Source: Diadema antillarum (taxonomy: Eukaryota). Taken from it: 64,000 nt of DNA. Position 1 is the stretch's first letter, and each line of letters starts with the position of its first letter. This document shows positions 1 through 64,000 of this stretch, piece after piece. The translations under genes and the position numbers were made by a program. The notes below the pieces were generated by a model that worked only from the letters and a program-made list of their open reading frames with translations, was not told the origin of the DNA and searched no databases. The DNA is taken from positions 2,418,001-2,482,000 of the forward strand of contig NW_027270946.1 in the NCBI RefSeq assembly GCF_040938485.1, read 5' to 3'.

Positions 1-76
1 CTGCATTTTGATTTATTAATACAACTGTATCATTATCATTGGCATTGCTTACACTGTGGAAAGTAGTTCGACTTAC

Positions 77-173
77 TGAGTGTAATGTCATGATACAACA
101 CTTTCAAAAACATATAGAATGCAACTGCCAGAGTTAGAATACGATGTGGTAGTACCACTACTGGTACTTTCAT
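77..173 (-). CDS. Putative first coding exon of a secreted or type II membrane protein continuing off the left edge of the window
   Basis: ATG at 173 reads MKVPVVVLPHRILTLAVAFYMFLKVLYHDITL, with a hydrophobic core. A GTAAGT donor follows at 76 (phase 1). There is a TTTGTTTGCAG acceptor at 325-326 and CpG-rich promoter-like DNA at about 400-850. No family recognised. Confidence 0.35.
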
Positions 174-1255
174 TTGAAGAGGAGGATCCCAGGTACCAAG
201 ACTATGACGGACACTCAGCGGCGCGCAAGCCCACGTTGAGCGGGAGCGGTGGCCGCAGTGACAGGTCAAGAAACACCACGAAAACTTGGTATCTGGGCTT
301 TTACTCCACAGGTGACAAAGATACCTGCAAACAAATTCTAACTCGCAAAATGGATGGGAGTAGAAAGCATACCTACGTTTTTAGTAGCAAAATGAGATCC
401 GTGTCCGCACGTTTTATCACAGAGGACAGTCTTCCGATAATGTCACGTTCCTCAGGCAATTTGAAAAACAAAGAGCTTGCCCGATTTCCGACAAAGACGT
501 CGTTGGATCCAACCGGTAGTCCCGTTTCACCTCGCTGGTTTCTGTGTGAAAGCAAGACACGGTTGCCTCACACATCACACCGCAGCAGTCGGATGAAAGG
601 GGCTTCGCTTGCGGTTGCTCCGTGAACCAAAGATTGTCTCTCCTCTTTTCAGGCTTCAGCTTTAGTGTGCGAATACAGCTCGCAGATGGCGCTGTTATCA
701 GCTACTGAAATAAGGGAGTTCACCCGCACCCGACGCGAAACAGATAACATTAGGCGTTTTCACATCAGCCCGATAAAAATCCAAGCTCGAGATATTTTCC
801 AATTTCCCAAGTCAGAAAATAGCGCGCTATTTCGAAACATCGGGCTGATGTGAAAACGCCTATTGACATGTACAAATAATTTAGTCTTTATTTCTGATTC
901 AACGTAAATGAAATGAACACAGTCCACTTGAATGTGTAAACAAACTAAAACAGAACAATAAAGTGATTCTGACGGAACTTAGATCATCTAAAATACAGAT
1001 TTAAGTGTTATCATTTGGATATGGCAGGCTGATGAAGAATGATTCAGAATATCAATTCACAGCGCTCCTTCTTCCATTGTTGGCCTCTGAATGTGGCTAG
1101 CTGGCTGGAAGTCGACTCCAGTTTATAATTAGGAGAAAGTTATAGGCTACTTCCGGAAGAGGAATACAGCGATATGAATAAAGAAATAGAAGGTGGCTTC
1201 ATCATAGATCCTACTTCATCAGCAGTCAATACTTCCAGTATTTACTCTTGCTCTT

Positions 1256-1400
1256 CAGTGGCCGATCTATAAGCGGGGCGCACCGGGCGCGCGCCACTCC
1301 CCCACCCCCTTTATTTTTGTTAAAACAAAAGAAATAAAACGAAAATGGGGGGCGGGGGGAGGCGTGCGCCCCCTTTAAGAAATTCCTGGATCCGCCCCTG
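1256..1400. mobile_element. GC-rich MITE, copy 1 (CAG[T/G]GGCGGATCCA TIR family)
   Basis: Ends are CAGTGGCCGATCTA and TGGATCCGCCCCTG, with 5-bp direct repeat CTCTT at 1251-1255 and 1401-1405. The internal sequence resembles the copies at 20612 and 61366. Confidence 0.8.
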
Positions 1401-1944
1401 CTCTTAGACATTATGATTTTCTTCGCATACAATCGTTTGAATTGTATCTCTTTTGACGTTTCAAAAGAGATACAGTTGCAATTTTTGTGATGATATTCTC
1501 CGTTTTAATTCAATTTACATCTAATCTCCAATATCAACTATTATTATCCATACAGAGGATTTTTAGAGCCCAAATACAAGTGTTATTTTGTCGACGCACC
1601 TCATAACCTCCGACCCACTTAGAAAGTTTGTTGAACTCGACCAATATTTTTTGTCGAGGCGACCAATATTTAAAATATTGGACGGCAAGAGGGGGATTCC
1701 CCAAAGTTTTTATAAACTGCACCGTGATTGACTGAGGTATATACGAGATACCATGAAATATGAAGTAAAAACGTCTGTGATTGGTCAATCACGAATTAAC
1801 TAAAATATCGTTTCTTCTAAATTTCTGTGTTTATACAAACAAATTTCAAATATCAATTAGTTGAAATTGTTTTTGCACACAATTTTTCAAAATATCACTT
1901 TCATACCAGGGAATTAGATTTAGGTTTGATGAAAACAAGTTTTT

Positions 1945-1948
<4 letters not shown>

Positions 1949-1984
<36 letters not shown>
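1949..1984. repeat. (TG)n microsatellite
   Basis: Direct reading. Confidence 0.95.
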
Positions 1985-1985
<1 letters not shown>

Positions 1986-3818
1986 ATGCAGGCGACGATT
2001 GATCAGCTCTGCTCAGCGCTACTGCTACACAGCCCGCGCGCGATATACAAATACATGTAGCCGGCCGCCGCTTGCATTTGCATGCGCGACATGCATATTG
2101 CAGTTACTATACTAGTACTGTACATGTATTGTACGTTATGTAAGTACAGTAGGACTACAGTACTACGTTGTGGTAGTAGCCTAATTCGATCTTTCACGAT
2201 CTACGGTATCATGTGACGTGAATTGTTTCTCAGATCTCGGATACAAATACATATAATTCTGGTCTAAATTAGCTAGATCTCGGTCTAACAGTAAAATGAC
2301 GGCTACCTTGGATACGTAGATCACTGTTTTATTGAGACTGAAGTGGATTAACTTGCACTGAAGAGTGTGCATGTACGTGGTACCATACCCCATGTCAGGA
2401 TCAAGTACAGTAGGAGACCATACAGCACTCGGAGACAGAAAGGGTAGGCCTAGGCCTAAGTGAAAAAATTATTTGCTGAAATCCTCTGTAGGATAATAAT
2501 GATAATATTGAATGTCCTATTTTCGATTAATACAAGGAAATATTGGACTCGCTAAGCAAAATATTGGACTCGTCTTCGACTCGTCCAATATTTGTGTATA
2601 GCTCGTCCAATATTTCCTTGTATTAATCTCAAGGCCATCCAATATTATAGAATTATTAGTAGTAGATTTTTTCGAAAAAAAAGGAGAAGTTTATCCATTT
2701 TTAATGCTTCAACTATAGACCTCACGACTCCTGTGGAATGAAAACAAAAATACTCTCATTCACGCATATTTATGTTTAGGATTGATTTGGAAGTATACAC
2801 AGTTAAATTAGATATTCCTGAAGCTCAGGAGGATTGTGCATTTTCAATTAAACATCTTATTGTACACTGATTCAAGATTTCACACATGAATATGAATTAA
2901 TGTTAACCAGCGTTCAGTTTCAGAAGGTCATGAGAGACTTTTCGCTCAAATAGGACATTCAAGATCATGAGAGACTCCATGAAATGGATTTTACTTTTCT
3001 TTGAAAGTCTCTTATAGCCACTATGATCGACTTTGGTCATTCTGAGATTCATGTAAAGACTTTTATGTGATGTAATAACCCCGAATAATATTACCATAAT
3101 TACCTGATCATGGAACGACGATGTTTGCGATTCAGGATGACGCCAGATGACCAAAATGAGGAAAACAATTATGATGATAATGATCATGAATGTTAATGAC
3201 GACGACGATGGTTATGACAACGATAACATTGGTAATAACAATAGTGATGAAAATAATATTCATCATCTTCATTATCCTCATCGTCATCATTCCTGCTAGT
3301 CATGTTAACATCATCGCCCACCCTCATCATTAGTTACTCACTATACATAATGTGTAGATGTTGAGCTCATCCTAGACGTTGGAAGGTGCTCAAATCATTT
3401 TAAACGATGGATCTAAGATTTATCATCAGCCCGTGTATATCTTCTGTGGGTGGAATAATTGGTTCGCACCCATTTGTAAGTCACATTCCCAAGTGAGCAC
3501 TTCAGGCGGCAGCCATTTTTTTTTTTTTTTGTTCGCACCTTGAAAGTTCTCCTTTTAGCTCCGCACTTACGAGAAGAGTGTCTCTTTGTTGTGCCATCAG
3601 AAGACAGTATAACGTCGCGTTGTCATCCAGAGGCTTTAAACTATACTCTATCGTTCAATGTCAAACGCTGTACCACATAAGTTGCCACTCGGCAGTGATA
3701 TTCCCACGATATCCTCTAAGTGCAAGGACAAAAATGGGCTCCAATGAGATAATAATGAAAGTAATTGGAATCCTATAAATACATTCTCTCTTGCTCTGTT
3801 AACGATTTTATCATGCCT

Positions 3819-3865
3819 CTTCTTCTTCTTCTTCTTCTTCTTCTTCTTCTTCTTCTTCTTCTTCT
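3819..3865. repeat. (CTT)n microsatellite
   Basis: Direct reading; it explains the poly-L and poly-R ORFs in the track. Confidence 0.95.
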
Positions 3866-4373
3866 AAGATTCAGGTATAGAATTGGACAGCCCGCTGACT
3901 TATCGTTGCCTTTAGGGTTTTGCCCATACGTATTATACAGAAATAAAATCGCCAGCATAGCAAAAGCGTCGCCATAATTTACTTATCATTTTTATTGTCA
4001 TGGTCATCTGCTTCTCTGTTGAGGTTCCTCTATACATAATCTTAAATATTCAATATGAATAAAATAAACTCTTCATTGATTTAAATTCATTTTGTGTCAT
4101 GAAATGTTATTCAACTTGATAATGAATTTATAAAATATATGTTACTTTTCATTGATATCTGGATGTATGTTACAAATACAACACTGTACACTTAGTGTGG
4201 AAACTTAATAAAATAGGATGAATTAAATGAAATAAAATAAAATGAAATATTGCCAGACTTGCCAGTTGAAGCAAAAATGACATTATTTCTTTTCGTCACT
4301 TGTATCCCTAGTCCTCTTCCACATCAAATGGTTTAGGTTACATGATGAAATCAATATTTTTTTCCATTAAAAA

Positions 4374-4424
4374 CAGCAGCAGCAGCAGCAGCAACGAACG
4401 GCGACGACGCCACCGACGACGACG

Positions 4425-4466
<42 letters not shown>

Positions 4467-4474
4467 CCAACAAC
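4374..4474. repeat. Compound (CAG)n-(CGA)n-(CAA)n trinucleotide microsatellite
   Basis: Direct reading. Confidence 0.9.
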
Positions 4475-5133
4475 TGCCTCAAGCTAAAAGTAAACCTGCA
4501 TGCAACGAAACGGTAGAAAAACTACAGTGACATAATTATGAAAATCATGGTGCAGCTATCATAATTGTATTTCTTTCATTTTGCCGGTTCTGGTTCATTG
4601 AGACTTCATTGACTTGTGCAATACAAATCGCATCGCCCGCGAGCTGCAGTTTTTTTTTTTTTTTTTTTTTTGACTCTCTTCATAGCCTTTATTCAGACCA
4701 ATCAAATGAAACTGTTACATTGTAATGACACAAAATATAACTATAATACACAGGTTGTGTGCAAAGTAGTATAGATAAAACATACATAAATTGTACACAT
4801 TTGACATGATTCAGTCACCAGTCTGAATAAAGATTTTGTCTAAAACAAATACAAGTTACATGTACCTGTCAGCCTAGACTGTGGGACGCCCCCTCGTGTT
4901 GGTCACGCACTGATGCTGAGCTGCGGTACTTTACCATGACTTCGATCCCCGATGCAGGCTGCCTGCGCCTACACTGGCAGACGAAGTCTGACTATTTAAT
5001 GTATCATCATGTTTTGTCTTGTCATTGTAGGCCTACTTTTCCTTTTCTTGAAATAATCATTACTTTTTTTCAACTGCGTTAATTTCCTTGTTATGAACAG
5101 CAGGGGCTGCCGAACATCTTTTAATTTGTCTAT

Positions 5134-5198
5134 GTGTGTGCGTGTGTGTGTGTGTGTGTGTGTGGGGGGTGGGGTGGGGGTGGGGGGGGGGGTGGGGT
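5134..5198. repeat. (GT)n tract followed by G-run array (G-quadruplex-capable)
   Basis: A GT dinucleotide run is followed by more than four runs of at least 4 G separated by single T. Confidence 0.85.
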
Positions 5199-5423
5199 GC
5201 CGAACCTTTGCAGATACTGGAGTACTTTGCAGACCCATGTATCTTACTTTGAACTCTTGCTGTCTTGCTTAATAAAACTGTATAATGTTTCTACCTCTCT
5301 GCGCGGTTTCATAATGATTCAAACTGGCAACCCGTTTCCAGTCTGAAAAATCTGAGCTGTACGGTACTATGATATGTCTCTAATGATCATAGTGTATATA
5401 AGAAATGATGTTATGCCACGCAT

Positions 5424-5426
<3 letters not shown>

Positions 5427-5462
<36 letters not shown>

Positions 5463-5464
5463 CC

Positions 5465-5496
<32 letters not shown>

Positions 5497-5497
5497 A
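5427..5497. repeat. (CA)n plus (CCA)n/(CAA)n microsatellite
   Basis: Direct reading. Confidence 0.9.
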
Positions 5498-8138
5498 CTT
5501 GTGGTTGATAACGAATAAACAAGTGACAATTTGTGACCACATTATTAGCTTATGGCAATGTTGATGAGGTCACGTTTGTCCATGGACATTTTCAAGTATA
5601 AAAAATGGGCTACTCACAAATTATGCTGCTACTAGTAGACAGCATAATTTGTGAGTAGGCCTATTTCTGCGTGCTTGAGTTATAGCCCCCCCCCCCCCAT
5701 CCCCGACCTGATCCACTCGAACATCATTATGCAACTCTGTAGGCTGTATTAAGTTCTACAATATTTGAAGTGGACAACCAAACTGTGATAAGCAGTGCGT
5801 GTACATGTAATCGTTTTTGTTCCAAGTGGAATCTCTGGTTTGTACCAGCCGTTTGTTTTTGTTTGTTTTGTGTGTTTTAATAGGAAAGTCTGTTCCCCAT
5901 ATAGCTTGAACTGCTTTATCATTATCGTTAAGTTGACGACTGCGTAATTTCATGGGCCTGGATATCAAATATAATAGGTAATGTCGAGTATAATTATCGT
6001 AAGATGCAATCAAAATGATATTTGAAATGGGAACTGCACTTTTGAAAACGTAACTGCTAACTTAGTGCAATTATTGTCAATATTTATATACGGTATCGCA
6101 TCATGATCTACATGATTATCACTATAACGATTGATCAGCGCTACAACCGTCGTCACTACCTGAACAGCTGACCGGCATATTTTTCTTGCTCTACATCACT
6201 CTACAGATTAATATGTTAACGATTTGAAAATTAGGCCATATACGTGTATTTCTATTTCTTTCTGAGGTGATGTCATATAAAATATTGCATTTTATAATAC
6301 AACGTTGCATGGTTTCATAAATATTTTTCTTTTTCTTAGTTAAAGAAGTGCTTAAAAGATTGAAATGAATTGAATCACGATGCTGAAAACTATGTGAAAT
6401 GTATGTTCTGTATTCTGTTTGACGCTTATTAGTTTGATGGAAATGCAGTACGACTGAATTAACTCAAATTGAATTGCAATGATCAAGTTTGTCATTATCA
6501 TAATAAACATCGTAACCATTAACTCAATAATTGCCAGCTACAAAATGTCGTCACCATTTTCAGTATCATCTTTGCAATCCGACTGGCATCGCAATCGTCA
6601 ATATAATCGTCATGAATTATTGCATTAGTCATCCAGTCTGTAGTCATCATCTTTATCATAATTGTCAGCATCACTATAGCGACTGTTGCCATCGTCAACA
6701 CCAGTATCGATGATCTCGCCACTATCATCGTCATCGTCACCAACAACATCTGCAATTCAACTGCCGCTATCAACTTCTATCACCAACACGAACACCTTCA
6801 ACGCCGACTCCTTGATTTCACATTAGTAATCTTCTTTAAAATAAAGGTGCACAAAATAACTTGAAAGAATCACACGTGGAGTAATTGCGTGTTGCGTTCG
6901 ATTTGTTATATATTTACAAAGATCAAGAATTAGATTCCCATGTGTCCTTTATCACGATTTGCTCCGCCAGAGTACATCTTACATCGTTTAATGTCCCATG
7001 TCCGTGACGTGCGAAAAGCTGGTCAAAGCCAAGCACTTACAGTGCATCCTAAAGATTTATTTACAACATTATTTGCATTGTATGTACAGTGTTGTCTCGG
7101 CTTTCCTTCTTTGTTACTTGGTAAATTTTTCTTAAATCTACCAAGGTTGTCAAGTAATTAGTTGCATTGAATAAACGAATCGAATAGCTTGCATAAAAGG
7201 AGATAGATAGATAGATAGATAGAAGGACAGACAAATAGAAGGAGAGACAGAGGGAGAGACAGAAAGGGAGAGAGACACTTTGGCAAAATAGTGTATGTTT
7301 GCACGAGATAAAGTGATATCTCCCTGGTTTCGACCTGTTAAGACTATTACCTACTGTGGCAATCTTATGAAATATTTTATTTGTATTCATTACTCAAATG
7401 AACATTCGTTGTGATCTTGTATACAATATTCATTGAACTTTTGAAATTCATTTTGGAGATTCTATGACTGCCTTGATCTAGCATATGCATTACTAAAAAA
7501 AAGAAGAAATAGTTTTCATGACATCATGTGGCCGTTAACCTCTGAAGACTGACGAATGGTCACCGTCAAAGAAACATTTTCTGCCAGAATGGTTTGAGCT
7601 CCGCAGATCCGGTGTCTGCTCCGGGTATATCGCATGATATCTGTGAGACGTGAAGGTAACGAGAAATGAGATCGTAACAATTCCAATGTAAAGTTGTTGT
7701 TGTTGTTTTTTTTTTTCAAGCAGAAGATATCTTCGAAAGCAATGAAGATGCTGATATTTCAAAATGTAGACGTCGTCCTGTCTGGGAAAACATTAAAGGA
7801 GAATTGCCGACCAATTAATTTCTTTCTTTCTTTCTTTTCAGACTAACTTTTAACTGTTCCAGAAACTATCGTCAAATAAAGACACACACATGAAAGCTTC
7901 AGACTACTGCAACAAATTCAAAACAGTAAGTGCAGTGGACCCATGTTTCTTGTGAACCTTAAATTGGTGGGTCAGAGTGAGGATGTTGCGTTGTATAGGA
8001 GCTCACGGCACGTTTTCATGTTGTCGAATCATTACAGACCGTGATTAACACAGTGGAAGAATGAATACGAAACATTCATGAATAATCTATTTTCCGATTA
8101 AAAAACCCGTAAAAGTTGAAGATGAATGACCTGAAACC

Positions 8139-11100
8139 TCACCGTTTGTGTGCCTCAGTCTTGAAGCGGAGACCCAGGCGATGGGGCGTCTTACTCCCTG
8201 AAGGGGTGAGACAGTCTGAGAGGGGTGCGGGTGGGAGGACAAGAGGGGTACTTCCTGCCCCCTTCCGGATCATAATTCGCTTCGCCAGCTCGTCTTGCAG
8301 CTTGCGCACGGGGTGCGACGATGATCGGATGCCCGGAAGTGCCGCCGACGGTTTAACAGCTTGAGTCCGGTAACTAGAGGGAATCGTGAAGGGCTGGTTT
8401 TGTTGCCTGCTGTATAGCATACTCGTATTGAAAGGTTGTGAGAGACGTTCAACACATTCTGGTATATTCCTGGATTCGTCCACCTGTTCGCTGATATCGT
8501 TTGCCGATGCCGACTTCAGTGCGCCAGACTCCATCACCAGAGAAGACGGCAGTGGAACGGAGGGAAGCCTCGGTGAACGCAGTGCCGACGGGTGAGGTAA
8601 AGATCTGATGTGTTCTCCTATCTTTGAGGACGAGAGGAGTTTCCGACCTGTCGAATTTGGGCCAGGAGCAGCGAGAGGAACCGCGATGTCACGGCGCTCC
8701 AGGAGCTGGGATCCGCGGATGTTTTCAATGACGAGCGATGTGCTCGGTGGCCAGCAGGGTCCCGTGCCGGGAATGGTGTAGCCACTGTCCCTGGTGTTCT
8801 CACGACTCTCGAAGATCTCTGGTGTGTCGTTGAAGCTGACGCTCCGCTTCGTGCCGACGGAACCACTCTTGGAGGACTTTGGTAGTCCCTGCGAGTCACC
8901 GACTAGGATGCCGCGCTGCCCAGCGGAGTCGCTCTTCATCAAAGGTTCCTTGGTATCGTCACCAGCATCTTCACCCTCTCCTGTCTCCTCCTCCTCCTCC
9001 TCCTCCTCCTCTTCAACTCCTTTTTGCTCTTTGTCACAGTCATCGGTATTCTCTTCTCTAATCAGGTCACTCTCCAAGAATACTGGGTTCCCTCCCAGGA
9101 GCCGTCCTCTTGCTTCCAATCTGGCTGGCTCGACATCCCGTTGCCATGTCAACGGCACTGGATCGAGTCGTTCCGATTTTGAAGCTGCCGAAGTATGTTG
9201 GAAGTCGGTGTTCTTGGAGTCTCGGGCACGGCCTCGGTAAGAGTCTTGGTAGAGAGACGTGTGGTAGAGCTTGTCATGAAGCCGACGAAGGGCATCATCA
9301 TACGAAGAGTTGGTGCTGGTCTATAACGAAAATAATTTCAAAATAACCGTCACTTTCTGTTTTGTTATTGTTACTATAAATCATCATTGTTCAACTCTTT
9401 CATTACGCTTGATGGTTACAATTACTCAGTACTACCTACAATCCATTAGTTCTCAAAAGGAAGGAGTGGGGAATTCACGCGAATGTTTGTCGCCATTCTC
9501 ATGGTGATCAATATAACTGTAACGTTGCTCGTCCTCCGATATTACTAAATCTCTTCACACACCCAATTTTCTTGAATGATAACCATTCCCCTACATACCG
9601 ACAGTATGATTCATTTAGCAATGACTTTCAACAAGCGCGAGCTCACAAACACACAAATTCAGCAAATTACATCGACAGAAGAAATCAGATATGTTATTTC
9701 TTGTATCTTACCGACTGAAATGACGCTCTGCCGTCTGTCGCATTTTCTGTAAGAACAAAGTAAGATTGGTGAAACAAACAGTACTCAATCTTCCGACATA
9801 GCAATAGAGGAACAGATGATAAACTGCAGAAAGATTGAATTCTCCCGTACTTCACCAAAATACAGAGGGAAGATTTAGGATAGCAACAAAGATCGCAATT
9901 TAGAGACCGCAAAAGAGTGCAAATGCTATGATAATTTATGACAATTTGTCACTTTTCCAAACCATCCCTACGATGCTGCTGCTTTGCTCAACGTGCACAA
10001 ATCTGATATTGTTTACTTGCTACGACGATGGAGTATAAACACGGCAAAGTAAAATAGAGACTTTGCTGAAGGCTTGATGGTTTTGCTTTCATTTGTGATG
10101 TCGCACTTTTGAGTTTACGGAAGTGTGCAATGAAAACATCTGTCACCCATGATGGAATAATGTCTGCAAGTACAAATGTCGATATTTGAAACGATCACAG
10201 AAAGGTTCTCGGTAATCTTACTAATATATAAGAGATGCCTATCACACCTGTTTTTTAATTACACTTTTGTGTCGATTTGCATGTCTTTAAACTTGAGCGT
10301 GAGAATCACTTATTGTATCCATTATCACATATAGCTCTCATCTTTTCATTACTTGTTTTCCGTGTGGATTGACCTACCGCCCCATCCCCAAACGCACACA
10401 TATAGGGAAACCCAGTTATCATCATCATAAAACATTCCCGAATAGGGTTATTGAACTTTGAATTCTTAGATTTCGAGAAGCTCAGGGTAGGTTTTCTGTA
10501 AGAATCTTGAACATGTAAATCATGTTTATATTCTTCTACTTGTATAAAATCCCAGTGCTTATTATTATCACATTTATGTCATACTTCTATCTTAATTACG
10601 AACGGCACTTATTACCTTTTGCGTCTGGTTTTGGCGTGCCATCCGGGAAGACTTCAAACATGGACTTATGGGAGTAGTACGGATGGTTGCCAGGCCAGCG
10701 GTCTCGTTGTCGGGGGAAGCTGCGGTTGTGTATAATCACGAGAGGAAAATCACCATTGATTTCTCCGCGCACTCTAACACCCTTTTACAAGACATTGCTC
10801 GGTCAAGGCATTAGCGAGCTTTAGATCGGCGACGCGAACGCTATAAGATGACGCTCATTAGGCCAAAAATGGCGTCATGCACATGCGCGAGAGAGCTGTT
10901 TTCATCGCTCGACACGGGAGGAGGCGTCGTCTATAGCGTTCGCGTTGGAGATCCAAAGCTCGTTATTGTTTGATCCAAACTAGAACTATCTGCTTTGTTT
11001 CCAGTGGTAACTATTCAAGAAAGTTCGTCACCATTATGTTATTATACAGTCTGCTGGCATACGAGATTATAGTAAGGAGTGTATGTGGTTACCATAATTG

Positions 11101-14100
11101 ATGCACTATATCTGTGACCTCAATACCCCCAAGAAGAGTGTTTGCATCTACTTGATGTGAAGAAATTCATATTTAGGAATACCAGTTATCATGGTTGTCT
11201 TGTGCTGTTAACCATCACGATTTCAAGGCTCACGGGGAGCATCGTGCAGGAGTACCACTGATTTAAGTATAACGAGAATGCTCATATGTTATGGCAATAA
11301 ACAGATTAGTATATCTAACATTGAAAATTAACAATATACAAGAAAAGAGTTGAACGCATGAATAGTAATGTAAAAAAAAGCCTAGTAAATTTGCATGTTT
11401 TTTGGGAGCGATGATGCAAAGTGTATTATTTAATCCCTTTTATGTCATGATAACGTCAGGAGTAAACTACATGTCAACGAACACGAAGTGGCGCCTCTCT
11501 GTATGCCCCTCAAACCTTTAAGCTACACCTTGGTACTCACCCTTCGAATGGAGTTTTCATCGGCGCCGATAAGCTGCAAGGAAGAAAGACGATAAGAGTC
11601 ATTTGGCAAGATGACTTGGTTTTACATATTATGAACTGACGGAGGAGACTCATTCAAGCAATATCTTTACATATACAGTAAGGTAACATTCTGCACATCC
11701 TTGTCACACCAAACGATGGAAGCAATTCAATTTGAATTCACTTTTTCTGACGGAATTGTTATCTGCTAGATTCGGGTCTGTGAGAAGGTCGTGCCTCGTG
11801 GGATAAATACACTTAATTTTAAGTAGTTTCTTTGTTTTTGTTTCAGTTTATGTGTGTGTATAATTATGTTTTCGACAACCACACCCGAACAACGGTTTAG
11901 TGTATTGTCTGTAATATCGGACGAGTCACTGTATATTCAAGTTATATAACGGACATGAATCAATTATTGAATTTCAAGGCAAATACTGATAGATGACATT
12001 TTGTACGCTTAAAACGATATTTTGCTGTTCCGAATCTCGAGAATTCAACAGAAGCAAAAGCATAGAATTACCGTTCATCGTTTATTCGGCATCCGCTCTT
12101 CGCCAAATCAGTCAACCTATAGGGCTGGTCATACATCATCCTGTTCGACACGAAAGCAAAATCAAGGTTAATTGATTCTTCAAATTAGTGAAATGCTTCC
12201 GTCGAGATATTTTCATTGCAACCGATTGACGAATTGCCCTACATCGACGTAAATAAGCACTGAATAGATCAGTGCCTTAGTGTTTTTGAAAACATCTCGA
12301 CAGAAGAATTTCACTAATTTGAATAATAAAAGCAGTACCCGCTGCATGCTGTTATAGGGATTGGAGCCAACACTTGCTGTCGGGCGGAGGCTCGGTGGTT
12401 TGGTGGAGATGACGCCTGTCCGGGGGTCGGGAGGTCGTGGGTTCGAATCCTGCTCGAGTATGTACGCCCATGATTTTTTATCATGGCTACTACTAAACAC
12501 TGATCAATTCAGTGCTTATTTACGTCGATGTAGGGCAATTTGTCGATCAATCAAGGTTAATTGAATGCTTGAACGATCAATGCAGGCCTATACCTGCTAC
12601 TTTGGAACACATGGAATGTAATGACATCCAATATGTACTCTTTTCGGATCATTATTTCTGTAAGCTACCGAGACATTTCTTTTGACAAGAATGTTGACGA
12701 TAGTCATAGACTTTCATTTGTCATGAATTTTTAATTTGACTGAGTTTACAAGGCAGAAGGAAATGATGACGATTAAATTCATGCCGATTTGACTGAATAA
12801 AGGCTGGTAAAGTTCTGCCTCTTTGTTTACTAGGATGGCCAGTAATTAGTGATTGCCACTTTTTTGTTGTTTAAAGTCACAAATGATAAAATGGAAACAA
12901 TAATGATTATGACATCGATGGATTCAGAAGTATGGCGTCACTTGCTTATTTTGAGTTCATTTTATTTCATTCCATTTTTTAATTACTTTTTCGTACAAGA
13001 ACATAACGGAGAGTCAGTTGAACAAAGTTCATGAGTAATATTCAACACCTATTGATAGTTTCAAGACATTCTATACAAACTCTTGCAGATGCTTAAAGCG
13101 TTTGATCAAACGGTTGTTAATAATCATCATTTAAAACGAAACAAACTTCCCAAACTTGCCAAAGGTGGATGAAATAGTAAGTTGATAAAAGTTACAGACT
13201 CTTAGAGATGCCGACAGGCAGACATGAAACACACAAGCAAGCAAGCAAACAAACAGACAAACAGTGGGTGAAGTACAAACAAGCAAACACACAAATTTGT
13301 CTCACGGTTTGACAACGCCGCTGCCGAAATGACGATGGCTGCGACTGACGAAGAGATCCCGGACTCTTCGGCGACCCAAGAACGGGTGTCCTCCGATTCC
13401 TCCATACTCCGTCAACTTCTCGCCCCAGTATTTACCGCCAAGGGGTGGGACTGCTTGTTGATATTCCCTGTGGAAGAAAAATTGGAAGAATGCAGAGATG
13501 ATCGTCTAACACTGCATGAAGTTGACTTCTGGAAAGAGGATGGCTCTAGAGATACGTAAAGCCCTTGATGGGACAAAAAGAGCGAGAAAGGAAAGAACAA
13601 TATCATCAAAATGGAGTAATGGCTAACGAAGAAAAAAAAGATATAGTTACAATTACATACACAAACGGAGAACAAGCGAGAGATGAAACAGAAGAAGGAA
13701 TCGAGCGCGTGATGATCGAGTCTTTGAGCCCGAAATAGGGTTTGGATTGCAAATTTACCGATTAATATTGTGCTTCTAACACAAAAAGACCGACTCAAAA
13801 GTTGTGACGAATAAACAATGAGGAATTCCGGGATGATATCATCGCGATTAAGAAAGTGTTGAAGAACGATTACAATCATCATTAATGGCCAGCAGTAGCG
13901 TTACATCTGCACTGCCCAGTTTGCCTCCTCATCATTCTCCTCTCTCATCTCCTCTCATTCTCTCTCCATCATCCTCTTCCTCGTACTCTGTCTCCACCTC
14001 ATTATTCAATCTTATTTTTCTCCTTCACTTTATGTCCGTTCTTACTAGTACCACAGTTGAAAAAAAAACTAATTTACTTTCACTTTAACTTTCTCCTTCT

Positions 14101-14353
14101 CTTTCTCTACTTCTTCCTGTTCCTCCTCTTCTTCATCCTATTTCTGTCTCTTCTTCTTCCTCCTCCTATACTTTTCTTTTTTTCTGCTTCTTCTGCTGCT
14201 TCTTTTGCTGCTTTATTTTCAGATCTCTATCATTCGTCATCTCGGCCTTCTTTGAGAATGAAGGACATTCTCAATGCACATAAAAAGAAAGCGTTATTAC
14301 CATTTTCTGCGCTGGCACACTTGAACGATATCCAACATCGTGAGCGAAGCCAT
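8139..14353 (-). CDS. Six-exon uncharacterised protein, about 522 aa; N-terminus weakly resembles C7orf31/SPMIP4-type sperm/cilia proteins; long S/P/E-rich last exon
   Basis: Coding exons are 14353-14301, 13467-13306, 11573-11541, 10719-10616, 9746-9712 and 9320-8139. All are GT-AG and all phases match (2,2,2,1,0); 1569 nt in total. The protein starts MASLTMLDIVQVCQRRKWEYQQAVPPLGGKYWGEKLTEYGGIGGHPFLG...RWPGNHPYYSHKSMFEVFP, with an in-frame stop just upstream of the ATG. The family assignment rests only on recalled motifs (WG-x-EYGG, HxHFGxG, HPYxxH). Confidence 0.8.
10814..10963. mobile_element. MITE with ~40-bp TIRs and TA/TTA target (Harbinger- or Tc1-like)
   Basis: GCGAGCTTTAGATCGGCGACGCGAACGCTATAAGATGACGC pairs with GCGTCGTCTATAGCGTTCGCGTTGGAGATCCAAAGCTCG; TTA occurs at both outer ends. 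Confidence 0.7.
12227..12546. mobile_element. TIR-bounded element enclosing a tRNA-like cassette
   Basis: About 48-bp inverted repeats at 12227-12274 and 12498-12546. Confidence 0.7.
12390..12460 (+). pseudogene. Degenerate tRNA-like sequence (tRNA pseudogene or SINE head)
   Basis: A-box-like TGGTTTGGTGG, perfect B box GGTTCGAATCC (12440-12450), and acceptor-like GCTCG...CGAGT. The anticodon arm is poorly paired, so this is not called a functional tRNA. Confidence 0.6.
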
Positions 14354-15998
14354 GTTTAACCGAGGAAATATTTACAACAGTCGCGACAATCATGCAAGTG
14401 TCAGTGAGGTGAGAGAGCAAGGCTCCTCCAGCACTCCAGCAGCTGGAGTTGTCAGGGAAATGTCCGGGGTTCGATTTCACCAAATATCCATATGGATGTC
14501 ACCGACCACGACAAACATCATTGTATATTGTGTTGCATGTCGTGCACATCAGGGATCTCGACGATTCTTTCTCGATGTGAATGGAGTATCACAAGTTAAC
14601 CATGATGAATTTCCAATCGAAAGAACCTGAGATGGTTGCTTTCTAGCTTAGGGCACTCACACCAGACGACACCAGTCTCCGACCTCGTATCGAAACATAT
14701 CGAAACACGTCGACGTGAATGAGCAACAACTGTAACCGCGATAGATGAATCTGACATTACAGACATCCTGCAAAGTGGGCCACTAAGGCGCTTTTAGATT
14801 ATTGACGGATTTTATATGTGGAGGTATTTCAACCGAAGAAGAGATGAAAATCGATTTGCCTACGACATCGGCGCTCTGCCTCTTTATGTTTTACAACTCC
14901 GAATTATCGACCAGGAGGGAGCGACGAGCAGGCCCCTGGAGGCACGAAAATTGGAGAGCCTTTGTTGCTTTGTTGCTCGTTTCAAGATGACTGAACGATC
15001 TCCTTTAAAAGCTTTGTTCCAAGTGAGAATTGCGTAGAAGATTAGCATCGCAGAGAAAGGATGAGAGAACAGAATTATCTTTTAGTTGCTGGGCTGTTAT
15101 TGTCAGTCTGAACAAAGACAGAAGGACGGAGGCGCAGAAAAAATGGAACTATAGCCAAGATGAATACGTCAAAGAAAGACGTGAAACAGTATAAGCGAAA
15201 CAATGTATATACATCGAGACAATGGAAGTGTAGTAAATAGTCAAATAAACTGAAAAACAAGTTATGAAAGAGGAAGGGTTGACAAAGAACGAGGAAGAAA
15301 CAAAGAGAGAGGGGCGGTGGAGGAAGAGAGATGGAGTTTATTGAGGACTGACAAAACTTCACACCTGATCAAGGCTTATTACAATTGTATTTCTGAGCAT
15401 AAATCATTCACTTCAGTTTGATTCTGTCATCAGAGTCATCAGCAATTCGCAGTTGCGTCATTAGATAGCTTTGGTATTAGGTAATAAATTTTCGATTTCA
15501 GCTCCTTTTCGGGGCTTTTGAGTGAACCAACGGGAAATGTACTTCCTTCAGCATTCATGAGATGAAATAATCAGCTGGAATTATTCATCCACAAAAGAAG
15601 TATCTAACCTGATGAATTCTGATAGTATTACGCTAGGTAAACAATGTAATATTTGCAAAAATGCTAAAGGTTCCTTTATCTTTTACTGCAAAATACCAAA
15701 CTATGGGGAAAAACAGAAACAGCACCGTAACCAGCACTGGGGGCCCCAGGTTCAGTGCCAATGAGGCAACAGCGCTGTGTGCCTGTATAATTTCTGTCAA
15801 TAGAGGGCTCAAATAGTTGCCTCTTGCAGCTGTTCCCATTATACGTGCTATGTACGTGGTCGAGTTATCAGCACTGAAGATGCGTTTGGTGATGTTCATT
15901 TTACTAATCGTGTTTGCATTCGTTTAGAATCATTCATTATTCAGTTACATACAGGGCATGTATAATTACTCACTAATAAATCAGTGCAAATATTTTAA

Positions 15999-16545
15999 CG
16001 GGAAATGAGGCCCAAATATAAATAAATGGATTGGATGAGTGCAGAAATATTTTAAAGAACACATCAGTTAGGTTTGAGGAAATCGGAGGATTCGTTCAAA
16101 AGTTTTGCGTTTTTAAAGTTTTGGTATGAACATCCCTAGAACACTACAACCATGCGCGATATCACAGGACAATGATGTGTGAAGAAAATCTAATGATTAG
16201 AGTAAGTTTTACGAGGTTTAATCTTTAAAAAAAAAATGAAAAGTACAAATTCCTTCCACTTTTCCCTGCCTTCTGAAAGGGAAAGTTTAGAGGTCTTCCA
16301 TTATGGTAGAAAAACCGAAAATGAACATTGAATCATATCTATTTTCTTTTATATCGTTGTCGTCCAGTCACATCACGAATTGTTGCAGTCTAATCACCAA
16401 GCAATTGTGTTGCGGAAACTTTCAAAATCACAACTTTTCAGCGGATTGTCCGATTTCCCTCAAACCTCACTGATGTGTCCTACTCCTACTAACATTTCTG
16501 CATCCACTCAATCTACATAATCCTACTCTTAGGGTTCAACTCTCT
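15999..16545. mobile_element. Degenerate non-autonomous TIR element (TTAA-type, Kolobok-like)
   Basis: Subterminal inverted repeats GAGTGCAGAAAT...ACACATCAGT.AGGTTTGAGGAAATCGGA and TCCGATTTCCCTCAAACCTCACTGATGTGT...ATTTCTGCATCCACTC. TTAA on the left; the right end is imperfect. Confidence 0.5.
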
Positions 16546-17008
16546 TTAGTGTCATCATAAGTAGGGTCCATGGTGTTATAGATGCAAACATATGAATTGA
16601 AGTGCTTACATGTAAATATACATTCAGAGAAGTATCGTATTAGCAACCGTTGCGCCCGCAATGGTGTATTACGGCACGATGCTGTAAGTCTTGAAGATGT
16701 CTATGTTTTCCTTTCTTTCTTTTCTTTTCTTTTTCACCAGCTATACGTCAACATCAGCAGTAAAAGCTGACATTTGCACTCTCAGGTCGTCACCGATTTG
16801 GACTTCGACCTTCTAACCCGGAAAAGCGAACTCTCCAAGAATCGAATGCCAATCGACAAGACTGCACAGCATGTAAACAGGTGTTATAGTGGTAAATATC
16901 AAATCGTTGCACCTCTGCGACGAGCTGTTCGCGTATTGATGTGTGGAAACTAAACGAGAAATGATAGGGCACCACTCTTAATCTTCTGTCAGTGGCAGAA
17001 ATCCGATT

Positions 17009-17021
17009 GTCTCCCGGTAAC
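17009..17021. promoter_or_regulatory. RFX X-box-like motif between divergent genes
   Basis: GTCTCCCGGTAAC fits GTNYCC-N-RGYAAC. It lies in CpG-containing DNA upstream of both the minus-strand gene and paralogue A. Confidence 0.35.
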
Positions 17022-18690
17022 CGGTGAAGCTTTGCATTGCTATAAACCACCACCTGGAAAGAGAGGAACTCTACGCAATACTCTCGTATATAAATGTCTT
17101 GTTACTCTTATTTCCAGGAGTGGGCTTACGGATTACCGCAATCTTCGCTGACTTCTAAAGCCATTAACACAAATACTACACGCGTGGTATACACCCACAA
17201 AAGCAAGCAGGGCCGTTCACTCAACGAATATAGAACACAGAAATTTGTTCATTTCTTTTATGCCCATTTACTTTTCAAGTTTATCTTTCCGAGAAGAAAG
17301 TTAGAAAACAGGAAAGACGACGACTTTTTGGCTACACTGGAGACAGCCACTGTTAAGGAATGGTCCAGTCAAGTTGAATCTCATTTACAAGTGAAAGCGG
17401 AACACTTGTTTACACCTGATTCTCAACGGGAGGACCACAAGGCAAGGGTCAACCGAAAACCAACCGCTATCAATACTTCGTCTTGGAGTTGGAAGCATAA
17501 GGTACGTATCGGCCTATTTAATATCTATATATATTTGCAACCTTTACGTATTCGATCTGACCACAGCAATGGGTCCTTTTGCAATGGGTCATTGAATATG
17601 TCTGCATGGTAAAGACGATGTCATTGTTATAGAAGACATGCAATAAGTAGATACAACCGTATATAGATAGGCTTACTTACACCTGAACATGATGTACGTG
17701 TGTGGTACGTGTCGACAAGTTGTTCAAGTTACACTTCATAATCGTTGCCATTAAGTATGGTTGTATATTTTGTAGTTTGTTTGTTTTTTACATATCAGAG
17801 GTTGTAGTTTTTTCATTTAGTCCCCTACGCACTACACGACCAAGATCACATAGAGCGTTACGTAGGCCCGATGGTTGAACGCTTTTCACTTACAAATAGG
17901 GCCTACTTTGCAAGGGTTAGGAATGTTAGTCTTCACTTTTTAGTCTATGCACTACGCATTCAGCGTTGATATCAAATAAAAGATAATGATAATGATATAT
18001 TATATTGTGCGACCTGACCGGACTTTTACATAATAATAATGTTACCTAATAATTCATAACTGGGCCGAATTCGGGACGTACGTGTAGTTGCAAGACGTAA
18101 GGAAAATAAATGTTATAATGATTTCTACTTTTGTTGCGACAAAAATGTGAATATCACAGGGCGTAAGGAATCTAAATCTTTCGGATCCAAGAAATGCACA
18201 CGTGTAGTAATCTTGTTGCGTACGTTTGCCATCACTTGTAACTATCGCTGTCTGAAATTACAAATCAGGTCAGGTGCTTCTATCTAAAAATACAAAGAAA
18301 AACGACGTTGACAAACATGACAAATTTCCGGCAGTCCCCTCCCCCCCCCCCCAAAAAAAAAAAAAAAATCGTTCTTGCAGACGTATTGTCAATTAAGTAA
18401 CCGTCACCATAGGAAGATTGTGTAATTTTTGTAGCTGTTATAGACGTGTGTCATGAAAGAAAACAATAACTACGATTCAGAAACTAATAGATAATGGCCC
18501 AATTTATTAGTCTCATAATAACACACACACGTATCGAGGATCAGACATGATCCCGGTCCCTTTTGCTTTTTTTTTTTTGGTGAACTGCTGTGGGGAAACA
18601 ACACGCTCATCTACATACAATGCAGTGAACAGCAGCACATTGATTAAGTGATGATGCTCGGTCAAGTCTGTAACGAGCATTGACACATAT

Positions 18691-19031
18691 TGGCCCGAAT
18701 TCACGAAGGTGGTACAATCACTGATCTCCCCTCTAAGAGGGGAGATCAGTGGGTACAATTGAAACCATGGTTTAAGCCATGGACAATTTGTATGGAGCGC
18801 CAAGTGTCGCATGGCCTATAGTTTCGTTACGAAATCAGTCATTTCGTCGACGAAATGGCCATTTTGTTGGCGAAATGTTCATTTGAGTCGTTAACAAAAT
18901 GATCATTGTTTTCGTCGACGAAATGTTGTGATTTCGTAACGAAGTAGGCCATGCGACACTTGGCGCTCCATACAAATTGTCCATGGTTTAAACCATGGTT
19001 TCAATTGTACCACCTTCGTGAATTCGGGCCA
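18691..19031. mobile_element. Near-perfect foldback MITE (~340 bp) with GGCCCGAATTCACGAAG ends
   Basis: The left arm, 18691 to about 18850, is the reverse complement of about 18915-19031, apart from the 33-bp insert. Confidence 0.9.
18719..18751. mobile_element. 33-bp perfect hairpin insertion with 8-bp target-site duplication
   Basis: CACTGATCTCCCCTCT-A-AGAGGGGAGATCAGTG, flanked by GGTACAAT at 18711-18718 and 18752-18759. The opposite arm of the host MITE shows the empty site. Confidence 0.85.
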
Positions 19032-19053
19032 AGGAGTGTACATTGTCTCCTTC

Positions 19054-19082
19054 CAGGGAGATGAGACGAAATCATCTCCCTG
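19054..19082. mobile_element. 29-bp mini-TIR element (CAGGGAGATG family)
   Basis: CAGGGAGATGA-GACGAAA-TCATCTCCCTG, with flanks CTCCTTC and ATCCTTC (6/7 match). Confidence 0.6.
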
Positions 19083-19679
19083 ATCCTTCCCTCGACACCC
19101 CCCCCCTTTTTTCTTGACATGATGGAATCTTACTTTCTATGATGCACAGTGAATATATATTTACAAACAATTTTTTGTCCCTCGGGTTTTCCTTTTCTGA
19201 TTTGGATTACGATTACTCTTACCATTGACTTCTGGTAAACTTTTTCTGCATGGTTAAAGATCTCTTTCGATCCATATAAGTGCATCGTTTCACTTGGCAT
19301 AACGATATCCTATATTGATTTTTCCGTATAAGCCCTATATATCTTGATGCTGAGAAAAGCATTGAACCAGCCTGCACCAATATCAATGCGATCGCGCCCC
19401 CATTTCAAATCATTTCCGCTCTACGCAACTCAAGAGAGGATATTCCAGGCACCTACCACCATTCAGGCCCCCCAAACCTTGTTAATGAACTTTTAAGATT
19501 ATTCCTGTTCAGTGTTACCCCATGTTTTGCTCGCTTACCCTAGCTAATCATGACATGTGTATCATGATCTGCGAATTGTAATCTGTAATTAAATGTTTGA
19601 ACCAACAAAATATCTTACGATGGATTTACGCAAGAATGTAATCTTATGTCAACCTCTCTCTACAGCTAAATCGTCCAGT

Positions 19680-20123
19680 ATGCCGATGTCAACGCTCGAA
19701 CTTCGCCCTACAATCAACTACACTCAGAACACCTATGGCGACAATAAATACAACGTAATGGAACTGGTCCGTCTCTACAGCCAGGATCCTTCCCAGTTAT
19801 CATGGCAACGGACGAGCGGACAGACGACCATCACGAAGATACATAGCATCAAGCTACCTACCATCAACGCCATGCCTAGCCCGAATGCTCCCGTGACGCC
19901 AGTGGGCTTCTACGCACATCAATCCGCGTCGCAACCGCGTCTGAACTTGCCGAGCGTTGGTCGCGGCGCCGCGCACAGTTCCATGGTACCGTTCTCGTCC
20001 TTCCAAAAGCCAACATGCGGGTACTTCTTCACGAGGACGACGGAACATCGGAAAATGAGAATGGGTATTCCCCCTAACTTTGGGTACCTGTGCGTCACCG
20101 CTCCAACCACTGCAGGCATGTGA
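19680..20123 (+). CDS. Small uncharacterised protein, paralogue A (147 aa, single coding exon)
   Basis: Strong acceptor CTCTCTCTACAG ends at 19665 and the ATG is at 19680. Codon-like GC content. The C-terminus PFSSFQKPTCGYFFTRTTEHRKMRMGIPP matches paralogue B. A probable non-coding upstream exon ends at 17501 (AAG/GTACGT). Confidence 0.8.
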   Translation: MPMSTLELRPTINYTQNTYGDNKYNVMELVRLYSQDPSQLSWQRTSGQTTITKIHSIKLPTINAMPSPNAPVTPVGFYAHQSASQPRLNLPSVGRGAAHSSMVPFSSFQKPTCGYFFTRTTEHRKMRMGIPPNFGYLCVTAPTTAGM

Positions 20124-20611
20124 TTGTTGGCATGTCAGACTTTGACTCAGAAACCAATCATCCATTTTTGCTGGAAAGCTAAGATGGCTGATGAAAATGA
20201 AGTGAAACTTGCTACACAGTTTGTTTTGAAGGCTATACACGTAGATTCACTGTGAAAACAACATCAAACAGTCACAAAGTGCGTTACAGTTGCAGTGCGT
20301 GTAGTCCACCATCATCAAACACTGGCTATTATGATCACTAGAAATTGGTCCTGATATATAATTAATCAATGGACCACGATGTATTCTTGATTTAAGACGA
20401 AATAATCGTTTGAAAAAGCATAGATCGGGAGGAAATGCCAACATCGGTGCACATACCAATGATTGCCAATTGTTAGGAAGCATTACTCGTCATCGTGATG
20501 TTGATTCAACGCCACAAAAGAGACCACAGGTGGAATCTGCCTCCAACAATGAATAATAAGTTTGAAAGAAAGAAAGTTTGATTTGCCTTGTAGCCCACCG
20601 GTTTACTGATG

Positions 20612-20758
20612 CAGGGGCGGATCCAGGAATTCTGTAAAGGGGGGGGGGGGGGGGCGCAACTAATATTTCTGGTGCCACTTCCGGGATTCATTTCATTTTT
20701 TTAAAACAAAAAATAAGGGGGGTGTGCACCGCTTGCGCCCCCTCTGGATCCGCCACTG
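20612..20758. mobile_element. GC-rich MITE, copy 2
   Basis: CAGGGGCGGATCCAG...CTGGATCCGCCACTG, with 6-bp direct repeat CTGATG at 20606-20611 and 20759-20764. Confidence 0.85.
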
Positions 20759-20807
20759 CTGATGTATGAACTCTCCCTCTCGCAGGCCGAGAAAATGTTG
20801 TCGCCTG

Positions 20808-20958
20808 GGCCCCTGTCATAAAAATTTGATATGATAACAACTCTTGCTGGAATGGCAATTGTCATGGTAATAACAAGAATTCAGCTTCCTGATTGACTGT
20901 TGCTATTGAAAGTTGCCATTCCAGCAAGATTCGCTTACATCTTTTATGAAACGGGGCC
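20808..20958. mobile_element. PIF/Harbinger-like MITE
   Basis: GGCCCCTGTCATAAAA...TTTTATGAAACGGGGCC, with 3-bp TSD CTG. Internal inverted repeat CTTGCTGGAATGGCAA / TTGCCATTCCAGCAAG. Confidence 0.75.
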
Positions 20959-22931
20959 CTGATCTCGGGTCAGAATTGTCTAAAAAGTTTGCCTCAGACA
21001 ATATTATAAAGACCACTGGGTAGGGGATGGCAATCTACGAGAATTGGTGATTAGATATTTTAAGACCACCTGGATTATTTCTGGAAACTCTTTGAAAAGA
21101 GACCGGGCTGATATTGCAGTGTATGTTACAGGGAATTGAATGATGTTACAGTCAGGTTGTGGGAAAAAAATATCGCAGCACACGTGTTATATCTTCCAGA
21201 TTTGAAAACTTTAAACCATTACCCTGACAAGAAAACACCCTTCTGCATCATTTTGACACTTAATGCATACACGCCTTTCCACTGAAATGATTTACATGTT
21301 TATTCAGTATTTCGGTACCGTTACACAGTGGTTGCATAAACAGTTGCAAAAACAAATCGAAACAAAGTAGTAGTCATATCGCTGCGTTGATGTGCGCTCT
21401 TTTAGATTTGAGAAACATTGTATATTTATAATCGTTTCCAAATCGACTCACTTTAATCATAATGCAGAACAAATTCCTGTGGTACATATGAAATATGTGA
21501 AATATGATGTCTAGATACAATTAAAGTGTAAAGTTTTTTGTGTTGTATTCTTATCGAGAAATCAGAACACAATACAATCTTTACAGGTAGATGTAAACTG
21601 ATGGTTATGATCAGTGGAAAACAATAAAAAAAATAAAGAAAAAAAAAGGCAGAATACACGTAAGTGTAGTGATGTATACATGATTATGCCAATTAAAGGA
21701 TAAACTAATGACGTGGAGCTCCTTTTTTCTAATTAAAGATCAAGTATTTAAAGGGGACAATAGAGGGAATGTATATCGATATTAAGAATGTACATGCATT
21801 AAATCAAAACGATCTGTTGGTCTGAATTAGATTTGATAAGGGTGTATCTGACTGCTAAACGACGTTTTGAAAGTAAAGACGTTTGCATGCGAACATTGTA
21901 ATTCTGGACAATATTGCCAAATTGTCTCGTTAAAATTTTGTTATATGTTTTGGAATCGGGTTACCTGTTTAACTGACTTAGTTTGAGTGCTTATACTTTG
22001 ATGATAATCACGTATTAATTAATACATGATGTCATCTGTACGTCTGTTTGGAGCATTTTGCGTAAAGAGTGAAGTTTTATTGTAATAATTTACGTGTAGT
22101 CAAATGATAATGTCAATTAGTTATCGAAGTGTAATTTAGTGCAGAGTTGCTAATTGAAATGATATACTTCTGGTAGAATGCAAATAAATGACTCACTGTT
22201 GAAGTTGTAAAAGTTTGTGCTTATGTCTGATGCATTTATCTTCTGTAGACAATGTCCTGTTTATCCCCTATACATCAATAATTATATTCCTTATCCTTTT
22301 AGTTATTATTATTAACACAATATAGAAAAAGTATTTGAAAACCGGTAGACTACCTTTCAGCAAAACAAAATGAAAACAAAACAACCGGGATGGGGCATAA
22401 TGACGAATGCTCACGTGCTTCCAGTCATATTAAATTCCACGCCATCCACCTTTTCGGTACAACAAATAATCGTGCATGCTGACCGATACTATGTCGGAAT
22501 AACAAAAGGAAAAATGTGTATTATTGTATACACGTCAGCACAACATTCGGAAAGAATCGGAGGACTTCACGACATCGAAGGTAAACGTATTACGCCGTAC
22601 GGCATTGACTCTATACACTGTACGTGTATCTGTAACTAACTCCTTTTCAAGTTGTATATTATGATGATTTTACACCGAAATTCAAACGGATGACTTTCCT
22701 CTGGGTTAAACTTGGAGATCTGCTATGGAAATCAGGGAAATGTTTTGTTATACGAGGCACTGAATACATGAACTGCTCATTTTATTCTGTCCCCTCATGC
22801 CCACCTGGTTTGTTTGTATTTGTTTCTTATGCACGAAAATGAAATGTTCTTTGCGAGCGCAAGACTAAACAATCAATCACTTCACAATCAAAAGCATTCA
22901 AATTCTGCAGCAAGGGGTGACAGGTGCACGT

Positions 22932-23040
22932 CACGAGTTCGACACCCACGAGTTATACAGACCACGAATCATACAGCCCATAAGTCCTACAGCCCACGAG
23001 GGCCTACACAGCCCACGAGTCATACATCACATGAGTTCGA
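22932..23040. repeat. Short minisatellite, ~16-18 bp unit (CCACGAGTCATACAGC-like)
   Basis: About 6 diverged tandem copies. Confidence 0.7.
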
Positions 23041-25295
23041 CATTAAGCAAATAATGTAAGGCCCATCATGAGTTCATCACTGAGCAAACAAGGCCCACAA
23101 GACCGATACATTAGGCCCCATGACGTAATGCCAAACTCACTAGTGGGTCGTTTTTACCTATAGTGTCATACTCGTGTGCCTCTTTTACTTAGTGTTGTAT
23201 TAGTCTGGAGATAGTGAGATAGTCTAGCAAGAATATAATATTCAAGGATATGATATCTCTCTGCCAAATGCAGAGAGCCATAGAAGTATTGAATAATTAA
23301 CACTTCACTGCACGCAATTATAATCGCAAGGAGCAAATCAAGATGCAAATTTTACGGCTTCTACTTATGCTGCAACATGCACAATAGAGATGAATAAAAC
23401 AGAAATCACCATCCATCACCTCACTTACCATATTTACAGATACGCGATATAATTTAAAAATTAAAATATTCGATTTTTATAACATTCGTATAATTGAAAC
23501 CCCATGAAACGAACATGTTTGTTAATCATCCTCTAGAAATAAAAGATAACATTCATACAGTTTTCGATACGAGGATGAATGTAAATGTAACTGAACCCAA
23601 ATAAAAGATCACTTCATAGTTCTATAACAATCTGTCACAAAAATTGACAAAATATTTTTCTGTACTTACGCGACACTGTGGTGGGTTGTTTTGGGTTCCC
23701 CGTAAGGACCGAAGAGGTCGGTGGACTGTACGGTGCGAGATACGAGGGCAGTGTATAATGGAGGACCCGGTGGGTCCCAGATTCGAACCTCTGCTGGTAC
23801 AGCGATCATTTCGGCAGAGTCTCCATGTTTTCTCCTTCACAATGCTTTTCTGAAACTTGTACTATCATCAATCTGCATTACCGCGTCTGAAAAATAGTAG
23901 TGAAATCATTCATCTTCTTGTTATTATCTTGCTGTCTTTCTTATACGTTCCCCCCTCCCTGTTCATACATTGTGGACTGAATTTACATCAGTGGTCAACA
24001 TGCCAGCATGGTGATCGGGGAGAAGACGAAAGATGAAACGCGCATATCATCTATGATGTCATAATCATGAAGCGCGGATTATGCGCAGATAACAGTTGAG
24101 CATAATGTCATATCCGTAAGATATAGGTAGACATTGACATGGTAGAGCCATTGTATTCCCCCGTGTAGTCTGTTCGCAAGATTGAGGGAAAGGAAAAAAA
24201 AAATCATAATTATGGAAGAGAGAGAGAGAGAGAAAGAAGGAGAGAGGAGGAGAAGGAAAGGGAATAAGAATTGTTATGTTGAATATCATAAATAAAAATT
24301 GATAGGCCCACTGGCCTGTTGAATGAAGAATGCAGTCTATACGGTTGAGGGAAGAGACGTTCCGATAATGTACCAATAATTTGTTTGTGCCTTCTTTGTG
24401 GGGGTGTGGCTAATGGCGTCTCAAAACTTAGATCTCTAGTCAAGTCAAGAACAGTGGCGTGGTCTTCGTAAGAATAACAAATACAGAATCGATCGATCAG
24501 CTTTGTCATTAAACAGAGTGGGTATAGCAGATCGAAAGTTTAGTGTGTTCTCAATTATATAAATAAGTGATCGTCATTAGCATGAAAATAGAGACCCCCT
24601 CGGCTGAGTGGAGTAAGCCCAATGATGCATAATAAGGTAGTAACGATACGCTCCCTCGTTGGCAACAATGGGGCCTTGACAGATTAGTCTAAATTCCGCA
24701 GTAATATTGCTATACCTTTCAAATTCAAATTCATCAAATGTTCGGAAAACGTGAATTTATTTGCATCGGTACCTTTGAAATGTTTGTTATTGGAGATGAA
24801 AGAGATATGTTGACCTTTAGTAAATTATTCTTTTGAAACACTACCGCACTAAGAGGCTTAGAGTTTCTAACCTGGTCTGCATACAAAGACTAGCAAACCT
24901 GTCTGTGTGCGCGTTACACAGGTATTGCGCGCGCCACTGACAATAGTCTAGCCAAGTATCATTGTGCTAAACAATACGCTACAAACCCACTAAATCAACA
25001 GAAGTACATTAAATTCGGGCCCCCTCGCAGTGTAGGTCTAATTGCCACAATCTCATCTTTAGATGCACACTTTCATACAAAAATCTAGGGGCATATCCCT
25101 GTGGCCATCCAGAGCGAAAGAAAAGAAAGAGGGATATTTCATTTGGAAAGTTGAAGAAGCACTATCCAGCTTTTGTCAAAGAGCATCTCCAACGCATCGG
25201 TAGAACCACGACCCCTCTTCGCAGATCACACTGTGCGCAAGATATTTTATTATATCTAGGACATCTGCACTTGCAAAGTATCATCAAAAGTCATC

Positions 25296-28200
25296 ATGCC
25301 TAACTCAGGATTCCAGGGACAAATTAACCAGAGCTTCTACGGAACCCGTAAATCAGATCTCGTGCCCCTAGGAGACCAGTACGTAACCGGGAATCTGCCA
25401 AACCCAGCATTTTGGAGCAGGTTCATGCGGGAACCTTTCTCCGGTGCGTCGTCTGGATCATCGAGCATGGGTTCGACGCCGCGGGTGTTGACTACCACTG
25501 AAGTCCTCGCGCCAGTCAGACCGAGCAACATCCACTCTCAGCTTGGAAACCGGTCAGTTGCTACGATTTGTTGCATGCAAGCTGGTTATATGAGTCCCTC
25601 ATGTCGTGTTTTTTTTTTTTTTTTGTTGAGCTTCTAACATAGACTAGTAATCATTCATTATGATATATATTTAATGATCCACCCAAAACCAATGTGTCAA
25701 GACGCCACTACATAGTTATCTGTGTATGAATTTCTGGTTCTGTGCAACCGATAATTATACCAGCAGGTTACCAATAACGAATTGGTTTAGTTCGGTATGT
25801 TTAATGGTCCATGTAAGTACCATATTTACATACATGATATAAACATATCAATAATTGAGGGTACATGCAAATTGTTGAATACAAACTGAACAGAATTAAC
25901 ACATGTGAAATGTGAGGAATCTATATAGAAGCAATACTTCACTGCTTTTAGGACGCAGACTGTCATATAATGAAATCATTTTTTTAAATGTAAAATTTGC
26001 AGTTGTAACGAATGAGAAATTATGAAGGATTATGAGATGCATAAGCCGAATATGACAAAATCAAAGCCCATTACATTTAACTGAAAGAGCGGTGTGACAA
26101 CCCGGCTGACAGTGTTAATCTTGTAATATTGTAATATTGTATATCGTCTCTCCTCCCGATCGTATTCGTACTGACTGTATCCCCCACTCAGGCGGTCAAC
26201 CATACACATGCTTGCTCCTGATTCTTAGAGATACTCCCTTTGAGGATGGAAATTACGGGGGATTTTGGAAAGGAAACCATTAAAATCACCCTATATGATC
26301 TATCACAGATTTTTGGAAGGAAACTCGCTAGCAAAATTATCCTTTGAATGAAGGAACCGAGAATGACGAGGTAAAGAGTGTCCACAACAGCACTCCCTAA
26401 CAAGAATATCTTTAGGGACTTTGTGATCTCATGCTGAATATACAAGAGAAGATGTAGGCCCTACTTTCCTGCGAAAAGAAGGCCAGCCGGCATGCATTGT
26501 AACAAAATATACACAGTGCATGAAGCACAATAGGGGAATCGGGGCAAAAACCAAGAAGTCCCACTCCTCCTGTACATGCACGTATATTTCGGATTTTTTT
26601 CGAGGATTTGAAACTTACCCTATATCGGGACACTCTTTCAGGATTGTTGGGGAAAGATTTCAAAACTTTACCCCCAATAGAAATTTTTCGGGGAAAAAAA
26701 ACCCATATAGAACCCCCTATAATTCGACAATCTTTTCGGGATTTGTTCCTAAAATATATACCCCTTTTCCCGAAAAGTCAGGTACTCACTTGCAGAGAAG
26801 ACGACCACTTGGGGGGGGGGGGGGGGGTTGTAGGTTAGCGAGGAACCGAATGAACGTTGGTTTGTCGCTCCTTGTGCGTTATAGGGACGTGCCTACTGTC
26901 CGACCAACAGGACAATGCTGGATTGCCCACCCTCTATAGAAGTCCTTATATTTCATTTGTTCTTGTTTTTCTATACCATGACTATATCTACGGTAACTGA
27001 AGTGAACAGTTAATTAATTTTCATAGAATGCTGTAATAAATGACAATCCGTTGACACGCGAGCCAGACAGGTATAACGATCAAAATAATAATGGCGTATG
27101 CCAACCAGGTACCATGCATACATTTTGCAAGATGATGGTTTCCCCATGCTCAATACACGAGAAGTTTAGTGTTGTTTCTCTATGAGCATGGTAAACTAAG
27201 CATCCTGAACTCATTATGTTGAGTGCATGATACAGTATTAAAGGTCTACGATAGCGTGTTAGTAAATGAGTTTTCTCTTGATTTTTAACTGCGTAATATT
27301 AATAAATCGAACAAGAGCACATAAATTGGGGTTTATCATTGCATGAAACGCCGCTCTCTCTTCTGCGCAAGATATACTTGGGCGCAAATATTGCATCGTC
27401 TGTATGAATTTGTGACATCTGAATACAACGTTAGCATCAGCGAAACTGGGTCTATAGATATAGTATAGGGATGCCTGTTTGACAGCTATTAGCTAGTGAC
27501 AACCATCAAAGTATAGCCGAAACGGTTGATCGGGTATTCTACATTTAGGCCTTGAAAGAAGATGCAGTTGGGTGAGCGCAAACAACTCGCACGGAACATG
27601 GACGCTGGGAAAGGAATTGATCAATTGCATTGACACATGTTTCATGAAATCTATTATGCAAACTGGCATCGATCGCAGACCCTCAAGTGCGTTTTCAAAC
27701 AAATACTTTCATTGAGAAAGCTCTCCTCTGGCAAGAGTCAATATTGAGTTACTTGTACAAGGGCGACAAAGTAGATTGTTAGAGTGTTTTAACATTTTTT
27801 TTTTCATTGTACCAATCGTGTATTTCATTGCAACTATAAATACAACATTAAATCTATAAGTGACTGAATATCAGCGACACGAACTCCTTTTTTCTCTCGA
27901 ATATCAGGTAATTTTTCGTTCGAAATGTATCACTATCACTTTAATATCAAATAGCTAAATACGATTACGGGGTATATAATTCACCTAGAAATATATAAAT
28001 CTACTTCTGTCAAATTGCAATGATATTATAGATAGAGTTGACTTTTCATTTCAATACTTTTTTGATCGGGTTTAAAAAAGAAAATGCATTCAAGTCGTGT
28101 ACATCGGATGGGAGTACCGGCTTTAGGCTTTCAAGTAAAAATATCTTATATTCTTTTTTATGAAAAAAATTGAACTCCTTATATGACATGCAGGTCTGTT

Positions 28201-28585
28201 TGTGTATGAATGCATCACATGCTATGGTTGTGACCCCCCATTATGTAACATGCTTGCAGTCCTCACTTCTTCTACGTCTTCATTATTAACTTCTTATCGC
28301 AGATCTACGGATGGCACCCTCCCAAGGATCAAAACGTCACCGTCGGGTGTCGTCGGCATCGATGACCAGGCCTCAAGTGACTCCACCGAGGTGGGATCGC
28401 CTCCGTCCCGCGGCCACTCTCGGGACGCGCACATTCCTCTTGTTGCTCTGAACTCGCTCGCTCCTTTCGCAACCACAAGCAAGCCTACGTGCGGCTACTT
28501 CTTCTCCCGAAACACAGACAACAGGAAGAAAAGCATTGGCATTCCCGCCACCGACCTCGTAGCATACCGCTATTACGTCAAGTAA
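25296..28585 (+). CDS. Small uncharacterised protein, paralogue B (179 aa, two coding exons)
   Basis: Exon 25296-25552 (CG/GTCAGT, phase 2) joins exon 28303-28585 (TTCTTATCGCAG/A) in frame. The protein is MPNSGFQGQINQSFYGTRKSDLVPLGDQY...PFATTSKPTCGYFFSRNTDNRKKSIGIPATDLVAYRYYVK*. Confidence 0.8.
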
Positions 28586-29183
28586 AAGACTACACGTCAT
28601 CAAAATTTAATGCCTACACATTCAAGAAGAACTCTTTATACAACGAAACCATGTTCGTTATTGTGTAAATAATGTACCGGTATTTTTTTAATACCATTTC
28701 TCTTTCGTGAATTTCAAGTATTCTTTATATTTCTATTAAATCTCTATAAAAACTGATTCTTGCCTTCAAGGGATCTTCCTGTGCTATGATGTGTATGTAA
28801 ATCACTCATTCTCAATGCACTATGATATGGGACTGGTGAATTCCTTTACTCGTTTTTAAGTGTGTGATTACCTCACCTTGTGTGTCAAAATATTCTGTTT
28901 CATGGCACGTATAGATAGTGTTACCATAATGATGTCTTCGATTATCTTTACTACTGGAATTTATTTACATTGTTTGCCATGACTGAAAGTGGGATTCTGA
29001 GTTCAATACATTTCCCCATGATAGATTGTATTTCCTCACACTCGCGATTGAAAATAGGTGCAGAAGCTCAGCGCACGTCGTCATTATTATGATGGTCGTA
29101 CATAAATAGGTAAGATACACGATAACGGCTTGATGTGTACTTCACGAAATATATCCACGAACTATCTCTAGGCCTATTTAAAC

Positions 29184-29244
29184 CAGGGAGGTGGGAAGAG
29201 CGTTAGGGTTAGGGTTAGGGTTAGCAGCTCTTCCCATCTCCCTG
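29184..29244. mobile_element. 61-bp mini-TIR element with a telomeric-repeat core and 7-bp TSD
   Basis: 18-bp TIRs CAGGGAG[G/A]TGGGAAGAGC with one mismatch. Core GTTAGGGTTAGGGTTAGGGTTAGCA. TTTAAAC at 29177-29183 and 29245-29251. Confidence 0.85.
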
Positions 29245-30525
29245 TTTAAACTATCCCTGTGTTTATTAGAATAGAGTCTGGAACTTTTGAACAGCAACTT
29301 TATTATTTTTTTTTTCTTCGGAAGCTTAAGATGTCTGTTTGCAGTCTACTTAGTTTTCCTTATTTGGTTACGAGTCAGTATTCTTATTTTGGCTTACTGA
29401 ACACACTTTGAGGGACATAATCATATTGTGTATAAACACACGTTTGTTCTCACCCGGAACAATCTCCGGTTCTCAAACAATACGTATTGGAAGCGTGATT
29501 TTTTATAGGGATTTCCACCACTTATATAGTTGTTGATGCATTGAAAATTGTAAGAGTGTTGGATTATCTATACCTCTTCGGCATTGATCAATAACTTCCT
29601 GTCTGAATTTGTTTTGATAAGTAATTTTAATATGAAGTCATCGAAAATGATGAAAGGGCGCGAAAATTATCCCATCTTGTCTGTATGTGGGCCATCGGAC
29701 AAGTTGATATTAGTCCACCACCAATTCCTTACATGCAGGCAAGTGAGGTTTTGCTAGCTCGTGCAGGCGGGTACATAAAATGTGCAACTAAAATGTTCCT
29801 TTTACGTTTTCCATCATTTCGCTTTATGATATTTTGCAATCAACGTATATTGGATCTACCCCAGTATGTTATCAGACGTGCATGTGTCTATGATAATTAT
29901 CTATTTGAATGCAGAAAAAGCTGCTGAAAACTGCTTATTCAACTGTGGCGAGCCAATAGAATAAAATGGAGTCAAAAGGGGCATGAGCTTTAGATCCTAC
30001 AGCAAAATTGAGACAAAAAATGGCCATCGCGAAGATTCTGCTAGGATCGAAAGCTCAGGCCCAGTTGACTCCAAAATTATTTGTTTAGGCCTACATGCAT
30101 ACACCTGTATTATGATATGCATGTTGGGGTGACATGCTGCCGAAATTGTATCTCTTGAATTATATAGCCACACTCTCTATACCCCTTTGCCAACAATCTA
30201 TTCCTCTATGTCATTTTTATCAACTTGGCTTCCATCCCCTCTGATTTATTACGCTGTATCTGTTTATTGTTACACACGCGTCAAGATGGACAGCTGCTGT
30301 TTTTCCCTTCGTAGACCACTGTTTGTAATAATCACTGATATCCATATCCTCTCGTTCACCGACACTGCATGCAAACTCAACGAGTATATTACACGAAATT
30401 TGCCTTTAAATACATTTATGTATATATTTTTGCAATTAACGTTGATAGGATATATGCTGTATTTTCCAAGATGATAACGATTAATTACCTGATTTAAATT
30501 GCACATTTCGTAACGTTGGAAACTT

Positions 30526-30696
30526 CAGGGCTGCCAACATTGGAAACTAGTTGAGAGTGAGACTCCCAGAGGCCAATGCTATGAGTCAAAATGTTTGAGA
30601 TCAATAGAAATGCATGCAAATGAAATAAAGTTTTAGAGTGAGAAAGGACCAAAATGAGTGAGTCTCACTCTCAATGAGTGAGAGTTGGCAGCCCTG
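30526..30696. mobile_element. hAT-like MITE (CAGGGCTGCCAAC TIR)
   Basis: Perfect 13-bp TIRs, 6-bp direct repeat AAACTT on both sides, and an internal GAGAGTGAGACTC / GAGTCTCACTCTC inverted repeat. Confidence 0.8.
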
Positions 30697-31176
30697 AAAC
30701 TTTGCATGAACTGAGTATACGTGTAATATAGTTGTGTGAATTGATACTGTCTGTCGCAGGAGTATTCTGTATAGAAAGGTATGAATGTGTCATGATTTTA
30801 TGAAGAAGTTGAAAACAAAATGCGCTTGTAAGATGAATGCATTTCAAACAAAATCTATTATGTGTGCAAAATTGATAAGAATTGCAATATTCTTTGTTAT
30901 TCACTGATAGCCTTCAAAATATGTATTGTAACATTATGTAATCATATTTGCAATAAATGTTAAATGAAAGAGAGGAATACATTGTTTATAATCATTATTC
31001 GTGACATTCCTCTAGGCTATATGTACCTGTATATGTATAATGTACAGTACATGTAATTATGTATTTCTGGGGAGGTGAGTAGAAAATAGGAAATATACCA
31101 GGCGATCCTCCTTTGAACGACGCAGTTCAAGCGTCGCAGAACAACCAGTCAATCACGTAGCAACGAATCGAGCTCT

Positions 31177-31341
31177 ATTGGTTGCCTGGAGTCAAGCGTA
31201 GTGATTTGCATGTAGGCGGAGCGCGCGCCAAAATTTAGGGTTTACTGATTGGACGACGCCGAGCAGCAATGGCAATTTGCATAGCAGGTGCTTGTTCGCT
31301 GGATTCGCGGGCAAATTTGGATCGCATGCTCGCGATATAAA
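31177..31341 (+). promoter_or_regulatory. Histone H2B promoter: CCAAT boxes, two octamer motifs, TATA
   Basis: ATTGG at 31177 and 31248; ATTTGCAT at 31204-31211 and 31275-31282; TATAAA at 31336-31341. The octamer is the known H2B subtype-specific element. Confidence 0.8.
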
Positions 31342-31395
31342 TTCTGTCTGTTCGCCGTGCCAAAGTACAGATCAACTCTGATCACAACTCCAATC

Positions 31396-31767
31396 ATGCC
31401 TGCCAAAGCACAAGCTGCTGGAAAGAAGGGATCGAAGAAGGCCAAGGCCCCCAGGCCAAGCGGGGACAAGAAGAGGCGCAGGAGGCGAAAGGAAAGCTAC
31501 GGCATCTACATCTACAAGGTGCTGAAGCAGGTCCACCCCGACACTGGAATCTCCAGCCGTGCCATGTCCATCATGAACAGCTTCGTCAACGATGTCTTCG
31601 AGCGCATCGCTGCAGAGGCTTCCCGCCTTGCCCACTACAACAAGAAGTCGACCATCACTAGCCGTGAGGTCCAGACTGCTGTCCGTCTTCTCCTCCCCGG
31701 AGAGCTGGCCAAGCACGCCGTGTCTGAGGGCACCAAGGCCGTCACCAAGTACACCACCTCCAAGTAA
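31396..31767 (+). CDS. H2B: Histone H2B, sea-urchin late type, 123 aa, intronless
   Basis: [72 protein letters not shown]...AVTKYTTSK. The true ATG is at 31396; the upstream extension in the ORF track is not coding. Confidence 0.99.
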
Positions 31768-31804
31768 ATCGACTACTTGTAGCCGGTTTCTTGGAAAACC
31801 CAAC

Positions 31805-31839
31805 GGCTCTTTTTAGAGCCACCAAAACTTCAAGAAAGA
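31805..31839 (+). terminator. Histone mRNA 3' stem-loop and U7-binding downstream element
   Basis: GGCTCT-TTTT-AGAGCC (31805-31820), then ACCA, then CAAGAAAGA (31831-31839), the conserved sea-urchin HDE. Confidence 0.97.
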
Positions 31840-33083
31840 ATTCGTGAAGATAAACTCAAATTCATAGCAAACCTCATAATATAGAGACTACAAAGTACAA
31901 AAATAAATTTTGCATAACTAACTGGACACTAGTAATAAGGCAAGTACGATCAGAACAATTTACTGGTTACGATAGTCATTCAGGATCAGTAGCCGGCAAG
32001 CTAACCGCAGCAGCGACCCCATACGGACAAATACGTACCGTAAAGGGGTCGCACAGCAAACCTATCCTGTCACGGAAGCACCTGATATGGCTAAGCATTT
32101 ACGTGACCAGAGACCAAAATAGAGAGTTTTATACCGAAATTAGTGGCCTTACTCTTAGATAAGATACTTACAATCACGGCAGGCGAAGTCGATTTACAAT
32201 ATGATCTGTTTTGAGAGCCCTGTGAAAGAGTTTATCCGAGGTTTTTATAGTCCTACCGCATTTCGTATTGTAGTATGACTTACACAGCGCATGCGCTAAT
32301 ATGGATAAAACGTAGCACATACTGTAATACGCAATGTATGCGTGTGGAAAAAAACCGGACGGCTCGCTGAGAACTGAAATGAATATTCATGAGACGTAAC
32401 AAATAGAATGCATGCTGGGCGATGATTTACTATCGGGCCTACCGGCACTTATTTCGTTTTTAAAGCGCATTTCGAATGTGTGGTTCATTATTTATTTGCA
32501 ATAAAGGAAGTGCACACATAATGAACACCTGGAGATGTGAAGGATTAAGAAAATGATAGGTGATTTTCATGATAGAGGGTATGTTTTGTTTTGTTTTTTA
32601 TTTTTTTCCCCAGTCTGCAGAGGAAATGCCCCAGATGTCTCATCTATGTAGATCAAGTTTCCTTTCACACTGTACATTATAGTTTTATTAAATGTTGTAC
32701 ATTCACAATGGGCTCCACTCACAAGCTCTGCTTCTTGGGGACTCATATTCATTTTTGCTTCATGTTCATTTTCTACTGTGATTTGAATTGAATACACTTC
32801 TGTTACATACATGTTTTGTTTATTTCCAATAGTTGAGAATTGTTTGATTATTAATATTGAGAGACCTTCCCCCCCCCCAAGACTTCTATCGCATGAGAGG
32901 AGATCCTTCCTGTCTTTCTTTTTCTGTCAGGCTTGTCACTTTCTGTTTGATTGTGTGTATGTGTGTGTGTGTGTCCGCGTGCGTGTGTGTTTCATAATTA
33001 TTGTGTGTAACAAGTTGGAAGAATTGGAAGCTAAATTTCTATGTACTGTGACATACAGATAAATAAAATTGACTCTTGAGTAT

Positions 33084-33132
33084 TTATTCATTTTCATTCA
33101 TTCATTCATTCATTCATTCATTCATTCATTCA
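33084..33132. repeat. (TTCA)n microsatellite
   Basis: Direct reading. Confidence 0.9.
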
Positions 33133-33789
33133 TAGCAATGGGACAAGAAGTGTCTTCTGAAAATTTTTGAAATTTCAAATGTCATAACTTCCTTATTTTT
33201 TATCCGATTTTTATCATTCTTGCACTGTTCTGCTGGATTTTTTTTTATCATTGTCGTGAAATTGATAAAATTTTAGATTGGCTTTCATCTTAAAGGCATA
33301 ATGGATTGGTTAATGAAAAACTAGAAATTAACCCTTTCAGATCCATCCACATGGTCATTGGGATTGTATTCCATTGCTCCCCATGGCTTTTTTTTTTTTT
33401 TAATGTTGTCTTGCTTGATCAATACCCTTTTAAGCCTTATACATACGTGTATGTACAATACTGCTGAAATGCATGCCGGTATTCCCCAACGCGTTTACAT
33501 CGTTCGTTTGCTTGCGATCGGCGGTGATGCCATCAGACAAGGAGTATGTATTCGTAGAGGCGCACGCATTTCTGTGGTCATTTCACTCATGCCTTTTTTT
33601 AACCCATGATCCGATCCCGGCTTTGCAGCAGCGTGGCAGATGACATGATAGAACGAGTTTACTTGTGCAGATTTTTAGAAAAATTGAAAAAATTACAGCA
33701 GTATAAAGATCTGATTGCGTTTGTTTTCATTTCATTCCTTCAGAATGGTCTCATAATGAAGATAGGCACAAAAGGGATAACGAAATTTG

Positions 33790-35660
33790 TCCTGTTGTTT
33801 ACCTTTCAAGAACGCATGCACAAAATGTGACGAGAAAAAAATTATTAAAAAAAATCATAAAATCATCGCAGTCCCGTTGAAATTTGCGGAAACATTATAG
33901 GCGCGAAAAGGATCTTGAATTCGGTCCTGCATGCCATGTTGGTTATCAAAAACGCATGCACAAATGCGAAGAAATTATCGGGAAAAAAAACTATGTACTT
34001 TCAATCCTTCTTGTGCGTGCATCACAACAGATTACAGCCGAAAGAATTCACGAAATCATCGCAATCCTGCTGATATCTGAGGTATAGAAATAGGCGCAAA
34101 AAATCGTGATATTCGAATAGTGCGAAGAGATTATTGGGGGAAAAATAAAAGACACATTTTCAACCCCTTCTGGTGGTGCATCATAAAGATTACAGCCGAA
34201 TATCAAATCATGGCAATCCCGTTGAAATTTGAGGAAACGATAGGCGCAAGAAGGATATCGAATTCGGCCCTGAATACTGTCTTTCAAAAAACGCATGAAT
34301 AATTCCGAAGAGATTTTCGGGAGAAAAATAAAGAATGTTTTTTCAACCCTTCTGGTGTGTGCATCACAAAAGATTAGAGCCGAAATAATTCATAAAATCA
34401 CCGCGATGCCGTTAAAGTTTGAGGAGACAATATAGGCGCAAAACGAATCATAAATTCGGCCGTGAATACCTTCTAATCCGAGAGGACGCGCATTTACGAA
34501 ATGTGGGAGAGAATATCGGTAAAAAGTATAAAAGGACACATTTTCAACCCCTTTTGGTGTGTGCAAAGTAAAAGATTACAGCCGTAGGAATTCATGAAAT
34601 CGTCACAATCCCGCTGATATTAAATTGATAGGCGCAAACAGGATCATGAATTCGGCCGTGTTATGATCTTTCAAGAACGCATTTACGAAATTCGAAGATT
34701 TTATCGGGGAAAAATAAAGAACACATTTTCAACCCCTCTTGGCACGTGAATCATTAAGATTATAGCCGAATAATAATCCATGAAATCATGGCAATCCCGT
34801 TGAAATTTGAGGAAACAATAGGCGCAAAAAGGATCGTGAATTTGGCCCTGCATGCTGTGTATCTTTCAAAAACGCATACCGCATGCACAAATTCGGGAGA
34901 AAAATAAGACACATTTTAAACCTCTTTTGGTGCGTGCATTATAAAAATTACAGCCGAAATGATTCATGAAATCATCACAATCCCGTTGAAGTTTGAGGAG
35001 AACAAAAGGTGCAAAAAGAATCATGAATTCGGCCGTATCATTTCTTCTAATCCGAGAGGACGCATTTACGAAATGCGAAAAGATTACCGGAGCAAAATAA
35101 AGGGTGCATTGTCAACAATTCTGGTGTGTTCATCACAACAGATTACATCCGAACAGTGATCCGAAGTAAAGTTCATGAAATCGTCACAATCCCGCTGATA
35201 TTTGAGTTAGAAATAAGCGCAAAAAGAATCGTGAATTTGACCCTGATGCCGTATGCTGCCGTATATACCTTTCAAGAGCGCATGCACAAATGCGAAAAGA
35301 TTATCGGGAGAAAAATAAAGAACCCCTTCTGGCACGTGCATCAGAAAATACTATACAGCAAAAATAATTCATATAATCATTACAATCCAGCTGAGCACCA
35401 AAAATGTGAAAAGCGCAGAACTTAAGTAACGCGTGTTACTCTACGTGCGCCGATGTTGACAAAAAGTCACAAACGCATTTGATACAATCTGATTTTGTTC
35501 ATAATCATTTAACACTTTGATTCACAAACATTCAATTCTTTTAAAATGGTTCTATACACGAAGAAGAGATAGGAGTACAAAGCATTACAAATTCGACCCT
35601 GCAGTGTACTTTCAAGAACGCCAAGATACGGGAAGAAATTTTCGGAGGAAAGTTAAAAAC
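33790..35660. repeat. Diverged tandem satellite, ~150-210 bp monomer, 8 full units plus partial units
   Basis: The anchor GAAATCATCGCAATCCCGTTGAAATTTG recurs at about 33859, 34052, 34204, 34394, 34596, 34781, 34967 and 35177. Confidence 0.9.
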
Positions 35661-35906
35661 CGCATTTCAGTCCCTTCTTTTTTTCTTTTTTTTTTACTTC
35701 CTTTTCGTATCAACAAATCAATTCACAAATGATTCCTTTTTGTTCCTTCTCAAGAAAATGATCCGTAAACAAGGCACTTGAGTTTACAAAATGTTTATTT
35801 GCAAAATGTATTTTTTTTTTTTTTGGGGGGGGGAGGTAATATTATTGTCGACAAAAACATGAAAATAAATTTGCAAGCCAGTTAATGCTTTTTCAGGTTG
35901 TTGTTG

Positions 35907-36027
35907 ACCAGTAAATTTTCTGTTCCGACCAGTACAAAAATGGGGAGGAAAAATGGATATTTACTGATCCGACAGAGACAGGTTGGACCGGCAGAAAAAA
36001 AAAAAAATGGGTGAGTGTGCAGCCCTG
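35907..36027. mobile_element. One-ended fragment of a hAT-like MITE (CAGGGCTGCAC terminus)
   Basis: Aligns by eye with the right end of the element at about 53530-53640 (ACCAGTAAATTTT...GGGT[G/T]AG[T/C]GTGCAGCCCTG). Confidence 0.65.
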
Positions 36028-36211
36028 CTTTATCCAACTTCCAAGATTTGGTGATGAAACCAAAGCAAGCACTCTTGCCAAACTCAGTTGGCAACATTAG
36101 GAAGGTGTCATTCTGTTTCACTGCGTTCTTGATAATTTCTATTTGCTCCACTTTGAACTTAATTCTTTTTGCATCCTCCTCTACTTCACTTAGAGCATCT
36201 TTGAACTCCAT
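36028..36211 (-). pseudogene. Truncated RecQ-family helicase N-terminus (Q-motif region and degenerate Walker A)
   Basis: MEFKDALSEVEEDAKRIKFKVEQIEIIKNAVKQNDTFLMLPTEFGKSACF matches the RecQ pattern EQ..I......D.F..LPTGxGKS.CF, with G changed to E. It is cut off by the MITE end at 36027. Confidence 0.65.
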
Positions 36212-49510: not shown

Positions 49511-51705
49511 CGTTCACAGTTTTTGTTCAATTTAATCGCAACAATAGGCTTTTACGCGCATGCAGATGTGAATGAAAAGGAACGAGCCAGGATTGACCCC
49601 CGAGGTCACAAATGCCAAACTAATCGGTCTGCTTTTACGGGAATTCGCACGTGAAAGAGCAGAGTGTATACCAATTTTTCACCTCTCGAAGGAACTAATG
49701 GTGACCATAAGCGAGGTTTGTAATCTTATATAATAACTTTACAAACTCATATAATCAAAAATGCATATTAATCCAATATAATATAGGATACATCTTTTTT
49801 CTTTTTCATTGTCAGCCCGAATGTTTCATGGTGCGTAGTCCCATCAACTGCTTATTTTGTTGGTAGACATTTACTCGTGAGAAGTACAACAACTCAAGAA
49901 CAAGCTGCAAATACAGTAACGTTAGGCTTATTGTTTCGAAATGAAGATGAATTCCTATTTTCACTCCCCCTCTCTCTCCTCTTATTTACTGCTATCTTGG
50001 TTTTCAGTCATGTGGATGAAGGAACGTTATAAAGTTATGAGATACTAAAATGACTGCGCTCAATTCCCTTCCACTTTCTTTTTGACTTTAGAAAGCAGAT
50101 CATGCATGAATTGTTGGTGAGAATCGGGATGGCGTTCACATCAGTTGTCTATATGACTGAGAGGGACCAATAGTCGATACACTATCTAGACTTCTAAGTT
50201 CTAACTGCTAGACACACATGTACAGCCTTTCTATTGTAGGTAGCATACACAGTGACGTACATGTGGACCCAGTCTAGTCTAAACACTGGAAGTTGTAAAC
50301 TAGACTAGCTAGACTAGACTTAAACCAAGATCTAGTTCTCCGTAGTTGTAATTGTAGGGGTCTAGCTTACTGCGACCAGCCCCATAGTATACGCGTACTA
50401 TGCGTATGGGGCTGCTGGTCGCAATTAGGGTCTAGCTAAATCATCCTGGAGTCTATTTTCACACACACACACACACAAATAATAATAATGATAATTACGA
50501 AACGTCACTTGACTGTGCAAAAATGTTGCACTTGCATGACTTCATGTTGCGGGTTTTAAAATACCTGGCCATTATGGGAGGATTGAGGACCAAGTATAAG
50601 CTAGGTGTAGTAAAGGAGAAATTAGAGTAGATTATCTAAGTATTACAAAACTCAAAAGAATTCTAGGATAGTCTAGCCTTGATCAACTTGAGACACTGTG
50701 TTAATGATTAATACATCAACATTTTACGATCAGTCAGACTGTTTGAAGTGTTATGTAGATTCTACATCTCTAACAATATATCTAGACTAGACCCTAGTCT
50801 ATGTTTTTATGATAATGAACATATAATTACTTTCACTGCATTTCCTTCAGGGTCTAGTAGACTAGTTGAATACCATACAGTTTGTGTAAATGTGGTAGGT
50901 ACACTGATACTTTTAATTGAAGGCTATGTAGCCTATTTACATCAGTAAACACATAAATATTCTTACATAAATTTAGAGTTTACAAGTTGACTAGTAATCA
51001 TGTGAAATGACAAGGAAACAAATGATGAACGCTTCTGCTACATTTACAGCATCAACTATGTAATTTTGTAAGATTTTGTAAGATTTTATTGACTCTTTCG
51101 ACCCCCTCTCGGGGTATGAGAGTACAAACATATTTACAATATATGAATACAAAAATATAAGTGATAATGTACATGTACATGTGAAAATAACAGATATGAA
51201 TAAATATGTTTACAAAACAAGGCGTAAAGGACGTTTAACTACTCTACCACTACGTGTACAAACATTCGCATCTACTATACTTTCTACAAAAATACTGTCT
51301 TTCTTCTTTGGTATTGAAGAGAACTGAAACATAATAATTCTGACAAATTTGGCTATTTTTTTTCAAATGGCAAGCATTAGTTGAATTGAATAATTTGGCC
51401 ATATGTAATGCACTTGGTCTACTGGCCGTCAAGCTACTTGGTAAATACAATAATCTCTCTATAATCTCTAATACTGGCATGTTTTTGTTGTTACATCAAT
51501 GTATGTAAATTTACAAATTTATTTTTGCTTATTCAGTAAGAGATTTAACACTCGCTAAAATATTTTCAAAAATACAGCATCTCGGGCAGTTACATGTATG
51601 CAGTGTATGGTGCAAGTTATGTCATTCATATGTTGTGCATGTGTTTCAGAGCACAATCTCTCAATGTCACCTATGCAGGACTAACTTCATTGCCTTGGTT
51701 CCAAG

Positions 51706-54700
51706 ATGCCGTCGGCTGGAGCTGTATGTGTGCCAACCATTACCCCTCTGAGGCTGCCTTTGTCTGGCCAGTCCAGCAATCAGATTGACACCAACACACT
51801 CGTTGAAATCAAGTCTGGTAAAGAAACTTATTTTATTAGCACATTTCTGTAGTATGTATTCCAGTGTGGTGCAAGATCCCATTTACGACTGGTAGGTTTA
51901 TTAACAACATATTATCAAGAGCTTGTGGTTGTATCAATTAGATGATGGAAATATTGCCAACCTACATGTATACATTTTTTATTAAGTTGAGTTATAGAAA
52001 ATAAACAATTTATAAGTTATTCAAACATATGTCTGTCCATTACATGATTACTATTGGTGTACATGATAATTACAAACTAACCTCAGCTTGTTTATGTTAT
52101 CATCAGTCATTGTACATTATGTATGTTTATTCTTTTTTTTCCTTTCTTGCAGTATTATCCATATAGTGTAAATTTCTTTACTTTTAAATTTCAAAATGGG
52201 TATGTTCTTGTATTTTTGCAGCTACTCATAGAGCAGCCATCTACTTCAGCACAAATGGAAGCAAACCTGACCCATTTGCTAGGAAGGACAAGAACACCAT
52301 CCGCTACAAAGGACCATTTCTCCTAAATCCTGGAAAACGGACCATCAAGGCTATTGCTGTGTCCAGGTACTGTAAGACTGTCAGTTGGGACACAAAATTT
52401 GCTACAAGCAGAGAAGTGACTGTAATTGAATTAGTTCACACATCATAACACATAAATCAAGGTCTTTCCACCACAGTGTTGCGTACATGTACTTCTTTCT
52501 TGTGTGGAATACAAAATATCTGCTGATGCATGGTACTTGTTCACAGTTGTCTTCAGCGGACCTCTTTGAAACAAGTATTATCTCTTTGTATCTCAATCCC
52601 AGCCTCAATACTATTTAAGTGAAATATGATGAAGAATTACTGAATGATGCACAGAATGAAGAGAAGAGTAAGCATGGCATGTGATGTCCCCTTCTCATCC
52701 AGTATTTGATTCTTTCTTGAGAAAAAGTTCCTTCCTGATATTAGTGAAGTATAATGCAGACCCAGCTGCACTGATCATAGGGGTTTTCTTGCATCACATG
52801 CTTGTATGGTTAAGTATGAAAGGAGCAGATAGGCATGATGTTAAAATGTTCATTAACAATTAGAAAGTCTTGTGATATGGTTAGAGCAGTGCACATATTC
52901 AAAACTAAGGTCAAATCATTAATCAACTGGTAAGAAGTGTGGTGACCAAAAGTTAAACAAGTAACTCATTGTAATTGGAATCACATGTCTTTGTATAATC
53001 TTTCTCTTTTTTTGAGTACATACGGACATATGCACTATGTGTTATGCGTTATAATAGGACTGTTAATCATAGTTAATTATTATTAACTCTTATTGGCAGT
53101 GATGGCAGTCGAGAGAGTCATGTGAACAGTAAGACTTTCATCGTCGATTGGGTCCCGCCTGAACCAGAGGACAACAATGAGGATGACGACCAGAGTTTCA
53201 TCATGGACTCCAGGCGAACACAGAGGTCTCTCCATGTGAGTAGATTGTAATAGAAGCAGGGAAAAATACATGTACGTCCTCTAGAGTAATTATCCCTGTT
53301 TGCAACGGTACAGGGTGCTTATTTGTGGCAGGGGCAGTTCAGCATTGATAAAACAGCTAAAGTAACGCTTAACACTGGCACCAGTCTGACGGTCCTAGAC
53401 CAGTAAAAATCAATGTTGGGCTAGTAACTTTCTAGGAATTACCAAATTTACAAGTCCAACATGACCGGTAAAAAGAAAAAAAGGGGAAAAAATAGCATTG
53501 TCAGGGCCAGTCGAAGTAAAAAAAAAAAGGGACCAATAAATTTTAGGTTCAGACCAGTAAAAAAATGAAAAACTGGCTATCTACTGGTCCGTTAGGGGCA
53601 GGTCAGACCAATAGAGAATATGGGTTAGCGTGCAGCCCTGGATAAAGAGCATCAAGTGTATTTAGCCCCACTTTAGAACAAAAGCGGGAGTTTCTCGTAA
53701 GTGGGAAGTGAGAGTACTCTTGCACATGACTGGGCCCTTTCATCAATGAATGACATGGCCCCTGCTACAAATAGGCACCCTGTCACAAAGAGGGAGAATA
53801 ACATGAGTACATGTTGTTCAGAGAACAACTCGACAAGTTGGTTATTTATGCTTCTTCTTGAGATTTGATGTCTTTGACACTGTAGTGGTTTTAGGGTGCA
53901 AGCTCAATATCAAACCCCTGATATTCAAGGGTAAGGGGGTGGGTATGTATCTGGAGATCATTTGTGTTTTTACTCCATCCATCATTGAGAGTAAGATTAT
54001 CAGAAGGCACACAGCTTTAAGTCACAGTTTCAAGTCACCAGAAATTATAGATCGACTTTGTGGGGCATAAAGTGTGTTTGGAATTTAATAGTATACTATG
54101 TAATAACCTCTGAGTTATACATTACCAACCTAGTAAATATTACTTTGTAAATGTGTGACAAACTGAAATCAATACACTTGAAGTGTTCTCTTTCAAAAAC
54201 CAAATAATTGTATGCTCAGTGGAATACAAAATGCAATTTCCCTTTGTGGTAATAGTTTAAGACTAAGGAAATTACAGCTTTTCTCTGATCAAGGTGCCAA
54301 ATGATGCATGTAATCAATGCAGGAGAAATTTTGGTCTTTGCCATTTGAAACCACCTCATCCGTGTGTGGTTAAAGTTGCTGTGTATTTTTGCAAAGTTAG
54401 TCGGTGATGTTGTACCTGTGTTTTGTTTTCATTAACAGAGTTCTTTCAATAGCAGTGGTCCCTTGGAGACGATACACACCAATGGTGCAGTGACCCTGGC
54501 CAGATCTTCTATGGTTAGTAGAAGTCTCTCTAGAGTAGCATTTCACTTTTGCAACCCTCTCCAGTTTCTTTCAAAGTTTCACTGAAGGTGGTATGTTGTA
54601 CAATGACAATACACTTCAACTTTCAAATGAAGTTGTGATATCTTATATTTTATAAACAGTTTTACCAATGCCAAGTGATGTGATCAAGTGTCTGTTGTAC

Positions 54701-57700
54701 CTGGCATGTGTCACAAATTGACAATATATGAAATGTTCTTGCATGTAAACCACATTTTTTTTTTTCTGTACTAGAACTTTGAAGAGGCCTCTCTTGTTGA
54801 GACCATGCATGAAAAGACCATTACTGTGCAAGAACCATATGTGTAGATGCAGCTGTTTGAGCATTCAATAGTCGTTCTCAAGAGAAAGCAAAGTTCATTG
54901 AAATGGCATTCCCTAACCTGTAAAACTTCAAGCAAAATCCTTCTCAGATGTCATGAAATCTTGAAGCTCATGTTTACTCATGGCGACCATTTTAAAATGA
55001 GTGAACCTCTTTCTATTGGCAATATCTTCAAGGAAGCACCTTGTACCAGGTCGGTAAAGGCATAACATGATATGAAATTGCTATGGAACAGTACTCCTCA
55101 CAGTCCAAAATTGCATAACTGTTTGTCTGCACATGCCTGTAACTATATATTCAAAGTTAAAAACATTATCTGTCATATCTGTGTGCTACAGCTGCCCTAT
55201 ATTCTTTCTGAGATAAATGCATTTCATGAAAATATGACCAAAATAACCAACATATTTTTGTTTAATTTTTTAATTTTTTAATTTTTTTTTAATGAAAATA
55301 ATTTTCTCATCATTATAGCCAATGCATGGAATGGCATCTGGACCGGTCCCCTACAACGCCTGGGGTGCCACATCCCCACAGCCTCAACCGATGACGACAC
55401 TCAACAAAAACCCGGATTACTTTTTCCAGTAAGTGTACTCCACATTGCTGTCTGCAAGAGTAACTGATAACGTACGCCCATTAAGAGTCCAAATCACATT
55501 TCATTTTTTTTTTTCATTCGGACTTAAATATTGCGACCATTTACAGGGGACTATCCTTGACTTGAATCTCTGGAATGATTTGAAAGGATAGTCCATATCA
55601 GAAGAAAGAGATCCAATACTTTTTTTTTGGACTCCTAATGGCTGCCGTCAATGCCCAAGAATAATAAAAGAGTTTGTGATATATGTGATGGTACGCTTTA
55701 CACGGAATTCTCAGATGTATAGGAAACTCTTCTTCAGATGTACATTAGCTAAATATGTATGGACTATTGATATTTGCAGCATTATTGCAAAAATGTGCAC
55801 ATGTACTGAGAATGCAGTACTTTTTTCTTTTATTTCCTTTTTTCTTTGGTTTCTATTTCCTTATAATAGTTACCACATGCATCAGACCAGCCCACGTCAG
55901 AATCAGCCCCAAGTGAGACAGTCTATTGGCCAGGGGTCTGCGATGGTTCAACCACCGGTTATTATTGATGTAAGGAGCAGATCATTCTGTCATTTGGTGC
56001 ATACAGAATAATAAAGAGAATGATGATGACAAAGATGAAGATGTTAAAGATAGTGTTGGTGGTAGGGGTGATAATGATGCTGCTGTATGTCATATCAGTA
56101 TTGTTGATAATGGGAATGATGATGATTATGAGGATACATAGGATGTACCTGTGACAATGGTAATGCCAACATTCATTTGCTCTAAACAGCATCATATGCA
56201 ACCTTTTATCCTTCAACACTTACAGAATATATTGCAATTTTTTTTGTTGGTATATGCCATTTTTATATAGTTGAATGAGCAAAGCATGTACTGTAAAATC
56301 TGTAATCTTGATATTGCTTATTTATCTGTGATGATCAAAGTGAATTTGCATCAAAACTCCTTTTACGCCAGTATTATGGGTAGTATAGACATATGCAAAA
56401 TGAAACTAAAAACTTACAAGTTCAGTGTCTTTATGTATAATGGAGGCTTTAACAATGCTGCTACAAGCTCAATTTTTTGCTTCTTTAATTTTTTAGGCAA
56501 TGACAGGTTACAATAACCAGGAGGCGTGGCGCCCCCTCAGTGTACCCCTCCCTGCCGTGCTGAACCAATCCATTGGCACACAGACCGTGGGTCTCTTTTA
56601 CCCCACCCACGAGCAGCTGACGCGCTCCCCACAGGATGTCGAGCAAGTGCGGGCGGTGAGGGAGCAGGCTACCACCATGGCCTCCGCCCCTGCGCCCCAG
56701 GAGCGCCCCAAGCTAACCGACATCAGTCCTGGCAAGGGGTACTGGAAGCGCCAGCTCGCCCACATCGCGGCCCACCTGGAGGCCTTCTCCCAGCGGGATG
56801 CGGAGTTCCGCGCCCTCGTCGGCAAACCCAAGATGGGGAAGGTGAGAAGCAGAAAGTCACAAAATGTTTTCCTCCTTCATTGCACTGGCATTGATCATAC
56901 CAAACAGATTTGAAATGCTTGAACTGTTTTGTGATAACCCTATTTCGATGAAGATGAAAGTCCTTGAGAGTATTGTGCTAATTAAATTCTATGTTAAACA
57001 CACATTTTCAAGTACTGGTATACCAGTTTTTATGATTTAAACAAGTACATAGATGACTACTTGATTGCTTTTAGCAGAGGATTTCTATATCACACTTACC
57101 ATTTGATTGGCATCTTACTACACAGGTGTTTTACTCACTGAACCTTACACAAATCCCTGAAGATACCTAAGATTGGGAATGGAGAATACAAGTATGATTT
57201 ACCTCTAGACTAATCATATCACCACATCTTTCATTTCATCAAACATAGTCATCCACCTTCATGATTATGATAATATATATTTTGTGCAAATTACTCAGCA
57301 TAGGACTCCAATAAAACTCATAACAACCAACCAAGCCATATCAAACCAATTGTTAAAGAAAATGCTACATAGACGGGCTACATTCTACAATGTGTATGTT
57401 TGCCTCATTACAGATCACCTATGCTAATGTGGAAGATGATGGTGTGGATGTGACACTGACCATTAGCCTCGAGTCGCGTGGTTCAAATCCTCCAGTCAGG
57501 GGCAACAGAGCTCAAGTGGCTCGTCAAGGTAGGTCAAAGGTCGCATCAATCTGTCCTCTTACAATGTACATTTGGTGTCAATGAAACATGTAGGAACACG
57601 AAATCTGTAATTTTGTAGCAATTATCTCGACTGTGATCCACTGGCTTTCACGTCTTCCTCCCATTTTAACCATGGAAAGCAAACTACTGTGTTATCTAAA

Positions 57701-60700
57701 TTAAACATATTGTGTAAAGATATTCTTTTAATATGTTCAGGAGGTATCTGGTAATTTTGCAAATCAGATGTCAGTGCTGTCATTAATGTACCTCATCAAA
57801 TGGGTCACCAAAAGAAAGTAATTACATATCTGTGTACACGTGGAAACTAGAGTTCCATTTCATAAACTATCTTGCAATAATTAAAGTGTGCATTAATCAC
57901 AATTTCAGAGGAACAGTTCGGTAACAACCAATCACATGCAAGTTATTTCAGTTGTTGCAATGGAAAAGAATGCAACTTCATCTTGCTTTAATTTTAAACA
58001 TCTGAATACAATGAGCCCCAGAACAAATGTTTAGAAAAACGATGAAAACAACAGATTTGAGTTAATTATGGTGCTTCAAACAGTGGAACTAAAATTTCCT
58101 GGCCAGGTGACTGTCGAAATGTGGCCCTGTAACTTGTGGCAACTATCATTCATGGCAAGTAAAGCAAATTCTGTTTTATTCCTATCTCATTTTGCAGAAG
58201 CTATTTTGGCAAAGAATAAAACAAGTGATGCAGGTAAGTTCATATCAATGTTGCTTATATTTTATGATTTTGTTATTGTTTTCGTTCTGGTCTGCAATTA
58301 ACTGAGGATTTTTTTAGTTCACTCGTAAAAAAGCATCTACGTGCATGTAATTTGAAACAGCACTTCTGCTATTTTTTTCCTCACATTTGGCATCAATGTT
58401 ATGTGAAGTAATCTGGACTGTAGAAATCTGGCACAATTGTGTAAACGATATTTTTCCAAGTGCCATTAATGCAACAAAAAGGATTTACCCCCAAAATAGT
58501 GGATGAAACTTGTTGTGCAAGTTTTAGCAGTTTGTACAGATATGCTAGTAGAAGTTTAATATGTGCATTGGGTTCAATCAATTCTTTGTGCTCCTACCTG
58601 AAGTTCTCCAACACTGCTTGTACTAAATGCATAACACTGCACCCTTCCTTAATTTCTGCCATATATGGAAGAGTTAGTCTTTATTCAAATGAGACAAATA
58701 AAGGATCCAAGTCAATGAAGATTCACAGAAATAATTCATAAGAAAAACATTGTACAGTTGTTCATTAATGCTTTTCAAGATGCGTGAGTCGTGCTGATAA
58801 AAGTTCTTGTCGTCCCCCCAACAGAGGAGCTGTACGGAGCCACGAAGAAGAAGAGACCGCTCACCAAGAAGCTGGCCGCAAAGAAGAAAGCTGAGGAGGA
58901 GAGGCTTACAGTAAGTCAGTTTTTAGTTTTGAGGCCCTACTGAAATGATTAACCACAGATATCGATGTGAAACCCACTGACAGGAACTCTCCCCAGATGT
59001 TGAAAAATTGATGATATTCATTTCTTCAAACTGCCTTGCCTTGAGATATCCCAGGGAGACATACGCATTGTATTTTTGCTGATGTGCTGCTCTTATATTA
59101 AAAAATAGTAGTGATAAAAAAAGTCTTCGCTTGCTCAGTGATAATCTTATGGATGATATATTAGTTTGTTGTGGAAGAATGCATAAATAGAATTGTTTGG
59201 GGCAGTGATACCAGGTAGTACCTGTAAGTGGTGCATTTTCTTACAATTGTGATAAATGAAGGCAACTATAGAACAAGGACGAAATGCATTACTCTGGACA
59301 TGAGAATCAATAGGACTAGAAACAAACTTGCACTAAGCAGAAGTGAAGGGTTCCAGTTATTACTTGCATGAAATAACAGTACTAATTTTGAGTGTTTTGA
59401 GTATCTATTGACACTTGGAACTTGCCATAATGTAGCTATTTACTATGCTCTAACACTTATGCTCATATTCACATTCACTTGATCAGTGCTGCAGTTTTAA
59501 TCAGTGATACAGACTATCTAGATTTTAGCAGTCAAAAAACAAAAATTAGGCTGTGATCCATTGGTAGCTTTTCTTTCAATCTACCTCATGATTAATATGG
59601 TGTTGTTTCGATGAGTGGTGCAGACTGTCTAGCAGTCAAAAATCTGAAATTGAGTTGTGATCCATTGGGAGATTTTCTTTCAATCTTCCTCATATGGTAT
59701 TAATTGTTTTAATCAGTGGTGCGGACTATCTAGTAGTCAAAAAAAAAAGCAAACATGAATTGTGATCTGTTGGTAGCTTTTCCGTCAATCTACCTCATAT
59801 GGTGTGCTGAGACTGTTTCTTCATATTTTTCTTCCCCAGCCCGAGGAAAAGAAACTGATCAGAGAGGTTGGACCACGGGGTGAGGGAAATGTGGACGTTG
59901 TGCAAGACATGCTTGATGAGGTAGGTGGTAATATTATGGGAGGGACATGTGCCATGTGTCTGGGATAATCATTATTCCCTTCTGCGCCAGGGACCTGGGA
60001 CAGTGTGTACAATCCTATTGCATTCTCTGTGCCAATCAACACTCAAAGCACACAGGGTTGATGGAGACAGAGAGCTTCGGATTGACATGGTGAATGGTAC
60101 TGTGTATTGTTTGTTGTAAAGGTTGAACTATGGTGTATTATGGTGATGCAAGAAAAGCTTCTGCTATTCATTCTAGACAGCTTGTAAAGGCATGTGAGAT
60201 ACCAGTAATATGTAATGTGTTAGAGACTCTTTGCAGTTGAAAGTGATTACACGTACAATGATTACTCTTCCAGGAATCACTGTAATGCAATAATGCTGGT
60301 AATCTTTATTCATTTTGATATGAAACTGAGGCAGGTAATAGTGGGTTTGGAAGGGATGGTCGCTCTGTGGATTGAAAAATAAATCCACTTGTGTTGAGAT
60401 ACTCTATACACCAGCCACGTCATACCCACCAACAAGTTCCAACTTAACCCGTTTATGAGGATGAGTCCCATGTATACTTGGGCAAGTGTCTATGGGAAAT
60501 GCGTGTTGTAGCAAAATCTGCCCGTCCTCAACGGGTTTCCAACGATACATCTCTGCGATCACTCCTGTGACTCACTTTGGTGCCCCCTGGTGATCACATG
60601 GCATTATAATTATTTTGCATGCACTCGACATGAATATACACTATAAAAATGGGTTGATGTTATCACATGAGAACACCACAAAGTTAGTGGCACTGTACAA

Positions 60701-63700
60701 AGTGTATGGGAATAATACCCTATTGCTTCTGAGTGGTGCTTTCAGCTTGCATACTTGAACAGACTGGGTTCTATTCTTCATCGAAAGAAGTTTGGCAATA
60801 TCAAATATTCTGTCTATCAAAATTCATTTTACATGGTTTTTGTGTAAACAATTCTCAAACTGTACAAAGTGTATGGGAATAATACCCTATTGCTTCTGAG
60901 TGGTGCTTTCAGCTTGCATACTTGAACAGACTGGGTTCTATTCTTCATCGAAAGAAGTTTGGCAATATCAAATATTCTGTCTATCAAAATTCATTTTACA
61001 TGGTTTTTGTGTAAACAATTCTCAAATCAAACAGTCTTCATCATTCATATGATTGTATACAGGAAAGACAATTCATTTGATAATCCCTAAGATGTGCACA
61101 AAATTCTAGCACTATGTTTCTCCTTTCTTTACAGGGAGCAGATCCTAACTGTGAGAACAAAGATGGCATTCCAGCCATTGTCTATGCTGCAATGAACAAC
61201 CAGGTGGACTGCATTCCAGTGTTGGCGGATGCAGGGGCAGAGGTCAACAGGAAGACTCCATCAAGGTATGTAAGAGGTCAAGGGTCGGAGTTCCCTGGCT
61301 GTGAACACTTCTCTTGGGGTTTTGCTTGTACGTTTACTAGCTTGCAAATGGGATTTAGTACATCACAGTGGTGGATCCAGCAAGGAGCGCACTGGGCACG
61401 CGCCCCCCTTTATTTTTGTTGAAACAAACAAAACAAAACAAAACAAAAACAAAACAAAAACAAAAACAAAATTGGTGGAGGGGTGCGTGCGCCCCCCTTT
61501 AATTTTGTAAAGGTGCCCCTCTTCACGGAATTCCTGGATCCGCACGTGCATCATCTCCCTTGAACCAGAAGAAAATGAAACTTGTCTGCTCAGTGGCCTC
61601 TCACAATAAAATGGCATTTCTGCTCTGTGTCTATAATTTGATAGCAGGCCTACGGACAAAGAGAATTGATATAGAAAGACAATGACTTATGGCTTTGCTG
61701 CACTAGATCATTAATTCATCAGCCATGTTGCTGGCTTTCAAAAAAAACCCTCAAGCCTAACCAAATTATTTTCCGTCATTACCATTTCCTGTCTTTATTC
61801 AGGGACATTATATGGGAAAGTTATGCTCACATTGATTGCAGTGTATTATGCTGTAGCCCATTATACATTCTGAGATCTTCCTTTTGCTGAAGCCATTCGA
61901 TTGATGTCACTGATAGAATGAATAAGTAGTTTAGATAGGATAGTGATCCAGATAAATTTTGATGCTTTATGTTGGCATTAATCACATTAGTACCTGAGTT
62001 AGACCAGGAAACTGGGCATTGCACAAGTGGAAAGAGAGAAAATACAATTTGATAAAATCGTGTTAGACCTAGCGTAAACCTAGTATCACTTCAATATACA
62101 CATTTTGAGGAACTTTTAATATAAGGTTGTATCATTCAAGATTTCTGTATAACACGTTGGTACAGAGTTTGTATCGTGCATACACAAGATAAAAATTGTC
62201 TATTCAAAGTAAGATTTTCGTGCATCTGTTAAGTGAAAAGCTCATTCCCACTGACAAACAACAGAAGAAAGGAATTGAATCCAAAACCTCTGTCAACTGA
62301 TCTCAACCCATTGAACCCATATCACATGGAAAAAGGAACACCACCCTCAGCTGAAAAGCTCATTCACATTGACAGTGAAGAAAGAAGGAAAGGGAAAAAA
62401 AAAAATGAATCCCAAACCTCTTTTGACCAATCTCAACCAAATTAACACATATCCCATGTCCAAGAAAGCAAAGGGAACATCACCCTCATCTATCAACTGA
62501 AAGGCTCATTCCCATTGACAATAAAGAAAGAAAGAAGGATAGAAAAAAAATGAATCCAAAACCTCTTTGGACAAATCTCAACCCATTGAACCCATATCAC
62601 ATTCACCAGGAAAGGGAATGTCGCCCTCATGTATCAACTGAACAGCTCATTGCCATTGACAGTAAACAAAGAAGGAAAGAATAAAAAAGTATCCAAAATC
62701 TCTTTGGACTAATCTCAACTCATCAAATGCGATATCACATTTACCAGGAAAGGGAACACTGCCCTCCATGAGGCCGTACTCCTGGGACCAGAAGGCCAGG
62801 AGGCCATCGAGGCCCTCCTGGATGCGGGGGCCAGCGCCAAGGTGCAGAACGCCAAGGGAGACACGCCCTACGACCTCGCCATCTCCAATGGTTACTCTTC
62901 GGTGGTGGCGCTTTTCGCCTCCAGCATGGGCCAGGACATGCTGAACAAGATGACCAAGTCGAAGAAGGACAAAGGGAAGAAGGGACGACGGAAGGATGAG
63001 GATAGTGAGGAGAGTGAAGAGTCTGAAGAGGAGGAGAAACCAAAGAAGAGGAGCAAAAAGTACAGGGAGAAACTACCCAAGGTGACTATATTCTTTTGCA
63101 ATCATATAGTTTCATGCACTTCTAAGTCTTATTATTGTACCTTCTTGTGTTAAAGGTATCGTATAGTTTTGGTTGAGGCCTAACATATTTGTGTGAGATA
63201 ATAAGAAACCTCGTAAGAAATGTGAAAGAGCATGTAATTCCAAGAGGATTTGAACATATCAAAAAACAGAGTGATCCTAATAAAACTCTCTGCTACATTG
63301 CAATTGTTGTTCTATCTCTCTGTAATTAGGGCAATCTCACAGTTGATATTAATGTTTGGAGTGTATATCCATGAATTTTGCAACTTTTAGTTGTGCTGAC
63401 AGATGAAAAATATGCAAATGTTTAAATAATTACATATTGTCATTGAGGCCAGTGTATGTGAGTTGCACAAAGCTGGAAAAAAAAGGGTTTACTCCTGATT
63501 TAATAATCTCTTAATTCTGCATACTGCATCCTATCCTTATTTTGCAGATTGTGTGATTTGTGTGGATTTTTAAAAACATTTTTCTTAACGACATTAATTT
63601 TCAGTTATTTCAAAATAAATAAACATATAAATCATTGATGGCCAACTACAGAAATGACACTGCATGTATGATAAATCTTTAAGACAAAGCCTACATACAC

Positions 63701-63836
63701 TAACTATTGCTTTGCTGCACTCCTTACATTTTTTCCTGTTTTTGTATTGCCCAGGATAAAGGCACAGTGAATCCAGTCTCCAGGTTTGATCCTCAGGCCG
63801 ATGCAGAGAAGTTGCGCAAGGCAATGAAGGGACTTG
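51706..63836 (+). CDS. DZANK1-like protein without zinc ribbons, with ankyrin repeats, continuing into an annexin repeat; partial (at least 610 aa, runs off the window)
   Basis: Exons are 51706-51817, 52222-52366, 53100-53235, 54439-54513, 55319-55428, 55870-55912 (alternative end 55969), 56497-56841, 57414-57528, 58198-58233, 58825-58910, 59840-59920, 61135-61265, 62748-63081 and 63755-63836. All are GT-AG with consistent phases. Recalled DZANK1 hallmarks: AGAVCVPTITPLR, IYFSTNGSKP...GKRTIKAIAVS, IGTQTVGLFYP, ISPGKGYWKRQLAHIAAHL, EVGPRGEG...EGADPNC, GNTALHEA. Confidence 0.9.
53310..53640. mobile_element. hAT-like MITE in intron (right end GTGCAGCCCTG; left end uncertain)
   Basis: Internal ACCAGT repeats; shares its right-end sequence with 35907-36027. 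Confidence 0.5.
59496..59820. repeat. Three diverged ~100-110 bp tandem units just upstream of an exon acceptor
   Basis: TTTTAATCAGTG...CAGACTATCTAG...GCAGTCAAAAA...TGTGATCCATTGGTAGCTTTTCTTTCAATCTACCTCAT recurs at about 59496, 59608 and 59707. Confidence 0.8.
60693..61026. repeat. Perfect 167-bp tandem duplication
   Basis: 60693-60859 is identical to 60860-61026. Confidence 0.9.
61366..61548. mobile_element. GC-rich MITE, copy 3
   Basis: CAGTGGTGGATCCAG...CTGGATCCGCACGTG, with 5-bp TSD CATCA at 61361-61365 and 61549-61553, and an internal (AAAAC)n expansion. Confidence 0.8.
62234..62770. repeat. Four ~120-145 bp tandem units overlapping the exon acceptor at 62747
   Basis: The unit start TGAA..GCTCATT recurs at 62234, 62352, 62498 and 62639. 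Each unit ends in a version of ATCACATTTACCAGGAAAGGGAACACTGCCCTC. Confidence 0.85.
63755..63836 (+). CDS. Annexin repeat 1 start (exon)
   Basis: DKGTVNPVSRFDPQADAEKLRKAMKGL(G) is the canonical annexin GTV.P...FDP..DAE.LRKAMKGLG. It ends in a phase-1 GTGAGT donor. Confidence 0.92.
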
Positions 63837-64000
63837 GTGAGTTTGTCCTTGGTACTTTGTGGAATTCCCATATGTAGTGGGATTTGCTACTGGTTTTGTC
63901 ATATTGGACCATTCTGACTTCCCCTAGAAGATACTGACTTGATAATGTGCCAACAGAAAATGATAGGGAGTGAGAGAAGAGATGAAAAATTTCAGAAGAA

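What the first reader, a model, noticed from the sequence alone, without database searches (positions are those of the whole stretch)
62748..63836. Apparent DZANK1-like/ankyrin to annexin gene fusion
The last ankyrin exon (62748-63081) has no stop codon. It runs through a K/D/E-rich linker (KSKKDKGKKGRRKDEDSEESEESEEEEKPKKRSKKYREKLPK) to a phase-0 donor, AAG/GTGACT. The next exon starts in phase 0 with a textbook annexin repeat. No promoter-like or start-bearing exon is visible in the 673-bp intron. As I recall it, vertebrate DZANK1, a ciliary trafficking protein, ends after its ankyrin repeats, and annexins are Ca2+-dependent phospholipid binders. The chimera would couple a ciliary scaffold to Ca2+-dependent membrane binding (inference). 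It is the strongest candidate for an undescribed system here. Intron read-through would instead give a short alternative C-terminus ending at 63153.
Basis: partly seen in the sequence, partly recalled or inferred. Interest (0 to 1): 0.85.

Follow-up and report, generated by a model that had tools for sequence, protein, structure and literature searches.

The report
Annexin fused to DZANK1-like ankyrin protein
The ankyrin exon and the annexin exon belong to one real, conserved sea-urchin gene, but that gene is already annotated in this genome and in at least 14 other species, so it is real, uncharacterised and not a new discovery.

Summary
Exon 62748-63081 (last ankyrin repeat plus a K/D/E linker) has no stop codon and ends AAG|GTGACT. 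Exon 63755-63836 starts in phase 0 with the beginning of annexin repeat 1.

The window is Diadema antillarum, 100% identical to GCA_040938485.1. NCBI's own annotation joins exactly these two exons in a 22-exon, 918-aa gene: Fn3_assoc sandwich, TQT motif, ankyrin repeats, disordered linker and four annexin repeats. I rebuilt that protein residue for residue with canonical GT-AG sites.

The same architecture is annotated in all five echinoderm classes and three hemichordates. Bivalves have a related Fn3_assoc + eight-repeat annexin.

Against a related species, 15 of 16 exon substitutions are synonymous, while the intron interior cannot be aligned. No junction-spanning RNA could be obtained.

I found no paper describing it.

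It is a paralogue of DZANK1, not its orthologue. It lacks the zinc ribbons but keeps the GTQTVGLFYP motif, a probable LC8-binding site.

Likely role (inferred): a Ca2+-dependent membrane anchor joined to an LC8/microtubule-binding head.

The parts
51706..51817 (+). Exon 1, from the start codon (MPSAGAVCVPT...); start of the Fn3_assoc / GH29D-like beta-sandwich
   Evidence: Splice-aware rebuild reproduces P0156 exactly; tblastn 100% identity
52222..52366 (+). Exon 2, core of the Fn3_assoc domain
   Evidence: Pfam PF13287 E 1.6e-09 on this stretch
53100..53235 (+). Exon 3, end of the beta-sandwich and an acidic stretch
54439..54513 (+). Exon 4, in the low-confidence (probably disordered) region
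   Evidence: pLDDT below 50
55319..55428 (+). Exon 5, in the low-confidence region
55870..55969 (+). Exon 6 (FHYHMHQTSPRQ... segment, conserved in all fusion orthologues)
56497..56841 (+). Exon 7, the DZANK1-homology core. It carries the TQT motif (56578-56586, in IGTQTVGLFYP) and the conserved helix SPGKGYWKRQLAHIAAHLEAF... (56725-56841)
   Evidence: The motif is invariant in the 12 aligned full-length fusion orthologues and shared with human DZANK1
57414..57528 (+). Exon 8, predicted beta-hairpin segment (DDGVDVTLTISLES...)
58198..58233 (+). Exon 9, a 36-nt micro-exon (AILAKNKTSDA)
58825..58910 (+). Exon 10, a basic KKKRPLTKKLAAKKK segment
59840..59920 (+). Exon 11, start of the ankyrin domain
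61135..61265 (+). Exon 12, ankyrin repeat
   Evidence: Pfam Ank_2/Ank_4
62748..63081 (+). Exon 13, last ankyrin repeat plus the K/D/E-rich disordered linker. It has no stop codon and a phase-0 donor AAG|GTGACT
   Evidence: 12 of 13 interspecies differences are synonymous. Linker pLDDT is below 50
63082..63754 (+). Intron 13 (673 bp). It contains a high-copy interspersed repeat at about 63140-63271. The interior is not conserved in the related species
   Evidence: 550 letters replaced between 63147 and 63704; summed contig depth above 2e5 over 63140-63271
63755..63836 (+). Exon 14, first annexin exon: end of the linker plus helix A of annexin repeat 1 (DAEKLRKAMKGLG). Phase-0 acceptor, donor G|GTGAGT
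   Evidence: 3 of 3 interspecies differences are synonymous. Eight further annexin exons lie beyond the window end, at window-equivalent 64498-72286

Best explanation
Exons 62748-63081 and 63755-63836 are exons 13 and 14 of a single 22-exon gene of Diadema antillarum. The gene runs from window 51706 to about 8.3 kb past the window end and encodes a 918-aa protein.

The protein has, in order: an N-terminal Fn3_assoc beta-sandwich; a long low-complexity region; a DZANK1-homology segment with an invariant TQT motif and an amphipathic helix; ankyrin repeats; a roughly 40-residue disordered K/D/E linker; and a complete four-repeat annexin core with intact type II Ca2+ sites in repeats 1, 2 and 4.

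It is an ancient paralogue of DZANK1 that lacks the double zinc ribbons and has an annexin as its C-terminal half. Put the other way, it is an annexin whose variable N-terminal 'head' is a DZANK1-like module. That much is shown.

Inferred mechanism: the annexin core binds acidic phospholipid membranes when Ca2+ rises. The head binds the LC8 dynein light chain through the TQT motif and probably dimerises on it, and it may sit on microtubules as DZANK1 is reported to do. The protein would then tether membranes or vesicles to an LC8/microtubule platform in a Ca2+-dependent way, plausibly at the ciliary base. I put about 0.9 on the single-gene fusion and about 0.3-0.35 on this tether mechanism.
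For: Sequence: the open exon, its phase-0 GT donor, the phase-0 acceptor, and no in-frame ATG ahead of the annexin exon.

Same genome: locus L001 (GCA_040938485.1) is 100% identical to the window. It carries one annotated 918-aa gene across the junction. My splice-aware rebuild with GT-AG sites reproduces that protein exactly, stop codon included. The annotation was made by NCBI EGAP, which integrates RNA-seq.

Architecture: Pfam finds Fn3_assoc + Ank + 4x Annexin, E 1.6e-90.

Conservation: the same architecture and a conserved junction (Y[KR]EK[LR]PKDKG[TS]V) occur in asteroids, ophiuroids, holothurians, echinoids and crinoids, with a recognisable, less conserved form in three hemichordates. 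Anonymous genomic contigs whose linker peptides match the ophiuroid, asteroid and holothurian proteins end the exon at the same ...PK|GT.

Selection: 15 of 16 exon substitutions against a related species are synonymous, and the intron interior cannot be aligned.

Fold: the AF2 model has confident ankyrin (pLDDT 82-90) and annexin (about 80-92) domains joined by a linker with pLDDT below 50. G-x-G-T-38-[D/E] is intact in repeats 1, 2 and 4 of all orthologues checked.

Mechanism: GTQTVGLFYP is shared with human, frog, chicken, amphioxus and mollusc DZANK1. DZANK1 pulls down DYNLL1/2 (PMC4617706). A DZANK1 dimer plus an LC8 dimer were assigned as microtubule-associated proteins on the transition-zone A-tubule (bioRxiv 10.64898/2026.06.11.731632). 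ANXA11 is a precedent for an annexin core as membrane anchor with an adaptor head (PMC6890474).
Against: No RNA read or transcript contig crossing 63081/63755 was seen here. No RNA run was listed. The runs I laid turned out to be genomic DNA of a relative. Fragment searches found only genomic read-through ORFs.

All the orthologous proteins are computed gene models, and homology-guided annotation is not fully independent between species.

Short read-through ORFs after the donor exist in every species, so an ankyrin-only isoform cannot be excluded.

LC8 binding, Ca2+/lipid binding and localisation are untested for this protein. The DZANK1 assignment in the cryo-ET preprint itself rests on AlphaFold fitting.
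Confidence: 0.85

Rival explanations
1. Annotation chimera. Two neighbouring genes, a DZANK1-like gene that terminates in the 'intron' and an independent annexin with its own promoter and first exon, are wrongly merged by gene predictors.
For: No junction-spanning RNA was obtained here. Read-through gives a stop 24 codons after the donor. Gene models can propagate between species by homology.
Against: Exon 13 has no stop, and its GT donor is conserved in five echinoderm classes. The annexin exon has no in-frame ATG before the M of KAMKG, so it needs an upstream coding exon. The intron interior is not conserved and is partly a high-copy repeat, so there is no conserved alternative first exon. 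Both sides are phase 0, and the residues flanking the junction are conserved from crinoids to echinoids. The fusion N-terminal halves and the annexin halves each form their own ambulacrarian clade with largely matching within-group branching.
Confidence: 0.05
2. Dual output. The fusion is real, but intron 13 retention or intronic polyadenylation also produces an ankyrin-only DZANK1-like isoform ending ...KLPKVTIFFCNHIVSCTSKSYYCTFLC (stop at 63153). This is not exclusive of the best explanation.
For: Read-through ORFs are short in all species seen: 2 to 24 codons, counting the Val from the GT donor. Canonical DZANK1 ends at the equivalent point after its ankyrin repeats.
Against: The read-through peptides are not conserved between species. 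No isoform of that kind appears among the RefSeq isoforms retrieved. There are no RNA data either way.
Confidence: 0.12
3. A decaying or non-functional fusion: a recent accidental juxtaposition that is transcribed but has no selected function.
For: None specific, beyond the absence of any functional study.
Against: Fifteen of 16 substitutions are synonymous. The architecture is kept across Ambulacraria. About 200 columns are invariant across the 12 orthologues, including the Ca2+-site residues and the TQT motif.
Confidence: 0.01

Closest known systems
The same gene as annotated in public databases: P0156 (Diadema antillarum, 'uncharacterized protein'), XP_033629438.1 (Asterias rubens 'DZANK1-like isoform X1'), XP_054774896.1 (Lytechinus pictus), XP_011674043.1 (S. 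purpuratus, partial), Holothuria leucospilota 'Annexin A7', and others
   Same: Identical (Diadema) or orthologous. They share the exon junction, the Fn3_assoc + Ank + 4x annexin architecture and a length of about 900 aa.
   Different: Nothing structural. The names are inconsistent (DZANK1-like / uncharacterized / Annexin A7 / UniRef 'Annexin'). I found no publication on it.
[quoted passage not shown] It is a NINL and DYNLL1/2 partner in dynein-based vesicle transport, and was assigned with LC8 to the transition-zone A-tubule
   Same: N-terminal Fn3_assoc beta-sandwich, the GTQTVGLFYP motif, the following conserved helix and the ankyrin repeats. Identity is 35-40% over the C-terminal half, 39% to human.
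   Different: The fusion has no double zinc ribbon (PF12773) and carries an added linker plus annexin core. It falls outside the whole bilaterian DZANK1 clade (SH-aLRT 98), and echinoderms keep a separate true DZANK1. It is therefore a paralogue, not the orthologue.
Annexins with long adaptor N-termini, especially ANXA11 and ANXA7. ANXA11 tethers RNA granules to lysosomes (PMC6890474)
   Same: A canonical four-repeat core, with best solved relatives annexin A6, A7, A5, A8 and A4 at E 1e-96 to 1e-195. The logic is the same: a Ca2+/lipid-binding core plus an N-terminal head that selects the partner.
   Different: The head here is about 600 aa with folded domains (beta-sandwich, ankyrin) and a TQT motif, rather than a Pro/Gly/Tyr-rich low-complexity tail. 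The core groups with lophotrochozoan eight-repeat annexins and not with the vertebrate A-family sequences sampled (limited sampling).
Bivalve Fn3_assoc + eight-repeat annexins (Pinctada, Saccostrea, Tegillarca, Mya; about 1100 aa, named 'annexin A6-like')
   Same: The same MPSAGAV... beta-sandwich (53-55% identity) and the SPG.G.Y/F.K...H.YAH helix segment, followed by annexin cores. Those cores lie in the lophotrochozoan clade that is sister to the ambulacrarian fusion cores (SH-aLRT 95).
   Different: They have no ankyrin repeats, two annexin cores instead of one, and a mostly degenerate TQT motif (kept only in Saccostrea).

Membership tests
Annexin (PF00191) | Four homologous repeats of about 70 residues forming the core | tested here: met
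   Four stretches, E 1.6e-90, on the complete protein of this gene. Only the first 28 residues lie inside the window (Pfam E 0.1 alone). The remaining eight exons were confirmed in the identical locus L001.
Annexin (PF00191) | Type II Ca2+-binding motif G-x-G-T followed 38 residues later by D/E | tested here: met
   Present in repeats 1, 2 and 4 (G628, G700, G859) of Diadema and of the eight other orthologues scanned. Repeat 3 has KWGTDE in eight of the nine. Actual Ca2+ and lipid binding were not tested.
Annexin (PF00191) | All-helical annexin core fold | tested here: met
   The AF2 model has five-helix repeats over residues 615-914 at pLDDT about 80-92. Sequence matches to solved annexins A6, A7 and A5 reach E 1e-98 to 1e-195.
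DZANK1 orthologue | Double zinc ribbon (PF12773 DZR) | tested here: not met
   There is no PF12773 hit in any of the fusion proteins, but it is present in the canonical DZANK1 of the same echinoderm species.
DZANK1 orthologue | Groups with bilaterian DZANK1 in a tree | tested here: not met
   The fusion clade (SH-aLRT 92) lies outside the clade holding all protostome and deuterostome DZANK1 (98) (quick search, unrooted).
DZANK1-like superfamily (homology) | N-terminal Fn3_assoc sandwich, GTQTVGLFYP segment, conserved helix and C-terminal ankyrin repeats | tested here: met
   Pfam hits; motif scan; BLASTP 35-40% identity over 330-380 residues to human, amphioxus, Saccoglossus, mollusc and L. 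pictus DZANK1.
LC8 (DYNLL) client | TQT anchor motif in a disordered segment that binds the LC8 dimer | tested here: inconclusive
   The TQT motif is invariant at window 56578-56586 and lies in a low-pLDDT region. Binding is known only for DZANK1 as a whole and was not tested for this protein or mapped to this motif.

The most novel reading that the evidence does not exclude
The DZANK1-paralogue::annexin fusion arose once, before protostomes and deuterostomes split. It was kept in Ambulacraria, remodelled in bivalves and lost in chordates. It works as a Ca2+-switched tether between an LC8/doublet-microtubule platform at the ciliary base or transition zone (or a dynein-linked cargo adaptor) and the adjacent membrane. 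That would be a microtubule-to-membrane link made Ca2+-sensitive by an annexin, a kind of link not described for cilia.
Probability: 0.15. Interest if true: 0.65.

Novelty: new variant of a known kind. Interest (0 to 1): 0.35.

Why it matters
As a gene model it adds nothing new: it is already in RefSeq for this genome and many others.

Its value is as an uncharacterised, strongly conserved domain combination. It joins two well-studied modules: an annexin Ca2+/membrane sensor and the LC8-binding, microtubule-associated DZANK1 scaffold.

If the tether idea holds, sea-urchin embryos would be a tractable system. They are rich in cilia and can be injected. They could show how Ca2+ couples membranes to the ciliary-base cytoskeleton or to dynein cargo. 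They could also show what the conserved DZANK1 core does without its zinc ribbons.

The inconsistent database names (DZANK1-like, Annexin A7, uncharacterized) also deserve a consistent annotation.

Tried and rejected
1. RNA evidence. A search for RNA runs listed none. A search of kind 'any' listed only DNA or unknown-kind runs. The three unknown-kind runs of a related species proved to be genomic: their contigs contain intron sequence and show no exon-exon joint. They were useful only for substitution patterns.

2. Junction-spanning transcript fragments. Searches with residues 545-700 and 420-800 of the protein found only eight-repeat annexin linkers, ordinary annexins and genomic read-through ORFs. 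P0274, which appeared to span an upstream splice junction, stops exactly at the next exon boundary and is best read as genomic DNA lacking that intron.

3. Literature. Searches for DZANK1 + annexin, for accession and LOC numbers, for annexin + ankyrin + echinoderm, and for 'double zinc ribbon' + echinoderm terms found no description.

4. I considered the gastropod and Mytilus proteins of 560-655 aa without zinc ribbons as orthologues of the N-terminal half. I rejected this because they nest inside canonical mollusc DZANK1.

5. I considered a donor at 63840 for the annexin exon, which was an artefact of my first script. I rejected it because only 63836|GTGAGT continues the protein into the next exon.

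6. I made no fold search, because sequence evidence for both domains is unambiguous.

The N-run at 45911-46109 was left untouched.
Full report
**1. Observation**

After the acceptor tttaccag|G at 62748, the frame is open through KGNTALHEAVLLGPEGQEAIEALLDAGASAKVQNAKGDTPYDLAISNGYSSVVALFASSMGQDMLNKMTKSKKDKGKK...KKYREKLPK. The exon ends AAG|GTGACT at 63081 in phase 0.

Pfam calls Ank and Ank_2 on this exon. After cccag| at 63755 the frame reads DKGTVNPVSRFDPQADAEKLRKAMKGLG and ends G|GTGAGT at 63836. That is the start of annexin repeat 1. On 28 residues alone Pfam gives only E = 0.1. Read-through of the donor stops at 63153.

**2. What the locus is**

I ran a phmmer search of 1.8 billion representative proteins with the exon-13 peptide. 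Behind many generic ankyrin proteins it found a 908-aa Asterias rubens protein (P0045, XP_033629438.1, 'DZANK1-like isoform X1'). That protein matches the whole exon at residues 486-592 and then continues into four annexin repeats.

Searching with that protein gave the same Fn3_assoc + Ank + annexin architecture, at about 900 aa, in these species:
- Asteroidea: Asterias, Patiria, Acanthaster
- Ophiuroidea: Amphiura
- Holothuroidea: Apostichopus, Holothuria
- Echinoidea: Diadema, Lytechinus, and Strongylocentrotus (partial)
- Crinoidea: Antedon, Anneissia
- Hemichordata: Glandiceps, Ptychodera, Saccoglossus

The Diadema antillarum protein P0156 maps to the window at 94-100% identity per well-aligned exon. 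Its locus L001 (GCA_040938485.1, contig JBFRCO010000058.1) is 100% identical to window 41706-64000 outside the N-run. The window therefore is D. antillarum.

The genome's own NCBI EGAP annotation, which integrates RNA-seq, already joins 63081 to 63755 in one gene. I rebuilt the coding sequence with canonical AG/GT sites. It has 14 exons in the window and 8 more in L001, at window-equivalent 64498-72286. The translation equals P0156 residue for residue and ends at a stop codon.

The annexin exon sizes are 95, 114, 91, 137, 190, 59 and 123. From memory, these match the classical vertebrate annexin exon pattern (95, 114, 91, 80+57, 94+96, 59, 123) with two introns lost. I did not check this.

**3. 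Is the junction real without RNA?**

I could not obtain RNA across the junction. No RNA run was listed. The unknown-kind runs I laid were genomic DNA of a related species. Fragment searches gave only genomic ORFs. The case therefore rests on comparative evidence, which is strong.

- **Substitutions.** Between the window and the related species, 12 of 13 substitutions in exon 13 are synonymous third-position changes. These include changes in the linker up to 63069. The thirteenth is a conservative A>G. All 3 substitutions in the annexin exon are synonymous. Past each donor there are indels and dense changes. 63148-63703 cannot be aligned at all, and 63140-63271 is a high-copy repeat. No conserved alternative first exon can hide in the intron.
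- **Donor conservation.** Anonymous genomic contigs whose linker peptides match the ophiuroid, asteroid and holothurian proteins end this exon at the same ...KEK[LR]PK|GT, without a stop.
- **No independent start.** The annexin exon has no in-frame ATG before the Met inside helix A.
- **Junction residues.** The residues across the junction, Y[KR]EK[LR]PK|DKG[TS]V, are conserved through all echinoderm classes and are recognisable in hemichordates.

I put the chimeric-annotation rival at about 5%. An additional ankyrin-only isoform by intron retention cannot be excluded.

**4. Anatomy of the protein**

The domains are, in order:
- **Residues 1-100:** Fn3_assoc / GH29D-like beta-sandwich.
- **About 100-235:** low-complexity region, pLDDT below 50.
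- **About 236-345:** the DZANK1-homology core. It holds the invariant IGTQTVGLFYP (TQT at window 56578-56586) and the helix SPGKGYWKRQLAHIAAHLEAF.
- **Next:** a short predicted beta-hairpin and a basic stretch.
- **About 420-550:** ankyrin repeats, pLDDT 82-90.
- **556-592:** K/D/E linker, pLDDT below 50.
- **603-918:** annexin core, pLDDT about 80-92. G-x-G-T-38-[D/E] is present in repeats 1, 2 and 4, and KWGTDE in repeat 3.

The best solved relatives of the core are annexin A6, an unnamed annexin (6tu2), A7, A5, A8 and A4.

**5. Relationship to DZANK1**

The protein lacks the double zinc ribbon (PF12773). Echinoderms keep a separate canonical DZANK1 that has it. In a tree of the non-annexin parts, the fusion proteins form one clade (SH-aLRT 92). 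That clade lies outside the clade containing all protostome and deuterostome DZANK1 (98). So this is an old paralogue and not DZANK1 that lost its ribbons recently. This agrees with, and refines, the neighbouring first-stage note s1-229962.

Bivalves have proteins of about 1100 aa with the same N-terminal sandwich and helix segment. These have no ankyrin repeats and eight annexin repeats. In the annexin-core tree the ambulacrarian cores (97) are sister (95) to the lophotrochozoan eight-repeat annexins, which include these bivalve proteins.

Both halves thus point to each other, which is compatible with one fusion before the protostome-deuterostome split. The trees are quick searches, unrooted, and thin on single-core annexins, so this is a hypothesis (about 50%).

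**6. How it probably works**

The following is established for relatives:
- Annexin cores bind acidic phospholipids through Ca2+ bridges, and their N-terminal regions choose the partners. ANXA11, for example, tethers RNA granules to lysosomes (PMC6890474).
- DZANK1 binds NINL and specifically co-purifies DYNLL1/2 (PMC4617706).
- A 2026 preprint assigns a DZANK1 dimer with an LC8 dimer to the A-tubule surface of the ciliary transition zone.
- TQT is the classical LC8 anchor (general knowledge).

The following is shown here: the TQT segment and the following helix are the best-conserved part shared by DZANK1 and the fusion protein.

The following is inferred. The head recruits or dimerises on LC8, and possibly sits on microtubules. 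The annexin half, on a flexible 40-residue leash, grabs a nearby membrane when Ca2+ rises. I give this tether mechanism about 0.3-0.35. The ciliary-base localisation is more speculative.

**7. Novelty and verdict**

The exact model is in RefSeq for this genome, and the architecture is annotated in at least 14 other species under inconsistent names. I found no paper about it. It is an uncharacterised variant of a known kind: an annexin with an unusual, folded, DZANK1-derived head. Interest is moderate to low as a discovery, and somewhat higher as a lead for function.

Noticed in passing
window 62347-62758: A 145-bp tandem repeat (2.9 copies, 80% matches) in intron 12 runs into the acceptor and the first 11 nt of exon 13. 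The upstream copy at about 62600-62640 carries the same ACCAG|GAAAGGGAA, which makes it a possible decoy acceptor at 62609/62610. By my manual reading it would run into an in-frame TAA before 62748.
   Followed up: partly
window 63140-63271: A high-copy interspersed repeat inside intron 13. Summed contig depth is 2-6 x 10^5 in three runs of a related species, and the repeat is also present in a third organism's small runs. Many loose ends flank it. I did not classify the element.
   Followed up: no
window 60692-61026, 59526-59803 and 61422-61471: Intron 11 holds a perfect 167-bp x 2 tandem duplication. A 104-bp x 2.7 repeat ends just upstream of exon 11 (start 59840). There is also an (AAACA)n microsatellite.
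   Followed up: no
P0161-P0164 (bivalves; not in the window): Pinctada, Saccostrea, Tegillarca and Mya have proteins of about 1100 aa with the DZANK1-type Fn3_assoc N-terminus and eight annexin repeats but no ankyrin repeats. Their cores lie in the lophotrochozoan clade that is sister to the ambulacrarian fusion cores. The Biomphalaria and Capitella 'annexin A6' models in the same clade start abruptly inside repeat 1, so they may be truncated at the 5' end.
   Followed up: partly
P0187, P0193, P0197, P0228, P0210 (gastropods, Mytilus): These DZANK1 orthologues of 560-655 aa lack the double zinc ribbon but nest inside canonical mollusc DZANK1. This is either independent loss of the ribbons or incomplete gene models.
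   Followed up: no
L001 22793-30581 (window-equivalent 64498-72286): The annexin exon lengths are 95, 114, 91, 137, 190, 59, 123 and 60. They look like the classical annexin exon pattern with two introns lost (137 = 80+57, 190 = 94+96). The comparison is from memory and was not checked.
   Followed up: no
window 40266-43059 (- strand) and 45911-46109: The upstream neighbour on the minus strand is an annotated 524-aa DED-domain protein (PF01335) in the same genome, matching another first-stage note. The 199-N run at 45911-46109 was left unread and unfilled.
   Followed up: no
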